From assembly GCA_963770895.1 (NCBI GenBank), contig CAVYRF010000002.1, positions 2,816,001-2,880,000 of the forward strand: a DNA stretch of 64,000 bases, in the 5' to 3' direction. The notes below the pieces were generated by a model that ran no database searches, had not been told where the DNA came from, and saw only the letters and a list, made by a program, of their open reading frames with translations. The translations under genes were made by a program, and so were the position numbers. This stretch comes from an uncultured Acidobacteriota bacterium. Lineage in GTDB: Bacteria; Acidobacteriota; Thermoanaerobaculia; Multivoradales; UBA5704. This document shows, one piece after another, positions 1 through 64,000 of this stretch. Numbering within the stretch: the first letter of the stretch is position 1; each line of letters starts with the position of its first letter.

Positions 1-306
1 ACGCCCCATCCCGAAAGCGTGCCGATCAACGCCCTGGTGCGCGTCGCCGGCACGCCGCTCGCCGATGCGCCGCCGCTCGATCCGCTGGACATGGTGCGGA
101 TGATCGCGACCGCCCGCATCCTCATGCCCGCCAGCCGCGTGCGCCTTTCCGCCGGCCGCACCGAAATGTCGGCGGAAACCCAAGCGCTGTGCTTTCTGGC
201 CGGCGCCAACTCCATCTTCACCGGCGAGAAGCTGCTGACCACCCCCAATCCCGGCCAGGACCACGACCAGGCGCTGCTCGGCCGCCTGGGCCTGTCGCCG
301 CTGTAG
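1..306 (+). CDS. bioB: Biotin synthase, C-terminal part (5'-truncated by window edge)
   Basis: [27 protein letters not shown] and [18 protein letters not shown] are BioB BATS-domain motifs; lies upstream of bioF/bioD/bioA. Confidence 0.95.
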
Positions 307-316
307 CGGCGGGACC

Positions 317-1813
317 ATGGCCGAAACGTCGCGGTCTGAAGCCGGGGCCGGCGCGCCGCGGCCTACGCCGACCCTGAAGGAGCCGGCCCCAGACGATTCC
401 AGCGCCGGTTGGCCTCCCCTTGCAATCGGCGACCGCCCGGTTGCACCGGAGAATCGCCCTGCGCCGCGGCTCTCGCCGAACGCGCAGGAACCGGCCCCAT
501 CGGCCAGCAGCGCCAGCGTCGGTCGGGCTCCGTCTCCAATCGGCGACCGCCCGGCTGGAGCAACGGCGAGCGCCGCGCCGCCGCCCTCGCCGCCCTCGCC
601 GGCGACGCTGGCGGGCGAGCTGGCGACGCGGCTTGCCGGCGGTGCCCAGCAGGGGTTGGCGCGCTCGCTGCGCTCCGGCGTCGGGATCGATTTCTGCTCC
701 AACGACTACCTGGGCCTGTCCGGCGATGCGCCGCTGCGCGCCGCCCTGCTGGCGCGCCTGGCCGCCCTGCCGGACGGGACGGCTCTGGGCGCGCCGGCGT
801 CGCGCCTGCTGCGCGGTCATACCGAGCTGCACGCGGCGCTGGAGATCCGGCTTGCCGCCTGGAAGGGCACCGAGGCGGCGCTGCTCTTCGCCAGCGGCTA
901 CCAGGCCAACGTCGGCCTGCTGTCGACGCTGATCGGCGCCGGCGACCGAGTGCTGTCCGACCAGCTCAACCACGCCAGCCTCATCGACGGCCTGCGCCTG
1001 ACCGGCTGCCAGCGCGTGGTCTATCCGCACCTGGACGTCGCCGCCGTCGAGCGCGAGCTGGCCCGGCCGCACGCCGGCGGCCGCACCTGGCTGGTGACCG
1101 AGTCGCTGTTCAGCATGGACGGCGACGTCGCACCGCTCGGCGCCTACGCCGCCCTGGCCGCCCGGCACGGCGCCGAGCTGATCGTCGACGACGCCCACGC
1201 CGCCGGCCTCTACGGCGACGTCCGGGGCTCGGGGCTGTGCGAGCTGTACGGGATCGAGCGCCAGCCCGCCGCCATCGTTTCGACCCTGGGCAAGGCGGTG
1301 GGCTTCGCCGGCGCCTTCGTCGCCGGTTCGCGCGTGCTGATCGACTACCTGGCAAACCGCTGCCGCGCCTTCGTGTTCACCACCGCCGCGCCGCCGCTGG
1401 TCCTGCACGCGATCGACCTGGCGCTCGACCGCATCGCCGCCGAGCCGGCGCGGCGCCGCCGCGTCTTCGACCTGGCGGAGCGCCTGCGCGGCGGGCTCGC
1501 CGCGCGCGGCCAGCAGCGCCCCGGCGGCGACGGCCCGATCGTGCCGGTGATGCTGGGCGACAACCACCGCGCCCTGGCGGTCGCCGCGCACCTTGCCGAG
1601 CTGGGCTTCGACGTGCGGGCCGTGCGCCCGCCCACCGTGCCGCCCGGCACCGCCCGCCTGCGCATCTCCGTCCACGCCAACCATAGCGAAGCCCAAATCG
1701 ACTCCCTGGTCGCTGCCCTGGCCGCCGCCCTCGCCCTTGCCGGGCCTCCCGCCGTCACCGCCGCCGCCGCGATCGGCCTGGCTTCGGATTCGACGGATTC
1801 GACAACGCCATGA
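317..1813 (+). CDS. bioF: 8-amino-7-oxononanoate synthase with ~95 aa Pro/Ala-rich N-terminal extension
   Basis: FCSNDYLGL, SGYQAN, DQLNHASLIDG, SMDGD, DDAH, TLGKA (PLP Lys), RPPTVP; true start may be further downstream. Confidence 0.93.
   Translation: MAETSRSEAGAGAPRPTPTLKEPAPDDSSAGWPPLAIGDRPVAPENRPAPRLSPNAQEPAPSASSASVGRAPSPIGDRPAGATASAAPPPSPPSPATLAGELATRLAGGAQQGLARSLRSGVGIDFCSNDYLGLSGDAPLRAALLARLAALPDGTALGAPASRLLRGHTELHAALEIRLAAWKGTEAALLFASGYQANVGLLSTLIGAGDRVLSDQLNHASLIDGLRLTGCQRVVYPHLDVAAVERELARPHAGGRTWLVTESLFSMDGDVAPLGAYAALAARHGAELIVDDAHAAGLYGDVRGSGLCELYGIERQPAAIVSTLGKAVGFAGAFVAGSRVLIDYLANRCRAFVFTTAAPPLVLHAIDLALDRIAAEPARRRRVFDLAERLRGGLAARGQQRPGGDGPIVPVMLGDNHRALAVAAHLAELGFDVRAVRPPTVPPGTARLRISVHANHSEAQIDSLVAALAAALALAGPPAVTAAAAIGLASDSTDSTTP
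421..559. repeat. Two copies of a 25-bp hairpin-like repeat (421-445, 535-559) inside the bioF 5' extension
   Basis: TGCAATCGGCGACCGCCCGGTTGCA and TCCAATCGGCGACCGCCCGGCTGGA. Confidence 0.6.
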
Positions 1814-3897
1814 CTCTGATCGTCGTCGGTACGGGCACCGATGTGGGTAAAACGATCACGTCGGCGGTGATCGTCGCGCGGTACGGCGCGGATCTGCCGC
1901 TCGCCTACTGGAAGCCGGTGGCGACCGGCGGCGGCGCATCTCCCGCCGCGCCCGGCAGCCTGGCTTCCGATGCGCCGGCCGCTGCCGCCGGAGAGGACCC
2001 GCTACGCGATACGGCGACGGTGGCGGCGCTGGCCGGCGGCCGTGCGGTGATCCTTCCCGAGACCTATCTCTTCCCGGAGCCGCTGTCGCCGCACCTGGCG
2101 GCCCGCCTTGCCGGCGGGCGGATCGAGCCGGCGGTGCTGCTCGAAGATTTTGCGCGTCACCTTGGCGCGGGCCGCGGCCTGATCGTCGAAACCGCGGGTG
2201 GTGTGCTGGTGCCGCTGACCGACGGCGCGGGTGGTGGTGCGGGCTTGCTGCAGATCGACCTGGTGGCAGCCATGGCGCGCCGGGCGTCCCTGGCGTGCCT
2301 GGTCGTCGCGCATTCCGGCCTGGGCACGATCAATCACACCCTGCTCACCCTCGCGGCGCTGCGGGCGCGCGGCCTCACCGTCGCCGGCGTGGTGCTGCGC
2401 GGCCCGCGCAACCCCGAGAACCGCCTTGCCATCCAACGCTGGGGCGGCATCGACGCCGTGCTGGACCTGCCGCCCATCAGCCCTCTCGACCGGCCAACGT
2501 TGGCTGCCGCGGCAACGGCCTTCGATCCGGACGGCCTGCTCGCGCCCTGGTTGCAGCCGGCGCCGCCGCTGCCAGCGCCGGACGGGGCCGACCTTGGCGA
2601 GGCTGGCGACCGCGCGCCCTCCTGGGTGGACGACGATCGCCTGCACGTCTGGCATCCGTACACGCAGATGCTGGCGGCGCCGGCGCCGCTGCCGGTGGTG
2701 CGGGCACAGGGGGTGTACCTGTACACGGCGGACGGCCGGAGGTTGCTGGACGGCATCTCGTCGTGGTGGGTGAACATCCACGGCCACAATCATCCGCGGC
2801 TGAACCGCGCCTTGGCGGAGCAGGTGGAACGCCTGCAGCAGGTGATCTTTGCCGGGCTCACCCACGAGCCGGCGGCACGGCTTGCGGCGGCGCTGGCGGC
2901 GCGGGTCCCCGGCCGGCTGCCGTGGGTGTTCTACTCCGACGACGGCTCGACCGCGGTCGAAGTGGCGCTCAAGATGACCTATCAGCACTGGCGCCACCGC
3001 GGCGAGGCGGCGCGCACGCTGTTTGTGGCCTTCGACGACGCCTACCACGGCGACACCTTCGGGGCGATGGCGGCCGGCGGCGTGGCGGCGTTCCATGAGA
3101 CCTTCCGCGATCTGTTCTTCACCGTGCGGCGGGCGCAGACGCCGTACTCGGCGGCGCACGGCTCGACCTCGCCGCCGCTGGCCGACCTGCTGGCGAGCGA
3201 AGGGCAGCGGGTGGCGGCGGTGATCCTGGAACCGATGATCCAGGCCGCCGGCGGCATGCTGCTGCAGACCCCCGCCTTCCTGCGCCAGGTGCGCCAGCTG
3301 ACCCGGCAGCACGACGTGCCGCTGATCGCCGACGAGATCTTCACCGGGTTTGGCCGCACCGGCCGGCTGTTCGCCTGCGAGCATGGGCCGATCGAGCCGG
3401 ACCTGCTCTGTGTGTCGAAGGCGCTCACCGGCGGCTACCTGCCGCTGGCGGCGACGCTGGCCAGCGACCCGATCTATCGGTCCTTTCTGTCCGCCGATCG
3501 CTCGCGCACGTTCTTTCACGGCCATTCGTTCACCGGCAACGCCCTGGCGTGCGCGGTCGCCCTGGAAAGCCTGGCGCTCTTCGAGGAGGAGGACAGGCTG
3601 GAGCGCATCGCCCGCCTGGAGGCGCTGTTCGGCCGCCGGCTGGCAGCTCTTGAAGGCCACCCGGCGGTGACCGTGGTGCGCAACCTTGGCGGCATGGCGG
3701 CGCTGGAGCTGGCGCCGGCGGGCGGCGGCGGCTACCTGGACCGGCTGGGCCCCGAGCTGGCGCGCCGCTTCGTGGAACGCGGCCTGTTGCTGCGCCCGCT
3801 GGGCAACGTCCTGTACCTGCTGCCGCCCTACGTCATCTCCGATGACGAGGCGGCCGCCGCCTTCGACACCATCGCCGCCGTCCTCGACCAGCTGTAA
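1810..3897 (+). CDS. bioDA: Fused dethiobiotin synthetase / DAPA aminotransferase (BioD-BioA)
   Basis: N-term GTGTDVGKT, WKPV, ETAGG, LGTINHT (BioD); C-term VWHPYTQM, SSWWVNIHGH, YHGDT, ADEIFTGFGRTG, SKALTGG (BioA); one ORF. Confidence 0.93.
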   Translation: MTLIVVGTGTDVGKTITSAVIVARYGADLPLAYWKPVATGGGASPAAPGSLASDAPAAAAGEDPLRDTATVAALAGGRAVILPETYLFPEPLSPHLAARLAGGRIEPAVLLEDFARHLGAGRGLIVETAGGVLVPLTDGAGGGAGLLQIDLVAAMARRASLACLVVAHSGLGTINHTLLTLAALRARGLTVAGVVLRGPRNPENRLAIQRWGGIDAVLDLPPISPLDRPTLAAAATAFDPDGLLAPWLQPAPPLPAPDGADLGEAGDRAPSWVDDDRLHVWHPYTQMLAAPAPLPVVRAQGVYLYTADGRRLLDGISSWWVNIHGHNHPRLNRALAEQVERLQQVIFAGLTHEPAARLAAALAARVPGRLPWVFYSDDGSTAVEVALKMTYQHWRHRGEAARTLFVAFDDAYHGDTFGAMAAGGVAAFHETFRDLFFTVRRAQTPYSAAHGSTSPPLADLLASEGQRVAAVILEPMIQAAGGMLLQTPAFLRQVRQLTRQHDVPLIADEIFTGFGRTGRLFACEHGPIEPDLLCVSKALTGGYLPLAATLASDPIYRSFLSADRSRTFFHGHSFTGNALACAVALESLALFEEEDRLERIARLEALFGRRLAALEGHPAVTVVRNLGGMAALELAPAGGGGYLDRLGPELARRFVERGLLLRPLGNVLYLLPPYVISDDEAAAAFDTIAAVLDQL

Positions 3898-4003
3898 CGC
3901 GACGCCCGACCGCGGCGTGGCGCGCCGTGGTGCGCGAGTTGCATTCCGGAGCAGCGCCGCTGCCTTGCCGACCGGACCACCCTCCAAGGTCCAGGAGACC
4001 CGC

Positions 4004-6157
<2,154 letters not shown>

Positions 6158-6353
6158 TCGCCGCCAGGCGCCCCGCCCTCGCCTGGCCCGCACCGCGCGC
6201 GTGCACCGATGTAACAAATTGCGGGCGGGAGCGTGGAATTACAGTAGGCGGACGTTGGCGTCCAGCCGCAGGGCAGGCGGGCCGCTTGTGGGCGGCGCCA
6301 AGGTGCGCCGTGCCGGCGGCGGCATCACGCAGATCTTGAGGAGGGAGCCGCAG

Positions 6354-7073
6354 ATGGATCTCAGCGCAACCAGACGGCAGGCAAGAATCGCGGGGCTGCT
6401 GTATCTGCTGGCCTGCATTCCCGCTCCCTTTGCCCTCATCTACGTCCCCGGCGCCCTGATGGTGTCCGGCGACGCAACGGCGACGGCCGATCGCGTGCGG
6501 GCGTCCGAAACCCTTCTGCGCCTCGGCATGGCGGGCGAGCTGGTCAACGCCGCCGCCTTCATTTTCGTGGTTTTCGCGCTATACCGTCTGTTCAAGGCCG
6601 TCGACCAGCGTCTGGCTTCGCTCATGGCAACCCTGTTCGTGGTCTCTGTTCCCATATCGTTTCTCAACGTGCTCAACGACCTCGCCGCCCTGATCCTGGC
6701 CAAGGGTGGCGACTTCCTGTCGGCGTTCACCAAAGCTCAGCTGGATGCCCTGGTCTTGCTGTTCCTGCGTTTGCACGGCAATGGACTTCTGATCACGCAG
6801 ATCTTCTGGGGGCTCTGGCTGTTTCCGCTCGGGATGCTGGTCATGCGATCGGGTTTCATCCCTCGCGTCCTGGGCGTCCTGGTGCTGTTTGCCGGCTGCG
6901 CCTATCCCCTGATGTCCTTCACCTCCATCCTGCTGCCGCAATACGCGCATGCGGTCAGCCAGGTGGCGATGATCCTGATCCTGGGAGAATTGCCGAACAT
7001 CGTCTGGCTCGCGATCTGGGGTGCCAAGGTCCAACCGTCGCTCCGGCAACCCGTGTTGGCCGCCGCCGGTTGA
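6354..7073 (+). CDS. DUF4386-like multi-pass membrane protein
   Basis: GGAG RBS; ARIAGLLYL start, FWGLWLFPLGMLV.RSGFIPRVLG motif, ~6-7 TM segments. Confidence 0.75.
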   Translation: MDLSATRRQARIAGLLYLLACIPAPFALIYVPGALMVSGDATATADRVRASETLLRLGMAGELVNAAAFIFVVFALYRLFKAVDQRLASLMATLFVVSVPISFLNVLNDLAALILAKGGDFLSAFTKAQLDALVLLFLRLHGNGLLITQIFWGLWLFPLGMLVMRSGFIPRVLGVLVLFAGCAYPLMSFTSILLPQYAHAVSQVAMILILGELPNIVWLAIWGAKVQPSLRQPVLAAAG

Positions 7074-7337
7074 GCGCCGCCAGCCCGTCCGCCGCCGTCA
7101 CCGGATCGTCCGCGCCAAGCCGCCGGACGCGGCAGCCGGCCTGCCGCGCAGGGCGGCCAACCACCCCGCCTGGCTGAGTCCCGGCGCGCGAGTGGCCCTA
7201 TCTCGCGTTGCCGAACTGGATCTGTACAGCGCGCGGCGCACCAGGCGAAAATCGTCGTCGCCACCAACCGCCGGCCCGGCTCGCCCAGGCGCCTGGTCCG
7301 GTGGTGATCGAGTCACGCTCCAGGCAAAGAATCCCCC

Positions 7338-8930
7338 ATGTGCGCCTCGCCAGCGATCTGCAGCTCCGGCATCGCGGCCGTCGCGCCGGCCAGCCCGGCG
7401 GTCCGACCGGGCCGCAGTCTTGCCGCCGGCCGGGGCGGGTGGCGCCTCCTGTTCTGGTGCCTGGTGGCGCTGCTTGCCGCGCCGGCGCTGCTCGCCGGCC
7501 GCCCGGCGGCGGCCACCGCGGCCACTGCAGCCACGGCTGCCACGGCTCCGCGGCCCGGCACCGCCACCGATCCGGTGGCGGCCGCCTCAGCCCCCGCGCC
7601 TGCCGCCGGCCGTGCCGGCGCTGCCGGAGAGCCAACCGGTGGGGCGAATGCCGCCGCGCCGGGCGCGCCCATCGCCCTGGGCCGCTCGATCGTGGCGCTC
7701 AACGGTCCGTGGAAGTTCCACGTCGGCGACGATCCGCGCTGGGCCGAAGCGGGATTCGACGACTCCGGCTGGGAGAGCGTCGACTTGACGCCGCAGCCGG
7801 GCGCCCACGACGACGACGTGGGGTTGACCGGCTACGTGCCGGGCTGGATGGCCAGGGGCCATGCCGGCTACTTTGGCTACGCGTGGTATCGCCTGCGAGT
7901 GTCGGTCACGGCGCCGCCAGACGGTCGCTTGGCCATCGCCGGGCCGCTCTACGTCGACCACGTGTACCAGCTCTTCTTCGACGGCCAGCTGCTGGGCGGC
8001 ATCGGCGATTTCGCAGGCGCACAACCGCGGGTCTTCAGCCGCCGGCCGCTGAGGTTCCTCCTGCCCCGGCAGGGAAGCGCCAGCGCCACGCAACTTTCCG
8101 GCGTCGTCGCCGTCCGCGCCTGGATGGGGCGCGGCACCGCCGGCGGCGCGCCGGACGCCGGCGGCATCCACATCGCGCCCGCCGTCGGCGAGGCGGAAGC
8201 GGTCGCGGCGCACCACGAGCACCAATGGCTGCAGATCTTCGAGGGCTACATCGTCGATGCCCTCGAGCCGCTGGCGTTCCTGCTCCTGGCCCTCATGGCC
8301 TGGACCCTGATGCCTTTCGACCGCGCCGCTGCCGCTGCCTATCGCTGGTTGATCCTGGCCCTGCTGCTGACCGCCGCCGTGCGCGCCAATCAGCCGTTCT
8401 ACTTCTGGACCCACATCGAGACCCTGCAGGTTTTCGACGTAGTGAGAAACCTCCTGCTCACGCCGCTGGTGATGGGCGCCTGGATGATGGTCTGGCACAC
8501 CTGGTTCCGGCCGCGCCGGCCGGCCTGGCTACCGGCCCTGGTGCTCTCCCTGACCCTGCTCTACCTGGCGGCGCAGCTCTGCACCCGGCCGTATCTGTCG
8601 GCGCATTTCCCACATCCACTGGTTGCCGGGGCCGCGCTGGCCGCCACCTACGTCCGGCTGGCCTTCGTGCTGGTCCTGGCCCTCATTACCGTCCAGGGCC
8701 TCCGCCAGGCCGCGCCCGACCGGTGGCTGGCCCTGTCCGCCATCCTGATGATTGCGGTTGCCCTGTTCGCGCAGGAGCTGAGCGTCGTCCACGTCAAGGG
8801 GATCTGGTTCCCCTTCGGCGTCGGCGTCTCGCGCACCGAATACGCCCTGGCAGCCCTCAACCTCCCCCTCTTCGCCCTGCTGCTGCGACGCCTGTACCGC
8901 GTCGCACACCCCGCCGCAGCCGCGCTCTAA
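7338..8930 (+). CDS. Membrane protein: GH2-type sugar-binding (jelly-roll) ectodomain plus ~7 TM helices, no cytoplasmic output domain
   Basis: LNGPWKFHVGDD..WA...FDDSGW, GYAWYRL, YQLFFDGQLLG, followed by a hydrophobic helix array; start uncertain. Confidence 0.7.
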   Translation: MCASPAICSSGIAAVAPASPAVRPGRSLAAGRGGWRLLFWCLVALLAAPALLAGRPAAATAATAATAATAPRPGTATDPVAAASAPAPAAGRAGAAGEPTGGANAAAPGAPIALGRSIVALNGPWKFHVGDDPRWAEAGFDDSGWESVDLTPQPGAHDDDVGLTGYVPGWMARGHAGYFGYAWYRLRVSVTAPPDGRLAIAGPLYVDHVYQLFFDGQLLGGIGDFAGAQPRVFSRRPLRFLLPRQGSASATQLSGVVAVRAWMGRGTAGGAPDAGGIHIAPAVGEAEAVAAHHEHQWLQIFEGYIVDALEPLAFLLLALMAWTLMPFDRAAAAAYRWLILALLLTAAVRANQPFYFWTHIETLQVFDVVRNLLLTPLVMGAWMMVWHTWFRPRRPAWLPALVLSLTLLYLAAQLCTRPYLSAHFPHPLVAGAALAATYVRLAFVLVLALITVQGLRQAAPDRWLALSAILMIAVALFAQELSVVHVKGIWFPFGVGVSRTEYALAALNLPLFALLLRRLYRVAHPAAAAL

Positions 8931-8974
8931 CCCTGCAGCTGCCCGCGCCGCCACCTGCTGCCACCACCCAACTT

Positions 8975-9550
8975 CTATCGTCGGGCGGCCGCCAGCAGGC
9001 GCTCGAATTCGGGCGTGAGATCGCTGCGGGAGAGTGCCTGCTGCAGCAGGCCCAGGAGGTCTCTGACGCGTGCCAGGTCGAGGCTGGCGTGCCGCTCTTT
9101 GAGAATGGTGCGAACGTCCTCGACGTCCTTTGCCCTGCCGGCGAGCAGCTTGGTCGCGACCAGATCCTCTGGACTGATCACCGGCACCATCATTCCCGCG
9201 AGGTCGACGGTCCGGGCGCGATCCAGGAACTCGTGTTCGAGACCTGGACCCGCAAACACAACATCCAGCGGTAGCTCGGTAGCGCGATGAACGAGCGGCA
9301 GGACACGAGTGCTGGCGAGGAAGGGCTGCCAATCGCTCACCCTGAGATCGAAACCTGCCGCTTCCATTGCCGCGACAAACCTGTCGTGGGGAGTGACGAT
9401 CGCCGCGGTGATATCGACATCGGCGCTAAGCCGCGGACGGCCCCAGACCGCGACTGCCTGCGCGCCAAAAAGATACCAGCGACTTCCGCCGCGCCGTAGG
9501 ACGGGAGCAGCGGCGCCCAGCACCTGCCGGACCGCCGAGTCAACGGACAC
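8975..9550 (-). CDS. Nucleotidyltransferase-fold protein (DUF6036/AbiEii-like)
   Basis: YLFGAQAV..WGRPRLSADVDI, ISPEDLVATKLLAGRAKDVEDV; GTG at 9550 overlaps the upstream gene's stop. Confidence 0.75.
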   Translation of the reverse strand: MSVDSAVRQVLGAAAPVLRRGGSRWYLFGAQAVAVWGRPRLSADVDITAAIVTPHDRFVAAMEAAGFDLRVSDWQPFLASTRVLPLVHRATELPLDVVFAGPGLEHEFLDRARTVDLAGMMVPVISPEDLVATKLLAGRAKDVEDVRTILKERHASLDLARVRDLLGLLQQALSRSDLTPEFERLLAAARR

Positions 9551-9779
9551 TGCGCAAGCAAGCGCCAACCCTGGCGTGCATTTCCAGGTCCTCAGCGCGC
9601 TCGGCCGGTGACGGCCAATCGGGCTTGAGCGCTCGCACGTGGAGGCGCAGGCCCTCGGCAACCGCCAGTGCTTCTGCGGGTGAAAGCGCCTGCTTGCGAT
9701 CAGCCCAGTAGCGCTCCTTGGCTGCCTCGACCCGTGACCAATCTCGGCCGGCAAAGGCCCTGATGTCGTCGTGATCCAC
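9540..9779 (-). CDS. Small helical hypothetical protein (79 aa), partner of the nucleotidyltransferase
   Basis: Overlaps the NTase start; extended -10 TGGTACGAT 7 nt upstream of its GTG. Confidence 0.65.
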   Translation of the reverse strand: MDHDDIRAFAGRDWSRVEAAKERYWADRKQALSPAEALAVAEGLRLHVRALKPDWPSPAERAEDLEMHARVGACLRSVR

Positions 9780-9818
9780 GGCGCAGATCGTACCATTGGC
9801 AAGCCGGGCTAGTTCCCG

Positions 9819-10559
9819 CTAGGCATTGCCGGCCGGCTTGGCGGCGAGGGCTTTCTGGATGTAGGCGAAGAGGGCGGGGTCCAGGCCTTGTTGGGTGGCG
9901 ACGGCGGGCTCCGCGGTGTAGAGGGTGCGCACCGAGGCGGCCAGGGCGGGGTCGCCGCCGGTGAATTCGCGGACCAGCTCCATCCAGCGGCGGGCGAGCT
10001 GCTGCACCGGCTCGCTGGCGGGGTCGGCGTTGTTGTCCAGGGCGGCGCGGACCTGGGCGATGAGGCGCGGCCATTCGGCCTCCACCTGCTGGATGTGAGC
10101 GTCGCCCAGCTGGCGCTTGCGTTCGGCGAGGGCGGTCTGCTGGTCGGGGGTGAAGTACTTGTCGAGCATGTTCATCTCCTGGATGGTTTGGGTCAATTCC
10201 GCGACGCTGATCGTTTCGGCCGCGCGCAGGCGCGCTGCGAGGGCGGCGAGGCGGCCATGGAGCTTTTGCTGGAGGTCGATCTGCTGGCGCAGGCGGGCCA
10301 GCTGGGCTTCGACGATCGCAAGCGGCGACAGGTCGGGACGGCGCAGGAACTCCCCCACCTGGGCGAGCGGCAGCCCGAGCTGGCGCAGCGAGACGATCTG
10401 TTGCAGGCGCACGACGTCGCCGGCGCCATACATCCGGTAGCCGGCCGCGGAGCGCAGGGACGGCGACAGCAGCCCGATCTCGTCGTAGTAACGGAGCGCG
10501 CGCACCGAGAGCCGGGTGAACCCGGCCAGCTCGCCGATCTTCCAGGGTGGCTGCCGCAT
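9819..10559 (-). CDS. MerR-family regulator with TipAS-like C-terminal ligand-binding domain
   Basis: WKIGELA...SVRALRYYDEIGLLSP.RSAAGYRMY HTH; C-term DPASEPVQQLARRWMELVREFTGGD; RBS before ATG 10559. Confidence 0.9.
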   Translation of the reverse strand: MRQPPWKIGELAGFTRLSVRALRYYDEIGLLSPSLRSAAGYRMYGAGDVVRLQQIVSLRQLGLPLAQVGEFLRRPDLSPLAIVEAQLARLRQQIDLQQKLHGRLAALAARLRAAETISVAELTQTIQEMNMLDKYFTPDQQTALAERKRQLGDAHIQQVEAEWPRLIAQVRAALDNNADPASEPVQQLARRWMELVREFTGGDPALAASVRTLYTAEPAVATQQGLDPALFAYIQKALAAKPAGNA

Positions 10560-10615
10560 CGAACCGCTCCCTCCTTGCCCGGCTTTGCCAGCGCGACCTG
10601 CGACCGACGAAGCTG

Positions 10616-10646
10616 AGGCTAAACCCTCCCGTAACGGGAGAGTCAA
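10616..10646 (-). promoter_or_regulatory. MerR-type promoter/operator: TTGACT-N19-TAGCCT with dyad CTCCCGT-A-ACGGGAG in the spacer
   Basis: -35 at 10646-10641, -10 at 10621-10616, 19-bp spacer, perfect 7-bp inverted repeat 10626-10640. Confidence 0.85.
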
Positions 10647-10801
10647 GAGGGGTGGACCGACGACGTGGCCGAACCCGTGGCCAAGGCGGTCCTCACATCC
10701 CCTGCCGCCGACTACGTCTTGTATAATTCTCTGTACCGCTGCCTGTCCGGCCCCCGCGCCGCCTGCCCCGCAGGACGCCGCGGTTGCCACAACCTGGAGC
10801 C

Positions 10802-11950
10802 ATGACGCGGATGGACTCGCCCGCGAGCCACGAGATCGAGATTCCAGCCGACGAGGCGCGGGACCTGGCCGATACCTATGCCGGGTGGGCGCGCGACGGG
10901 GCGGTGGGCCAGCTCCTGGTCGCCTTCAATCAGCGGGCGCGCTTGCGGGAGGGTCCGAGCCCGGAGGTGTTGGCGCGCACGATCCGGGAGGTGCAGGCTG
11001 CATGCTGGGAGCGCCTGCGGCTCCACCCCGTCCTGGGCGACGAGGTCGAGCGGTTCGGCCGCGAATGCCCGCCCTGGCTCCTGGTCCGTGGACTTGCGCC
11101 GCTGTCCGAGCCTCTTCCAGCCCGCCCCAGGTACCGCGAGGTGGTGCGCGACGGGATGGGCCTCGATTACCTCTTCGCCGCGGTGGCTTTCGGGGTGACG
11201 TCAGGCCGGTCGCTCTTCTGGAACTTCTTCGATCACTGCTCACGCCCCGCCGGAGCAAAGCGCGACGACAACGCCATCGATCCTCACACCGACGCCTGCG
11301 ACACCGTCTGGCTGGCGCCGCTCCATGGGCTGCCGGAGGCCGTGACCTGGGTGGCCGCGGTGGCGGACGTCGTCGCGGCTCTTGAGGAGCGGCACCTTCA
11401 GGTGCTCACCTCACACCGGTATCACGTGGTCTGGTCGGATTTCTTCTCCCACCGGCTCCTGGCTTTGGCCGGAAGGGACGCCACCGAGCCGTTTCCCCTC
11501 CTCGTCATCGAAAACGGGCGCCCGCGCCTGCACGCCAACGCGACGCTTGTCTTCGAGCTGGTCAACCGCGCCACGCGCGGTGTCGACGACGAAGCGGAAG
11601 CGGCTCGGTTCGCACTCCTCCGACAACTCCTCAACCGCCAGCTATACCGGTCCTTCTGCCTGCAGCGCGGCGAGATGCTCGCGATCGGCAACCGCGATTC
11701 CTTCCATTGGGTCGGCCGCCACGGCCCCGGCCGCTGGGTGCTGCGCCTGGAAGTCCTGGGCAACCCGTCGCCCACTGCGGCGCCAACGCCGGCGCTCACG
11801 CAGGGGCTCGCGCCTGCGCTCCCAGGGCCTTCGGGGGACCAGCTGGGCGCGCGCGACGAGGCGGCGATCCGCCGCGATCTAACCCGGCTCACGGCCGAAA
11901 CCCGCCCGCTGCTGCTGCGCGACCTCGACCTCGGCACCCTCGCATCGTAG
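10802..11950 (+). CDS. Hypothetical protein, probable TauD/clavaminate-synthase-like Fe(II)/2OG oxygenase fold
   Basis: WLLVRGL, PHTDACD (HxD), LQRGEMLAIGNRDSFH..R resembling the distal His/Arg motif; TATAAT at 10722-10727. Confidence 0.5.
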   Translation: MTRMDSPASHEIEIPADEARDLADTYAGWARDGAVGQLLVAFNQRARLREGPSPEVLARTIREVQAACWERLRLHPVLGDEVERFGRECPPWLLVRGLAPLSEPLPARPRYREVVRDGMGLDYLFAAVAFGVTSGRSLFWNFFDHCSRPAGAKRDDNAIDPHTDACDTVWLAPLHGLPEAVTWVAAVADVVAALEERHLQVLTSHRYHVVWSDFFSHRLLALAGRDATEPFPLLVIENGRPRLHANATLVFELVNRATRGVDDEAEAARFALLRQLLNRQLYRSFCLQRGEMLAIGNRDSFHWVGRHGPGRWVLRLEVLGNPSPTAAPTPALTQGLAPALPGPSGDQLGARDEAAIRRDLTRLTAETRPLLLRDLDLGTLAS

Positions 11951-11981
11951 CGATCGATGTGGCGCAGCCTGGCCTGCCAGC

Positions 11982-13049
11982 TCAGCGTCTCTTGCAGCCG
12001 TCCACGCGGGTGGCGGTGGCGGGGTCGTTGCGGTCGTTGCGCCAGGTGGGGTGATTGAAATGGATCACGAAGTCGCCGTTGTAGGAGGCGACGGCGGCGT
12101 CAAAGGTCAGCTTGCCGATGGGGCGCCAATCGCTGAAGGTGCGCCTTTGAAAGGCGGGCGTGCCGCGGGTCGAGCCCTGGTCGGTGACTTCGATGTGGAA
12201 GGTGAGGGTGCGGCGGGGTGCCGGATCTCCCGGATTGAAGATCTGCGCCATGATCTCGTCGCGGAAGTCCAGGGCGTCCCCGGGAATGCGCGGCTGCTCG
12301 GGAGCGACCAGCAGCCGCATGTAGTCCGGCGTCCGCGTGGCCTGGTCGGCGGGCTTGCCGAGCTCGGCGACCTGATAGAGCTGGCGGATGGACGGCTGCT
12401 TGTCGACCGCGTTGAAGACGGCGCCTTCGACGACCAGGGTCGGCGCGCCCGTGGAGCGGCGCCACAGGCGCGTGTCGGGTGCATTGCGCAGCTCCGCGTC
12501 GTTGACGTACTCGGTGCGCTCGCCGCCGAGGTCCTGCTGGGTGAAGAAGTTGGCGGTGCGCAGCGGCTCGGGATGGTCGGGATCGGTGGTGGGAAACAGC
12601 TTGCCGACCAATGCCAGGGAGCGGGTGTGGCCGCGCCGGGTCTCGGTGCAGCAGGTGGAATAACGCCCCACGGCCAGAGCTTGGCTGCCCATGCGGAAAT
12701 AGCCCGAGTAGCCCAGGTCTTCCGTGATCTCCCAGCGGCCGGTGAGACACACGCCGTTGGGATGGAGCAGGCGCCGGAAACCCTTGCCATCGGTCCCCCA
12801 GCGCAGATCCGCCTGGGAATCGACGGTGCGCTCGGTGGCCTGATGAAAGGTATACGGGCGACCGAAGGGCAGGGCTCCGTCCAGGACGCTTGCCAGGGTG
12901 GCCTCGTAGATGGGCAACGGTCGCTCGCCGGCCCCTCCCCAGACCGTCTGGTAAGGATTGGCAAACAGGGCTTCCCGCACTGCCGAGAAACGCGATCCTC
13001 GATACGCGCGGTCTTCGTCGGTGAACTGTTCCGTGCCGATATAAACCAT
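11982..13049 (-). CDS. Catalase-superfamily (heme) hypothetical protein
   Basis: RRLLHPNGVCLTGRWEI...YSGYF...GRYS resembles the distal-His region of catalase-like proteins; start chosen at ATG 13049. Confidence 0.55.
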   Translation of the reverse strand: MVYIGTEQFTDEDRAYRGSRFSAVREALFANPYQTVWGGAGERPLPIYEATLASVLDGALPFGRPYTFHQATERTVDSQADLRWGTDGKGFRRLLHPNGVCLTGRWEITEDLGYSGYFRMGSQALAVGRYSTCCTETRRGHTRSLALVGKLFPTTDPDHPEPLRTANFFTQQDLGGERTEYVNDAELRNAPDTRLWRRSTGAPTLVVEGAVFNAVDKQPSIRQLYQVAELGKPADQATRTPDYMRLLVAPEQPRIPGDALDFRDEIMAQIFNPGDPAPRRTLTFHIEVTDQGSTRGTPAFQRRTFSDWRPIGKLTFDAAVASYNGDFVIHFNHPTWRNDRNDPATATRVDGCKRR

Positions 13050-13062
13050 ATCCGCAACCTCC

Positions 13063-13095
13063 GAGCCGTCAGCCTGTCGAGAGCCGTCAGCCTGT
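13063..13095. repeat. Direct repeat GAGCCGTCAGCCTGT x2 (18-bp period) upstream of the catalase-like gene
   Basis: Copies at 13063-13077 and 13081-13095. Confidence 0.7.
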
Positions 13096-13185
13096 GGACA
13101 GCCGACCCGCCGGCGCCTCACGTCCCTTCGATGATGTTGCCTTTTATTGCATGATACACCAACTGAACCGCCGCTCGTCGAGCCG

Positions 13186-14943
13186 CTAGTCCAGCCAGTA
13201 GCCGCGGGCGAGGTCCCGGTAGGCGGCGACCTGGCTGCCTGCCCAGGCGGGGTCGCGGCCCAGCTCGGCGGCCAGCAGGGCGGCGACTTGCGGGGCGGCT
13301 TCGGCGCTGGCGCGCGCGTCCAGGAGGAGGGCGCGGGTGCGGCGGGACAGGACGTCTTCGACGGACAGGGCCATTTCATGGCGGGCGGCCCAGATGACTT
13401 CGGCGGCGCGGTAGGGGAGGCGGGGATGCAGGAGGGCTGCCCATGCGGGGCGCTCCGCGGCCAGGCGCTCCAGCGCGGGCGCGTCGGTGCCGTAGGGCGA
13501 AGGGGCTGCTGCTGCGCCGGTCCCGCCGGAACCGCTACCCGCATCGACGTCGGCTGCATCGCCGGCGGGGGCACCGTGGAGGCGCAGCTGGGCGGTCGGT
13601 GAGGGCCGCTCGGGCAGGCCGGCGATGGCGGCGGCAGCGTTGACCGCGTCTTCGCCCATGCGGCGGTAGGTGGTCCATTTGCCGCCGGTGATGGTCACCA
13701 GGCCGGACGGCGAGACGCGCAGCACGTGGTCGCGGCTGAGCGCCGCGGTGCCGTGCGCCGCCGCATCGTGGACCTGGTCATGCCCCGCCCCCGCCGCGAC
13801 CAGCGGCCGCAGGCCGGCAAAGCACGACAGGACGTCCTGGCGGCGGGGATGGCCGGTCAGGTAGCGGCCGGCATGCGCCAGCAGGAATTGGATCTCTTCG
13901 GGCAGCGGCCGCGGCTCGTCGCCCGCGGCCGTGGTCAGCGGCGTGTCGGTGGTGCCGACCACCACCCGCCCCAGCCAGGGCACCGCGAACAGCACCCGGC
14001 CGTCGTCGGTGTGCGGCACCAGGATGGCGCTGTCGCCGGGCAGGAAGCGCCGGTCCAAAACCAGGTGTACGCCTTGGCTGGGAGCGATCAGCGGCGTCGC
14101 CGCCGGATCGTCCAGGCGGCGCACCGCGTCGGCAAAGACACCGGTCGCGTTCACCACCACGCGGGCGCGGACCTCGAAGACTTCGCCGGTTTCCTCGTCG
14201 CGCACCGCCGCGCCGGTGATCAGACCGCTACGGTGGCTGTCGCCGGTGGTGCCGTCGCCGCTGTCGCCAGTGCGGCCCGTATGGCTGCCGCGGCCGCCAT
14301 CGCCCGCTGCGGGATGCCCGGCGTCGCCGGCCGCGCGATGGCCGCCGTCTCCTTTGCGCAGGGCGATGACGCGCATGCGATTGAGCGCCGCGCCGCCCAG
14401 GTCGTCCAGGGTACGGGCCAGGGTGACGGCAAGGCGGGCGTCGTCGAACTGGCCGTCGTGGTAGACGACGCCGCCGCGCAGGCCGGCGGGCTCGACGGTG
14501 GGCAGCATGGCGAGCGTTTCGTCGCGCGACAGCCAGCGCGAGGCGCCGATGCCCAGGCGTCCCGCCAGCAGGTCGTAGACCTTGAGGCCGACGCCGTAGA
14601 ACGGCCCTTCCCACCACTCGTAGTTGGGCACCACGAAGCGCAGGTTGTGCACCAGGTGGGGGGCGTTGCGCAGCAGCAGCCCGCGCTCGTGCAGAGCTTC
14701 GATGACCAGGCCGATGTCGCCCTGCCGCAGGTAGCGCAGCCCGCCGTGCACCAGCTTGGTGCTGCGGCTGGAGGTCCCCTTGGCAAAGTCGTGGGCCTCC
14801 ACCAGCACCGTATGGTAGCCGCGTGCCGCCGCGTCGACCGCCGTCCCCAGGCCGGTCGCGCCGCCGCCGATCACCAGCACGTCCCACGGTTCGCCATCGC
14901 CCGCGCCGGCGGCCAGCCGGGCCAGTGATCGTGCCCGCAGCAT
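13186..14943 (-). CDS. glpD: FAD-dependent glycerol-3-phosphate dehydrogenase
   Basis: IGGGATGLG, GTSSRSTKLVHGGLRYL, DGQFDDARL, GTTD, FAGLRPL, ITGGKWTTYRRM, SRRTR. Confidence 0.95.
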   Translation of the reverse strand: MLRARSLARLAAGAGDGEPWDVLVIGGGATGLGTAVDAAARGYHTVLVEAHDFAKGTSSRSTKLVHGGLRYLRQGDIGLVIEALHERGLLLRNAPHLVHNLRFVVPNYEWWEGPFYGVGLKVYDLLAGRLGIGASRWLSRDETLAMLPTVEPAGLRGGVVYHDGQFDDARLAVTLARTLDDLGGAALNRMRVIALRKGDGGHRAAGDAGHPAAGDGGRGSHTGRTGDSGDGTTGDSHRSGLITGAAVRDEETGEVFEVRARVVVNATGVFADAVRRLDDPAATPLIAPSQGVHLVLDRRFLPGDSAILVPHTDDGRVLFAVPWLGRVVVGTTDTPLTTAAGDEPRPLPEEIQFLLAHAGRYLTGHPRRQDVLSCFAGLRPLVAAGAGHDQVHDAAAHGTAALSRDHVLRVSPSGLVTITGGKWTTYRRMGEDAVNAAAAIAGLPERPSPTAQLRLHGAPAGDAADVDAGSGSGGTGAAAAPSPYGTDAPALERLAAERPAWAALLHPRLPYRAAEVIWAARHEMALSVEDVLSRRTRALLLDARASAEAAPQVAALLAAELGRDPAWAGSQVAAYRDLARGYWLD

Positions 14944-14960
14944 CGCCCGGCAATCTATCA

Positions 14961-15042
14961 CCCCGCCCGGCGGGCCCAGCCGGCAGACCCCGCCCGGCGG
15001 GCCTCGGCCGGCGGACCCCTCCCGGCGGACCCGCCCGGCGGG
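14961..15042. repeat. Cluster of four CCCGCCCGGCGGG-like palindromic repeats between divergent glpD and the phosphatase gene
   Basis: Copies near 14961, 14988, 15016 (degenerate) and 15030. Confidence 0.6.
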
Positions 15043-15156
15043 TTTTCGTCCGTGCTGGTATGCTTACGGCTGATCCACGACGGCCTGCCGGGAGGGGCCG
15101 GACCCAGGGGCAGGGCTGGCCGTCACGGGCCGGCGCTCCCCTGATCAGGGAGGGTT

Positions 15157-16446
15157 GTGGCGACGGTCACGGAAGCGCGTCCGGTCAACTACCGGGCGCT
15201 CATGAAGAAGGTCGAGCAGCTGGTGGCGACCTTGAGCCAGGCGGAGGACGAGGGCTCGACCATTCAGTCCCTGGTCGAAAGCATCATCGTCAAGTTCCGC
15301 GACGAGCTGGGTATCTTCGGCGGCCGGCTGTACCGCCGGCGCGGGGCGTTCTACGTCCTGCAGGCGACGTTCGGCGACGCCAAGGAGGTGCCGCGGGGGC
15401 TCAAGGTGCCGGTCACCTATCCGCCGATCGAGCTGCTGATCGAGGCGGGCGCCGTGTACATGGACGGCGACGATCCGCGCATCGACAAGAGCCTGGAAGA
15501 CCTGCTGGGAGTACAGCGCTTCGCCGCCATCGAGGTGGGCAGCGAAGAGTACATCCTGGCGTTCAACGTCGCCCCCGGCAACAACCGCGAAGACATCCTG
15601 TTCTCGCTGGGCATCGTGCGCCACAGCATCAACGAGAAGCTGCGCCGCGAGCGGATGGAAGGCATCTTCGAAGAGGCGCGCAAGATCCAGTCGTCGATCC
15701 TGCCGCGCCGCGCGCCGTCGTACGGGGACTTCGACATGTACGGCCGTTCGGTGCCGATGGAGAGCGTCGGCGGCGACTTTTTCGACTACATCCCGCTGAC
15801 CGACAAGATCCTGGGCCTGGCGATCGCCGACGTGTCGGGGCACGGCCTGCCGGCGGCGCTGCAGGTGCGCGACATCTACATGGGGCTGCGCATGGGGCTG
15901 GCGCGGGACTTCAAGATCGTGCGCACCGTCGAGCGCATGAACCGCATCATCCATCGCAGCACGCTGACCAGCCGCTTCGTGTCGCTGTTCTACGGCGAGC
16001 TGGAGCTCAACGGGGTCTTCATCTACGTCAACGCCGGCCACCCGCCGCCCTTCCACCTGGCGGCGGACGGCACCATCAGCCAGATGGAGGCGGGCGGCCC
16101 GGTGCTGGGGCCGCTCTCCGAAGCCAGCTACGAGCGCGGTTTCGTCATCATGAAGCCGGGCGACATGATGGTGTTCTATACCGACGGCATCATCGAAGCG
16201 CGCGGTTCCCACGACGACCGCCCCGGCGCGCCGCTCGACGAATACGGCCTGGATCGCCTGATGCACGTGGTGCGGGCCCACGCCGGCAAGCCCGCCCAGG
16301 CCGTGGTCGAAGCGGTCTTTGCCGACGTCGAAAAGTTCAGCATGCAGGCGCCGACCGAAGACGACCGCACCCTGATGGTCGTCTGCCTGCCGTCCGCGGA
16401 AAAGACCGCGACCGCCGCCTTCCCCCGCCCGCTGGGCCTGATCTGA
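15157..16446 (+). CDS. PP2C/SpoIIE-family (RsbU-like) serine phosphatase
   Basis: ARKIQSSILP, VGGDFFD, IADVSGHG, NAGHPPP, YTDGIIEA, DDRTL. Confidence 0.92.
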   Translation: MATVTEARPVNYRALMKKVEQLVATLSQAEDEGSTIQSLVESIIVKFRDELGIFGGRLYRRRGAFYVLQATFGDAKEVPRGLKVPVTYPPIELLIEAGAVYMDGDDPRIDKSLEDLLGVQRFAAIEVGSEEYILAFNVAPGNNREDILFSLGIVRHSINEKLRRERMEGIFEEARKIQSSILPRRAPSYGDFDMYGRSVPMESVGGDFFDYIPLTDKILGLAIADVSGHGLPAALQVRDIYMGLRMGLARDFKIVRTVERMNRIIHRSTLTSRFVSLFYGELELNGVFIYVNAGHPPPFHLAADGTISQMEAGGPVLGPLSEASYERGFVIMKPGDMMVFYTDGIIEARGSHDDRPGAPLDEYGLDRLMHVVRAHAGKPAQAVVEAVFADVEKFSMQAPTEDDRTLMVVCLPSAEKTATAAFPRPLGLI

Positions 16447-16464
16447 TCCGCCAGGGTCGGGCGG

Positions 16465-17193
16465 CTAGGGCTTCGGCTCTGCAGGCGGGTCTGCCAGCGG
16501 CACGACTTCCAGCTGCTGGCGCAGCTTGACGATGCTCGACGCCGGATAGATCCCGGACCGCAGCTGGACGCCGGGGTAGATCTGGGTGCCGCGGCCGACC
16601 ACCGCGCCCGGATGGAGCACGCAGTTGCAACCGGTCAGCACGCCGTCGCCCAGCACCGCTCCCAGCTTGCGCCGGCCGCTGCCGATCGAGCCGCCAGCGG
16701 CGTCAGCGCCGGCCGCGCCCCCCGCCGTGCCGATGCGGACTTCGCGGCCGTCGTGGCGGAAGTTCGAAAGGATGGTGCCGGCCCCCAGGTTGACGTCGGC
16801 GCCCAGGATCGAATCGCCGACGTAGTTGAGGTGCGGCGCCCGCGCCCCGGGCAGCAGGATGCCACGCTTGATCTCGGTGCTGGCCCCGACCACGCAGCCG
16901 TCGCCGATCCAGGCGCCGCCGCGCACGTAGGCGCCGGGCCGGATCTCGACGTCGCGGCCGATGTACAGCGGCCCCTCCAGCACCACGCCAGGGTGGATGC
17001 GGGTGCCGCGGCCGATGGCGATGCGGTCGCCGGCCAGGTGCACCTCCGGCAGCAGGCCCACCTCGATGGCCGACGATGCCAGGCCGTCGAGCACCTGGTC
17101 GAGCGCCGCGCCGAGCAGCGCCCACGGCGCCTGGGGGTCGAAGTACGGCAGGAAGGGCGCCGGCAAGGCGGCAAAGAGCTGGGGGATCTGCAC
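16465..17193 (-). CDS. Hexapeptide-repeat (LbH) acyltransferase resembling the GlmU C-terminal domain
   Basis: IGRGTRIHPG..IRPGAYVRG, HLNYVGDSILG..VNLGAGT, RKLGAVLGD; start GTG 17193 has TATCAT 7 nt upstream. Confidence 0.8.
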   Translation of the reverse strand: MQIPQLFAALPAPFLPYFDPQAPWALLGAALDQVLDGLASSAIEVGLLPEVHLAGDRIAIGRGTRIHPGVVLEGPLYIGRDVEIRPGAYVRGGAWIGDGCVVGASTEIKRGILLPGARAPHLNYVGDSILGADVNLGAGTILSNFRHDGREVRIGTAGGAAGADAAGGSIGSGRRKLGAVLGDGVLTGCNCVLHPGAVVGRGTQIYPGVQLRSGIYPASSIVKLRQQLEVVPLADPPAEPKP

Positions 17194-17219
17194 GCGCCGA
17201 ATGATACCCTGGGCGCGCC

Positions 17220-17945
17220 GTGGCCAACCGCCTGACACCCCCGCGGCGGCCGCCACGCCGATCTCCACCAGATCCGCCCACGCCGCCTCCGCCGTCATCG
17301 CCGGCGCATCCGCCGGCGCCGTTCGCCCCCCTGCCGCTGTCGTTCTACCACCGCCCGGCCGAGCAGGTTGCCATCGATCTGCTGGGCCGCTACCTGGTGC
17401 GCGAGATCGCGGGCGACCTGCTGGTGCTGCGCCTGGTCGAAGTGGAGGCCTACCTGGGGGCTCCCGACCGCGCCAGCCACGCCTGGGCCGGCCGCCGAAC
17501 GCGGCGCAACGCCAGCCTCTACCTGCCGGGCGGCCACGCCTACGTCTATTTCATCTACGGCATGCACTGGTGCCTGAACGCCGTCACCAACCAGGGCGGC
17601 ACCGGCGGCGCCGTCCTGCTGCGCGCCGGCGAGCCCGTGGAGGGGGCCGAGGCGATGTGCCGCAATCGCGGCTGGACCCGGCCGCCGCGCCCCGGCGACC
17701 TGGCCGGCGGCCCGGGCAAGCTCTGCCAGGCGCTTGCCGTGGACCGTTCCTTTGACGGCGTTGCCCTGGACGCCGGGCCGCTGCGCATCACCGGCGGCGA
17801 ACCGGTTGCCCCCGGCCTGGCCGCTGCCGGCCCCCGCATCGGCGTCGCCTATGCCGGCGAAGCCGCGGCCTGGCCGCTGCGCTTTTCCGTAGCCGGTAAC
17901 CTCCACGTTTCGCGCCCTCGCCCGGCCGCCCCTCCCGCGGCGTAA
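17220..17945 (+). CDS. mpg: DNA-3-methyladenine glycosylase (MPG/AAG family)
   Basis: LVEVEAYLG..DRASH, YVYFIYGMHWCLN, AVLLRAGEP, GPGKLCQAL, GPRIGV; start uncertain. Confidence 0.9.
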   Translation: MANRLTPPRRPPRRSPPDPPTPPPPSSPAHPPAPFAPLPLSFYHRPAEQVAIDLLGRYLVREIAGDLLVLRLVEVEAYLGAPDRASHAWAGRRTRRNASLYLPGGHAYVYFIYGMHWCLNAVTNQGGTGGAVLLRAGEPVEGAEAMCRNRGWTRPPRPGDLAGGPGKLCQALAVDRSFDGVALDAGPLRITGGEPVAPGLAAAGPRIGVAYAGEAAAWPLRFSVAGNLHVSRPRPAAPPAA

Positions 17946-18035
17946 TTCCGACGCTGCGCGGCTAGAGCCGTGCGTCAAATCGGAGGTGTTGCAGGTCGGC
18001 CTGTGTGTCGCGGCTCCCAGGCCCAGGCCGCCGCG

Positions 18036-19220
18036 CTACTTGCCGGCTTTGTTGGTGAAGCGGATGTGGCCGGCCTTGGCCAGCTTCCAGAAGACCATGA
18101 GGGCGTCGATCTGCGGCATGGGGGTGATCTTGATGATGGACTGGATGTCGTAGGTGCCGTTGATGCGCGTCAGCATGAAGCCTTCCTGCGGCGAGATCTT
18201 GGCCGAGGTCAGCTGCTCCATGGGCGCGCCCAGCTGCGGCACCGAGGTCAGGCGGATGCCGTCGCGCTCGATCTGCTCGCGGATCTGCTTTTCGCCCTCG
18301 GTCATGGCGTCCTGCACTTCGCGGTTGTCGGGTTCCAGGCTGCGCGCGGCGCGCAGGTGGCGCAGGGCGATCTCGAAGTTCTTCTGCTCCATGTAGACCC
18401 GCGCCGCGTCCAGCAGCGCGGCGGCGGACAGCACCGCCATGCCGCTGGTCAGGGTGCCGGGGGCGCCGCTGCTCAGCGGACCTACGGAGCCGCCGCCGTT
18501 GTCGCCGGTCGGGAAGCTCCACCGCGGCTTGATGATCTTGACGAAGCCTTGCTGGTACTGCTCGAACAGCACGCGGCAGACGTGGAACTCGGAGGAGTGC
18601 GTCTGCAGGCGGATCTCTTCGACCGTGCGCTCGTCGTCCACCAGCTCCAGGATGCGGCGCTCGCCGGGCCGGGCATTTTCCAGGTCCAGCTCGCGCAGGC
18701 TGACCGGGATCGCCTCCTGCGTCGGGATGAGGGCGCGGATGCGCCGCCATTCGTCGACGCGCTGCACGCCTTCCATGACGATGGCGGTCACGTCCAGGCT
18801 CATCGGCACCATGGCGCTTTCGGGCAGCACGTCGTCCAGAAAGCGGAAGTCGGCTTCGGTCCACGCGAAGACGTCGTAGATGCTCTCTTCGGCCTTCAGC
18901 CGCAGCATGCGGTGCAGGTCGTTCTCGCGCAGCGCGCCGGTGGTGACCAGGATCTTGCCGAGCAGGGTGCGGGTCTTTTCCTGCAGCTCGATCGCCTTGG
19001 ACAGCTCGATCTCGCTGATCAATCCGTGGCTGACCAGAAAGTGCCCCAGGTACTCTTCGGGCTTGGACGAGGACGACGACAGGATGCGCCCGTCCTTGAA
19101 GTAGATCCGTTTTTCGACCTTGCCGCTGTTGATCTCCAGCGTGCCGCTTTTCTTGCTTTGCGACAGCCACTGCAGCAGCTCTTCGAGCTGCATCGTGCGG
19201 AGATTGCCAACAATGCCCAT
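18036..19220 (-). CDS. DUF4388 (PatA_N-like) domain protein with TPR and winged-helix-like C-terminus
   Basis: MGIVGNLRTMQLEELLQWL....KSGTL, YFKDGRI, LGKILV, EGVQRVDEW. Confidence 0.8.
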   Translation of the reverse strand: MGIVGNLRTMQLEELLQWLSQSKKSGTLEINSGKVEKRIYFKDGRILSSSSSKPEEYLGHFLVSHGLISEIELSKAIELQEKTRTLLGKILVTTGALRENDLHRMLRLKAEESIYDVFAWTEADFRFLDDVLPESAMVPMSLDVTAIVMEGVQRVDEWRRIRALIPTQEAIPVSLRELDLENARPGERRILELVDDERTVEEIRLQTHSSEFHVCRVLFEQYQQGFVKIIKPRWSFPTGDNGGGSVGPLSSGAPGTLTSGMAVLSAAALLDAARVYMEQKNFEIALRHLRAARSLEPDNREVQDAMTEGEKQIREQIERDGIRLTSVPQLGAPMEQLTSAKISPQEGFMLTRINGTYDIQSIIKITPMPQIDALMVFWKLAKAGHIRFTNKAGK

Positions 19221-19231
19221 GAGGTCGGTCG

Positions 19232-19720
19232 TCAACCGCGCGCGCGCGTCGTCCCGGTCTGCCCCTGGTAGTGGCTGCTGGAGCCGGGCTCGCCGTAGGC
19301 TACCTCGGGCTCCGATTCCATCGAGATGAAGATCAGCTGCGCGATGCGCCGCCCGGCGTCGAGCACGAACGGCTCGGGCCCCAGGTTCTGCAATTCGAGC
19401 GTGATGTTGCCTTCGAAGCCGGGGTCGCACCAGCCGGCCATGGAATGATTGATCCACAGCCGCCCGAGCGTCGACTTGAGCTTCAGATCGCACGCCACCT
19501 GGCGCGGGATGCGCACGATCTCCATCGTCGACGCCAGCACCACTTCGCCGGGAAACAGCTTGACCTGCGGCGCCCAGAACTCCTGCGGTTCGCGGGTGGG
19601 GCAGATCCAGTGATCGCTCACCCGCACGTCGTAGCTGGCGGAATTGATCTGGCCGGGTTCGAACGGCGTCACGCCGCCCTCCCGCCCCCAGTTGCGAATC
19701 CAGTGATCCGGCTTGATCAA
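19232..19720 (-). CDS. dcd: dCTP deaminase
   Basis: QINSASYDVR, KSTLGR, DPGFEGNITLEL, RIAQLIF, YQGQTG; TTG start with GGAGG RBS. Confidence 0.9.
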   Translation of the reverse strand: MIKPDHWIRNWGREGGVTPFEPGQINSASYDVRVSDHWICPTREPQEFWAPQVKLFPGEVVLASTMEIVRIPRQVACDLKLKSTLGRLWINHSMAGWCDPGFEGNITLELQNLGPEPFVLDAGRRIAQLIFISMESEPEVAYGEPGSSSHYQGQTGTTRARG

Positions 19721-19790
19721 GACGCTCTCTCCTCCCCTTGCTGGACGGGCGTGACCGCGGAATCGCATGCGCCGCGAGCTGGTGCCGCCA

Positions 19791-20813
<1,023 letters not shown>

Positions 20814-20815
20814 GG

Positions 20816-22099
20816 TCAGCGCCTTTCTGCCGCGGCGACGGTGGTGGAACTGGTGGTTGTGGTGGCCGGCGCCGCTGGAGCCGCCGGCGTGGCCTGGCGA
20901 GCGGCGGCGGCGGTGGCGGCGGGGATCGGCGCGTTGAAGGCCGCGACGCCGGTGATCGCTTCGCCCAGGATGAGGGTGTGGATGTCGTGCGTCCCTTCGT
21001 AGGTGTACACGGACTCGATGTTCAGCATGTGCCGGATCACCGGGTAGTCGTCGACGATGCCGTTGGCACCCAGCACTTCGCGCGCCAGCTTGGCGCATTC
21101 GCGCGCCACCCACACGTTGTTGCGCTTGCCGAGCGACACGTGGTGCGGTTTGAGGCGGCCGGCATCCTTGAGATGGCCGAGCTGCAGGCAGAGCATCTGG
21201 CCCTTGGTGATCTCGCTCACCATCCACACCAGCTTTTCCTGCACCAGCTGGTGGCTGGCGATCGGCTGGCCGTTCCACTGCACCCGCTGTTTGGCGTATT
21301 CGATCGCGGTGTGGCAGCACTCCATGGCGGCGCCGATGCCGCCCCAGGCGATGCCGTAGCGCGCCTGGTTGAGACACATCAGCGGGCTCTTCAAGCCGGT
21401 CGAGCCGGGCAGGATGGCGTCGCCGGGCACGCGGCAGTCGTGAAAGCCCAGCTCCGACGTGGTGGAGGCGCGCAGCGAGAACTTGCCGTGCTGGTCGGCG
21501 GCGGTGAAGCCGGGCGTCCCCTTCTCGACCAGGAAGCCGCGGATGCCTTCGTCGGTGCGCGCCCAGACCACCGCGACGTCGGCCAGGGTGCCGTTGGTGA
21601 TCCACTGTTTGCTGCCGTTGATCACCCAATCGCTGCCCTGGCGGCGGGCGGTGGTGCGCATGCCGCCGGGATTGGAGCCGAAGTCGGGTTCGGTCAGCCC
21701 GAAGCAGCCGATCGCTTCGCCGGTGGCGAGCCGCGGGATCCAGCGGTCCTTCTGCTCCTGCGAGCCGAAGGTGTAGATCGGGTACATCACCAGGCCGCTC
21801 TGCACCGACACGAAGCTGCGCAGGCCCGAATCGCCGCGCTCCAGCTCCTGCATGATGAGGCCGTAGGCGACGCCGCCCAGGCCGGGCAGCCCGTAATCGG
21901 GGATGCTGGCGCCGAACAGGTTGAGCGCCCCCATCTGAGGCACCAGCTCGAGCGGCGTGCGGCCCTCGCGATGGCACTCTTCGATGATCGGTTTCACCTT
22001 GTCGTCCACGAAGGCGCGCACGGTATCGCGCACCAGGCGCTCTTCGTCGCCGAGCAGAGCGTCAAGCTCCAGAAAGTCGATGCCAGGGAAGCGGCTCAA
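20816..22099 (-). CDS. gcdH: Acyl-CoA dehydrogenase, glutaryl-CoA dehydrogenase-like
   Basis: [52 protein letters not shown]. Confidence 0.85.
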
Positions 22100-22419
22100 G
22101 GGGAGACTCCTTTTTCAGTCGCCAAGCCGGGCGGCGCGTGGCAGGCGCAGCGCGCGGGCCGCTTCCGGCCCACGCCGGGAGCGGGGGCCGGGTGGCGGCC
22201 AGCGGTGGCAGCGCGGCAAGCCGAGGCAGCGCGGCTGTGTTTTGACTCGCATCGGTCGCATGGATCACACCGGGCGCATCATATAGATGCAACGAGCTTT
22301 GCGGGCGGGATGCCAGGGCTATCGCCGCGGCTTTGCAAAAAGCACATCGCCATCATAGCACGCAGGGGAAGGCGTCCCGCCGCGCCGCGGTAGGAGCGCC
22401 AGGCAGGGTATGATGGCCG

Positions 22420-22689
22420 GTGATGGGCATTCCCGGCGGCAGCGCCTACGCCATGAGCCGCGACATCGCTGGAGGCTTCACCCTGGTGACGGAGCGCTCG
22501 TTCCGCGCCCTGACTCCGGCTGACCTGGACAAGCTGACCTTCGAAATGGACCGCCACATGCGTGAGCTGCGCGGCGAACAGGCCGCAACCGAAGACATCC
22601 CCGCCATCCAGCAGCGCAATCGCCGCATCCAGCGTCTCAACCAGGCGATGGTGGTGCTGCGCAGCTTCCGCCAGCGGCAGAAGGTCTGA
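22420..22689 (+). CDS. Small helical hypothetical protein (~88 aa)
   Basis: Coding-like codon usage, TATGAT just upstream; first gene of the run into the CPBP gene. Confidence 0.7.
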   Translation: MMGIPGGSAYAMSRDIAGGFTLVTERSFRALTPADLDKLTFEMDRHMRELRGEQAATEDIPAIQQRNRRIQRLNQAMVVLRSFRQRQKV

Positions 22690-22703
22690 AGGCCCGCCTG
22701 CCG

Positions 22704-23999
22704 ATGGAGGTTCCCGCCGGTTCCCAAGGCGTCCGCGGCGGCGCCCTCGTCTTGATCGCCCTGGCCGCGCTGGGGTCGCTGGCCATGCTGGCCGTCCTGG
22801 GCATGACGGGCGCCGTCCTGGTCCTGCGCACGTTCGGACCGCTCGCCGGGGCGGTGGCGGCGGCCTGGACGCTCGACCACATGTGCCGGCAGCGGGGCCT
22901 GATGCCGCCCGGCTTCCGCCACCCGTGGCGGCGCCTCGCCGCGTCGCTGGTGGTGACGTGCATCCTGTGGATCGCCATCTTCGAGCCCCTGGGCAGCGTC
23001 GGGCTGGAAGTGAAGATGGACCTGTCCACCATCCACACGGCGCAGCTGTTCCTGCTGCACATCCTGATGTCGATTGCCGTCGTCGCCTGGTTCCTGCTCG
23101 GCTTCGCCTTCGTGCGTCCCGCCCCGGCCGCGCCGCCGCCCGACCCCGGCCAACCGGCGCCGGGCGGCCTGCCGGCCACCGGCGGATGGGGCGAGCCCGA
23201 ATCGCTCGTCGTGCCGTCGCCCGCTGCGCCCCAGATCGCGTCGGATGCGGCTCTGACCGTGCCGGCAGTCGCCCCGATCGCGCTCCTGGCCGAGCCGGTC
23301 GCCACCTCGACCGCGCGGATGGACGCGCTGGAATCGGTCCCCTCCGTGGCGGGCGCCGATCAGGACGACCTTGCCTTGCAGCGGGCGGAGGCGCCGGAGC
23401 CGCCGCCGTTTGCCCTGCCGGTATCGTCGCCATTGCCGCTATTGCCGCCGGCGCCGTCGGCGCCGCCGGTAGTGGTGCCGGCGCCCGCGCCGCGGCCGCG
23501 GTTTTTGCGCCAGGTGGCGGCGCAGCTGGGGCTGCTGGCGGCCAGCATCCGGCGCGAAGTCGGCATCGGCATGCTGCTGGGCCTGGGGGCCTGGGCGGCG
23601 GTGCTGCTCACCCTGCTGGTGGTCGCCGTGGTGCTGTCGGCGCTGGGCGGCGAGGGGGCCCTGCCCAAGCCGTCGGCGATCCTGCCCTGGATCGCGGCGC
23701 TGCCGATCGTGGTGCGCATCCTGGTCAGCCTGTCGGCGGGTTTCGTCGAGGAGATCTTCTTTCGCGGCTTCCTGCAGCCCCGCGTCGGCATCACCCTTTC
23801 GACGGCCTTCTTCGTGCTGGCGCACGTGTCCTACGGGCAGCCGTTCATGCTGCTGGGCATCACCCTGCTGTCGCTGATCTTCGCCTTCCTGGTGCGCTGG
23901 CGGCAGACCATCTGGCCCGCCATCGCGGCGCACGCCCTGTTCGACGGCGTGCAGCTGCTGCTGATCATCCCCGCCTTGCGCCGGGTGATCCCCAGCTGA
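22704..23999 (+). CDS. CPBP (Abi/CAAX protease) family intramembrane metalloprotease with Pro-rich insertion
   Basis: EEIFFRG, FVLAH, AHALFD motifs; multiple TM helices. Confidence 0.88.
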   Translation: MEVPAGSQGVRGGALVLIALAALGSLAMLAVLGMTGAVLVLRTFGPLAGAVAAAWTLDHMCRQRGLMPPGFRHPWRRLAASLVVTCILWIAIFEPLGSVGLEVKMDLSTIHTAQLFLLHILMSIAVVAWFLLGFAFVRPAPAAPPPDPGQPAPGGLPATGGWGEPESLVVPSPAAPQIASDAALTVPAVAPIALLAEPVATSTARMDALESVPSVAGADQDDLALQRAEAPEPPPFALPVSSPLPLLPPAPSAPPVVVPAPAPRPRFLRQVAAQLGLLAASIRREVGIGMLLGLGAWAAVLLTLLVVAVVLSALGGEGALPKPSAILPWIAALPIVVRILVSLSAGFVEEIFFRGFLQPRVGITLSTAFFVLAHVSYGQPFMLLGITLLSLIFAFLVRWRQTIWPAIAAHALFDGVQLLLIIPALRRVIPS

Positions 24000-24076
24000 C
24001 GGTTGGCGCGGTCGGCAGCAGGGTCACCGGCAGCTGCGCCTATCTGGTAGACTCCCGCCTCAGAGGGCTCCCCGCA

Positions 24077-24526
24077 ATGTCAGACGAACAGAGTTTCCAT
24101 CTGACGATCGGGAGCCGCTTTGAAAACATCGAGCTGGTTCAGCTCATTTTGAAGGGCTCTCTCGATCAGCTCGGTCTGGACGACGACAACCGCCACTGGA
24201 TCGACGTTGCCGTCCGCGAAGCGGTGGCCAACGCGATCAAGCACGGCAATCAGGAAGACCCCGCCAAGCAGGTCGTGATCGACATGACGATCGAAAACGA
24301 CACCATGGTGATCCGGGTCGAAGACGAGGGCATCGGGTTCGACCCCTCCCGTCTGGACGATCCGCTGGCACCGGAAAACCTGCTCAAGCCGAACGGCCGC
24401 GGGATCTTCTACATGAAAAGCTTCATGGACGACATCCAATACGGCGTCCGCCCGGGAGGCGGCACGCTGGTGACGCTGCGCAAGCGGCTCACCAGGTCCG
24501 AACGTGAACGTGAACGTGGAGCGTGA
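24077..24526 (+). CDS. rsbW: Anti-sigma factor / Ser kinase (RsbW-like HATPase_c_2)
   Basis: EAVANAIKHGN, DEGIGFD, GRGIFYM..FMD; TGGTAGACT at 24045-24053. Confidence 0.88.
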   Translation: MSDEQSFHLTIGSRFENIELVQLILKGSLDQLGLDDDNRHWIDVAVREAVANAIKHGNQEDPAKQVVIDMTIENDTMVIRVEDEGIGFDPSRLDDPLAPENLLKPNGRGIFYMKSFMDDIQYGVRPGGGTLVTLRKRLTRSERERERGA

Positions 24527-24542
24527 ATAGGAGAGGCAAGAG

Positions 24543-24878
24543 ATGAAAATCAACGTGCGTAAGCGGAACGACGTCACGATCCTGGACCTGCAGGGCAAGA
24601 TCACCATCGGCGTCGGTGACGTCGCCGTGCGCAACGCGGTGCAGGAAGCGTTGGGCGCCGGCGCCTCCAATCTCATCATCAACATGAAGGACGTCACCAC
24701 CATCGATTCCTCGGGGGTCGGCGAGCTGGTCAGCTCCTACACCACCGCCATCAACCGCGGCGCCAAGCTGCGGCTGGAAAACCTTCCCGCCAAGGTCTCC
24801 GACATCCTGCACATCACCCAGCTGATCACCGTCTTCGACATCTACGACACCGAAGAAGAAGCCCTGGCCTCGTTCTAG
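24543..24878 (+). CDS. rsbV: STAS-domain anti-anti-sigma factor (RsbV-like)
   Basis: ILDLQGKI, IDSSGVGELV (phospho-Ser), ITQLITVF. Confidence 0.9.
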   Translation: MKINVRKRNDVTILDLQGKITIGVGDVAVRNAVQEALGAGASNLIINMKDVTTIDSSGVGELVSSYTTAINRGAKLRLENLPAKVSDILHITQLITVFDIYDTEEEALASF

Positions 24879-24911
24879 GGTGGCGTCCTCCAGCACCCCT
24901 TTCTGATCCGC

Positions 24912-25889
24912 GTGGCGAGAGCGGCGTCAGGCCAAGGCCACGGGACCGATGCAGCGGGGCGGACCGCGGCCGCGCCGCCGGGCGCCGCGCCCGCCGCCGC
25001 GCAGGCGGCGCTCGCCGGCGGCCTGGCGGCGCTCGCCGAGCGGGTCGACCGGCGGCTGCCGCAGCTGCTGCCGCCGCCGGAGCAGCGCCCCGAACCGGTG
25101 CACCGGGCAATGCACTACGCCTTGACCGGCGCCGGCAAGCGCGTGCGCCCGGTCCTCACCCTGGTGGTGGCGGAGCTGTTCGGTGCCCGTCCGGACGCCG
25201 TGCTCGACCTGGCCTGCGCGGTCGAGATGGTCCACGCCTGCTCGCTGGTCCTGGACGACCTGCCTTCGATGGACGATGCGGCGCTGCGTCGCGGCCGTCC
25301 CACCGTGCACCGGGCGTTCGGCGAAAACGTCGCGCTGCTCGCGGCGCTGGCCCTGCTCAACCGCGCCTACGCGCTGGTGGCCGAAAGCGCGCACCACCTG
25401 TCTCTCAAGCGCTATGCGAGCGAAGACATGGTGCACCACCTGGCGGCGGCCATCGGCAGCGAAGGGCTGATCGGCGGCCAGGCCCTGGACCTGCTGTCCT
25501 CCCCCGGCGACCTCGACCTGGAGGTGCTGGAGTTCATCCACAGCCACAAGACAGGGGCGCTCTTCATGGCCGCGGGGGAGCTCGGCGCCATGGCTGCCGA
25601 CGCGCGCCGCCGCGACCTGGCCCTGGTCGCCCGCTTCGCCAAGAATCTGGGACTGGCCTTCCAGATCTCCGACGACCTGCTGGACGTGCTGGGGTCCACG
25701 GAATCCACCGGCAAGGACGTCCACCGCGACGCCGCCAAGGTCACCTTCGTCAAGCTCCTGGGCCTGGACGGCGCCCAGGCCCTGGCCGCCGAGCTGCTGG
25801 GCTTCGCCGTCCAGTCGCTCGACCCGCTGGGCCGCAAGGGCGACCCGCTGCGCGCCCTCGCCCACTTCGTCCAGCACCGCACGCGCTAA
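24912..25889 (+). CDS. Polyprenyl (farnesyl/geranylgeranyl) diphosphate synthase
   Basis: GKRVRP, SLVLDDLPSMDD...RRG, GQALDL, KTGAL, FQISDDLLD. Confidence 0.92.
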   Translation: MARAASGQGHGTDAAGRTAAAPPGAAPAAAQAALAGGLAALAERVDRRLPQLLPPPEQRPEPVHRAMHYALTGAGKRVRPVLTLVVAELFGARPDAVLDLACAVEMVHACSLVLDDLPSMDDAALRRGRPTVHRAFGENVALLAALALLNRAYALVAESAHHLSLKRYASEDMVHHLAAAIGSEGLIGGQALDLLSSPGDLDLEVLEFIHSHKTGALFMAAGELGAMAADARRRDLALVARFAKNLGLAFQISDDLLDVLGSTESTGKDVHRDAAKVTFVKLLGLDGAQALAAELLGFAVQSLDPLGRKGDPLRALAHFVQHRTR

Positions 25890-26202
25890 GGCGGTGCCCG
25901 CGGCCCGACCTTGACCCGGGCTTTGATCTGGACATTCGGCTGGTCCCAGGCGGCCACTCCTGTTCTCCCTTACCCCTGAGTCCTCGCGCCTCTTTCCCTA
26001 GCCTTCGTCCCCGCCCGCTTCGGTCCGCATCCCCGCTTCCCGGTCTCCCCTCTTTTGGCCGCCGCCGGGTCTAAACCTCTGTCGGGGAAGGGGTGGGCGG
26101 CGGCTTGTGGGATTTGGTCGGAGCCGGGAATTTCCCGGATTGTGCCAACAGTTGAGTAGGTAGTTACGGGCGGTAACCGCCCGGGCGCCGCTGTAGACCA
26201 GA

Positions 26203-27255
26203 ATGGGAGACACGAACGTGCGCAGGGCTTGCCTGCTTGTGCGAGGTGTGTGCGGTTGGCTGGTTGGAGTGGTCGGGTTGCTGGTGCTGGTGGGGTTGAG
26301 CAGCTCGGCGACCAGGTTGGAAGCGGCGCAGACGGGAGAGATCCGCGACTGCGCGCGGCTGTACGAAGGACGGACCTACGACGATGCGCGGCTGTGTTTT
26401 ACGGGCTACATCGCCGCGCATCCCAGCGACGCGGCGGCGGCGGCCAATCTGGGGCGCACCTACCTGGCGCAGCGCCAGGTGCCGCTGGCGCTCGACTGGC
26501 TGAAAAAGGCGGTGGCGCTGGACCCGCAGCGCTCGGACTATCACGACTGGCTGGGCCAGGCCTACGGCATTGCGGCCGAGCGCGGACCGGTCGTGCGGCA
26601 GTTCGGCCTGGCGGTCAAGGTGCGGCGGGAGTTCGAGCGCGCGGTGGCGCTGGATCCCGAAAACCTGGACGCCCGTGAAGACCTGATTCAGTTCCTCATC
26701 CAGGCGCCGACGTTCATCGGCGGCAGCTTCGAGCAGGCGCGCGCCCAGGCCGCGGAGCTGGCGCGCCGCGACCCGCTGCGCGGGCGCCTGGCCCGCGCCG
26801 AGATCGCCATGCGCCAGCTGCCGCCGCCGGCGGCGGAGCGCGAGGTGCAGGCGATGGCGGCGGACTTTCCCGGCGACGCGCGGCCGCGGCTGACCCTGGC
26901 CGACCTGTACGCCAAGACCGGCCGCGCCGACCAGGCGTTCGACGCCCTGGAGGCGGCGCTACGCATCGAGCCGATGAACGCCGACGCCCACTTTGCCTTC
27001 GCCCGCCTGGCCACTGCCTCGGGGCAGCGTCTGGACCGCGCCCAGGAGCTGCTGGGCGCCTACCTGGCGCACCTGCCGGCCGGCGACTGCGCCGATGAGG
27101 CCGACGCCCACTTCGAGCTGGCCAACCTGCTGCGCCGCAAGGGCGAGGTCGGCCGCGCCCGCGAGCAGCTGCAGGCCACGCTGCGCCTGGACCCCGGCCA
27201 GGGCGCCGCCCGCGAAGCCCTGCGCCGCCTGGACCGCACCGCCCCCGCACCGTAG
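26203..27255 (+). CDS. Secreted tetratricopeptide-repeat protein
   Basis: N-terminal hydrophobic signal; repeated A..LDP / YH.WLG / AHF.LA TPR patterns. Confidence 0.85.
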   Translation: MGDTNVRRACLLVRGVCGWLVGVVGLLVLVGLSSSATRLEAAQTGEIRDCARLYEGRTYDDARLCFTGYIAAHPSDAAAAANLGRTYLAQRQVPLALDWLKKAVALDPQRSDYHDWLGQAYGIAAERGPVVRQFGLAVKVRREFERAVALDPENLDAREDLIQFLIQAPTFIGGSFEQARAQAAELARRDPLRGRLARAEIAMRQLPPPAAEREVQAMAADFPGDARPRLTLADLYAKTGRADQAFDALEAALRIEPMNADAHFAFARLATASGQRLDRAQELLGAYLAHLPAGDCADEADAHFELANLLRRKGEVGRAREQLQATLRLDPGQGAAREALRRLDRTAPAP

Positions 27256-27256
27256 T

Positions 27257-27300
27257 AACCGCCGGCCCGCCCGCCCTCAAGGGTGGCGGGCGCGGCGGTT
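27257..27300 (+). terminator. GC-rich hairpin after the TPR gene
   Basis: AACCGCCG/CGGCGGTT and GCCCGCC/GGCGGGC arms; weak U-tract. Confidence 0.5.
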
Positions 27301-27711
27301 GACGTCAGCGTTTGCGCCTACAGCTAGGGCATCACATCTCTGCCGCAGGGCTCGCCCGACTTCTTGCAGTCGGGGAGCGTGGATCCGGTGAGGCCACCGG
27401 CAGCATGGCGCAGCTCGGCGCTCAGCAGAAGCAGCGTTTCCCGGCCAACCGTAAGGCGCTTGCAATTGCGGTTCGTACGCATGGGTCCACCTTTCTCGCG
27501 GAGCGGGCATTGCCCGCGTTGCCGCGAGTATGCTTGTTCAATGCAGCCCTTGCTATAGGTCGCGCTGGTATCGCGGGGCCTGTGTGCCGATGATCAGGGC
27601 CGGTTCCTCGACGCGCTTTGAAAGACCCGAAAGGAGCGTGGGCAACCCTCTGCGCCGGGCCGCTTTCTGAGGGGCGGCGATTTCGGGTATGTTTACCGCC
27701 CTTGCGAGGGC

Positions 27712-30700
27712 GTGGCGCCTATGTATAGTCCGATCCCCAAGATCCCTGACTTTCCGGCCATCGAGCGGTCGGTGCTGCGCTTCTGGGAAGAGCGCCAGAT
27801 CTGGCGCCAGCTGCGCGCGCGCAACGCCGGCGGCCGGCGCTGGTCGTTCCTGGACGGGCCGATCACCGCCAACAACCCGATGGGGGTCCACCACGCCTGG
27901 GGGCGCGCCTACAAGGACATGTTCCAGCGCTACCACGCGATGATGGGCTGCGATCAGCGGTACCAGAATGGTTTCGATTGCCAGGGGCTGTGGGTCGAAG
28001 TGGAAGTGGAAAAGGCGCTGGCCATCAGCGACCGGCGCCAGATCCTGCAGTACGGGATCGATCACTTTGTGCGCCGTTGCAAGGAGCGCGTGCTGACCTA
28101 TGCGGCGCGCCAGACCGAGCAGTCGATCCGTCTGGGCCACTGGTGCGATTGGGACGATCCGCGGACGCTGCGCGCGCTGTCCGAAGCGCTTGCCGACGGC
28201 CGCGAAGAGGTGACCGTGACGGTGCCCTCGGGCGAGCAGGTCACCGGTTCCCCCGAGCAGATCGTGGCGCGGCTGGGGTCGCCCGAATGGGGGGGCAGCT
28301 ACTTCACGCTGTCCGACGACAACAACTACACCATCTGGTCGTTCCTCAAGCGCTGCCACCAGGAGGGTTTCCTGTATCGCGGCACCGACGTGATGCCCTG
28401 GTGCGCGCGCTGCGGCACCGGCCTGTCGCAGATGGAGGTGGCCGAGGGGCGGCGGATCACCAGCCATGCCTCGGCGTTCGTGCGCTTCCCGCTGCGCGGC
28501 CGCGAGCGCGAGGCGCTGCTGGTGTGGACCACCACCCCCTGGACGCTGCCCGCCAACGTGGCGGTGGCGGTGAACCCAGAAATGACCTACCTCAAGGTGC
28601 GGCACGGCGACTGGGTGCTCTACCTGGGCAAGGACAACCTGGGGCGCGAGCGCCTGCAGCAGCTGGAGGCCGGCGGCCTGCGCGAATCGCACAAGCTGCA
28701 TTCGCTCAAGACGCTGCTCGAAGGCTCCGGCACCGTCGAGGTGCTGGGCGAGCTGCTGGGCGCGGACCTGGTGGGGCTGACCTACGACGGACCTTTTGAC
28801 GCGCTGCCGGCGCAGCAGCAGCCGGGTGGCCTCAACGCCTACGGTGCCGGTCCCGCCGAAGCGACCGCCGCCGCCAGCCATCGGGTGATCCCCTGGGGCG
28901 AGGTGAGCGGCGCCGAAGGCACCGGCCTGGTGCACATCGCGCCCGGCTGCGGCGCCGAGGACGCGGGGCTCGGCCGCGAGCACGATCTGCCGGTGATCGC
29001 GCCGCTTGCCGCCGACGGCACCTACCTGGAAGGGTTCGGCGACCTGTCGGGGCGGCCGGTGGCCGAGGTCGCCCCCGACATCCTCAAGGACCTCAAGGGG
29101 CGCGGCCTGCTGCTCGCCCGCGAAAGCTACCCGCACGTCTACCCGCACTGCTGGCGCTGCAAGCAGGAGCTGGTGTTCCGCCTGGTGGACGAGTGGTTCA
29201 TCGACATGTCGTGGCGCGACCGCATCCAGAAGGTGGTCGCCGGCGTGACCTGGATCCCGGCCGAGGGCGAGGCGCGCGAGCAGGACTGGCTGCGCAACAT
29301 GGGCGATTGGATGATCTCCAAGAAGCGCTTCTGGGGGCTCGCCCTGCCGATCTGGGTGTGCGGCGACTGCCAGGGCTTCGCCGTCGTCGGCAGCCGCGAA
29401 GAGCTGCGCAGCCTGGCGGTCGAGGGTTGGGAGGAGTTCGACGGCCACACCCCGCACCGCCCCTTCGTCGATCGCGTCAAGATCCGCTGCAGCGCCTGTG
29501 GCGGCGTCGCCAGCCGCGTCGAGGACGTCGGCAATCCCTGGCTGGACGCCGGCATCGTGCCGTTCAGCACCCTGCGCTACGACTCGGACCGCGAGTATTG
29601 GGCGCAGTGGTTCCCGGCGGATTTCATCGTCGAAAGCTTCCCCGGCCAGTTCCGCAACTGGTTCTACGCGCTGCTCGCGATGAGCACGATGATGGACGGC
29701 CGGTCGCCGTTCAAGGCCATGCTGGGCTATGCCTCGGTGCTGGACGCGCGCGGCCAGGAGATGCACAAGTCGGCTGGCAACGCGATCCTGTTCGACGACG
29801 CCGCCGAGGTGATCGGCGCCGAGCCGCTGCGCTATATGTATGCCGCCAAAAACCCGGTGCAGAACCTGTTCTTCCCCGACCTGGAAGACCGCGGCGACGC
29901 CGGCTCGCGGACGCTGGTCGAAGTGCGGCGGCGACTGCTGACGCTGTGGAACTGCTACAGCTTCTTTGTCACCTACGCCATGGTGGACGGATGGACGCCG
30001 GCGACCGCCGCCGCGGCTCCGCCCGCCGAGCTGGACCGCTGGATCCTGAGCCGCCTGCAGCGGCTGACCGCCGCGGCGCACCAGGCGTTCGGCGAGCTGG
30101 CGCTGTATCGCTTCATGGCGCAGGTCGAGCAGTTCGGCGACGAGCTGTCCAACTGGTACCTGCGGCGGTCGCGCCGCCGCTTCTGGGGGGCGGGCGTCGA
30201 CGCCGACAAGCAGGCCGCCTACCAGACCCTGTACGAAGTGCTGGTCACGCTGGTGCGGTTGCTGGCGCCGATCGTGCCCTTCCTGAGCGAGGAGATCTAT
30301 CGCAACCTGGTGGTGGCGGTGGCCGCGCCCGGCGCGGAGACTGCCGAATCGGTGCACCTGACCGCCTATCCGCAGGTGGACGCGGCGCGCATCGACCAGG
30401 AGCTGGAGCGCAAGTTCGACTGCGTGATCCGCGTGCGCGACCTGGCCCTGGCGTTGCGCGGCGAAGCCAAGGTCAAGGTGCGCCAGCCGCTCGGCCAGCT
30501 CATCGTGCGGCCGCGCGACGCCGCCGACCGCGCGGCGCTGGGCGAGGCCGGCCTGGTGCAGCAGATCCTGGACGAATGCAACATCAAGGGGCTGCAGCTG
30601 ATCGACGACGAGGCGACGCTGGTGAGCAGCAGCGTGCGGCCCAACTTCAAGGCGCTGGGTCCGCGCTACGGCCGCCAGATGAAGAAGATCGCGGAGGCAT

Positions 30701-31200
30701 TGTTGAAGGTCGACGCGCGCACGCTGGAAGAGGCGTTCGCGCGGGAGGGGCGCTATCGCTTCAGCCTGGAGGGTGCGGGGGACGGCGGCGCAGCCGAAGG
30801 CGACGTCGCGGGGGGGGCGGCGCCAGCCGTCGAGGTGCTGCCCGAGGACGTCGAGCTGGTGCGGTCCGGCCCCGCGCACCTGGTCTTCGCCTTCGACCAG
30901 GGGACCTTTGCCGCCCTGGACGTCACCGTGACCCCCGAGCTGGAGCGCGAGGGGATCGCGCGCGACTTCAACCGCCACGGCCAGGAGCAGCGCAAGGCGC
31001 TCGACCTGGACGTCGCCGACCGGGTGGTGGTGCGCTTTGCCGCCAGCGACCGGGTGCGCACCGCCGTCGCCGAGCACGAAGCCTATCTGCGCGACGAGCT
31101 GCTGGCCGACCGCATCGAAGCCGTCGCCACCCTGGAGGGTGGGGCGGCGGCCAAAATCGCCGGCGAAGCGGTGCTGCTGTCCATCCGCAAGAGCGCCTGA
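27712..31200 (+). CDS. ileS: Isoleucyl-tRNA synthetase, type 2, with non-canonical GVHH and EMHKS signatures
   Basis: FLDGPITANNPMGVHH, GFDCQGL, WTTTPWTLPAN, GTGLVHIAPG, YPHCWRC, SNWYLRRSRRRFW, C-terminal EG.ARD..R..QE.RK (IleRS2-type); alternative start ATG 27721. Confidence 0.95.
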   Translation: MAPMYSPIPKIPDFPAIERSVLRFWEERQIWRQLRARNAGGRRWSFLDGPITANNPMGVHHAWGRAYKDMFQRYHAMMGCDQRYQNGFDCQGLWVEVEVEKALAISDRRQILQYGIDHFVRRCKERVLTYAARQTEQSIRLGHWCDWDDPRTLRALSEALADGREEVTVTVPSGEQVTGSPEQIVARLGSPEWGGSYFTLSDDNNYTIWSFLKRCHQEGFLYRGTDVMPWCARCGTGLSQMEVAEGRRITSHASAFVRFPLRGREREALLVWTTTPWTLPANVAVAVNPEMTYLKVRHGDWVLYLGKDNLGRERLQQLEAGGLRESHKLHSLKTLLEGSGTVEVLGELLGADLVGLTYDGPFDALPAQQQPGGLNAYGAGPAEATAAASHRVIPWGEVSGAEGTGLVHIAPGCGAEDAGLGREHDLPVIAPLAADGTYLEGFGDLSGRPVAEVAPDILKDLKGRGLLLARESYPHVYPHCWRCKQELVFRLVDEWFIDMSWRDRIQKVVAGVTWIPAEGEAREQDWLRNMGDWMISKKRFWGLALPIWVCGDCQGFAVVGSREELRSLAVEGWEEFDGHTPHRPFVDRVKIRCSACGGVASRVEDVGNPWLDAGIVPFSTLRYDSDREYWAQWFPADFIVESFPGQFRNWFYALLAMSTMMDGRSPFKAMLGYASVLDARGQEMHKSAGNAILFDDAAEVIGAEPLRYMYAAKNPVQNLFFPDLEDRGDAGSRTLVEVRRRLLTLWNCYSFFVTYAMVDGWTPATAAAAPPAELDRWILSRLQRLTAAAHQAFGELALYRFMAQVEQFGDELSNWYLRRSRRRFWGAGVDADKQAAYQTLYEVLVTLVRLLAPIVPFLSEEIYRNLVVAVAAPGAETAESVHLTAYPQVDAARIDQELERKFDCVIRVRDLALALRGEAKVKVRQPLGQLIVRPRDAADRAALGEAGLVQQILDECNIKGLQLIDDEATLVSSSVRPNFKALGPRYGRQMKKIAEALLKVDARTLEEAFAREGRYRFSLEGAGDGGAAEGDVAGGAAPAVEVLPEDVELVRSGPAHLVFAFDQGTFAALDVTVTPELEREGIARDFNRHGQEQRKALDLDVADRVVVRFAASDRVRTAVAEHEAYLRDELLADRIEAVATLEGGAAAKIAGEAVLLSIRKSA

Positions 31201-31202
31201 GC

Positions 31203-31230
31203 CGCCAGGCGGCGCGCTGTCGCCCTGGCG
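31203..31230. terminator. Hairpin between convergent ileS and the beta-propeller gene
   Basis: CGCCAGG...CCTGGCG arms. Confidence 0.45.
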
Positions 31231-31252
31231 CCCTGCCGGTCCGCTCAGCTGT

Positions 31253-33175
31253 TCAGGAACAGGGCAGGGCGCTGGTGTCCTGAATGGGCGCCGCCGCCAC
31301 GCCGTCGGTGTTCTTGTAGGTGACGGTCTTGTTGTCCGAAGTGTCGGTGACCGTGACCGTGAAGCCGACGTTGGTGGTCGCGGCGTAGAACACCCAATAT
31401 TTGTTGTCGACCGCGCAGCCGTCGATCACCTTGATCAGCATTTCGGGGTTGGTGGCGCCGAAGAACCAGAACAGGCCGCCTTGCGAGACGCCCAGGTTCT
31501 GCAATGCGATGGCCTGCCCCGACCCCGACAGGCCGCCGCCCTGGGCGGTCTTGTAGGTCGATTTGAGCAGGAAGCGGCCATTGATGCAGAGCGCGGTGCT
31601 GGTGGTGGCGCAGCCGGCGCGCTCGCCGGGAGTGCCGGCGGCGTCCGCGGTGGTAGCGGCGCTTGCGGCGGACTGCGGCGGCGCCATGGCGGCCGGCAAG
31701 ATGGCTGCGGCCGCGGCGGCCCCGGTCACCGTGGCAGTGGCGTCGTCGGCATCGGCGCTTGCGCCGGCGGGAGCGACGTCGCTGCCGGTGGTGCAGCTGA
31801 AGGCCGCGGTGTCCTGCACCGGCGGCGCCGCGGTCAGGTCGGCGTTGGTGTACTGCCTGGAGCGCTCCAGCTTGGTATCGGTCACCGTGACGGTGAAGCC
31901 GACGTTGGTGGTGGCGGCGTAGAACACCCAGAAGCTCTGGTTGACGCCGCAGCCGTTGAGCACCTTGATCAGCATTTCGGGATTGTCGGCGCCGAAGAAC
32001 CAGAACAGGCCGCCCTGGGTCACGTGGACCGAGGTCAGCGGGATGGCATTGCCGCTGCCCGACAGGCCGCCGCTCTGCGAGGTGTGGTAGCTGGAAGTGA
32101 TCTTCCAGCGCTTGTCGCCCGGCTGGTCGTCGATGCACAGCGTGTTGGCGCCGGCGACGCAGGGGCCGGAGGGCGCCAGGATGAGCTTGCCGACGTTGTT
32201 GCCCTTGACCTCGGTGAACCAGATGTTGCCGTCGGGTCCGGCGGTGATGCCCGACGGGTTGGCCTTGGCGGTCGGCACTGCATATTCCGTGATCAGGCCC
32301 GCGGTGGTGATCGCAGCCACCTGGTTGCCTTCCAGCTCGGTGAACCACAGGTTGCCGTCCGGTCCCGGAGTGATGAAGAACGGCACCGCGTTCCCCGTCG
32401 GCACCGGGAATACGGTTGTCACGCCGGACGTGGTCATGCGGCCGACCTGGTTGGTCCCCGGGGCGGTAAACCACAGGTTGCCGTCCGGTCCGGCGGTGAT
32501 CGCCAGCGATTGCGGGCTGCCCGGAATCGGGAACTCCTTGATGCTCGCGGTGGCGGGGGTGATGCGGCCGATCTGGCCGGGATTCGACTCGACAAACCAC
32601 ACGTTGCCGTCCGGTCCGGCGGTGATGCCGAGGGGGCCGCTGTTCGCGGTGGGGGTCGTGTACTCCGTGATCGCGCCGCTGGTTGTAATCCTGCCAACCT
32701 TGCCGCCGGAATACTCGGTGAACCAAAGGTTCTTGTCCGGTCCGACCGTGATATCGATGGGTTCGGCGCTGGCGGTCGGCAGCGGGTAGGTGGTAAACAC
32801 CCCCGCCGGCGTCATGCGCCCGATCGCGCTGCTTTGGGCTTCGGCGAACCACAGGTTGCCGTCCGGTCCCTGGACGACGCGGGCCGGGTACTCGCTTTCC
32901 AGGTTGCCGGGGGCCGTGAACTGATTGGTGACGGTGCCGGCCGTGGTCATCGAGTCGACGTGGCCGGCAATCAGCTCGGTAAACCAGAGCTCGCCATTGG
33001 GCCCGCTGGTGATCCCACCGGGCGCCGCCCCGGCCGGCGACACCGGGAACTCCTGAATGGTCGGCGCCGCCGCCAGCGCCGCCCCGGCGCCGCCCAGGGC
33101 CAGCGCCGCAATAAGAATGAGAGGAGCCGCCCAGGGACGGCCGCCGCGCGTAAGAAATTCGGATTGTGGGTTCAT
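31253..33175 (-). CDS. Secreted Vgb-lyase-like beta-propeller protein with two C-terminal Cys-bounded repeat domains
   Basis: Signal peptide; seven ITAGPDGNLWFTE-type blades; two ~120-aa repeats containing GGLFWFFGA.NPEMLIKV..GC.V....WVFYAATTNVGFTVTVTDT. Confidence 0.85.
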   Translation of the reverse strand: MNPQSEFLTRGGRPWAAPLILIAALALGGAGAALAAAPTIQEFPVSPAGAAPGGITSGPNGELWFTELIAGHVDSMTTAGTVTNQFTAPGNLESEYPARVVQGPDGNLWFAEAQSSAIGRMTPAGVFTTYPLPTASAEPIDITVGPDKNLWFTEYSGGKVGRITTSGAITEYTTPTANSGPLGITAGPDGNVWFVESNPGQIGRITPATASIKEFPIPGSPQSLAITAGPDGNLWFTAPGTNQVGRMTTSGVTTVFPVPTGNAVPFFITPGPDGNLWFTELEGNQVAAITTAGLITEYAVPTAKANPSGITAGPDGNIWFTEVKGNNVGKLILAPSGPCVAGANTLCIDDQPGDKRWKITSSYHTSQSGGLSGSGNAIPLTSVHVTQGGLFWFFGADNPEMLIKVLNGCGVNQSFWVFYAATTNVGFTVTVTDTKLERSRQYTNADLTAAPPVQDTAAFSCTTGSDVAPAGASADADDATATVTGAAAAAAILPAAMAPPQSAASAATTADAAGTPGERAGCATTSTALCINGRFLLKSTYKTAQGGGLSGSGQAIALQNLGVSQGGLFWFFGATNPEMLIKVIDGCAVDNKYWVFYAATTNVGFTVTVTDTSDNKTVTYKNTDGVAAAPIQDTSALPCS

Positions 33176-33277
33176 CGGCTCACGCCCTCACAAGGTATGC
33201 CATTGAGGTCACCAGCTACGCTGGGGGCGGACACGCACCATTCGTCAAGGTAACACAGCCGATGCGCACACGTGCTT

Positions 33278-33361
33278 CACCCGGAGACACCCGGAGACAC
33301 CCGGAGACACCTGGTAGACACCTGGCGCACCTGGTAGGCACCTGGCGCCACCTGGGGCCAC
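33278..33361. repeat. Tandem array of eight CACC(C/T)GG-core units with 9-11 bp period
   Basis: CACCCGGAGA x3, then CACCTGGTAGA, CACCTGGCG, CACCTGGTAGG, CACCTGGCGC, CACCTGGGGC. Confidence 0.85.
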
Positions 33362-33492
33362 GCCCGGCCGCTCCGGCGGCGTCGGTCTACAACCCGGGCG
33401 GCGTCGACCTCCGAGCGACCATGAACGACCCCGAGCGTGGAGCGCGGCTCCCTGGCCGGTCGGCAGCGGGGAGTCCGCTACACTAACGAGTC

Positions 33493-35589
33493 ATGGCCAT
33501 CGGCGGTGAGGCGGAGCTTGAGCGGGCGCGGCTGGAGCTGCGGCGGCTCGGGTACCTGGACCACGGGCTGGAGCGGTTCCTGCTGCAGGACGCGCTGCGG
33601 CCGCGGCGGCCGCTGCGCACGCTGGCGCTGCTGACGGCGAAGGTGGGGCTTTTGGGCGGCGGGGTGCTGGCGGTGGCGCTGGCGGTGGCGCTGGTGACGG
33701 CCAACGGCAGCCTGGCGTCGTCGCCGCTCGACCTGCCGGTGCTGTTCGTGCACCTGTTCCCGCCGGTTTCGGCGGCGGTGGGGGTGGCGTTCCTGCTGGT
33801 CTCCTCGGCGGTGCTGGTGGTGCTGCGGATCTATCCTATGCGCCGCATCGAAGGGGTGGCGCTGGCGGCGGCGTTCGCCGCCGGCGCCGCGACGCTGGCC
33901 GTGGCGCTGTGGGAGGCGCGGCTGAGCCTGGCGCAGCGCGGCGCGGCGCAGCGCGTGCTGCTCGGTCTGGCGGCGGCAGCGGCGGCGTACGCCCTGGCGC
34001 GGCTGGTCTATCAGGGGCTGTTCGCGTTGGTGATCCGCTTCACCCGCGGCGGCGGCGCCGCGGGGCTGCAGGCCTGGCGCTGGCGGCGTTGGGCGAGCGG
34101 CGCGCTGCTGGCCGGCGCGGCGCTGCTGGCGGTGCCGCTGCTGCTGGCGGCGCGCGAGCCGGCGGCGGCGCCGCCGCCGGTGCTGCCGATGGCGCCCGGC
34201 CAGCGGGTGCTGCTGATCGGGCTGGACGGGGTGCTCCCCGACGAGGTCGAATACCTGTTGCGGCGCGGCGATCTGCCGGCCTTTGCGGCGCTGGCGCGGC
34301 GCGGCGGCAGGCTCCTGCGCTACGCGCGTGCGGACGAGCCGCCGGCGGCCTTCTGGACCAGCCTGGCGACCGGAGTGGCGGCGCCCCGTCACGGCGTCGC
34401 GGCGCTCGACAGTTTCCTGCCGCTGGGGGTGCGCACGCCGCTGGCGCGCAGCGGCCTGCTGCGCGGCTACTGGAGCGGTGTCGAAGTGCCGCTGCACCTG
34501 GCGGTGTACCGTCCCGTCCTGGCCGACCGCCGCGGCGCCTTCACGGTCTGGGAGCTGGCGGCGCGCGGCGGCGCGCCGGTCCTGGCGGTCAACTGGTGGG
34601 CGACCTTCCCAGCTCCGCCGCTGCCCGGCATGGTGCTGTCGCACGACGCCTACCAGCTGCTCCAGCAGGGTGCGGCGTGGGCGGTGTCGGCGCCGGCGGC
34701 GGCGCCGGACCTGCTGCGCCAGATACGAGCGCTCGACGCCGGCACAGGCCTGCCGCGCGATGGATCGGCGCCGGCTTCCCTGGGCACCGGCGATGCCGCT
34801 GCCGGTGCGTCTGGCGCCGCCGCTACCCCTGGCGCTGTCCCTGGCGGCGCAGCTGCTTCTGGCGCTGCCACCTCCCTTGGCGGCGCCCCTGCTCCTGGCG
34901 CTGCCACCTCCCCTGGGGCCGCCGCTGCGTTTGGCGCTGCCGCTGCCCCTGGCACTGCCGGTGCCCCTGGCGCGGCCGCCGCGCCTCCTGCCGCCGATCG
35001 TCTTTTGGCGGCGGCGCTGCCCGCCGCGGTCGCCGCGGAGGTGGCGCGGCACTCGGTGATGCCGGACCAGTTCTACCGCCAGGTGTTCGCCGATCAGCTG
35101 GGGCGCCTGGCGCCGCCGCCGCGGGTGGCGGCGCTGTATCTGCCGGCGCTCGACATCGCCGCCGCGGGCTGGCAGGGCAGCTCGCTGGCGCTTGCGGATC
35201 TGGTGCGAGCCCAGCTCGTAGCGGCAGACCGCCTGTTGGCGCAGGCGCTGGCCCAGCCAGGCTGGGGGAGCGTCGCGGTGGTGTTCGATCCCGGCCGTCG
35301 TGGCCGGCAGGGCCAGCCGGCGGATGGCCGCGTGCTGCTCTGGGAAGACGGCGCCACCTGCGCCGCAGGCGAGCCCGACACGACGCCCGAAGCGGTCGCC
35401 GCGGGCCTGCTGCGCACGCTCGGCCTGCCGCAGAGCGCCGAGCTGCCGCCGCCGCCGCCGCAGTGCCGCTGGCCCGAACCGCCGGCGACGGTCGCCGGCT
35501 ACGGCGTACGCCAGCCGCAAGCATCCCCTGACGCGGCGGCCGACGGCGCCGAGTACCTGCAAAATCTTCGCTCCCTGGGTTATCTCTGA
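33493..35589 (+). CDS. Membrane protein with alkaline-phosphatase/nucleotide-pyrophosphatase-like domain (probably degenerate)
   Basis: N-terminal TM block; VLLIGLDG, WTSLATG, VNWWATFP, terminal LRSLGYL. Confidence 0.75.
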   Translation: MAIGGEAELERARLELRRLGYLDHGLERFLLQDALRPRRPLRTLALLTAKVGLLGGGVLAVALAVALVTANGSLASSPLDLPVLFVHLFPPVSAAVGVAFLLVSSAVLVVLRIYPMRRIEGVALAAAFAAGAATLAVALWEARLSLAQRGAAQRVLLGLAAAAAAYALARLVYQGLFALVIRFTRGGGAAGLQAWRWRRWASGALLAGAALLAVPLLLAAREPAAAPPPVLPMAPGQRVLLIGLDGVLPDEVEYLLRRGDLPAFAALARRGGRLLRYARADEPPAAFWTSLATGVAAPRHGVAALDSFLPLGVRTPLARSGLLRGYWSGVEVPLHLAVYRPVLADRRGAFTVWELAARGGAPVLAVNWWATFPAPPLPGMVLSHDAYQLLQQGAAWAVSAPAAAPDLLRQIRALDAGTGLPRDGSAPASLGTGDAAAGASGAAATPGAVPGGAAASGAATSLGGAPAPGAATSPGAAAAFGAAAAPGTAGAPGAAAAPPAADRLLAAALPAAVAAEVARHSVMPDQFYRQVFADQLGRLAPPPRVAALYLPALDIAAAGWQGSSLALADLVRAQLVAADRLLAQALAQPGWGSVAVVFDPGRRGRQGQPADGRVLLWEDGATCAAGEPDTTPEAVAAGLLRTLGLPQSAELPPPPPQCRWPEPPATVAGYGVRQPQASPDAAADGAEYLQNLRSLGYL
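34790..34985 (+). repeat. In-frame 18-bp degenerate tandem repeat (GAAxxP/S) linker
   Basis: GGCGCTGCCACCTCCCTT-type units encoding GAAATPGAVPGGAAASGAATSL... Confidence 0.7.
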
Positions 35590-36959
35590 TGGCGCGACGG
35601 CGCGCGAGCGGTCGGAAAGGGACATCGCCGCCTGCTGAGTCCGAGGCGCGCAGGGCGCCGGCGGTGCCCGTGGTGCGGCGGAGAGCGGTCGCATGGTGTG
35701 GGGCGGCGGTGCTGCCGGCGTTGTTGCTGGCGGCGGCGGTCGCCGGTGGCATGGGCTGGCTTGGCGCCCCTGCCTGGGCGGCAGCCGCTGCCGCGCGGGC
35801 GCAAGTGGGTGGGGGAACGGCCGGTAGCGACGGCACGGCGAACCTGTCCGGCTTGCCGCGCGCTGCGGACGGCGCGCCGCCGCCGCCGGCCACGCCGCAG
35901 GCGCGGCGACGGGAGGCGGAGCTGGCGGCGCTGCGGGCTGAGATTGCCCAGCTGACGGCGCGGCTGGAGGCGGCGCGCCAGCAGCAGAGCGGCATCGAGG
36001 GCGAGCTGGCGGCGGCGGACCTGGCGCTCAGTTTGGAGGAGAAGCGCCTGGCGGAGGCGACGGCGGCGCGCGACGCGGCGGCCGACCGCGAGGCGGCCAG
36101 CGCCGCTGAGGTGAACGCGCTGACGGCGGCACTGGCCGAGCGTCGCGAGGACTTCCGGCGCCAGATCGTCGGCCTTTACAGGCTGGGGCGCCAGGGCTAC
36201 CTGCGGCTGTTCTCGGCGCTGAAGCCGGACGCGCGCCTGCTGCCGTCGATCCGGCTGGTGCGGTACCTGGTGCTGCACGATCGCGAGGTGATCGACCGCT
36301 ATCAGGAGACGCACGACCGCCTGGCGCGGCGCAGCGGCGAGCTGGCGGCCGAGCGGCTGGAGCGCGAAACCTGGGTGAGCCGCGAGCAGGAGCGCCGCCA
36401 CGCCCTGGTCGGCGCGCGCGAGCGCAAGGCGGCGCTGCTCACCCGGCTGCGCAACGAGCAGAGCGCCCTGGCGGTGCGCACCGCCGACCTGACGGAGCGC
36501 GAGCAGAAGCTGGCCGCCTTCCTCAACCTGCTGTACGGGCAGAGCTCGGCGGCCCTGGCGGGAACCCCCATGCAGCAGTTCCGCGGCGTGCTCGACTGGC
36601 CGGCGGCGGGGCCGGTGGTCGAGCGGTTCGGTCCGCAGCTCGATCCGCGCTATCGCACCAAGGTGCCGCACAACGGCATCGATCTGGCGACCTCCGCCGG
36701 CAGCGAGGTGAAGGTGGTCTATCCCGGCAAGATCCTGTACGCCGCGGCGTTCGAAGGCTACGGCCTGACCGTCGTGGCGCACCATCCGGGGCGGGTGTTG
36801 ACCCTGTACGCGGGGCTGTCGGAGCTGAGGAAAGCGAAGGACGATATGGTATCTTTAGGCGACCCGGTGGGGCTCGCCGCGGACCGGCTCTACTTCGAGA
36901 TCCGCGTCGAAAACCACCCCGAAGACCCGCTCACCTGGCTGCACAATTGGGTGCGCTGA
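35589..36959 (+). CDS. envC: EnvC-like murein hydrolase activator (coiled coil plus degenerate M23 domain)
   Basis: Long coiled coil; LDWPAAG, HNGIDL, GYGL.V..H, LYAGL, LYFEIR (HxH absent), DPLTWL. Confidence 0.85.
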   Translation: MARRRASGRKGTSPPAESEARRAPAVPVVRRRAVAWCGAAVLPALLLAAAVAGGMGWLGAPAWAAAAAARAQVGGGTAGSDGTANLSGLPRAADGAPPPPATPQARRREAELAALRAEIAQLTARLEAARQQQSGIEGELAAADLALSLEEKRLAEATAARDAAADREAASAAEVNALTAALAERREDFRRQIVGLYRLGRQGYLRLFSALKPDARLLPSIRLVRYLVLHDREVIDRYQETHDRLARRSGELAAERLERETWVSREQERRHALVGARERKAALLTRLRNEQSALAVRTADLTEREQKLAAFLNLLYGQSSAALAGTPMQQFRGVLDWPAAGPVVERFGPQLDPRYRTKVPHNGIDLATSAGSEVKVVYPGKILYAAAFEGYGLTVVAHHPGRVLTLYAGLSELRKAKDDMVSLGDPVGLAADRLYFEIRVENHPEDPLTWLHNWVR

Positions 36960-36976
36960 AAGCTGCCGAGCCCCTC

Positions 36977-38239
36977 ATGAATCGAAGCCGCCTGCTCTTC
37001 CTGGTCTGCTCCGCTCTCCTCGTCCTGCCCATGCTGCTCGCCCTGGTGGTGGCGGCCGATCCGGCCCGCGGCGGACACTCCGCCCGCGAAGCACAGGACA
37101 AAGAAGAGGATAGCTACGACTCGTACCTCAAGTACCTCAAGGTGTTCAGCGAAGTGTTCAAGCTGGTGCGCGACGCCTACGTCGACCAGCCGCACACCGA
37201 CGCCCTGATGGCGGGCGCGCTCGAAGGCGTGACCGACGCCATGGACCCCTTCTCGGTCTACGTGCCGGCGTCGGCGGTGCCCGGCTACACGCACGCGCTG
37301 GCAACCGGCAAAAGCCTCAGCGGCCTGGGTTTCCTCAAGGAGCGCGGAGCCACCATCGTGATGTCGGTGGAAAAGGGCAGCCCGGCGGACACCGCCGGCC
37401 TCAAGGTGGGCGACCTGGTCGCCAAGCTCAACGGCGCTTCCACCCGCACCATGCCGCTGTGGCAGATGCAGGAAGCGATCGCCGCGGCGCCGGGCACCGC
37501 GGTCAGCACGGAAGTGATCCGGCTGGGAGTGCCGGTGTCGCTCACCTTCACGCTCAAGGCGTTCCCGCCGCCGGCGGTGACGGCCGCCGTGCTGGATGAA
37601 AACGGTGCGCCGGCTCCCGCCGCGGCCGGCGCCCACGCGACGCCTGGCGGTCTCGCCACGGTGGTGCGCATCCCCGGCTTCGATGCGGAGACCGCTGACC
37701 ACGTGCGCACCATGTTGAGCGCGGATCTGCACGGCAAGCTGGTGGTCGACCTGCGCGGCGTTTCGTCGGGCGATCCGGCGGTGGCCTACGACGTGGCGCG
37801 GCTCTTCGCCACCGGCGCGCTGGGGGCGCTGATCCGGCGTGACAGCGCGGTGCAGAGCTTCGCCTCGTCGACGCCTCCGGTGTGGCACGGCCGCCTGCTG
37901 GTGCTGGTGGATCGCGGCACCGGCGGCGCCGCCGAAGTGTTCGCGACCGTATTGCGCCAGCGCTCCGGGGCGGAGCTGGTGGGGGAGCGCACCCTGGGCT
38001 ACGCGGGACGGCGCGCCAGCGCCGACCTGTCGACCGGCAGCCGGCTGTTTTTCACCGACGCGTTCTACACCGGCCCCGACAAGAAGCCGATCAACGAATC
38101 GCTGAAGCCCGACGTGCAGGTGACCGAGCGCAGCCGCACGTTCCTCGAAAAGGACATCCCGACCAGCGAGTTGATCCTGCGGCGCGGCCTGCACCACCTG
38201 CTGGAAGAGTCGCCGGCGACCGCCAAAAAAGCGGCCTGA
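36977..38239 (+). CDS. S41 (CtpA-like) PDZ protease homologue lacking the canonical catalytic Ser/Lys
   Basis: F.EV..LV...YVD, DPFS.Y, GSPA..AGLKVGD (PDZ), DLRG, LVDRGTGGAAEVF, GERTLG. Confidence 0.85.
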   Translation: MNRSRLLFLVCSALLVLPMLLALVVAADPARGGHSAREAQDKEEDSYDSYLKYLKVFSEVFKLVRDAYVDQPHTDALMAGALEGVTDAMDPFSVYVPASAVPGYTHALATGKSLSGLGFLKERGATIVMSVEKGSPADTAGLKVGDLVAKLNGASTRTMPLWQMQEAIAAAPGTAVSTEVIRLGVPVSLTFTLKAFPPPAVTAAVLDENGAPAPAAAGAHATPGGLATVVRIPGFDAETADHVRTMLSADLHGKLVVDLRGVSSGDPAVAYDVARLFATGALGALIRRDSAVQSFASSTPPVWHGRLLVLVDRGTGGAAEVFATVLRQRSGAELVGERTLGYAGRRASADLSTGSRLFFTDAFYTGPDKKPINESLKPDVQVTERSRTFLEKDIPTSELILRRGLHHLLEESPATAKKAA

Positions 38240-38261
38240 CGGTTGCTGACCGTTTCCGCCG

Positions 38262-39449
38262 TTGCCAATTCGCAAACGCACGGTTCCCCGTTCTTCTCCC
38301 GGCCCGGCGCGCGGCCGCGCCTGGCGCGGGGTATGGCTGTTCACATTGGGCCTGCTGGTCGGCGCCGTGTCGACCTACGTCGCCTGCCGCAACGGGCCGC
38401 ACGGCGCGGGCCGCGGGCTTGCCGGCATCGGTTCGATCGCTGACGTCGCTTCCTGGTGGAGCGGCACCCGGACCGCGGATACCGGCCCGTCGGCCGCAGG
38501 CACCGACGGCGGCGCTGCGGCGCGGCGCCGGTCGGCGACCGCCAGGGGGCCGCACGCCGGCCGGTCGGCCGCCGCACCGGGTCACGCCGCCGCTGCCCTA
38601 CAGGTCACGCCGGCAGCCGATGGCGGCGAAGAGCCGGCGGGTGCCGCTCGCGACGAAGCTGCCGGCCGGTCCGAGGGCGGGGGTGGGGAAGCCGCCGGCC
38701 GGAGCGGCGCCCAGGCCGCCGCCGGTGGTGTCGCCGCTGGCGTCCATGCCGGCGGTCCGCCGCGCATCGCCCTGGTCATCGACGACCTCGGGCGCAGCCT
38801 GGACGAAGTGGACAGCCTGGAGCGCCTGGGAGTGCCGCTCACCTACGCCGTGCTGCCGTTCGAAAGCCAGACCGCGACGGTGGTCGCCGCCTTGCGCCGC
38901 CACCACCAGGAGATCCTCTGCCACCTGCCGATGGAGCCTCGGAGCGGCGGCAATCCGGGACCGGGGGCGCTGCGGCTCGGCATGTCGAGCGAGCAGCTGC
39001 GCCAATCGACCGCCGCCGCCCTGGCCGCGGTGCCGGGCGCGGTGGGGGTCAACAATCACATGGGGTCGGGTCTGTCGACCGACGAGCCGGCGATGACCGC
39101 GGTGCTGGGCGTTCTGGCCGCGCGCGGCCTCTTCTTTCTCGATTCGCGCACCAGCGCCCAGACCGTCGGCTACCGCGTCGCGACGTCCCTGGGAGTGCCG
39201 GCCGCCGAGCGCCAGGTGTTCCTGGACGACGACCTGCGCGCCGCGGCCGTCGCCGACCAGTTTCAGCACCTGCTCGACGTGGCGCTCGCCCGCGGCGAGG
39301 CCATCGCCATCGGCCACCCCCACCCGGCGACCCTGGCGACCCTGGCCGCCGAGGTGCCGCGCGCCCGCGCCCTCGGCTACCGCTTCGTCCTGGTCTCCGC
39401 CCTGCTGGATCGGCCGCCTGCCGCGCCCTCGCCGGCCGCGGCGCGTTAG
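38262..39449 (+). CDS. Divergent polysaccharide deacetylase (YibQ family)
   Basis: IDDLG, HLPMEP, NNHMGS, FLDSRT, VFLD, AIGHP. Confidence 0.9.
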   Translation: MPIRKRTVPRSSPGPARGRAWRGVWLFTLGLLVGAVSTYVACRNGPHGAGRGLAGIGSIADVASWWSGTRTADTGPSAAGTDGGAAARRRSATARGPHAGRSAAAPGHAAAALQVTPAADGGEEPAGAARDEAAGRSEGGGGEAAGRSGAQAAAGGVAAGVHAGGPPRIALVIDDLGRSLDEVDSLERLGVPLTYAVLPFESQTATVVAALRRHHQEILCHLPMEPRSGGNPGPGALRLGMSSEQLRQSTAAALAAVPGAVGVNNHMGSGLSTDEPAMTAVLGVLAARGLFFLDSRTSAQTVGYRVATSLGVPAAERQVFLDDDLRAAAVADQFQHLLDVALARGEAIAIGHPHPATLATLAAEVPRARALGYRFVLVSALLDRPPAAPSPAAAR

Positions 39450-39489
39450 TGCCCCGCACTAGCACCGGCCCAGGCGGGCCGCGGCGCGG

Positions 39490-42048
39490 CTACTCGCTGC
39501 GCAAGACTTCGATCGGGCGGCGCTTGAGGGCGCGGCCGCTGGCGCCCAGGCCGGCGGCGACGGTGAGCAGGACGCTGCCCAGGATGCCGATCGCGAGCGG
39601 CATCCATTCGAGCTGGCCGCTCAGGTTGAAGCCGCGGGTGATCACCGCCCAGGTGAGGGCGGCGGCGCCGCAGGCGCCGATGGCGCCGGCGACCAGGCCG
39701 ATCAGCGCGTATTCGACGGCGAAGTGGGAGGCGACGCCGGGGCGGGTCATGCCCAGGGTCTTGAGCAGGGCGACCTCGCGGCCGCGCCGCGCCGAGCCGG
39801 CGCTGATCGCGCCCGCCAGGATGGCGATGCCGGCGAGCACCGTGAAGCCGCCCAGGAAGCGCACGCCGAGCGCGATCCGGTTGAGCACCTTGGCGACCTT
39901 GTCGAGCAGCTCGCGCAGGCGCAGCAACGTGACGTTGGGATAGTTGGCCGCCAGCAGGTCCTGGACGCGCTGCTCGCCGCCCGGCGGCAGGCGGACGGAG
40001 GCGAAGCGTTGCTGCGGCGCCTGGTCCAGCACGCCAGGTTCGACCACCAGCGAGAAGTTGATGCCGAAGGTGCGCCAGTTCACCTCGCGGACGCTGGTGA
40101 CGGTGAGGTCGATCGGCACCCCCTCGACGTCGAAGCGCAGGACCGACCCCAGGTGCAGGCCCAGCTCTTCGGCGAACGACTTTTCGACGCTCACCTCGGG
40201 GCGCAGCGGGTCGCTCCACAGCGCCCCGGCGATGATCTTGTTGTCGGCGGGGAGCTGGCGCAGGTAGGTGAGGCGCTGCTCGCGCGTCAGCATCCAGCGG
40301 CGGTCGCGGTTGCGGTTGCGGCCCGTCCCGTCCTTGGTGCGGCGCGTGGCCAGGTCGTCGACGCTCACCCCGTCGATCGCCGCCAGGCGCGACGTGATCA
40401 CCGGCACCGATTCGATCCTGGTGGCGCCGGCGCGCTCCAGCAGCGCGCGCACGCCCGCCCATTGATCGGGCTGGATGTCGATCAGGAAGGCGCTGGGGGC
40501 GTCGGTCGGCAGCTGGCGCGTGAACTCGGCAGCCAGGCGGCGCTCGGTGAGCGACATGGCGAGCACCACCAGGACGCCCAGGCCCAGCGCGACGATGGCG
40601 CCGAACGTGGCGGCTCCCGGCCGCGCCAGAGCGGCCAGGCCCTGGCGCAGCCAGGGGCGCGCAAAGTCGCGCGGCAGGCGGCGCGCCAGGCTCACCACCA
40701 GCATTGCCGCGCCGGCCAGAACGGCGGTGACCAGCAGGATGCCGCCGGTGAATTCAACGCCGAGCAGCCACGAGCTGGCCTGCACCGCCGCCAGTGCCAG
40801 GATGCCGCCGACCAGGGCGGCCGCGGTCACCGCCGACGCCAGCGGGTGGCGAGGCAGCGGCTCGGCCTCGCGGCGCAGCACCCGCACCGGCGCCACCCGC
40901 AGCACCGCCGACAGCGGCGCCAGGCTGAATAGCAGCGCCACGCCCAGGCCCAGCCCCAGGCCGCGCGCCAGCGCCAGCGGCTGCCAGGGGTGCACCAGGT
41001 TGGGCGGAATCAGGTCCGGGAAAAGGCCGGGAAGCAGCTGCTGCACCGCCACCCCGGCGACGATGCCCACCAGGCTGCCGGCGAGGCCGAGCAGCGCCGT
41101 CTGCCCCAGGTAGAGCAGGAAGATTTCGCGTGGCCGCATCCCCAGGCACTTGAGCACCGCGATGGCGTCCAGCCGCCCGGCCAGCCAGGCGCGCACGCTT
41201 TCCGCCACGCCGATGCCGCCGACGAACAGCGACAGCAGCGCCACCAGGCCCAGGAACCGCTCGACGCGCGCCAGGTTGTCGCGCAACGCCGGCTGCGCGT
41301 CGCGGTAGGTTTCGACGCGGTAGAACGCGGGGTTGGGGATGGTGCGCTTGAGCCGGTTGGCGACCGCCTGCACCTGCGCGCCGGGCGTGCCGGCGGGGAA
41401 CTTGAGCAGCAGCCGGTAGGAGATGCGGCTGCCCTTGCCGGACAGCGGCGTGCGCGCCAGGCCGGCGCCTGAAATGAACACGCGCGGACCGACGGTGAGC
41501 GACAGCCCCACCCGGTCGGGCTCCGCCAGCACCACGCCGGCGATGCGGAACGGCACCCCGCCGATGCGCAGCCAGGCGCCGCGCGCCAGGTGCAGGCGCG
41601 CCAGCAGGTCGCCGGCTACCACCACGGCGTCCGGCGCCAGCAGCGTGTCGAGCGGCCGCGGCGGATCCAGCACCAGCTTGCCGTAGAACGGAAACTCGCC
41701 GGTCACCGCCTTGAGCTCGACCAGCTGGCTGGGGCCGGGGCGGCCGGCGGCGTCGGCGGGCGCGGCGACCACCGTGGGCGTCTCCTCGATCCGCGTCAGC
41801 GCCAGGCCGGGAGTGCCGGCGGTGGGGTCGAACCCCGCTGGCAGCGGCCGGCTGCCGGCGATCGCCAGGTCGGCGGCGAGCAGCTGGCGGGCCTCGACGC
41901 GGATGCCGTCGTCCAGGCTGGACGACAAGCCGGCGACTGCCACCACCGCCGACACCCCGACCGCCAGACAGGCGACGAAGAAGAGAAGCCGCCCGCGCGC
42001 GCCGCGCGATTCGCGCACCGCCGAACGCAGATACAGCGACAGGGTCAC
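39490..42048 (-). CDS. ybbP: ABC transporter permease, YbbP-like (duplicated FtsX/MacB)
   Basis: RESRG.RGRL, IAVLKCLG, APSAFLIDIQPDQ, REVNW...GINF, EVALLKTLG. Confidence 0.88.
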   Translation of the reverse strand: MTLSLYLRSAVRESRGARGRLLFFVACLAVGVSAVVAVAGLSSSLDDGIRVEARQLLAADLAIAGSRPLPAGFDPTAGTPGLALTRIEETPTVVAAPADAAGRPGPSQLVELKAVTGEFPFYGKLVLDPPRPLDTLLAPDAVVVAGDLLARLHLARGAWLRIGGVPFRIAGVVLAEPDRVGLSLTVGPRVFISGAGLARTPLSGKGSRISYRLLLKFPAGTPGAQVQAVANRLKRTIPNPAFYRVETYRDAQPALRDNLARVERFLGLVALLSLFVGGIGVAESVRAWLAGRLDAIAVLKCLGMRPREIFLLYLGQTALLGLAGSLVGIVAGVAVQQLLPGLFPDLIPPNLVHPWQPLALARGLGLGLGVALLFSLAPLSAVLRVAPVRVLRREAEPLPRHPLASAVTAAALVGGILALAAVQASSWLLGVEFTGGILLVTAVLAGAAMLVVSLARRLPRDFARPWLRQGLAALARPGAATFGAIVALGLGVLVVLAMSLTERRLAAEFTRQLPTDAPSAFLIDIQPDQWAGVRALLERAGATRIESVPVITSRLAAIDGVSVDDLATRRTKDGTGRNRNRDRRWMLTREQRLTYLRQLPADNKIIAGALWSDPLRPEVSVEKSFAEELGLHLGSVLRFDVEGVPIDLTVTSVREVNWRTFGINFSLVVEPGVLDQAPQQRFASVRLPPGGEQRVQDLLAANYPNVTLLRLRELLDKVAKVLNRIALGVRFLGGFTVLAGIAILAGAISAGSARRGREVALLKTLGMTRPGVASHFAVEYALIGLVAGAIGACGAAALTWAVITRGFNLSGQLEWMPLAIGILGSVLLTVAAGLGASGRALKRRPIEVLRSE

Positions 42049-42965
42049 CGCGCCACCAGCGGCACGTCCGCAGCTTCAGCTCCCTCGGCGTCGAGAGCCG
42101 GCGGCCCGCCGGCGGCCGGGGTCCCCGGCGGAGCCAGGTCCGGCGGCCCATCGCCGGTGCGACCATGGTCGATTCTTGGTGCAACGTCATGAGGGCGTTG
42201 GTCGGCAAGGTCCCGCGGGCGCGACGCCGACGCCGGATTGGCTGCGGCGCCTGGCCCGGCCTGGGCGGCGGCCGCGGCCGTCGCGGCGACATCGATGCGG
42301 CCGTCGCGCAGATGGATCTGGCGATCCGCCAGCGCCGCCACCGCCAGGTCGTGGGTCACCAGCACCAGCGTCGTTCCCTCCAGCCGCCGCAGCTCGGTCA
42401 GCAGCTGCAGCACCTTGCGGCCGGTCGCCCCGTCCAGGTTGCCGGTCGGCTCGTCCGCCAGCAGGATCGCGGGGCGCGCCGCGAAGGCGCGCGCCAGGGC
42501 AACCCGCTGCTGCTCGCCGCCCGACAGCTGGGACGGATAGTGATGGCCGCGGTCCGCCAGGCCGACCGCCGCCAGCAGCTGGTCCGCCCGCGCCGGCGGA
42601 TCGGCCAGCCCGGCCAGCTCGGCCGGCAGCAGCACGTTTTCGCGCGCCGTGAGGTTGCCCAGCAGCTGGAAGCTCTGGAAGACAAAGCCGACCTGGTGTC
42701 GCCGCAGGAGCGCCAGGGCATCTTCCGAGAGCCCCGAGATCGGCCGGCCATCGATCCGCACTTCGCCCGACGTGGGCCGGTCCAGCCCCGCCATCAGCGC
42801 CAGGAGCGTCGACTTGCCGCTGCCCGAAGGCCCCACCACGGCGACGAATTCGCCCGCCGCGATGCGCAGGTCCACGTCGTCCAGGATCGTCAGCTGGCGA
42901 TCGCCGGATGGCAATCGCCGCGTCAGGCCGGACAGCTCGATACGGGGCGCGGGTTGGGGAGGCAT
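42045..42965 (-). CDS. ybbA: ABC transporter ATP-binding protein, YbbA-like
   Basis: [44 protein letters not shown]. Confidence 0.9.
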
Positions 42966-43065
42966 CGATGGCAGCGAAGAGGCGTGAAGGGGAGCGGGCC
43001 GCTGGACGGGGACTTGGACGCTTGGGAGCCTCAACCAGGAGACGCGGCAGACATAGAATCCTTAC

Positions 43066-43869
43066 ATGCCGCGGAAACTCGCAACTCGCATCCTCCTGCC
43101 GCTTATTCCCGCCGCCCTGCCCGCTGCGTGCGTGCTGGCGCTCACCCTCGCCGCTCCCGCCGTACCCTTGCTGGCCCACCCTGCGTCGGTCGCGCCGGCC
43201 GCGGTGACGTCCTTGGTGCCAGCTCGGGCTGGTGCACCGACATCCTCTTCCTCTTCCTTGGCCCCGCCGCCGGGGCCTGCCGCGGGCGCGGGGTCACCGC
43301 TGGTGGTGTTTTTGGGTGACAGCCTGACGGCGGGCCTGGGCCTGGCCGCCGACCAGGCCTATCCGGCGGTGCTGGAGCGCCAGCTGCGCGCCGACGGCGT
43401 GGCGGCGCGCGTCATCAACGCCGGCGTGTCGGGCGACACCACCGCCGGCGGCCTGCGCCGTGAAACCTGGCTGCTCGCCCAGCACCCCGCCATCCTGGTC
43501 GTCGGCCTGGGCGCCAACGACGGCCTGCGCGGCGCCGCCGTCGCCGACGTCGAACGCAATCTGCGCGACATCGTCGCCAACGCCCGCAAAACCGGCGCCG
43601 CGGTGCTGCTGCTGGGCATGCAGATCCCGCCCAACTACGGCCCCGACTACGCCGGTGCCTTTGCCGCCGTCTACCCGCGCATCGCGCGCGATCTGCACGT
43701 GGCGCTGGTCCCCTTCCTGCTGGCCGGCGTCGGCGGCATCCCCAACCTCAACCAGGCCGACGGCATCCATCCCACCGCCGCCGGTCATCAGATCGTCGCC
43801 GCCAACGTCAAACCCTACCTGGAAGACCTGCTGCGCCACCGCCCCGCCGCCGCCGCGGCAGGCCACTAG
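43066..43869 (+). CDS. tesA: SGNH/GDSL arylesterase (TesA-like)
   Basis: GDSLTAG, NAGVSGDTT, LGANDG, PPNYG, DGIHP; divergent from ybbA as in the known tesA-ybbAP arrangement. Confidence 0.92.
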   Translation: MPRKLATRILLPLIPAALPAACVLALTLAAPAVPLLAHPASVAPAAVTSLVPARAGAPTSSSSSLAPPPGPAAGAGSPLVVFLGDSLTAGLGLAADQAYPAVLERQLRADGVAARVINAGVSGDTTAGGLRRETWLLAQHPAILVVGLGANDGLRGAAVADVERNLRDIVANARKTGAAVLLLGMQIPPNYGPDYAGAFAAVYPRIARDLHVALVPFLLAGVGGIPNLNQADGIHPTAAGHQIVAANVKPYLEDLLRHRPAAAAAGH

Positions 43870-44705
43870 CCGGCGCGCTCCTGCTCCTTGGCTTCATCCC
43901 ACAGGGCGTCCATTTCGGCCAGGGTGGCCTGGGCGAGGGGGCGGTCGCGCGCGGCAAGGGCCTGCTCGACGTGCTGGAAGCGGCGGCGGAACTTGGCGTT
44001 GGCGGCGGCCAGGGCGGCCTCGGGATCGACGTCGAGCTTGCGGGCCAGGTTGGCGACGGCGAACAGCAGGTCGCCCAGCTCTTCGCGCACCGCGCCGGGC
44101 GTGTCGCCTGCCAGGGCGGCGCGGAGCTCGCGGATTTCCTCTTCGGCCTTGGTCAGAACATCGTCGGCGCGCGGCCAGTCGAATCCGACGCCGGCGGCTT
44201 TCTGGCTGATGCGATAGGCGGCCAGCAGCGCCGGCAGGGAGGCGGGCACGCCGGCGAGCAGCCCCGCGCGCGCCGGCTCTTCGGCGAGCTTGCGGCGCTC
44301 CCAGGCCGCGGCGACGGCGGCGGCGTCGGCAAGCTCCGCGCCGCCGAAGACATGAGGGTGGCGGGACACCATCTTGGTGCGCACCTGCTCGATCACGTCG
44401 GCCAGCTGGAAGGCGCCGGCTTCGGCGGCCAGGCGGCCGATGAAGGCTGTCTGAAACAGCACGTCGCCCAGCTCGCCGGCGATCTCCGTCCAGTCCGCGC
44501 CGTCGATGGCCGCGGCCAGCTCGTGGGCCTCCTCCAGCAGGTAGGCGCGCAGGTCGGCCAGATGCTGCTCGCGGTCCCACGGACAGCCGTCGGGCGCCCG
44601 CAAGCGCTCCACCAGGTCGAGCAGCGGCTGCAGGTCGGCGCCGCGCGCCGCGTCGGCAGCGCCAGGCGAACCGGCGGAGTGTGGCGGCTCGGTGGTTGGG
44701 GACAT
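43866..44705 (-). CDS. mazG: Nucleoside triphosphate pyrophosphohydrolase MazG
   Basis: LRAPDGCPWDREQ, EELGD x2, RHPHVFG, GFDW, KFRRRF. Confidence 0.95.
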   Translation of the reverse strand: MSPTTEPPHSAGSPGAADAARGADLQPLLDLVERLRAPDGCPWDREQHLADLRAYLLEEAHELAAAIDGADWTEIAGELGDVLFQTAFIGRLAAEAGAFQLADVIEQVRTKMVSRHPHVFGGAELADAAAVAAAWERRKLAEEPARAGLLAGVPASLPALLAAYRISQKAAGVGFDWPRADDVLTKAEEEIRELRAALAGDTPGAVREELGDLLFAVANLARKLDVDPEAALAAANAKFRRRFQHVEQALAARDRPLAQATLAEMDALWDEAKEQERAG

Positions 44706-45013
44706 GACGTTTGGTGTTCCTCGAAGTTCAGCCCGGCCGCGGTGGGGGTTTTGCGTCGCGCGGCACGGAACGTTGCCACCACTGTGTCACGACTCGGCCA
44801 AGGCCCTCCACGGGGTGCCGCCCAACGGTGCCAGCCAAACCACGTCCCCCCGGCGTGAGCCTGCCAGCCAGGGGGCGGCTCCTCATCCCCGCCGGGCCGC
44901 CGACGGACGCCCATCCCGCTTGCCGGGGTACACTTGCCCACCGGCGGGCCGCTTGCTACGATTTTTCAAGCTCAGCCGAAAACAATGCTGTCTGTTGGCG
45001 GGTGGAGGTGCTG

Positions 45014-45646
45014 GTGAGTGACGAAGGCAAGGCGCTGAAGATCACCGATAAGCGGATGTTCACCGCGGACGGTGAGCTGCGCGAAGAGTACCGATTCCTC
45101 GACCAGAAGACGGACGCCGCCGCCGAGCCCGCGGCGGCAGGTGGCGCGGTGGATGCGGCACGCGGCGCGACCCCGGCAGGCAGAGCCGGCGGGCCGGGCG
45201 CCGGGCCGGGGATGACCGGACCCGTCGCCGCGCCGTCGCCGGACTGGTCGTCCGGTGGTGTCGCCATGCGCGACGATGCCGCGCCGCAACCGGTGCGGCC
45301 GGCGGACCGCGGCGATCGCAATGACCGCGATGACCGCAGCGATCGCGGCGAGCCTGCCGACTACGGCGCCAGCGCGCGCCTGGAGCTGCCCGGCGCGCCG
45401 CCGGGCCTGGGGCCGACGTTTTACGACCTGGCGTCGGTGCTGGCGGAACCGATCCCGGTCTACCTGGGGGACGTGGAACTGCCGGACGGCCAATCGGCCG
45501 AAAACATCGAGGCGGCGCGTCTCTACATCGACCTGCTGGATGTCCTGCGGCAGAAGACCGCGGGCAACCTGACCGGCCAGGAAAGCGCCTTCCTGGAGGA
45601 CCTGTTGTACCGCTCGCGGGTCCGCTATGTCCAGAAGCGTGGATAG
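45014..45646 (+). CDS. DUF1844-like protein
   Basis: ITDKRMF N-terminus; ID.LD.L..KT.GNL...E..FL..LLY C-terminus; GGAGG RBS and TGCTACGAT at 44954-44962. Confidence 0.8.
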   Translation: MSDEGKALKITDKRMFTADGELREEYRFLDQKTDAAAEPAAAGGAVDAARGATPAGRAGGPGAGPGMTGPVAAPSPDWSSGGVAMRDDAAPQPVRPADRGDRNDRDDRSDRGEPADYGASARLELPGAPPGLGPTFYDLASVLAEPIPVYLGDVELPDGQSAENIEAARLYIDLLDVLRQKTAGNLTGQESAFLEDLLYRSRVRYVQKRG

Positions 45647-45673
45647 GCCGCCCATCGGCGCGGCCGGCGGAGC

Positions 45674-47473
45674 GTGAGCGTGCGCCCAGGCGCAGGCCCG
45701 CTGCTGGCGGCGGCGTGGGCGCTGGCCGGCCTGCTGGCGGCCCTCCCGGCGCCGGCTGCGGCGGCGCCGGCGGACGGCGATCCGGGGCAGCCCGCCGCGG
45801 GGATCGCGGTCAACACGGCGGGCGACGTGCCGGCGGCGGCGCGCGGCACCGGTTTCGAGGTGACGCCGGCGGTGCGCGGCCAGCTGCAACAGCTGCAGGT
45901 GGAGTGGCTGCGCTGGACGGGCGCCGCCGACCGCGAGCATTCCGAAAGCGCGGTGGGCGAAATGCTGGCGACCGCCGGCCAGATGGGCATGACGCGCCTG
46001 CCGGACCTGTCGCTGGGCGCCCTGGCGTGGGCGATGGAGTCGGCGCGCCACCACGATTTCGCGCGCGCCGAGTGGGCGCTGGCGGCGGCCGAGCGGCTGG
46101 ACCCGGGCCGCCCCGAACCGGCCTTCGCGGTGGCGGCCGTCGCCTGGCAGAGCCGTTCGTGGCTGCGCGCCGCCACCGCCCTGGGCAGCGCCTATTCGCG
46201 GCTCCTTCTGCTGCCGCTGCCGCGCTTCCTATGGCTGCAGGACCTGCTGATGTGGGGTGGGTGCCTGCTGCTGGTGACCGGCGGGCTGTTTGTCGCCGCA
46301 CTGCTGGCGACGCGCGGCGCCGGCCTGTTCCACGACTGCGTGCGGCTGTTTCCGGCGCGCCTGCCGCGCGCCCTGGCAATCCTGCTGGCGGCCGCGGTGC
46401 TGCTGTGGCCCCTGGCGCTGCCCGGCGGCCTGCTGTGGGCGCCGCTCCTGTGGTCGCTGCTGCTGTGGGGGTACGGCTCGGGGAGCGAGCGAACGGTGTT
46501 GATCGCCCTGTGGCTGCTGCTCGGCGCGGCGCCGGTGCTGATCGCGGCGCAGGAACGGGCGGTGGCGGTGCGGCTGTCGCCGCCGGTCAAGGCGCTGGAC
46601 AGCCTGCGCGAGCGCCGGCTGTATGGCGGGCTGTTCACCGACCTGGGAACTCTGCGCACCAGCCTGCCCGACAGCACGGCGGTCACGCACCTGGTGGCCG
46701 ACGTGCATCGGGTGTTCAACCAGTGGGACCTGGCGCGCGGTTTCTATCGCGAGGTGCTGGTCGCCGAGCCGCAGAACGCATCGGCGCTGCTGGATCTGGG
46801 CGTCTATGCCTACAACCGCGGCGACACCAACTCCGCCATCCAGTTCTTCCAGCAGGCCTCGGCGGCCGATCCGCACAATGCCGCCGCCGCGCAGTTCAAT
46901 CTCAGCCAGGCCTACAACGAGGCCTACCTGTTCGACGAGGCCCACCGCGCCCTGGCCCAGGCCAAGTCGATCGATGCCGAGGCGGTGGACCGCTGGCTGG
47001 CCAACGTGGATCAGGAAAAGGTGGTGGTCGCCGCCGGCGGTCTGGCGCTCATCCCCCAGATCGAAGCCAGCCTGGCGGGTGTCGCCCTGCGGCCGGACCT
47101 GGCCCGCCACGGCTCTTCGCTGATGGCGGCGCTCGGGCTGATCCTGGTGGCCGTGGCGCTGCACCTTGCCCGGCGGCCCTTCGGCTACACCGAGAGCAAT
47201 CTGCAGTGGCGGCTGGGCGGCCGCGCCCTGGACCGCTGGCGGCGGGCGCTGGTGCCGGGCCTGTCGGCGGTCGAGGCGGGAGAGGGCGCCCGCGCCTACC
47301 TGGCGCTGCTCACCCCGGCCGGCTTGCTGATGCTGCCGCTGTTCGAGCGCATGGGGTACCGCATCCCCTGGGGTTATGATGCGGGCAGCACCTTGCCATG
47401 GATCGTGTCGATCTCCGGACTGATGATCTACCTGGTCGTGCGGCTGCGCTGGGAGCTGCACAACGCGGTGTGA
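45674..47473 (+). CDS. Membrane protein with TPR domains
   Basis: Signal-like N-terminus, TM blocks, TPR motifs (ALLDLGV, AQFNLSQAY). Confidence 0.75.
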   Translation: MSVRPGAGPLLAAAWALAGLLAALPAPAAAAPADGDPGQPAAGIAVNTAGDVPAAARGTGFEVTPAVRGQLQQLQVEWLRWTGAADREHSESAVGEMLATAGQMGMTRLPDLSLGALAWAMESARHHDFARAEWALAAAERLDPGRPEPAFAVAAVAWQSRSWLRAATALGSAYSRLLLLPLPRFLWLQDLLMWGGCLLLVTGGLFVAALLATRGAGLFHDCVRLFPARLPRALAILLAAAVLLWPLALPGGLLWAPLLWSLLLWGYGSGSERTVLIALWLLLGAAPVLIAAQERAVAVRLSPPVKALDSLRERRLYGGLFTDLGTLRTSLPDSTAVTHLVADVHRVFNQWDLARGFYREVLVAEPQNASALLDLGVYAYNRGDTNSAIQFFQQASAADPHNAAAAQFNLSQAYNEAYLFDEAHRALAQAKSIDAEAVDRWLANVDQEKVVVAAGGLALIPQIEASLAGVALRPDLARHGSSLMAALGLILVAVALHLARRPFGYTESNLQWRLGGRALDRWRRALVPGLSAVEAGEGARAYLALLTPAGLLMLPLFERMGYRIPWGYDAGSTLPWIVSISGLMIYLVVRLRWELHNAV

Positions 47474-47521
47474 CATCGCCGCCCATGCCGTGCACCCCTG
47501 ATTCTCGTGAGGTCGTCGTCG

Positions 47522-49387
47522 ATGGCGATTGAGGGCAGCCTTGACCTGTTCGGCCTGCCGGAGATCCTGCAGATGATCTCCCAGCAGGGCAAGACCGGGA
47601 TTCTCACCATCCAGGGGCAGCAGGACATCGTGGCGGTGTCGTTCCTGAGCGGCAAGATCGTCGCCGCCGATTCGTTGGCCCATACGATCGAAGAGGGGCT
47701 GGGACAGGTCCTGGTTGGCGAAGGGCTGCTCGGCGCCGCCGACTTTGCGCGCGCCAACGCCGAAAACCATGCCACGGGCGGCCGCCTGCTCGACTTCCTG
47801 GTCGATCGCGGCATTCTGGCTCGCCAGGACCTGATGGCCGCCCTGCGGTTGCAGACCATGCGGCAGCTGGGCACGTTGCTGCACTGGCAGCAGGGCGACT
47901 TCAAGTTCTACAGCGGCGACGAGGTTTCCTACGAAGATGGTTTCGAGCCCATCTCGGTGGAGGACCTGTTGCTGCGGTCGCTGGCGGAATTTTCGGCGCC
48001 GGCCGCGCCCGCCGTGCAGCCGCAGCCGGGCGGAGCGGGATCTGCCGCGCCGGGGATGGCGGCGGCGGGAGCTGCCGCCGGGATGGCCGCGGCGCCCGCG
48101 GCGCCCGCGCTGCCATGGTCGCAACCGGTCGCCGCACCACCGGCGCCAGCGTCCAGGCCGGTTGCGGCGACCGCCGCCGGCAGCCTGGACGCGGTCACCT
48201 CCGCCCAGGCGGGTCCCCTGGCCGGTGGACCACCCTTCCCGGCGCCGGCCGCGCCGCAGCCGGCGGCAGCCGGCGGCGGCACCGACCCGCGCGGGCGCCG
48301 GCCGGCCGGACGGCAGCGGCCCGACAGCGGTGAGCTGTGGCTGCCGGAAGTGCCTGAGCTGCCCGAGGTCTCGCTGCTGCCCCATGGGGCCGGCGGCGCC
48401 GGGGCGGCGCCGCCGTTTGCCGTGGCCGTGCCGCCGGCCGCCGCCGGGGCGTCGCGGGCCGCCGCACCAGCGGCTGGCGCCGGCGCCGCGGCGCCGCCTC
48501 GCGCCCCCGCCGTGAACCCGGTGCCGCCCGCCGGTGCCGCCGGCCCAGCCGGCTCCCCCGGCCTCCCCGGCTCCCCCGGTTCGTCCGGCTCCCTCGGCTC
48601 CCCCGGTTCGTCCGGCTCCCTCGGCTCCCCCGGCTCCCTCGGATCATCGCGCCAGCCGGCGGCCCCGCTGCCCTGGCCGGCGGCGGTGATGATCCCGCCG
48701 GCGTCCGCCGCCGCCGCCGCCGCCCGGCCGCGCGTCGAGCCGGTGCGGCAGCGTCCGGACGGTGCGCGGGGGCCGGCCGGCGCCGGCGCCGCCGCCCCTG
48801 GGGCGATGCCGGCCGTCGCCGCGGCCGCGGCGACGATCGCGGTCCCTCCCAGCCCCGGTGCCCCCGCTTATGTCGACACGCCGCCGCTGCCGGCCAAGTT
48901 CCGGCAGATGCGGATCGAGCGCACCGGCATGGTGCCTGGGAGCGAACGGCTGGTCGTCGGGCTGTTGGCGCTGGCGCTGGTCGGCCTGGTCGTCGGCGTC
49001 GTGCGCCGCCTGCCGCAGGCGGTGCCGCTGCCGTTTCCCTGGCAGCAGGCGGAGCGCGGCACGCTGGTGCGCAACCAGCGCGAGTCGCTCTACAACAAGA
49101 TCGATCGGGCCGCCAAGACGGCCTTCCTGCGCGACGGCCGCTTCCCGGACCGGTTGAGCCAGCTGGCCGAATCGGGCCTGCTTTCGCCGGCGGACCTGGT
49201 GGACCCGGACGGCGAGCCGCTGCGCTACACCGCCCGCGAGGACAGCTATCTGCTGCAGGCCGTGGCCGCCGGCCAGCCGGTCGCCGACAGCGAGGTGAGC
49301 GAATCGATCGCGGGCAACTTCCTGCTCGACCCCAACCTGCTGCAGAACCACGACCCCACCGGTCCGCCCGTGGTGTTGCTGGACTAG
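47522..49387 (+). CDS. DUF4388 domain protein with long Pro/Ala linker, TM helix and pseudopilin-like C-terminus
   Basis: MAIEGSL..FGLPEILQMI....KTGIL; C-term DGRFPDRL..L...GLL....DPDG..LRY. Confidence 0.78.
   Translation: MAIEGSLDLFGLPEILQMISQQGKTGILTIQGQQDIVAVSFLSGKIVAADSLAHTIEEGLGQVLVGEGLLGAADFARANAENHATGGRLLDFLVDRGILARQDLMAALRLQTMRQLGTLLHWQQGDFKFYSGDEVSYEDGFEPISVEDLLLRSLAEFSAPAAPAVQPQPGGAGSAAPGMAAAGAAAGMAAAPAAPALPWSQPVAAPPAPASRPVAATAAGSLDAVTSAQAGPLAGGPPFPAPAAPQPAAAGGGTDPRGRRPAGRQRPDSGELWLPEVPELPEVSLLPHGAGGAGAAPPFAVAVPPAAAGASRAAAPAAGAGAAAPPRAPAVNPVPPAGAAGPAGSPGLPGSPGSSGSLGSPGSSGSLGSPGSLGSSRQPAAPLPWPAAVMIPPASAAAAAARPRVEPVRQRPDGARGPAGAGAAAPGAMPAVAAAAATIAVPPSPGAPAYVDTPPLPAKFRQMRIERTGMVPGSERLVVGLLALALVGLVVGVVRRLPQAVPLPFPWQQAERGTLVRNQRESLYNKIDRAAKTAFLRDGRFPDRLSQLAESGLLSPADLVDPDGEPLRYTAREDSYLLQAVAAGQPVADSEVSESIAGNFLLDPNLLQNHDPTGPPVVLLD
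48551..48643 (+). repeat. 9-bp in-frame tandem repeat (GSP/GSS/GSL)
   Basis: GGCTCCCCC / GGTTCGTCC / GGCTCCCTC units, with a 27-bp block duplicated. Confidence 0.8.
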
Positions 49388-49535
49388 CCGGCAACGCCGC
49401 CGCGCCACCGCGTCCCGTCTCCCGCAAGCCGTCGCCGCCGGGCCGCCGGGCGACCGGTCCGCCTCTCCGCGGGGAGCGGACTGCGCGCCGGAATAAATGT
49501 GCGTCCGATATTGTCAACATGGGTGTGGCCGATCT

Positions 49536-49564
49536 TTGACAGGGGGCCACTAAGGTTTTAAAAT
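49536..49564 (+). promoter_or_regulatory. Near-consensus sigma70 promoter for dnaK: TTGACA-N17-TAAAAT
   Basis: -35 at 49536-49541, -10 at 49559-49564. Confidence 0.8.
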
Positions 49565-49635
49565 TTCCAGCGCGGCGTGGGCAGAGGAGATCAGCGCGCC
49601 AGGCCGACTGAACCAAAATCAGGAGGAGAGAGCAC

Positions 49636-51582
49636 GTGAGCAAAATCATCGGAATCGACCTGGGCACGACCAACAGCGTCGTGGCCGTCATGGAAGGCAC
49701 CGAAGCCAAGGTGATCCCGAACGCCGAAGGCAACCGCACCACGCCGTCGGTCGTCGCCTTCACCAAGGGCGGCGAGCGCCTGGTCGGGCAGGTGGCCAAG
49801 CGGCAGTCGGTGACCAACCCCCGCAACACCGTCTTCTCGATCAAGCGCTTCATGGGGCGCAAGTACAGCGAGGTCAACGAAGAGATGAAGATGGTGCCCT
49901 ACGTCGTCGAGCGCGCCGACAACGGCGACGTGCGAGTGGCGGTGGAGGGCAAGAAGTACTCGCCGCCCGAGATCTCGGCGATGATCCTGGGCAAGCTGAA
50001 GCAGGCCGCCGAAGACTACCTGGGCGAGAAGGTGGACCAGGCGGTGATCACCGTGCCGGCCTACTTCAACGACTCGCAGCGCCAGGCGACCAAGGACGCC
50101 GGCCGCATCGCCGGCCTCACCGTCGAGCGGCTGGTCAACGAGCCCACGGCGGCGGCGCTGGCCTATGGCCTGGACAAGCAGAAGGACCAGACGATCGCCG
50201 TCTACGACTTCGGCGGCGGCACCTTCGACATCTCGATCCTGGAGGTGGGCGAGGGCGTGGTCGAAGTCAAGGCCACCAACGGCGACACCCACCTGGGCGG
50301 CGACAACGTCGACCAGCGCATCATCGACTGGCTGCTCGAGGAGTTCAAGAAGGACCAGGGCATCGACCTGGGCAACGACCCGATGGCGATCCAGCGCCTC
50401 AAGGAAGCGGCCGAAAAGGCCAAGATCGAGCTGTCGTCGGCTCTCGAGACGGACGTCAACCTGCCGTTCATCACCGCCGACGCCGCCGGCCCCAAGCATC
50501 TCAACCTGCGGCTGACGCGCAGCAAGCTCGAGCAGCTGGTGGCGGACCTGATCCAGCGCTCCATGGGTCCCTGTCAGCGGGCGCTCGACGACGCGCACCT
50601 GACCCCCAAGGACATCGACGAAGTGGTCCTGGTGGGCGGCCAGACGCGCATGCCGGCGATCCAGAAGCTGGTCAAGGACTTCTTCGGCAAGGAGCCGCAC
50701 AAGGGCGTCAACCCCGACGAGGTGGTGGCGGTCGGCGCCGCGATTCAGGGCGGCGTGCTGCGCGGCGACGTCAAGGACATGCTGCTGCTCGACGTGACCC
50801 CGCTGTCGCTCGGCATCGAAACCCTGGGCGGCGTGTTCACCAAGCTGATCGACCGCAACACCACGATCCCGGCGCGCAAGGGCGAGACCTTTTCGACTGC
50901 CGCCGACAACCAGACCTCGGTCGAGGTGCACGTGCTGCAGGGCGAGCGCGAGATGGCGCGCTACAACCGCACGCTCGGCAAGTTCCACCTCGACGGCATC
51001 CCGGCGGCGCCGCGCGGCCGGCCGCAGATCGAAGTGTCGTTCGACATCGACGCCAACGGCATCGTCCACGTTTCGGCCAAGGACCTTGGCACCGGCAAGG
51101 AGCAGAAGATCACCATCACCTCCTCCTCGGGCCTGAGCGACAGCGAGATCGACCGCATGGTCAAGGAGGCCGAATCGCATAGCGACGAGGACAAGGAGCG
51201 GCTGCGCCAGGTGGAGATCCGCAACCGCCTGGACGCCCTGGCCTACAACACCGAGAAGACCTACAACGAGCATAAGGAAAAGCTCGCCGCGGACGACAAG
51301 GGGCAGCTGGAGCAGGCGATCGCCGACGCCAAGAAGGCGCTCGAATCCGAAGACACCGGCAACATGGAGAAGGCGACCGCCAACCTCGAGCAGGCGTCGC
51401 ACAAGATGGCCGAGCGCCTGTACAAGGAGCAGGCGGCGGGTGCGGCGGGTGGTCCCGGATCAGGCCCTGCCGGTGGCGGCGCCGCCGGCTCTCAGGGCGC
51501 GGCCGGCCAGCGGTCCGGCGGCGGCGCGGGCGCCGACGAGGTGATCGACGCCGAGTACGTGGACGTCGACGAGAAGCGCTGA
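49636..51582 (+). CDS. dnaK: Chaperone DnaK (Hsp70)
   Basis: [43 protein letters not shown]; AGGAGG RBS. Confidence 0.98.
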
Positions 51583-51593
51583 ACGGAGTTGGA

Positions 51594-52049
51594 ATGGCAC
51601 CGCTGCGCAAGACGTACCTCGATGAGTTGACGCGCATTCAGGAGCGCGTCAACGGTCTGTTCGAGCAGACGCTGGTTGCTGCCAACTTCGAGGACCGCGA
51701 CGCCGGCGCCCCTGGCAGCTGGGCGCCGGCGGTCGATCTCATCGAGGCGGAGGACGCCTACCTGCTCTTCGTGGAGCTGCCGGGAGTTCGCCGCGAAGAG
51801 GTGCAGCTGCAGGTGCGGGAGCGGCGGCTGGAGCTTTCCGGCCGCCGCCAGCCGCCCAGCGAGCATCGGACCTTTCTGCGCATGGAGCGTAGCTACGGTC
51901 CTTTTCGCCGCAGCTTCGAGCTGGCGGCGCCGATCGACGCGGACGCCATCACGGCCGAGCTGTCGCAGGGTATCCTGCGGGTACGCGTACCGAAGCGCCG
52001 TGACGGCGCCGGTCGCAGGGTGAACGTTCCGGTCGAGGAGAACCGCTGA
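51594..52049 (+). CDS. Hsp20/alpha-crystallin small heat-shock protein
   Basis: PAVDL.E, ELPGV, ERSYGPFRRSF, GILRVRVPK. Confidence 0.92.
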   Translation: MAPLRKTYLDELTRIQERVNGLFEQTLVAANFEDRDAGAPGSWAPAVDLIEAEDAYLLFVELPGVRREEVQLQVRERRLELSGRRQPPSEHRTFLRMERSYGPFRRSFELAAPIDADAITAELSQGILRVRVPKRRDGAGRRVNVPVEENR

Positions 52050-52435
52050 TGCAGTCCCGGCGCCGCGGCAGCCAGCCCAAGTACGTGATGATCAGCGTGG
52101 TGTCGGAGCGCTACGGCATCCACCCGCAGACCCTGCGCCTCTACGAGCGCGAAGGGCTGATCAAGCCGGCGCGCAGCTCCGGCAACACCCGCCTTTACGA
52201 CGAAGAGGCGATGCGCCGCCTGGAGATCATCCTCACCCTGACCCGCGACCTGGGCGTCAACCTCGCGGGCGTCGAAGTCATCCTCAACATGAAGGAGCGC
52301 ATGGAGCAGATGCAGGGCGAAGTCGACCGCCTGCTGGAGTTCGTGCGCAGCGAAGCCCAGGAACGCCGCCAGGCCATGGAGCGCCAGGGAGCCCTGGTGC
52401 GCGTGCGCGGCGGCCCCCTCACCAAACGCACGTAA
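52049..52435 (+). CDS. hspR: HspR-like MerR-family heat-shock repressor
   Basis: ISVVSE..GIHPQTLRLYEREGLIKP.RS.GNTRLY, LGVNLAGV. Confidence 0.88.
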   Translation: MQSRRRGSQPKYVMISVVSERYGIHPQTLRLYEREGLIKPARSSGNTRLYDEEAMRRLEIILTLTRDLGVNLAGVEVILNMKERMEQMQGEVDRLLEFVRSEAQERRQAMERQGALVRVRGGPLTKRT

Positions 52436-52477
52436 ATCAAGGTTGGGAAGCGCCCGCGCCGTGCTACGATTTTGCGC

Positions 52478-53308
52478 ATGGCGGTGCATGATGTCGAGCG
52501 AGCGGTGTGCCCGGGCTGCGGCGGGCGCGGGTGGGTGGTGCAGCTCGACGGCGGCGGGTCCGGTACGGCGCGCCCCTGTTTCTGCCGGCAGTACGAAGTG
52601 CTGCCGCGCCTGCTCGCCACCGCCGGCATCCCGGACCGCTACCGGGAGTGCCGCCTGGACAACTTCAAGGTCACCGGCGGCGCCACGCCGGTGCGCAACC
52701 AGCTGCTGGCGGCGCGCGCCGCGGCGCAGCGGTATACCAACGAGTTTCTGACCGAATCCGGCTTCGCCTCGTCGGGGCTGCTGTTCATCGGCCCGCCCGG
52801 CGCGGGCAAGACCCACCTGGCGGCCGGCGTGCTGGTGGAGCTGATCGAGCGCTACCAGGTGCGCGGCCGCTTCGTCGAGCTGAACACCTTTTTCAACCAG
52901 CTGCAGGCGACGTTCGGCGCGGTTGCCGGCGAGCCGAAGCAAGAGGTGCTGGCGCCGCTGCTCGACAGCCCGCTGCTGGTCATCGACGAGCTGGGGGCGC
53001 AGCAGCCGACGCCGTGGATCCGCGACGTGCTGTACCTGGTCATCAACACCCGCTACAGCCGCCGCCTGCCCACCCTCTTCACCACCAACTACCGTCTGCC
53101 CGCGACCGGTGGCGAAGTGCCGGTGGCGATGCAGAGCCTGGATCGCGGCCGCGATCCCGATCCCACCTGGGACGACGCGGCGGCGCTCGGCAGCCGGTTG
53201 CCGGCGATGCTGGTCAGCCGCCTCTATGAAATGGCCCAGCCGGTGGTGATGACCGGAGTTCCCGACTACCGGCGCGAGCAGAGCGTGCACAAGGCCCGCC
53301 GTCGATGA
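52478..53308 (+). CDS. DnaC/IstB-like AAA+ ATPase with N-terminal Zn-binding Cys pairs
   Basis: CPGCGGRG...PCFC, GPPGAGKTHLA, IDELG, TTNY, SRLYEM; extended -10 TGCTACGAT at 52462-52470. Confidence 0.88.
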   Translation: MAVHDVERAVCPGCGGRGWVVQLDGGGSGTARPCFCRQYEVLPRLLATAGIPDRYRECRLDNFKVTGGATPVRNQLLAARAAAQRYTNEFLTESGFASSGLLFIGPPGAGKTHLAAGVLVELIERYQVRGRFVELNTFFNQLQATFGAVAGEPKQEVLAPLLDSPLLVIDELGAQQPTPWIRDVLYLVINTRYSRRLPTLFTTNYRLPATGGEVPVAMQSLDRGRDPDPTWDDAAALGSRLPAMLVSRLYEMAQPVVMTGVPDYRREQSVHKARRR

Positions 53309-55737
53309 TGCCGGGCCGTGCCGGCCGGCACTTCCTGCGCTCGTGCCGGGCACTGAGGTCGTGGCGGGCGCTGTGGGCGTTGCGTGCGCCGTACGCGTGG
53401 CGGGCGCCGGCTCTGCTGCTCATGCTCGCGGCCGCCGCCGCGGCGTGCTCCCCGGCCGGTCCGCGGCCGGTGACGCGTCCGCCTGGCGGAGCTTCCGTCG
53501 GCTCCAGCCCCAACGGCGGCGCCGCGGCCCCGGCACCCACGGCGCCCGCCGGCGCTGGCGCCGGGGCGGCGGCAGCGGGTGCCGGCAAGACGCCCGCGGC
53601 GCCGGCGGCACCGCTCGCTCCCGGCGGGGAGATGGCGCAGGCGCCGCGCATCGAAGCGATCGGCGACGCCGCCCAGGTGGCGCCCATCCTGCTGAAGGTC
53701 GGCCTGGCCAGCGACCTGCCGGGCGTGGCGCTGCCGTGCTGCGAGGCCGGCATGACGATCGCTTCGGCGCAAAAGGTCGTCGCGGCGCTGGCGCCGGTGC
53801 GCATCGAGCCGGCGGCGGGTGCCACACGGGAAGGGATCTACCGCCTGCAGGTGGCGGCGCTGCGCGACGAGCGGCAGGCGCAGGACCTGGCCAACCGCCT
53901 GGAGCGCGAAACCGGCCAGCCGGGCGACGCGCACTTCGACGCCGGCATCGACCTGTACCGCGTGCGCATCGGCCGCTACGCCAGCCGCGAAGCGGCGGAC
54001 AGCGACATGCGGCGCCTGTCCACCATGGGCGTGACCGGCGCGTTCGTGGTGTACGAAGGCGGCAGCGTGTCCGAACCGGCGCTGCGGGTGACGCAAGGCG
54101 ACATCGCCACCGTGCTGCCCGGCAGGTGGGTGGCCGTCGATCCGACCGGCGGCGGCACCGGCATCCGCGTCCAGGGCCATCGCTACCGCGGCCGCATCCT
54201 GGTGTACCTCAACGACCGCGGCACGCTCAACCTGATCAACGAGCTGCCGCTCGAGGACTACCTGCGTGGCGTGGTGCCGAGCGAAATGGGGCCCGAGCAG
54301 TATCGCCAGGTGGAGGCGCTCAAGGCGCAGGCGGTGGCCGCCCGCACCTATGCGCTGCGCAACCTGGGCGAGTTTGCGCGCGAGGGGTACGACATCTGCG
54401 CCACGCCGCGCTGCCAGGTCTATGGCGGCATGGATGCCGAGCATCCGCTGACCGACCGCGCGGTCAGCGAAACCGCCGGCCAGGTGCTGCTCTACCACGG
54501 CGAGCTGGTGGACGCCCTGTACAGCTCGACCTGCGGCGGCCACACCGAGGACGTGAAGGTCATGTTCCCGTTCAAGGACGAGCCGTACCTGAAGGCGGTG
54601 CCCTGCATGGAAGAAGGGACGGTGCGGCTGCAGGGCGACCTGCCCGCCGGCACCGCGTTCCCCGCCGGTCTGACGCGGCGCCTGCTGCCGGTCTTTGCCG
54701 CCGGCGCCCCGCCGGCGCAGCAGCTGGCGGCGCGGCTGGAGCACCTGGCGCTGCTCGCCGGGCTGCCGGCGCCGGACACCGATCGCCTCACCTCGATCGA
54801 CCGCCGGCAGGTGCAGCGCTTCGTCGCTTCGACGTTCGACATGGCGCTGGACTCGAAGGTGCTGCTGGCGCCGCAGGACGTCTCCTACCTGGTGAAGGAC
54901 CCGCCCGCCGACTGGAGCGACGAAGACCGCCGCCGCGCCGCGTACCTGGCCAGGAGCGGCCTGCTCACCGGCCCGCCCGATCAGCCGCTGCGCGACGATG
55001 ACATCGAGCGCATGCTGCTCGCCCTCTCCGAGATGCTGCAGGTGGTGCGGCGCGAGCAGGTGTCGTTCCTGTCGCTGGCCGACGGCAAGCTGACGGTGCG
55101 CGACGGCAAGGAGGACAAGACGGTCGCCATGCCCGAGCGGCTGGCGACCTTCCGCCGCAGCGGCAGCGACCTGACCGCCGACAGCCTGGGGATGGTGCCG
55201 GGCGACAACCTGACCCTGTTCTGGCAGGACACCCACCTGGTGGCGGCGGTGCAGGAGGTGAACCTGGAAGGGGTGGCGTTCGACCGCACCAGCCCGTACA
55301 GCTCGTGGACCCGCTTCCACACCGATGCGCAGCTGGCGGCGACGATCGCCACGCGCTTCCCCGGATTGGGCTTTCACAACTTCGAGATCCTCGAACGCGG
55401 CGTGTCGGGGCGGGTCGGCAAGATCCGCATCGAGGGCGACGGCGGACGGACGGCCGAAGTGGAAGGGCTGGCGGTGCGCTGGACGCTGGACGTGCCGGAC
55501 ACCCTGTTCACCGTCAAGCGGCTGACGCCGCCCAAGCGCGAGGCGGGGTGGCTGTTCACCGGCCGCGGCTGGGGGCACGGCGTCGGTCTCTGCCAGGTGG
55601 GAGCGTACGGCATGGCGCAGCGCGGCCACACCTATCGCGAGATCCTCACCCACTACTATTCGGGCGTCGAGCTGTCGCGGGTGCGCCTGAGCCCGTCGCC
55701 GCCGACGCCGACAGCCGCCACCGGCGCCCGCCACTAA
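53305..55737 (+). CDS. SpoIID/LytB-domain protein with SPOR domain (probable lipoprotein)
   Basis: LAAAAAAC lipobox-like; YRLQVAA/YRVRIG SPOR; YRG, EDYLRGVVPSE, ALKAQAVAARTYA, CQVY, STCGG.T, GWGHGVGLCQ.GA. Confidence 0.9.
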   Translation: MMPGRAGRHFLRSCRALRSWRALWALRAPYAWRAPALLLMLAAAAAACSPAGPRPVTRPPGGASVGSSPNGGAAAPAPTAPAGAGAGAAAAGAGKTPAAPAAPLAPGGEMAQAPRIEAIGDAAQVAPILLKVGLASDLPGVALPCCEAGMTIASAQKVVAALAPVRIEPAAGATREGIYRLQVAALRDERQAQDLANRLERETGQPGDAHFDAGIDLYRVRIGRYASREAADSDMRRLSTMGVTGAFVVYEGGSVSEPALRVTQGDIATVLPGRWVAVDPTGGGTGIRVQGHRYRGRILVYLNDRGTLNLINELPLEDYLRGVVPSEMGPEQYRQVEALKAQAVAARTYALRNLGEFAREGYDICATPRCQVYGGMDAEHPLTDRAVSETAGQVLLYHGELVDALYSSTCGGHTEDVKVMFPFKDEPYLKAVPCMEEGTVRLQGDLPAGTAFPAGLTRRLLPVFAAGAPPAQQLAARLEHLALLAGLPAPDTDRLTSIDRRQVQRFVASTFDMALDSKVLLAPQDVSYLVKDPPADWSDEDRRRAAYLARSGLLTGPPDQPLRDDDIERMLLALSEMLQVVRREQVSFLSLADGKLTVRDGKEDKTVAMPERLATFRRSGSDLTADSLGMVPGDNLTLFWQDTHLVAAVQEVNLEGVAFDRTSPYSSWTRFHTDAQLAATIATRFPGLGFHNFEILERGVSGRVGKIRIEGDGGRTAEVEGLAVRWTLDVPDTLFTVKRLTPPKREAGWLFTGRGWGHGVGLCQVGAYGMAQRGHTYREILTHYYSGVELSRVRLSPSPPTPTAATGARH

Positions 55738-55754
55738 GCAGGAACCGCGCGGCT

Positions 55755-56531
55755 TCAGGGGGAGGCGGCCGGACGGAGCACCTGGGCGAGCAGCGAGATG
55801 GCGACGTCGAGGTGCTGGTCGGGTGCGAGCGCCGGGCCCAGCAGCTGGGCCTGGCCGGCGGGGGTGGCCAGCCGCTCGTCCCAGACGGCGCCCGGTACGT
55901 GGTGCCGCAGAAGGGCGGCCACCTGGGCGAAGTTGGCCTGCCGCGACGGGTGGAGCGCCGTGCCCAGCGAGCGGTAGAGCAGCTCGCCTTCGCGCCAGAC
56001 CAGCGGCGGCAGGCCGCGGCCGTAGAGGTGCAGGAAGCCGCGCCGCTCCAGGGCGTCGGGCCGCCGCGGCGGGGTCACCGCCTTGGTCATGATCAGGCCG
56101 CCGGACAGGGCGGCGCGCACCAGGCTCAGCTTGCGGGTGGGCCGCGGCTGGTGGGTCCTGTGGCGCACCACCTCGAAGCCGCGCAAGACCAGGTCGATGT
56201 CGGCGTAGCGCACCGTCAGCGGGGCGGCGGCACGCGCTTGGACCTGCACGGCGTCGGCGCCGAACTCAAAGCCGCGCACGACGAAGCGGCGGTCGTCGGT
56301 TTCGATCGCCGGCTGGTCCAGCAGCAGCGTGTCGAACCCGCGCTGTTGCAGGATGGCGGCCGTCTGGTGCGCCGGCTGGGGCGAGGAGAAGCTGGCGATG
56401 ACCGAGGGGCCGCCGCCCGGAGCACGCACGCGCGAGCTGGCTTCGTAGATCGTCTTGCCCAGGACCGCCGCCAGCTCGCGCGCCAGCAGCGCGTGGTTGC
56501 CCTTCAGGTTGTAGATCGCCAGAACGAGCAC
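55755..56531 (-). CDS. Hypothetical protein
   Basis: 258-aa ORF with coding-like usage directly downstream of the response regulator. Confidence 0.65.
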   Translation of the reverse strand: MLVLAIYNLKGNHALLARELAAVLGKTIYEASSRVRAPGGGPSVIASFSSPQPAHQTAAILQQRGFDTLLLDQPAIETDDRRFVVRGFEFGADAVQVQARAAAPLTVRYADIDLVLRGFEVVRHRTHQPRPTRKLSLVRAALSGGLIMTKAVTPPRRPDALERRGFLHLYGRGLPPLVWREGELLYRSLGTALHPSRQANFAQVAALLRHHVPGAVWDERLATPAGQAQLLGPALAPDQHLDVAISLLAQVLRPAASP

Positions 56532-56535
56532 GCGG

Positions 56536-57045
56536 TCAAGGGGAGGATGCCGCGGCGGCGAAGTCGTCGAGCAGGCGCTTGAGCAGATCAGGTCCTACCG
56601 GCTTGACCAGGTGGAGGTCGAATCCGGCTTCCTCCGCCCGCTGCCGGTCGGTGTCGCGGCCGTACCCGGTGAGCGCCACCAGGTGGGTGGGCGCGTGGAT
56701 CGGGTCGGCGCGCAGCATGCGCGCCACGGCGTAGCCGTCCATGTCGGGCAGCCCGATGTCGCACAGCACCACGTCCGGGCGCGAACGCCTGGCAAGGTCC
56801 ACCCCGGTCGGTCCAGAGTGCGCGATTTGGACCGTGTGACCGAACAGCGCCAGGAGGTCGCCAAGCGTTTCGGCGGCGTCGTGGTTGTCTTCGATGATCA
56901 GGACGCGCAGGGTGCGCAAACCGCTGCCACCGGCAGCGCCGTGCCCGCCACTGTCTCCAGATCGGTCGTCTGGTCGATCGCCGGATCGGTCGTCTGGTCC
57001 GTCGCCGGGTCCGTCGCTTTCAAGCCCATGGCTTGAACCGCTCAT
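56536..57045 (-). CDS. Single-domain response regulator (receiver) with repetitive N-terminal extension
   Basis: LIIEDN, LCDIGLPDMDGY, ALTGYG, HLVKP; TGCTAGAAT 6 nt upstream of ATG. Confidence 0.9.
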   Translation of the reverse strand: MSGSSHGLESDGPGDGPDDRSGDRPDDRSGDSGGHGAAGGSGLRTLRVLIIEDNHDAAETLGDLLALFGHTVQIAHSGPTGVDLARRSRPDVVLCDIGLPDMDGYAVARMLRADPIHAPTHLVALTGYGRDTDRQRAEEAGFDLHLVKPVGPDLLKRLLDDFAAAASSP

Positions 57046-57070
57046 TGAGCGATTCTAGCAGCCAGCATCC

Positions 57071-57421
57071 CTAACGCCCATGGCGGAAGACCAACTCCAC
57101 GATCTGGTCGCAGGTGGCTTCCGCCACCGTCTCGCCCTGGCGCATTGCCGCCCGCGTCGCCTGCTTGAGGTGGTCGCGCAGCAGCTCGCGGCCGACGGCG
57201 CGCAGCGCTTCCTGCACCGAAGCGATCTGGGTCAGGATGTCGCCGCATACGCGGTCTTCCTCGATCATCCGCTGCAGCCCGCGCACCTGGCCTTCGATGC
57301 GCCGCAGCCGGTTGTAGCTGCGCACCTTGTCGGGGCCGTCGCCCGCCACCCTGGGGGTGTTGTCCTGCTCGAGCTCGGCGTCGTAGGGTCCGTCTAAAAC
57401 GAGTGTTGCTTGCTCTGACAT
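57071..57421 (-). CDS. CsoR/RcnR-family metal-sensitive repressor
   Basis: RLRRIEGQVRGLQRMIEEDR.C.DILTQI.SV..AL, HL. Confidence 0.9.
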   Translation of the reverse strand: MSEQATLVLDGPYDAELEQDNTPRVAGDGPDKVRSYNRLRRIEGQVRGLQRMIEEDRVCGDILTQIASVQEALRAVGRELLRDHLKQATRAAMRQGETVAEATCDQIVELVFRHGR

Positions 57422-57512
57422 AGCATCCTCCCGCTAGAAAGGGTGAGGCGGCGGGCCGTTTGGGCGACAGAAATGCCATCTCGGATCGCAGGAAGTGTCT
57501 GTCTGCAGATCA

Positions 57513-57542
57513 ATGTGATATGATTAAAGTCTGTAATTAATG
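57513..57542 (+). promoter_or_regulatory. AT-rich element ATGTGA...TCTGTAATTAATG upstream of the secreted peptide gene
   Basis: Strongly AT-rich against the GC-rich background; similar element at 58214-58237. Confidence 0.5.
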
Positions 57543-57716
57543 ATCATGCATACCCGCGACTATGAACAAGGCTCCGCTGGAGGGGTGCACTCGGCAGGGC
57601 GCGACGCACTAAGTTATAAAACTGCGGTTTTGCTGCGGGCCGGCAGGAGCTCCGAGACCGTCCGGACCACCCGACCGAAGAAGACCCCGGCCACTGCGGA
57701 GAAAAGAGAGGGACTC

Positions 57717-58142
57717 ATGTTGCGTCGTCGTGGCGTACTTCACTTCCTGGCCGTGGTGGCGGTCGCTCTACTGTTTCCTGGCGGCATTCACGCCCGCGCT
57801 ACCGGCGCTCCTGGTGTCACCGGCGCTTCCGGCGCCACCAGCGTCACCGGTTCCCCTGGCTCCCGTGGCGCTTCCGTCTCCACCGGCTCCACCCGCTCCA
57901 CCGGCTCCACCGTCTCCACCGGCTCCACCGGCTCCAATAGATTGACCGGCGCCCCGGCACATGCCGGAGCGCGGGTGGCAAGGACGCCGGCGCCGGCGGG
58001 CACCACCTCGACCGCGGCGGCGTTATGGCACTGGCTGGCGGACCTTGCCGGCCTGGCGCCCAAGGCCCAACCCGGCCACGGCGCTCCGGTGCGGACTCTG
58101 GGAGGCGGTTGCCCAAACCCGGACGGAGGCCCTTGCACCTGA
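57717..58142 (+). CDS. Small secreted protein / candidate peptide precursor (141 aa) ending GGGCPNPDGGPCT
   Basis: GAGGG RBS; MLRRRG + hydrophobic stretch + IHA cleavage site; Ser/Thr/Gly repeat linker; amphipathic LWHWLADL; two-Cys C-terminal core. Confidence 0.75.
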   Translation: MLRRRGVLHFLAVVAVALLFPGGIHARATGAPGVTGASGATSVTGSPGSRGASVSTGSTRSTGSTVSTGSTGSNRLTGAPAHAGARVARTPAPAGTTSTAAALWHWLADLAGLAPKAQPGHGAPVRTLGGGCPNPDGGPCT

Positions 58143-58213
58143 CCGCCGGGCGCGGTGGCGGCAGGGTCGTCCTTCAGGCCGGCTGCCACCCGTCGCGATG
58201 GTCTGACTACGCG

Positions 58214-58237
58214 ATGTGAGATAATTCTGTAATAATG
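58214..58237 (+). promoter_or_regulatory. AT-rich element ATGTGAGATAATTCTGTAATAATG upstream of the TPR-like gene
   Basis: Shares ATGTGA and TCTGTAAT..AATG with 57513-57542. Confidence 0.5.
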
Positions 58238-58273
58238 TCTCGCGATGCGAACCCGAGGTCCCGAGGAGGTTCC

Positions 58274-60022
58274 GTGAACGACCACCCCACCGCCGCCGAG
58301 ATCGCCGGCATGGCCCGCGGCACCATTTCACGCAATGGCCTCCAGCGGATGGTGGCGCACCTGCTCGAAGGCTGCCAGCGCTGCGCCCGGCAGCTCGCTT
58401 CGGCAATCGAGCTGACGACGCCGGCGCAGGCTGCCGCCAGTACCGGCGCCGCCTGCAGCGGTGCCGGCCCTGCGCGCCGGTCCTCATCGCAAAGGCGTTC
58501 GCTGGCTCAGTCGGCGGCTCCTCAAGCCTATGACCAGGCCGCCTACGATCCGCCGATCGCCCGCGCCTGCGCCACGGCGCTACGCCACTTGCGCCAGCTT
58601 GAGCACGACCGCCGTCAGGTGCGCGCGGGGGAGCCTGACGCGGCGCCTCCGGCATCGTCACTGGCGGCAACGGCGCGGACGCCGGCCGCGAAGGCGACCA
58701 CCGCGCCGCTGGCCCTGGCGGCGACGCCGGCCCCAACTGCGCCGATGGCGACGCCGGCCCTGACTGGCCTGACTGCGATTCCGGCCCTGACTGACCTGGC
58801 CGCAACGCTGGCCACGACTCCTGCGACGAGGGCGGCGACCGCCAAGGCGACGGCGACGCCGGCCGGACAGGCTGACGCGGCGCCGCTTGCCGCGCTCGCT
58901 TCCCCCGGTGAGATCGCGCCGCAGGCGCGGCCGCCGGTCGCCGCCGCCGCGGCGCGAAGCCGGCGCAAGGATGGCTCCAAGGAGGGCGAGCGCCGGCACC
59001 CGGTCGCCCTGCTCAAGGTGGAAATGCTGCTCACCACGGCCTGGGATCTGCGCCACACCGACCCGCAAAAGATGCTCCAGATCGCCGAGCTGGCGCTCTC
59101 CGCGGCGGAGCGCCTGGATGGCTCCCGCCACGGCGAGGCGGCGGTGGCCGATCTGCGCGCCCGCGCCGCTGCCGAGCTGGGCAACGCCTACCGCGTCTGC
59201 GACGACTTCCTGCAGGCCGAGCGGATGATGGCCGAAGCGGTGCGCTGGCAGCGGCGGGGCAGCGGCGACCTGACGCTGGTGGTCCGCATCGGCGACCTGC
59301 TGGCATCGCTGCTGGTCGATCAGCGGCGATTCCCCGAAGCCGATGAGCTGCTCGACCAGGTGCAGAGCTACTACCAGAAGGAAAACGACCCCCACCTGGC
59401 CGGCCGGACGCTGATCAAGCGCGGTATCTTCGCCGGCTACGACGGCGCGCCGCGCCGCGCGCTCCGCTACCTGACGGAAGGGTTGGAGCTGATCGACGTG
59501 CAGCAGGACCGGCGCCTGGCGGTGCAGGCCGTGCACTCCATCCTGTGGAACCTGGTGGAATGCGAGCGCTACCGGCAGGCGCGCATCCACCTGTGGCGGA
59601 CGCGCGCGCTCCTGCTGGAGCACGGCGGGGAAATCTACCCGCTGCTGCTGCGCTGGCTGGAAGGGCGGATCGACGCCGGCCTGGGCGAGCTGGACCGCGC
59701 CGAGCGCGAGCTGGCGGCGACGCGCCAGGGGTTTGCGGACGCCGGCTACATCTTCAACGCCGCCCTGTCATCGCTCGACCTGGCCGCGGTGTGGCTGCGC
59801 CAGGGCAAGACCATGGCCGTGCGCCAGCTGGTCGAAGAGATGATAGCGACCTTTCGCGCCCTGCGCCTGGCGCGCGAAGCGGTGGCGGCGCTGCTCATCC
59901 TGCGCGAAGCGTGCGATCGCGACGAAGCGACCCTGGACCGCGTGCAGGCGGTGGCCGCGCTGCTCACCGAGCTGGAGCATCAGCAGCCGCGCCGTCACTC
60001 CGAAACGCCGGTCGCCGATTGA
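58274..60022 (+). CDS. TPR-like helical-repeat protein with N-terminal zf-HC2-like motif (HLLEGCQRC)
   Basis: GAGGAGG RBS then GTG 58274; H-x4-C-x2-C; helical repeats AELGNAYR...AE, LASLL..QRRF.EA, WLEGRI.AGLG....AE, DLAAVWL.QG. Confidence 0.8.
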   Translation: MNDHPTAAEIAGMARGTISRNGLQRMVAHLLEGCQRCARQLASAIELTTPAQAAASTGAACSGAGPARRSSSQRRSLAQSAAPQAYDQAAYDPPIARACATALRHLRQLEHDRRQVRAGEPDAAPPASSLAATARTPAAKATTAPLALAATPAPTAPMATPALTGLTAIPALTDLAATLATTPATRAATAKATATPAGQADAAPLAALASPGEIAPQARPPVAAAAARSRRKDGSKEGERRHPVALLKVEMLLTTAWDLRHTDPQKMLQIAELALSAAERLDGSRHGEAAVADLRARAAAELGNAYRVCDDFLQAERMMAEAVRWQRRGSGDLTLVVRIGDLLASLLVDQRRFPEADELLDQVQSYYQKENDPHLAGRTLIKRGIFAGYDGAPRRALRYLTEGLELIDVQQDRRLAVQAVHSILWNLVECERYRQARIHLWRTRALLLEHGGEIYPLLLRWLEGRIDAGLGELDRAERELAATRQGFADAGYIFNAALSSLDLAAVWLRQGKTMAVRQLVEEMIATFRALRLAREAVAALLILREACDRDEATLDRVQAVAALLTELEHQQPRRHSETPVAD

Positions 60023-60075
60023 GTCGCCCGCCGTCTGGAGGGCGGCGGCCGAACGGGTAGTGCAGACCGGTCGGG

Positions 60076-60624
60076 TCAGTCGTCGGGCCAGGAGTCTTGC
60101 GGCGGGATCTTGCCGCCGCCCAGCGGCAGCGGCGGCCCGACGCCGGCAGCGCCGGATGTGCCGGCGGGTGTCGTGGCTCCGATCAAGGTTTCTCGCGTTG
60201 CCGCCTTGAATCCGTCGCTCAATGCCGGCGGCCCGCCGCGATCCAGGACGCGGTCCAGAACGGCTTCGATGCGGCGGTCCAGCTCTTCGTTGGTCCACCG
60301 GCGCGACGGCGCCGGCGGCGGCGCGACGCGGCCGTAGCCCAGGCGCTGAAAGCTTTCCAGGACGCTGGTGGCGGCCGAGTCGCCGCCGTCTTCGACGCGC
60401 GGCTTGGCACACGCCAGCTGAAAGAAGCGCTCGGGTCTCATCCCGATCACTTCCAGGACGCGCAGGATGTGGCGGAGCTTGAGGTCGATGCGGCCGTTGA
60501 AGATGCGGTTGAGGGTTCCCGCTCCCAGATCGAGCCGGCGCTCGACCTCGCGCACCGAGAAGTCGGACAGCCGCACCAGGGCCTCGAGGACTCTCGCCAT
60601 GCGGCGGATGTCGTCGTCGACCAC
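60076..60624 (-). CDS. XRE/Cro-like HTH DNA-binding protein
   Basis: SVREVERRLDLGAGTLNRIFNGRIDLKL.HI..VL..IG; TAGACT 6 nt upstream of GTG. Confidence 0.82.
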   Translation of the reverse strand: MVDDDIRRMARVLEALVRLSDFSVREVERRLDLGAGTLNRIFNGRIDLKLRHILRVLEVIGMRPERFFQLACAKPRVEDGGDSAATSVLESFQRLGYGRVAPPPAPSRRWTNEELDRRIEAVLDRVLDRGGPPALSDGFKAATRETLIGATTPAGTSGAAGVGPPLPLGGGKIPPQDSWPDD

Positions 60625-60745
60625 GGCGCGAGTCTACACCAGCCATCCCGGCCCACCGTTGCCGCGTCGCCTCGCCGCGGGATAGCATCCGTTGGCTTCG
60701 CAGCCTGCGCAGCGCGCCCGCGCTTTCAGATAGAGGAGGCTTCCG

Positions 60746-61894
60746 TTGGACTTTGCCCTGACCGACGAACAGCGCGCCATTCAAGCGACCGCCCGCGACT
60801 TCGCGCGCCAAGAGATCCATCCGATCGTCGACGAGATCGACGAAAGCCAGCGCTTCCCGCGCGAAGTGATGATGAAGGCGGGGGAGCTGGGCTTTCTCGG
60901 CATCATCTTTCCCGAAGAGTACGGCGGCGCCGGCCTCGGCTATGTCGAATACGTGCTGGTCGTCACCGAGCTGTCGCGCGTCGACCCCTCGGTCGGGATC
61001 AGCGTTGCCGCCCACAACTCCTTGTGCAGCAATCACATCTACAAGTTCGGCAGCGACGATCAACGGCGCCGGTGGCTGCGCCCCCTGGCGGCCGGGGAAA
61101 AGATCGGCGCCTGGAGTCTGACCGAGCCCGGTGCCGGCTCCGATGCCGCGGGGACGCGGACGCGGGCGGACCGGGTGGCGGGCGGCTGGGTGCTCAACGG
61201 CGCCAAGACGTTTACCACCCACGGCCGCGAGGGCGACATCTGCGTCGTCTTTGCCGTCACCGACCCGGCGGGTCCGCGCCACCACAACATCTCCGCCTTC
61301 GTGCTGGACAAGGGGATGGACGGCTTCCGCGCCGGCAAGAAGGAAAACAAGCTGGGCATCCGCGCCTCGGACACCTCCGAGGTGATCATGCAGGACTGCT
61401 TCGTGTCCGAGGACCGCCTGCTGGGCGACGCCGGCGAAGGCTTCATCCAGGCGCTCAAGATCCTGGACGGCGGGCGCATCTCGATCGCCGCCCTGGGGCT
61501 CGGCACCGCCAAGGGGGCGTACGACACCGCGCGCGCCTATGCCAAGGAGCGCCACCAGTTCGGCAAGCCGATCGCCGCCTTTCAGGCCATCCAGTTCATG
61601 CTGGCCGAAATGGCGACCACGGTTGCCGCCGCGGAATGCCTCACCCTGGCCGCCGCCGAAGCCATGGACCGCGGCGCCGACGTGTCGCGGCTGGCGTCCG
61701 AAGCCAAGCTGTACGCCGGTGAAGCCGCCGTCTTCTGCAGCGAGCGCGGCGTGCAGATCCACGGTGGCTACGGGTTCATCAAGGACTACCGGGCCGAGAA
61801 GTTCTACCGCGACGCCAAGATCTGCACCATCGGTGAAGGCACCAGCGAGATCCAGCGCCTGGTGATCGCGCGCCAGCTCCTCAAGGAGCGCTAG
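60746..61894 (+). CDS. Acyl-CoA dehydrogenase (short/branched-chain type)
   Basis: FPEEYGGAG, SLTEPGAGSD, KLGIRAS, LDGGRISIAA, RHQFG, QIHGGYG, IGEGTSEIQR. Confidence 0.93.
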   Translation: MDFALTDEQRAIQATARDFARQEIHPIVDEIDESQRFPREVMMKAGELGFLGIIFPEEYGGAGLGYVEYVLVVTELSRVDPSVGISVAAHNSLCSNHIYKFGSDDQRRRWLRPLAAGEKIGAWSLTEPGAGSDAAGTRTRADRVAGGWVLNGAKTFTTHGREGDICVVFAVTDPAGPRHHNISAFVLDKGMDGFRAGKKENKLGIRASDTSEVIMQDCFVSEDRLLGDAGEGFIQALKILDGGRISIAALGLGTAKGAYDTARAYAKERHQFGKPIAAFQAIQFMLAEMATTVAAAECLTLAAAEAMDRGADVSRLASEAKLYAGEAAVFCSERGVQIHGGYGFIKDYRAEKFYRDAKICTIGEGTSEIQRLVIARQLLKER

Positions 61895-62901
61895 TGGCGG
61901 CGCTCGGGCGCAGCCGGCAGGATTGGCCGCTCGACGAGCTGGTGGCGCGTCTGATGGAGCGCCAGCCGCGCGCGCTGGGACGCGCTGTGTCGCTGGTGGA
62001 AGACGGCGGTGACGCGGCGCGGCAGCTCGTCGCGCGCGTCTATGGGCACACCGGCCGGGCGCGGGTGGTGGGGGTGACCGGTCCGCCCGGCGCCGGCAAG
62101 AGCACGCTGGTGGATCGCCTGGCTCGCCACTGTCGCGGGCGCGGCGAAACGGTGGGCATCCTGGCGGTCGACCCCACCAGCCCCTTCACCGGCGGCGCCC
62201 TGCTGGGCGACCGCATCCGCATGCAGAGCCACTACACCGACGGCGGCGTGTTCATCCGTTCGATGGCCACGCGCGGTGCGATGGGCGGTCTGGCGCGCGC
62301 CACCCGCGACGGGGTGGATCTGCTCGACGCCGCCGGATTCGACTGGGTGTTGGTCGAGACGGTGGGGGTGGGCCAGGACGAAGTGGACGTGGTGCGTTCG
62401 GTGGATTCCGTCGTGGTGGTCACCCTGCCCGGCCTGGGCGACGAGATCCAGGCGATCAAGGCGGGCATTCTGGAGATCGCCGACGTGTTCGTGATCAACA
62501 AGGCGGACCGCGAAGGAGTGGATCGTGCCTGGAAGGACCTTCACATGATGCTGTCGATCGGCGACCACGGTGCCTGGCTGCCGCCGGTGCTCAAGGTGAT
62601 CGCCACGCGCGACGAAGGCGTCGATCGGCTGCTGGCCGAGATCGACCGCCATCGCCGCCACCTGGAAGAGAGCGGCGAGCTCGCGGCCCGCCGCCGGTCG
62701 CACCTGCGGCTGCGCGTCGAAACCCTGCTCAAGGAGCGCGTCGTGGCGGCGGCCGACCGCCTGCTCGGCCTCGAACGCGAAGTCGAGCGCGGTTTCGCCG
62801 CCATGCTCGATCCCTACCAGGTGGCGGATCGGCTGTTTGCGGGCGTCGTCGACGGCGGCGCCGCTGCCGCCGCCACCGTCGCCGCGGAGCGAACGCTGTG
62901 A
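61894..62901 (+). CDS. meaB: Methylmalonyl-CoA mutase-associated GTPase MeaB/ArgK
   Basis: GPPGAGKST, AVDPTSP.TGGALLGDRIRM, ETVGVGQ, NKAD. Confidence 0.95.
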   Translation: MAALGRSRQDWPLDELVARLMERQPRALGRAVSLVEDGGDAARQLVARVYGHTGRARVVGVTGPPGAGKSTLVDRLARHCRGRGETVGILAVDPTSPFTGGALLGDRIRMQSHYTDGGVFIRSMATRGAMGGLARATRDGVDLLDAAGFDWVLVETVGVGQDEVDVVRSVDSVVVVTLPGLGDEIQAIKAGILEIADVFVINKADREGVDRAWKDLHMMLSIGDHGAWLPPVLKVIATRDEGVDRLLAEIDRHRRHLEESGELAARRRSHLRLRVETLLKERVVAAADRLLGLEREVERGFAAMLDPYQVADRLFAGVVDGGAAAAATVAAERTL

Positions 62902-63359
62902 TCCGCGGCGTCGATCACATCGGCATCGCGGTGCGTTCGATCGCCGAAGGCCGGCTGTTCTACGAAGCGCTGGGGCTGCACGTCGAAGCCATCGAAGAGG
63001 TTCCCGGCGACCAGGTGCGGGTGGCGATGATCCCGTGCGGCGGCACCCACATCGAGCTGCTGGAGCCCACCTCGCCCGACTCGCCGGTGGCCCGCTTCCT
63101 CGATCGCCGGGGGCCCGGCCTGCACCACATCTGCCTGGCCAGCGACGGCCTGATCGCCGACGACGCGCAGCTGCGCCAGAGCGGCTATCGGGTGCTGCGC
63201 CCGGAGCCGACGCGCGGCGCCGGCGGCTGCTGGATCCAGTTCGTGCACCCGCAGAGCACCGGCGGCGTCCTGGTCGAGCTGTCGCAGCCGGGCGACGACA
63301 GCGACGGCGAGCCCGCGCTCGAGCCATCGCAGCCCCAGCCCCCGCCGCCCCGGCCATGA
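62898..63359 (+). CDS. mce: Methylmalonyl-CoA epimerase
   Basis: DHIGIAV, IELLEP, GLHHIC, FVHP.STGGVLVEL. Confidence 0.92.
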   Translation: MIRGVDHIGIAVRSIAEGRLFYEALGLHVEAIEEVPGDQVRVAMIPCGGTHIELLEPTSPDSPVARFLDRRGPGLHHICLASDGLIADDAQLRQSGYRVLRPEPTRGAGGCWIQFVHPQSTGGVLVELSQPGDDSDGEPALEPSQPQPPPPRP

Positions 63360-63724
63360 GAATCCGCGCCGGTTCGATCATTGTCGTGCACCTCAACAAC
63401 CCGACCGAGAAGTTCTGGGGGGTGCTGCAGGAGGTGGCGATGGCCGGCGTCTACCTGCGCGGCATCAGCGTCGACAGCTTCGACGACTGGATGGCGCAGG
63501 CGGTGCGCGGCAAGGACCAGACGCTCGGCCTCTGCTCCATGTTCGTGCCGCTGTTTCGCGTCGAGCGGATCTTCCTGGACGAGCCGGTGGGAGAGGTCGA
63601 GAGCTACCGCCAGCGCTTCTCCCGCCGCGTCGGGGTGGCGGTCGAGCGCTACCTGGACCTGGCCGATCCGGCCGGCGACGACGAAGGCGAAAAGGCCGGC
63701 TCGCCGCCGGAGATCCCCTCGTAA
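63356..63724 (+). CDS. Small hypothetical protein (possible Sm/LSm-like beta fold)
   Basis: ATGA overlap with mce; VVHL.NP.EKFWGVL....GV.LRG, FVPLFRVERIFLDE. Confidence 0.7.
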   Translation: MRIRAGSIIVVHLNNPTEKFWGVLQEVAMAGVYLRGISVDSFDDWMAQAVRGKDQTLGLCSMFVPLFRVERIFLDEPVGEVESYRQRFSRRVGVAVERYLDLADPAGDDEGEKAGSPPEIPS

Positions 63725-63753
63725 CCCCCGCGGCCCCGACCAGACCTCCGGCG

Positions 63754-63999
63754 TCAGTGTGCCGGCGCCCTTCCCAGGGGGTCTTCGTGCTCGCCGATCC
63801 GCCGTAGCAGGCGGTCCGTCAGGCGGCGTAGCGGCAGCGGTCGCGGTGGCAGCTCGGGCGTCGCCGGCTGGGCGGCATCCGCCAGGGAGCCGTCCTGCGC
63901 CAGGCCCAGGCCCCGCACCCCCGTCAGACACCCCAGCGCTTCCAGCGCCTGGCCGCTGGCCAGCGCCAGTCCGGCCTCCAGCCAGGCGCGCTCCAGGTC
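63754..63999 (-). CDS. C-terminal end of a gene entering from beyond the window
   Basis: Open frame DLERAWLEAGLALASG...RAPAH* with coding-like codons, running to the window edge. Confidence 0.5.
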   Translation of the reverse strand, partial: DLERAWLEAGLALASGQALEALGCLTGVRGLGLAQDGSLADAAQPATPELPPRPLPLRRLTDRLLRRIGEHEDPLGRAPAH

Positions 64000-64000
64000 T

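Follow-up and report, generated by a model that had tools for sequence, protein, structure and literature searches.

The Acidobacteriota rank with the most abundant bacteria of soil, and to our knowledge almost nothing is known about their communication. A 64,000-nucleotide stretch of DNA from an uncultured member of this phylum (hereafter the window) contains a small open reading frame (ORF), P0001, with the appearance of a secreted precursor, which raises the question of whether it encodes a signal, an antibiotic, some other exported product or no protein at all. An earlier note on this DNA had preferred a signalling role to that of a modified antibiotic. Two findings favour this preference: the neighbouring genes for a TPR protein and an HTH protein are conserved, and the C-terminal core of the small protein is predicted to dock in the TPR groove. 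The gene context given in that note had overlooked the receptor-like partner directly downstream, which proved to be the main clue. The reading towards which we lean, with slightly better than even confidence, is that the two genes form a pro-peptide and receptor cassette working like the Rap-Phr and RRNPP systems, with a different N-terminal domain and in a diderm phylum, in which export, processing, re-import and regulatory output would be shared with those systems. The features on which this reading is based are collected in Table 1.

Table 1. Features of the cassette and its surroundings, in window coordinates
Feature	Position	Strand	Remarks
CsoR/RicR-family repressor gene	57071-57421	-	PF02583, 88 bits; divergent; 295 nt from small ORF
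AT-rich box, candidate promoter/operator	57517..57537	+	16/21 copy of the pre-receptor box; upstream of small ORF
Shine-Dalgarno-like GAGAGGGA	57705..57712	+	4 nt 5' of ATG 57717
Small ORF, predicted pro-peptide with [DN]P[DN]G core (P0001)	57717..58142	+	141 codons + stop
Signal-peptide-like N-terminus, residues 1-26	57717..57794	+	heuristic only
G/S/T/A/P low-complexity linker, residues 27-100	57795..58016	+	not conserved
Trp-rich helix module AALWHWLADLAGLAP, residues 101-115	58017..58061	+	second conserved family module
Core GGGCPNPDGGPCT, residues 129-141	58101..58139	+	stop to 58142; identical in P0003
AT-rich box GAT[AG]TGAGA[TG]AATTCTGTAA[CT][AG]ATGT, candidate promoter/operator	58213..58239	+	~40 nt 5' of receptor start
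Receptor-like protein (P0013), 582 aa	58274..60022	+	GTG start after GAGGAGG
N-terminal helical domain, residues 1-119	58274..58630	+	resembles zinc-binding anti-sigma domain
TPR superhelix, residues 235-570	58976..59983	+	pLDDT mostly >90; peptide-binding groove predicted
XRE-type HTH protein gene, 182 aa	60076..60624	-	convergent with receptor gene; conserved third cassette gene

Architecture of the small protein

The small ORF extends from an ATG at 57717 to a TGA at 58140-58142 and specifies 141 residues, within which all four parts that had been described (signal peptide, repeat linker, LWHWLADLAG helix and C-terminal core) were found. The corresponding database gene call, P0002, has 200 aa and begins at an ATG at 57540, a start that is probably too far upstream, leaving the call too long. 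Loci orthologous to that of the small ORF have GAGGAGGA followed after 4-5 nt by an ATG at the matching place, the sole close homologue (P0003) begins at the residue equivalent to ATG 57717, and the G+C content of the 5' extension of P0002 upstream of this point is only 62%.

By heuristic assessment the N-terminus is signal-like, with an RRR n-region, a net charge of +3, a hydrophobic core VLHFLAVVAVALLF (mean KD 3.22), and I-H-A and A-R-A sites at residues 24-28. The linker contains a 9-bp tandem repeat at 57874-57936 (7.0 copies, 90% matches) and a period-18 tandem array at 57796-57843; assignment to the collagen-like repeat proteins (PF01391) was rejected on a score of 22.6 bits, under the Pfam cut-off of 27.2, and on the absence of the repeat region from P0003. 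Within the Trp-rich module LWHWLADLAG occupies residues 103-112, and L-W-H-W-L at 103-107 fits the pattern [LFIVMAW]-x-x-W-[LFIVMW]. The core presents an N-P-D-G turn between C132 and C140, the only two Cys of the protein, such that a 9-residue ring would be possible, and this turn is the predicted ligand of the TPR groove.

The GG ahead of the turn had been put forward as a processing site, but these glycines belong to the core itself, G at position -4 being present in 87 of 97 motif instances. A double-glycine leader peptide was rejected on the same ground together with the absence of a C39-peptidase ABC exporter from the window; 14 loci from another clade do encode an ABC-2/M1-peptidase fusion, a protein of a different kind from a C39 exporter. 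The absence of an adjacent RiPP-modifying enzyme, also stated in the earlier note, was confirmed among the window neighbours, and none is conserved in 80 related loci. As no RiPP recognition element was found at the window or conserved in those loci either, the possibility of a RiPP precursor was rejected.

Homologues and the family defined through the neighbouring gene

Plain sequence searching recovered a single homologue, P0003, which shares with P0001 its N-terminus, its WHWL helix and its last 14 residues but not its linker. The earlier note had named a conserved linker with a lost C-terminus as the pattern that would speak against it, and the opposite was found, with C-terminus and helix conserved and the linker free, supporting the appearance of an exported precursor with a functional C-terminal turn. 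Word-indexed searches with the whole of P0001 and again with residues 95-141 returned only P0001 itself and P0003, while an exhaustive phmmer search of 1.84 billion representatives returned these and nine long proteins, which align to the repeat linker only and were discarded as low complexity. A genome scan with the P0001/P0003 alignment gave 65 pattern matches, of which none was confirmed, in a collection apparently without the window's own species; tblastn against the 80 related loci, with P0001, P0003 or the C-terminal part as query, gave noisy low-complexity matches only. In the ESM Atlas the only leads, at 0.80-0.81, were below threshold and pointed to unnamed Acidobacteriota clusters whose members have about 90-100 aa. 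There were no matches above any Pfam or NCBIfam cut-off for P0001 and 18 family members, and the Rfam scan of 56500-59000 yielded one miRNA match at chance level (E 0.46).

The family was therefore sampled through 80 relatives of the downstream TPR gene in Thermoanaerobaculia and Holophagae MAGs, its hosts being known as genomes or MAGs only. Directly 5' of at least 71 of these 80 genes lies a co-oriented small ORF built in the same way: a signal-like N-terminus, a variable linker, a Trp-rich helix and, towards the C-terminus, between one and three G-x-x-[IV]-D-P-[ND]-G cores. These ORFs specify 71-147 aa, many of them ~100 aa. Signal-like features were present by the same heuristic in 73/73 family members, with a net positive n-region in 71 and an [AV]-x-A site in 68, and the helix pattern given above occurs in 52/73, the rest having variants. 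A BLASTP alignment over the Trp-rich helix part of P0001 to the protein of locus L001 has an E of 4e-4, and pairwise E values of P0001 to the family are ~1e-4. Against a profile built from 71 members P0003 scored 19.1 bits, and the 9.1 bits of P0001 were matched by the best of 500 shuffles; assignment of P0001 to the family consequently depends on its architecture, its position and the weak pairwise matches.

The possibility of a chance open frame in G+C-rich DNA, without translation, has in its favour that antisense frames are open too and that the GC3 of the small ORF, 0.75 against 0.87 in the neighbouring gene, does not single out the frame. However, the conservation between P0001 and P0003 is protein-like, the Shine-Dalgarno site is conserved, and the recurrence of the architecture in syntenic loci is extensive. 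Of the 716 frames in the window that run from stop to stop over at least 40 codons, one has the [DN]P[DN]G motif in its last 30 residues, that one being the small ORF; across the 80 related loci (900 kb) the motif occurs near the C-terminus of 74 of 10,939 frames, 70 of the 74 lying directly 5' of the TPR gene on the same strand. A chance frame is thus extremely improbable, and the small gene is real; by its architecture and position it is probably a pro-peptide gene of an unnamed Acidobacteriota family of peptides with predicted export.

Across the family the consensus core is D-[RK]-G-x-x-[IV]-D-P-[ND]-G. The corresponding G-G-C-P-N-P-D-G of P0001, within its last 30 residues, keeps the G at -4 and has P in place of I/V at -1, and its NPDG variant of the turn is also found in loci L028 and L057. 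The two-Cys core that had been highlighted is thus present in P0001 and is not family-wide, the conserved element being G-x-x-[IV]-[DN]-P-[ND]-G: Cys bracket the core in 24/71 relatives, including 18/18 classified members of the window's 22-row clade, and the mature part is free of Cys in 41/73 family members. Where the mature part does contain Cys (32 members), their number is even in 31, which makes the previously proposed disulfide plausible and, as a sequence pattern, supports export.

The pattern of Cys and His conservation also bears on a proposal that P0001 is a periplasmic metal-binding protein, with ligands H105, H121, C132 and C140, in the regulon of the divergent CsoR/RicR-family repressor. 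The repressor gene is close by on the other strand (Table 1), and P0003 retains the His and Cys residues of P0001. In alignment A3, however, only W106, G120, P135 and C140 are invariant and neither His is conserved, many members are Cys-free in the mature part as noted above, and among loci L001-L007 a CsoR orthologue occurs in L002 only, ~4 kb away, with no CsoR cluster among the shared neighbours. As neither the adjacency nor the residues are conserved, both the metal-regulon reading, which is very improbable, and the inclusion of the CsoR gene in the cassette were rejected.

No report of the family was found in a literature search whose coverage lay outside subscription journals. Two protein families without a Pfam or NCBIfam model are defined here, and a hypervariable small gene that was nearly missed by searching (one homologue in 1.8 billion cluster representatives) could be placed via its conserved neighbour.

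The receptor-like protein

The GTG start of the receptor-like gene at 58274 is separated by a 131-nt gap from the small ORF on the same strand. Its N-terminal domain has the invariant residues H4, H29, C34 and C37, a motif present in 74/80 loci, and its profile aligned to RslA (3hug_B, E 0.005) and DdvA (8rlz_A, E 0.3); Pfam zf-HC2 matched weakly, sub-threshold in 7/21 members, with a best E of 0.023. In a comparison with the ZAS domains (RslA, DdvA, ChrR, RsrA), the alignment with RslA/DdvA extends across G-x-L-S ... H-L-x-x-C-x-x-C. Unlike in those domains, the spacing is H-x4-C-x2-C rather than H-x3-C-x2-C, a motif near the canonical one without being identical to it, and the protein has neither a membrane helix nor a co-encoded ECF sigma factor among the scanned neighbours. 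No sigma factor was found among nine window proteins scanned or among representatives of the 14 most shared neighbour clusters (by eye; Pfam on 5).

The AF2 model has a mean pLDDT of 77.8, rising above 90 in the TPR part, a superhelix of paired helices. Pfam TPR_12 scored 23 bits on the window receptor against a cut-off of 30.1, with PF13424 precomputed on several relatives. The 582 aa include a low-complexity insert of ~100 aa unique to the window copy, relatives being mostly 440-540 aa. There does not appear to be a signal peptide or membrane helix in either the sequence or the AF2 model. The strongest Foldseek matches were the eukaryotic LGN/Pins TPR-peptide complexes (E 3e-6; TM 0.43 by query, 0.71 by target), whose peptide runs in extended form along the concave groove of a TPR superhelix with eight repeats, followed by RapJ with peptide (4gyo, 1.2e-5); further matches were RapI, phi3T Rap with pheromone and RapF-ComA. 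LGN/Pins shares 16% identity and is unrelated in sequence and biology, so that the match shows only the type of the modelled fold, a peptide-binding TPR. A PDB profile search with the receptor returned kinesin light chain TPRs alone (E 0.05) with no Rap-type sequence match, and there was no receptor relative in the plasmid and phage collections.

Predicted binding of the core in the TPR groove

Complex prediction placed residues 130-139 (GGCPNPDGGP) in the concave TPR groove with an ipSAE of 0.80 (runs 0.76, 0.80, 0.80), the best of three controls reaching 0.01. Runs share at least 35% of contacts. In the model Asp136 lies against receptor residues R307 (invariant), R260 (99%), N304 (94%) and S345 (93%), a pocket that is 88-100% conserved, and interface residues are more conserved than the rest (entropy 1.44 vs 1.82, one-sided p 0.02). 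The 0.80 mark was reached by 116/157 solved complexes and 2/215 mismatched pairs, counts that calibrate it only roughly because the analysis used its own alignments. The pLDDT of the peptide chain is low (42-49), and its own fold is accordingly uncertain. Solved TPR-peptide complexes, Rap-Phr among them, may have guided the prediction. As a model it supports binding of the core to the TPR groove, and it is blind to the compartment in which binding would occur.

An exported effector, such as a disulfide-looped antimicrobial, a surface-active peptide or a periplasmic protein, would have the observed build of signal peptide, amphipathic Trp-rich helix and Cys loop, together with the rapid evolution, many paralogues and multi-core precursors seen in the family, the TPR and HTH proteins then merely regulating its gene and the docking being a false positive. 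This is unlikely, given that in the model the best-conserved element of the peptide lies opposite the best-conserved residues of the groove, that mismatched pairs so seldom reached the calibration mark, and that the family loci have no immunity gene, modification enzyme or dedicated exporter in common.

A proposed pro-peptide and receptor cassette

The comparison of loci shows that the small gene is conserved as a pair with the gene of the predicted anti-sigma-like 2His-2Cys and TPR protein and that an XRE-type HTH gene usually follows, this convergent gene being present in 48/80 loci in addition to the window. HTH_3 scored 31.5 bits on the L014 copy (cut-off 23), and there was no conserved DPNG-like mimic in the tail of the HTH protein. 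The box ahead of the receptor gene is conserved in the window and L001-L007, and the box upstream of the small ORF has a G+C content of 0.53-0.57 in a window of about 70% G+C. A sigma-70 promoter scan found none, and two terminator-like sites, both on the minus strand, occurred at chance rate.

In the pro-peptide and receptor reading the small protein would be exported by Sec, C132 and C140 would close a 9-residue disulfide ring outside the cytoplasm, and a protease would free a short C-terminal peptide. This peptide would re-enter the cell and bind the TPR domain, altering the action of the N-terminal domain on a partner, most likely the neighbouring HTH protein or otherwise a sigma factor encoded elsewhere. 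With neither a signal peptide nor a membrane helix in the receptor, a secreted peptide would have to recross two membranes, and there is no importer conserved beside the cassette among the neighbours in the 80 loci. Further, the disulfide would be reduced once in the cytoplasm, which counts against this reading, and the conserved Trp-rich helix has no role in such a model.

In a rival reading the TPR protein engages the C-terminal motif while the precursor is still in the cytoplasm and no extracellular signal is involved, so that contact with a cytoplasmic receptor would require no import step. The complex prediction says nothing on the site of binding, and 18/71 members stop exactly at ...DPNG, as would fit TPR domains that clamp a free C-terminus in the manner of Hop with EEVD and PEX5 with SKL. 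However, a free C-terminus is not general, since many members continue for 12-19 residues beyond the core or contain two to three internal cores; the even-Cys rule points to an oxidising compartment, and fast divergence with many paralogues is more typical of signal and receptor pairs. Binding before export is on balance rather unlikely. In this case the TPR protein could serve as a dedicated chaperone or as a targeting factor; alternatively it could sense precursor that has not been exported and feed back on transcription via the N-terminal domain and the HTH protein.

Within the preferred pro-peptide and receptor reading, the several diverged copies per genome would form separate signal and receptor channels, 24/43 MAGs holding two to four cassettes with differing residues around the core. 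In the orthologous locus identity is 85-90% in the acyl-CoA dehydrogenase flank, 55-60% in the HTH protein, 45-60% in the receptor and 33-36% in the peptide. The class of peptide follows the receptor tree with 13 changes, against a mean of 34.1 in shuffles (0/200 as low), a match that is no proof of co-evolution since kin share labels; the window lies in a starred clade of eight, all Cys-type. With its recognisable core, modelled pocket, conserved DNA box and small HTH protein, the cassette is a directly testable candidate.

Relationship to known peptide signalling systems

The likeness to Rap-Phr of Bacillus lies in a small gene for a predicted Sec-type pro-peptide beside that of a cytoplasmic TPR receptor without a DNA-binding domain of its own, which would act on a separate regulator, in the C-terminal position of the predicted active part, in the presence of some multi-core precursors and several diverged paralogues per genome, and in the fold, with the window receptor matching 4gyo, 4i1a, 8rsv and 3ulq at E 1e-5 to 1.5e-3. 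In contrast, there is no sequence-level match to Rap; the Rap N-terminal domain is a three-helix bundle, whereas that of the window receptor appears to be 2His-2Cys and anti-sigma-like; and the peptide gene is upstream of the receptor gene rather than downstream. The pro-peptide of the family is also longer, with a second conserved helix module, and has as its core a [DN]P[DN]G turn for which a closing disulfide is often predicted, while the hosts belong to a diderm phylum and the receptor has no match in the plasmid and phage collections. Of Rap, Rgg, NprR, PlcR, PrgX and AimR, likeness extends to the Rap fold only (E 1e-5, 12-17% identity), and TPR folds can converge.

In the five-point signature of RRNPP systems, as set out in the relevant part of PMC10075063, a propeptide of 10-100 aa, Sec-secreted according to SignalP, is encoded directly next to a receptor of 250-500 aa with TPRs. 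The window has the adjacent receptor and propeptide genes and, from AF2 and Foldseek, the receptor TPRs of that signature, and its 141-aa pro-peptide and 582-aa receptor exceed the ranges given there. RRNPP peptides undergo export, processing and re-import, as outlined in a section of PMC9765709, and tandem propeptides are mentioned in a section of PMC11343458. The corresponding sections of PMC10075063 and PMC9765709 present the reading of genetically encoded peptide signals by TPR receptors in the cytoplasm as a speciality of Firmicutes, their phages and plasmids. We tentatively raise the possibility, about which we have appreciable doubt, that the cassettes are the first such pheromone system of a diderm phylum, with several channels per Thermoanaerobaculia or Holophagae genome and an origin independent of the Firmicutes RRNPP systems. 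Each channel would then comprise an exported [DN]P[DN]G pro-peptide, often disulfide-locked, and a TPR/anti-sigma-like zinc receptor controlling a separate HTH protein. As Asp-Pro, Asn-Gly and Asp-Gly bonds are chemically labile, those of the core might also give the signal a built-in lifetime.

With PlcR-PapR, NprR-NprX and AimR-AimP the window would share a TPR receptor, an adjacent exported pro-peptide and a transcriptional output, and in contrast to these HTH-TPR quorum sensors its HTH is encoded by a separate, convergent gene. The HTH of P0087, one of three distant TPR paralogues of the receptor, has no specific similarity to the window HTH protein (E 0.15). All three paralogues (P0085-P0087) have an XRE-type HTH where the receptor has its zinc-finger domain, and thus exactly the XRE-HTH and TPR build of those quorum sensors.

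A conserved gene pair

Comparison of related loci shows that the small ORF is a real, conserved gene paired with a gene for a receptor-like TPR protein and usually also with a gene for an HTH protein. A genome scan with the receptor alignment gave 192 relatives, the best 80 of which were kept as loci L001-L080; these come from 43 MAGs (Thermoanaerobaculia, Holophagales or unclassified Acidobacteriota), with two to four loci each from 24 of them. An automated pick placed a small ORF of window-like architecture directly upstream of the receptor gene, on the same strand, in 73 of the 80 loci. Two of these picks (L015 and L024) were wrong long ORFs at loci where proper small ORFs exist, leaving 71 clean sequences, and among the seven loci with no automated pick, four (L011, L033, L035 and L041) carry the regulator at the end of a contig, L042 shows a candidate small ORF, and L034 and L054 had no small ORF that could be found upstream of the receptor gene. 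The core, a [DN]P[DN]G turn, lies within the last 30 residues of 74 of the 10,939 frames in the 80 loci, 70 of which immediately precede the TPR gene, and of only one of the 716 frames in the window, the small ORF. The GC3 of this frame (0.75) is by itself no proof of coding; set beside the paired conservation with the receptor gene, which is the key result on the small ORF, its reading as a chance ORF has a negligible probability.

All the elements listed in the earlier note, i.e. a signal-like N-terminus, a repeat linker, a helix and a two-Cys C-terminus, are present in the encoded protein, P0001 (see table). A Shine-Dalgarno-like GAGAGGGA stands upstream of its ATG, and the same place in orthologous loci holds GAGGAGGA-N4-5-ATG. 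The public gene call for the same ORF (P0002, 200 aa) begins further upstream and is probably over-extended by 59 codons, as judged from the start of the only close homologue, P0003, at the residue matching 57717, from the Shine-Dalgarno-like site before that position, and from the lower G+C content of the extension (62%, in a region of 70%), which has no counterpart in P0003.

Features of the window around the small ORF
Feature	Position	Strand	Details
Receiver-only response regulator	56536-57045	-	N-terminal low-complexity repeat GDGPDDRSGDRPDDRSGD
CsoR/RicR-family metal-sensing repressor	57071-57421	-	PF02583, 88 bits; divergent from small ORF
Copy of AT-rich box	57517-57537		16/21 positions; upstream of small ORF
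5' extension in P0002	57540-57716		begins at ATG 57540
Small ORF (P0001, 141 residues)	57717-58142	+	ATG 57717 to TGA 58140-58142
P0001 N-terminus			MLRRRGVLHFLAVVAVALLFPGGIHARA: three Arg, hydrophobic core of 14 residues, small-x-small sites at residues 24-28
P0001 linker			G/S/T/A-rich
Period-18 array in linker	57796-57843
9-bp tandem repeat in linker	57874-57936		7.0 copies, 90% matches
P0001 helix			LWHWLADLAG, residues 103-112
P0001 C-terminus	58101-58142		GGGCPNPDGGPCT-stop; contains C132 and C140, the only Cys of the protein
AT-rich box	58213-58239		GAT[AG]TGAGA[TG]AATTCTGTAA[CT][AG]ATGT; ~40 nt before receptor start; kept in window and L001-L007
Receptor gene (582 aa)	58274-60022	+	GTG start, 131 nt past the stop of the small ORF
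Low-complexity insert of receptor	58640-58970		residues ~125-232
HTH protein (182 aa)	60076-60624		convergent with receptor gene
Acyl-CoA dehydrogenase, MeaB/ArgK-like GTPase, glyoxalase-fold protein	60746-63359	+	conserved block; the last probably methylmalonyl-CoA epimerase (named by eye)
258-aa protein		opposite to small ORF	upstream of small ORF; no family match
SpoIID/SPOR protein		opposite to small ORF	upstream of small ORF

Homologues and family membership

Word-indexed searches of 5.8 billion proteins with the whole of P0001 and with residues 95-141, and an exhaustive phmmer search of 1.84 billion cluster representatives, all returned P0003 (102 aa, on a 1221-nt contig) as the only true relative; nine further phmmer matches were long proteins aligned to the repeat linker only and were set aside. 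P0003 retains the N-terminus, A-x-W-H-W-L, G-H-G-A-P-V and an identical L-G-G-G-C-P-N-P-D-G-G-P-C-T-stop, joined by a linker that is shorter and unrelated in sequence. This is the reverse of the pattern that the earlier note had named as telling against its reading, namely a conserved linker with an unconserved C-terminus. A genome scan with the two-sequence alignment of P0001 and P0003 gave no confirmed match, and P0001 found lead-level scores in the ESM Atlas only to unnamed Acidobacteriota clusters of ~90-100 aa. Neither Pfam nor NCBIfam contains a model of the small proteins, none of the 19 scanned reaching any cut-off.

P0001 is a member of the family by architecture and position, for which sequence alone makes a weak case: a profile built from the 71 small proteins scores it at 9.1 bits, a score that the best of 500 shuffles also reached (19.1 bits for P0003), and BLASTP to its orthologues among the small proteins aligns the helix region at E ~1e-4. 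Its core is an NPDG variant with P for I/V at -1, the nearest cores being those of L028 (C-S-G-Q-P-N-P-D-G-G-C) and L057. The locus itself is orthologous to L001-L007, as indicated by the block downstream of the cassette at 77-90% identity. Identities to these loci are 85-90% for the acyl-CoA dehydrogenase, 77-83% for MeaB, 55-60% for the HTH protein, 45-60% for the receptor and 33-36% for the small protein, so that the cassette changes more rapidly than the genes around it, and the peptide more rapidly than the rest of the cassette.

Architecture of the small proteins

Family members share an order of signal-peptide-like N-terminus, 10-20 residues, Trp-rich helix, variable P/T/S/G linker and one to three cores. 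By heuristic assessment, signal-like features are present in all 73 sequences including P0001 and P0003, with a net positive n-region in 71 and an [AV]-x-A site in 68. The helix has the approximate consensus S-L-L-[DE]-x-[AL]-[WL]-x-W-L-x-x-L-W; the strict motif, [LFIVMAW]-x-x-W-[LFIVMW], is present in 52 of 73 sequences and variants of it in the remainder. With a loose pattern that admits a few P-G-G strings, 49 proteins have one core, 18 have two and four have three. Across 97 core instances, numbered from the D of D-P-N-G as 0, the consensus consists of D or E at -6 (63), R or K at -5 (30), G at -4 (87), I or V at -1 (75), D at 0 (82), N (71) or D (20) at +2, and G at +3.

The protein ends exactly at the core motif in 18 of 71 cases, and in 24 of 71 the core is bracketed by Cys, forming rings of 7-14 residues (nine in P0001). 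Among the 32 members with Cys in the mature part, sequences that are not independent of one another, the number is even (2, 4 or 6) in 31 and odd in one; even numbers are the usual mark of disulfide-bonded exported proteins and lend support, for the Cys-type clade, to the disulfide loop proposed in the earlier note.

The Trp-rich amphipathic helix is as conserved as the core across the 71 small proteins, with no predicted receptor contact, and lies outside the confident interface of the predicted complex. It might associate with membranes, serve as a handle in processing or export, or act as a second ligand.

The receptor and its predicted complex with the peptide

The protein collection contains 77 relatives of the receptor, those with names being from Thermoanaerobaculia or Acidobacteria MAGs. 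A 23-sequence alignment has two conserved parts with a variable linker between them: an N-terminus of approximate form x-[TS]-D-H-P-...-R-G-T-L-S-...-H-L-L-x-G-C-P-x-C, and a C-terminal region of ~330 residues. The AF2 model from this alignment (mean pLDDT 77.8, pTM 0.64) has a helical N-domain (1-57), a long helix (92-119), disordered inserts and a paired-helix superhelix (235-570, pLDDT mostly >90). Between its N-domain and TPR domain, the window's receptor carries an A/T/P-rich insert of ~100 residues that none of the other 22 homologues in the alignment has; the model shows this insert as disordered apart from a single weak helix at 170-190. Sequence-level matches are confined to kinesin light chain TPRs (E 0.05). 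Foldseek against the PDB matched LGN/Pins TPR-peptide complexes (E 3e-6), RapJ with its peptide (4gyo, E 1.2e-5), RapI (4i1a, E 2.6e-4), phi3T Rap with pheromone (8rsv, E 8.6e-4) and RapF-ComA (3ulq, E 1.5e-3).

The N-domain motif H-x(18-32)-H-x(3-5)-C-x2-C occurs in 74 of the 80 loci, and M1, H4, H29, G33, C34, C37 and P50 are invariant in 21 diverse members. Over the zinc motif, its profile can be aligned with two anti-sigma factors, RslA (3hug_B, E 0.005) and DdvA (8rlz_A, E 0.3), from which it differs by one extra residue in that motif; Pfam and NCBIfam have no model for the domain, zf-HC2 appearing only below threshold in seven of the 21. In distant paralogues (P0085-P0087, E ~1e-20) an XRE-type HTH replaces the N-domain, giving the classical HTH-TPR build, and this HTH has no specific similarity to the separate HTH protein of the window.

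A single complex prediction, joining receptor residues 240-582 (23-row alignment) and P0001 residues 95-141 (13-row alignment), supports, but does not show, binding of the core in the TPR groove. Its ipSAE of 0.80 (runs 0.76, 0.80 and 0.80, sharing at least 35% of contacts; best of three controls 0.01) is a mark that 116 of 157 solved complexes attained, as did 2 of 215 mismatched pairs; these counts are only roughly valid here because custom alignments were used. The pLDDT of the P0001 partner, at least 42, leaves its own fold uncertain, and as solved TPR-peptide complexes such as Rap-Phr exist, part of the confidence may reflect likeness to them. The confident interface joins P0001 residues 130-139 (G-G-C-P-N-P-D-G-G-P) to groove residues on successive TPR repeats. 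D136 has its lowest errors to receptor positions 345, 304, 342, 307, 308 and 260, which among 81 receptors are conserved as R307 (100%), R260 (99%), N304 (94%), S345 (93%), L342 (88%) and V308 (79%), while positions 348, 382, 385, 418, 425 and 495 of the interface are variable. Entropy is 1.44 in the interface vs 1.82 in the rest (one-sided Mann-Whitney p 0.02). In the model, the pocket that takes up the conserved acidic turn is itself conserved and its rims, which face the variable flanks, vary, as would be expected of related but distinct ligand-receptor pairs; paralogous cassettes of one genome have a shared core with different flanking residues.

On a tree of 81 TPR domains, peptide class (Cys-bracketed 26, ending at the core 26, tail after the core 20) changes 13 times, against a shuffled mean of 34.1, with none of 200 shuffles as low; since relatives share labels, this match shows co-inheritance and is only compatible with co-evolution. 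The window's receptor falls in a starred clade of eight, all Cys-type, within a starred clade of 22 (18 of 18 classified rows Cys-type).

Proposed mechanism

A moderately likely explanation for this pairing is that the small protein is exported by Sec and closed by a disulfide, that a protease then frees the C-terminal peptide, and that the peptide re-enters the cell and binds the TPR domain of the receptor, which has no membrane helix and thus is cytoplasmic. In 30 of the 97 cores R or K occupies -5, a hint that cleavage may occur ahead of the G at -4. Binding would cause a conformational change and alter the hold of the anti-sigma-like N-domain on the HTH protein or on a sigma factor encoded elsewhere, changing transcription, perhaps via a conserved AT-rich box.

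The same logic is found in Rap-Phr and other RRNPP systems (PMC3601965), whose peptides are secreted, processed and re-internalised (PMC9765709). Compared with the five-point RRNPP signature (PMC10075063), the cassette departs in two points, both of size, and homology to the known receptors is seen at fold level only, so RRNPP membership is not claimed. Peptide plus TPR receptor logic is already known as a kind; what would be new here is that it occurs in a further phylum, and that both the peptide core and the N-domain of the receptor are novel. No such peptide-receptor system was found in the openly available literature searched.

The weak points of import are that no importer is conserved near the cassette (80 loci and the window), that there are two membranes to cross, and that the cytoplasm would reduce a disulfide. 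The predicted core-groove contact could instead take place in the cytoplasm before export, the TPR protein acting as a chaperone or precursor sensor, an unlikely reading, albeit the least unlikely of the alternatives.

Neighbouring genes

Clustering of ORFs from the 80 loci and the window found no RiPP enzyme, C39 exporter, immunity-like gene or sigma factor common to the family. The most frequent companion is the convergent HTH gene just past the receptor gene (48 loci and the window), of XRE type by HTH_3 in L014 (31.5 bits vs a cut-off of 23) and sub-threshold in the window copy. In the tail clade (core GWGIDPNG plus tail), an ABC ATPase and a ~1200-aa fusion of ABC-2 permease and M1 zinc aminopeptidase directly precede the small ORF in 14 loci (L045, L047, L051, L052, L056, L059-L061, L068-L071, L074 and L078), ending 114-924 nt before it; these are a candidate export or processing machine of that clade and are absent from the window. 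In the clade ending at the core (...GMIDPNG), the small ORF is preceded on its own strand, at a distance of 160-290 nt, by a histidine kinase and an OmpR-type regulator (L013, L023, L026, L030, L058, L067 and others). The small protein might also be an exported effector that the neighbouring genes merely regulate, which is improbable, slightly more so than binding before export; signalling through the TPR receptor remains the preferred reading.

The Cys clade L001-L007 has a second, divergent XRE-type HTH gene ~300 nt upstream of the small ORF in seven of seven loci. The window lacks this gene and has the CsoR gene in its position, so that the window seems to have lost ~3 kb relative to L002; orthologues of the receiver-only regulator are present in L002 and L004 (76-78% identity). 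A metal-binding protein of a CsoR regulon, as this adjacency might suggest for P0001, is very improbable, CsoR being no conserved neighbour of the cassette across the 80 loci and the window.

Candidate regulatory DNA

The AT-rich box before the receptor gene reads as two 11-nt half-repeats, TGTGAGATAAT and TCTGTAATAAT, and may serve as an extended -10 promoter or as the operator of an HTH protein; a consensus promoter scan flagged neither it nor its copy upstream of the small ORF. Approximately 40-110 nt upstream of the small ORF starts, L001-L007 have a conserved AAGTTGCCACAATAGGGTACATAC and a GGGCCATGGGGGCCC palindrome, elements that the window leader resembles loosely.
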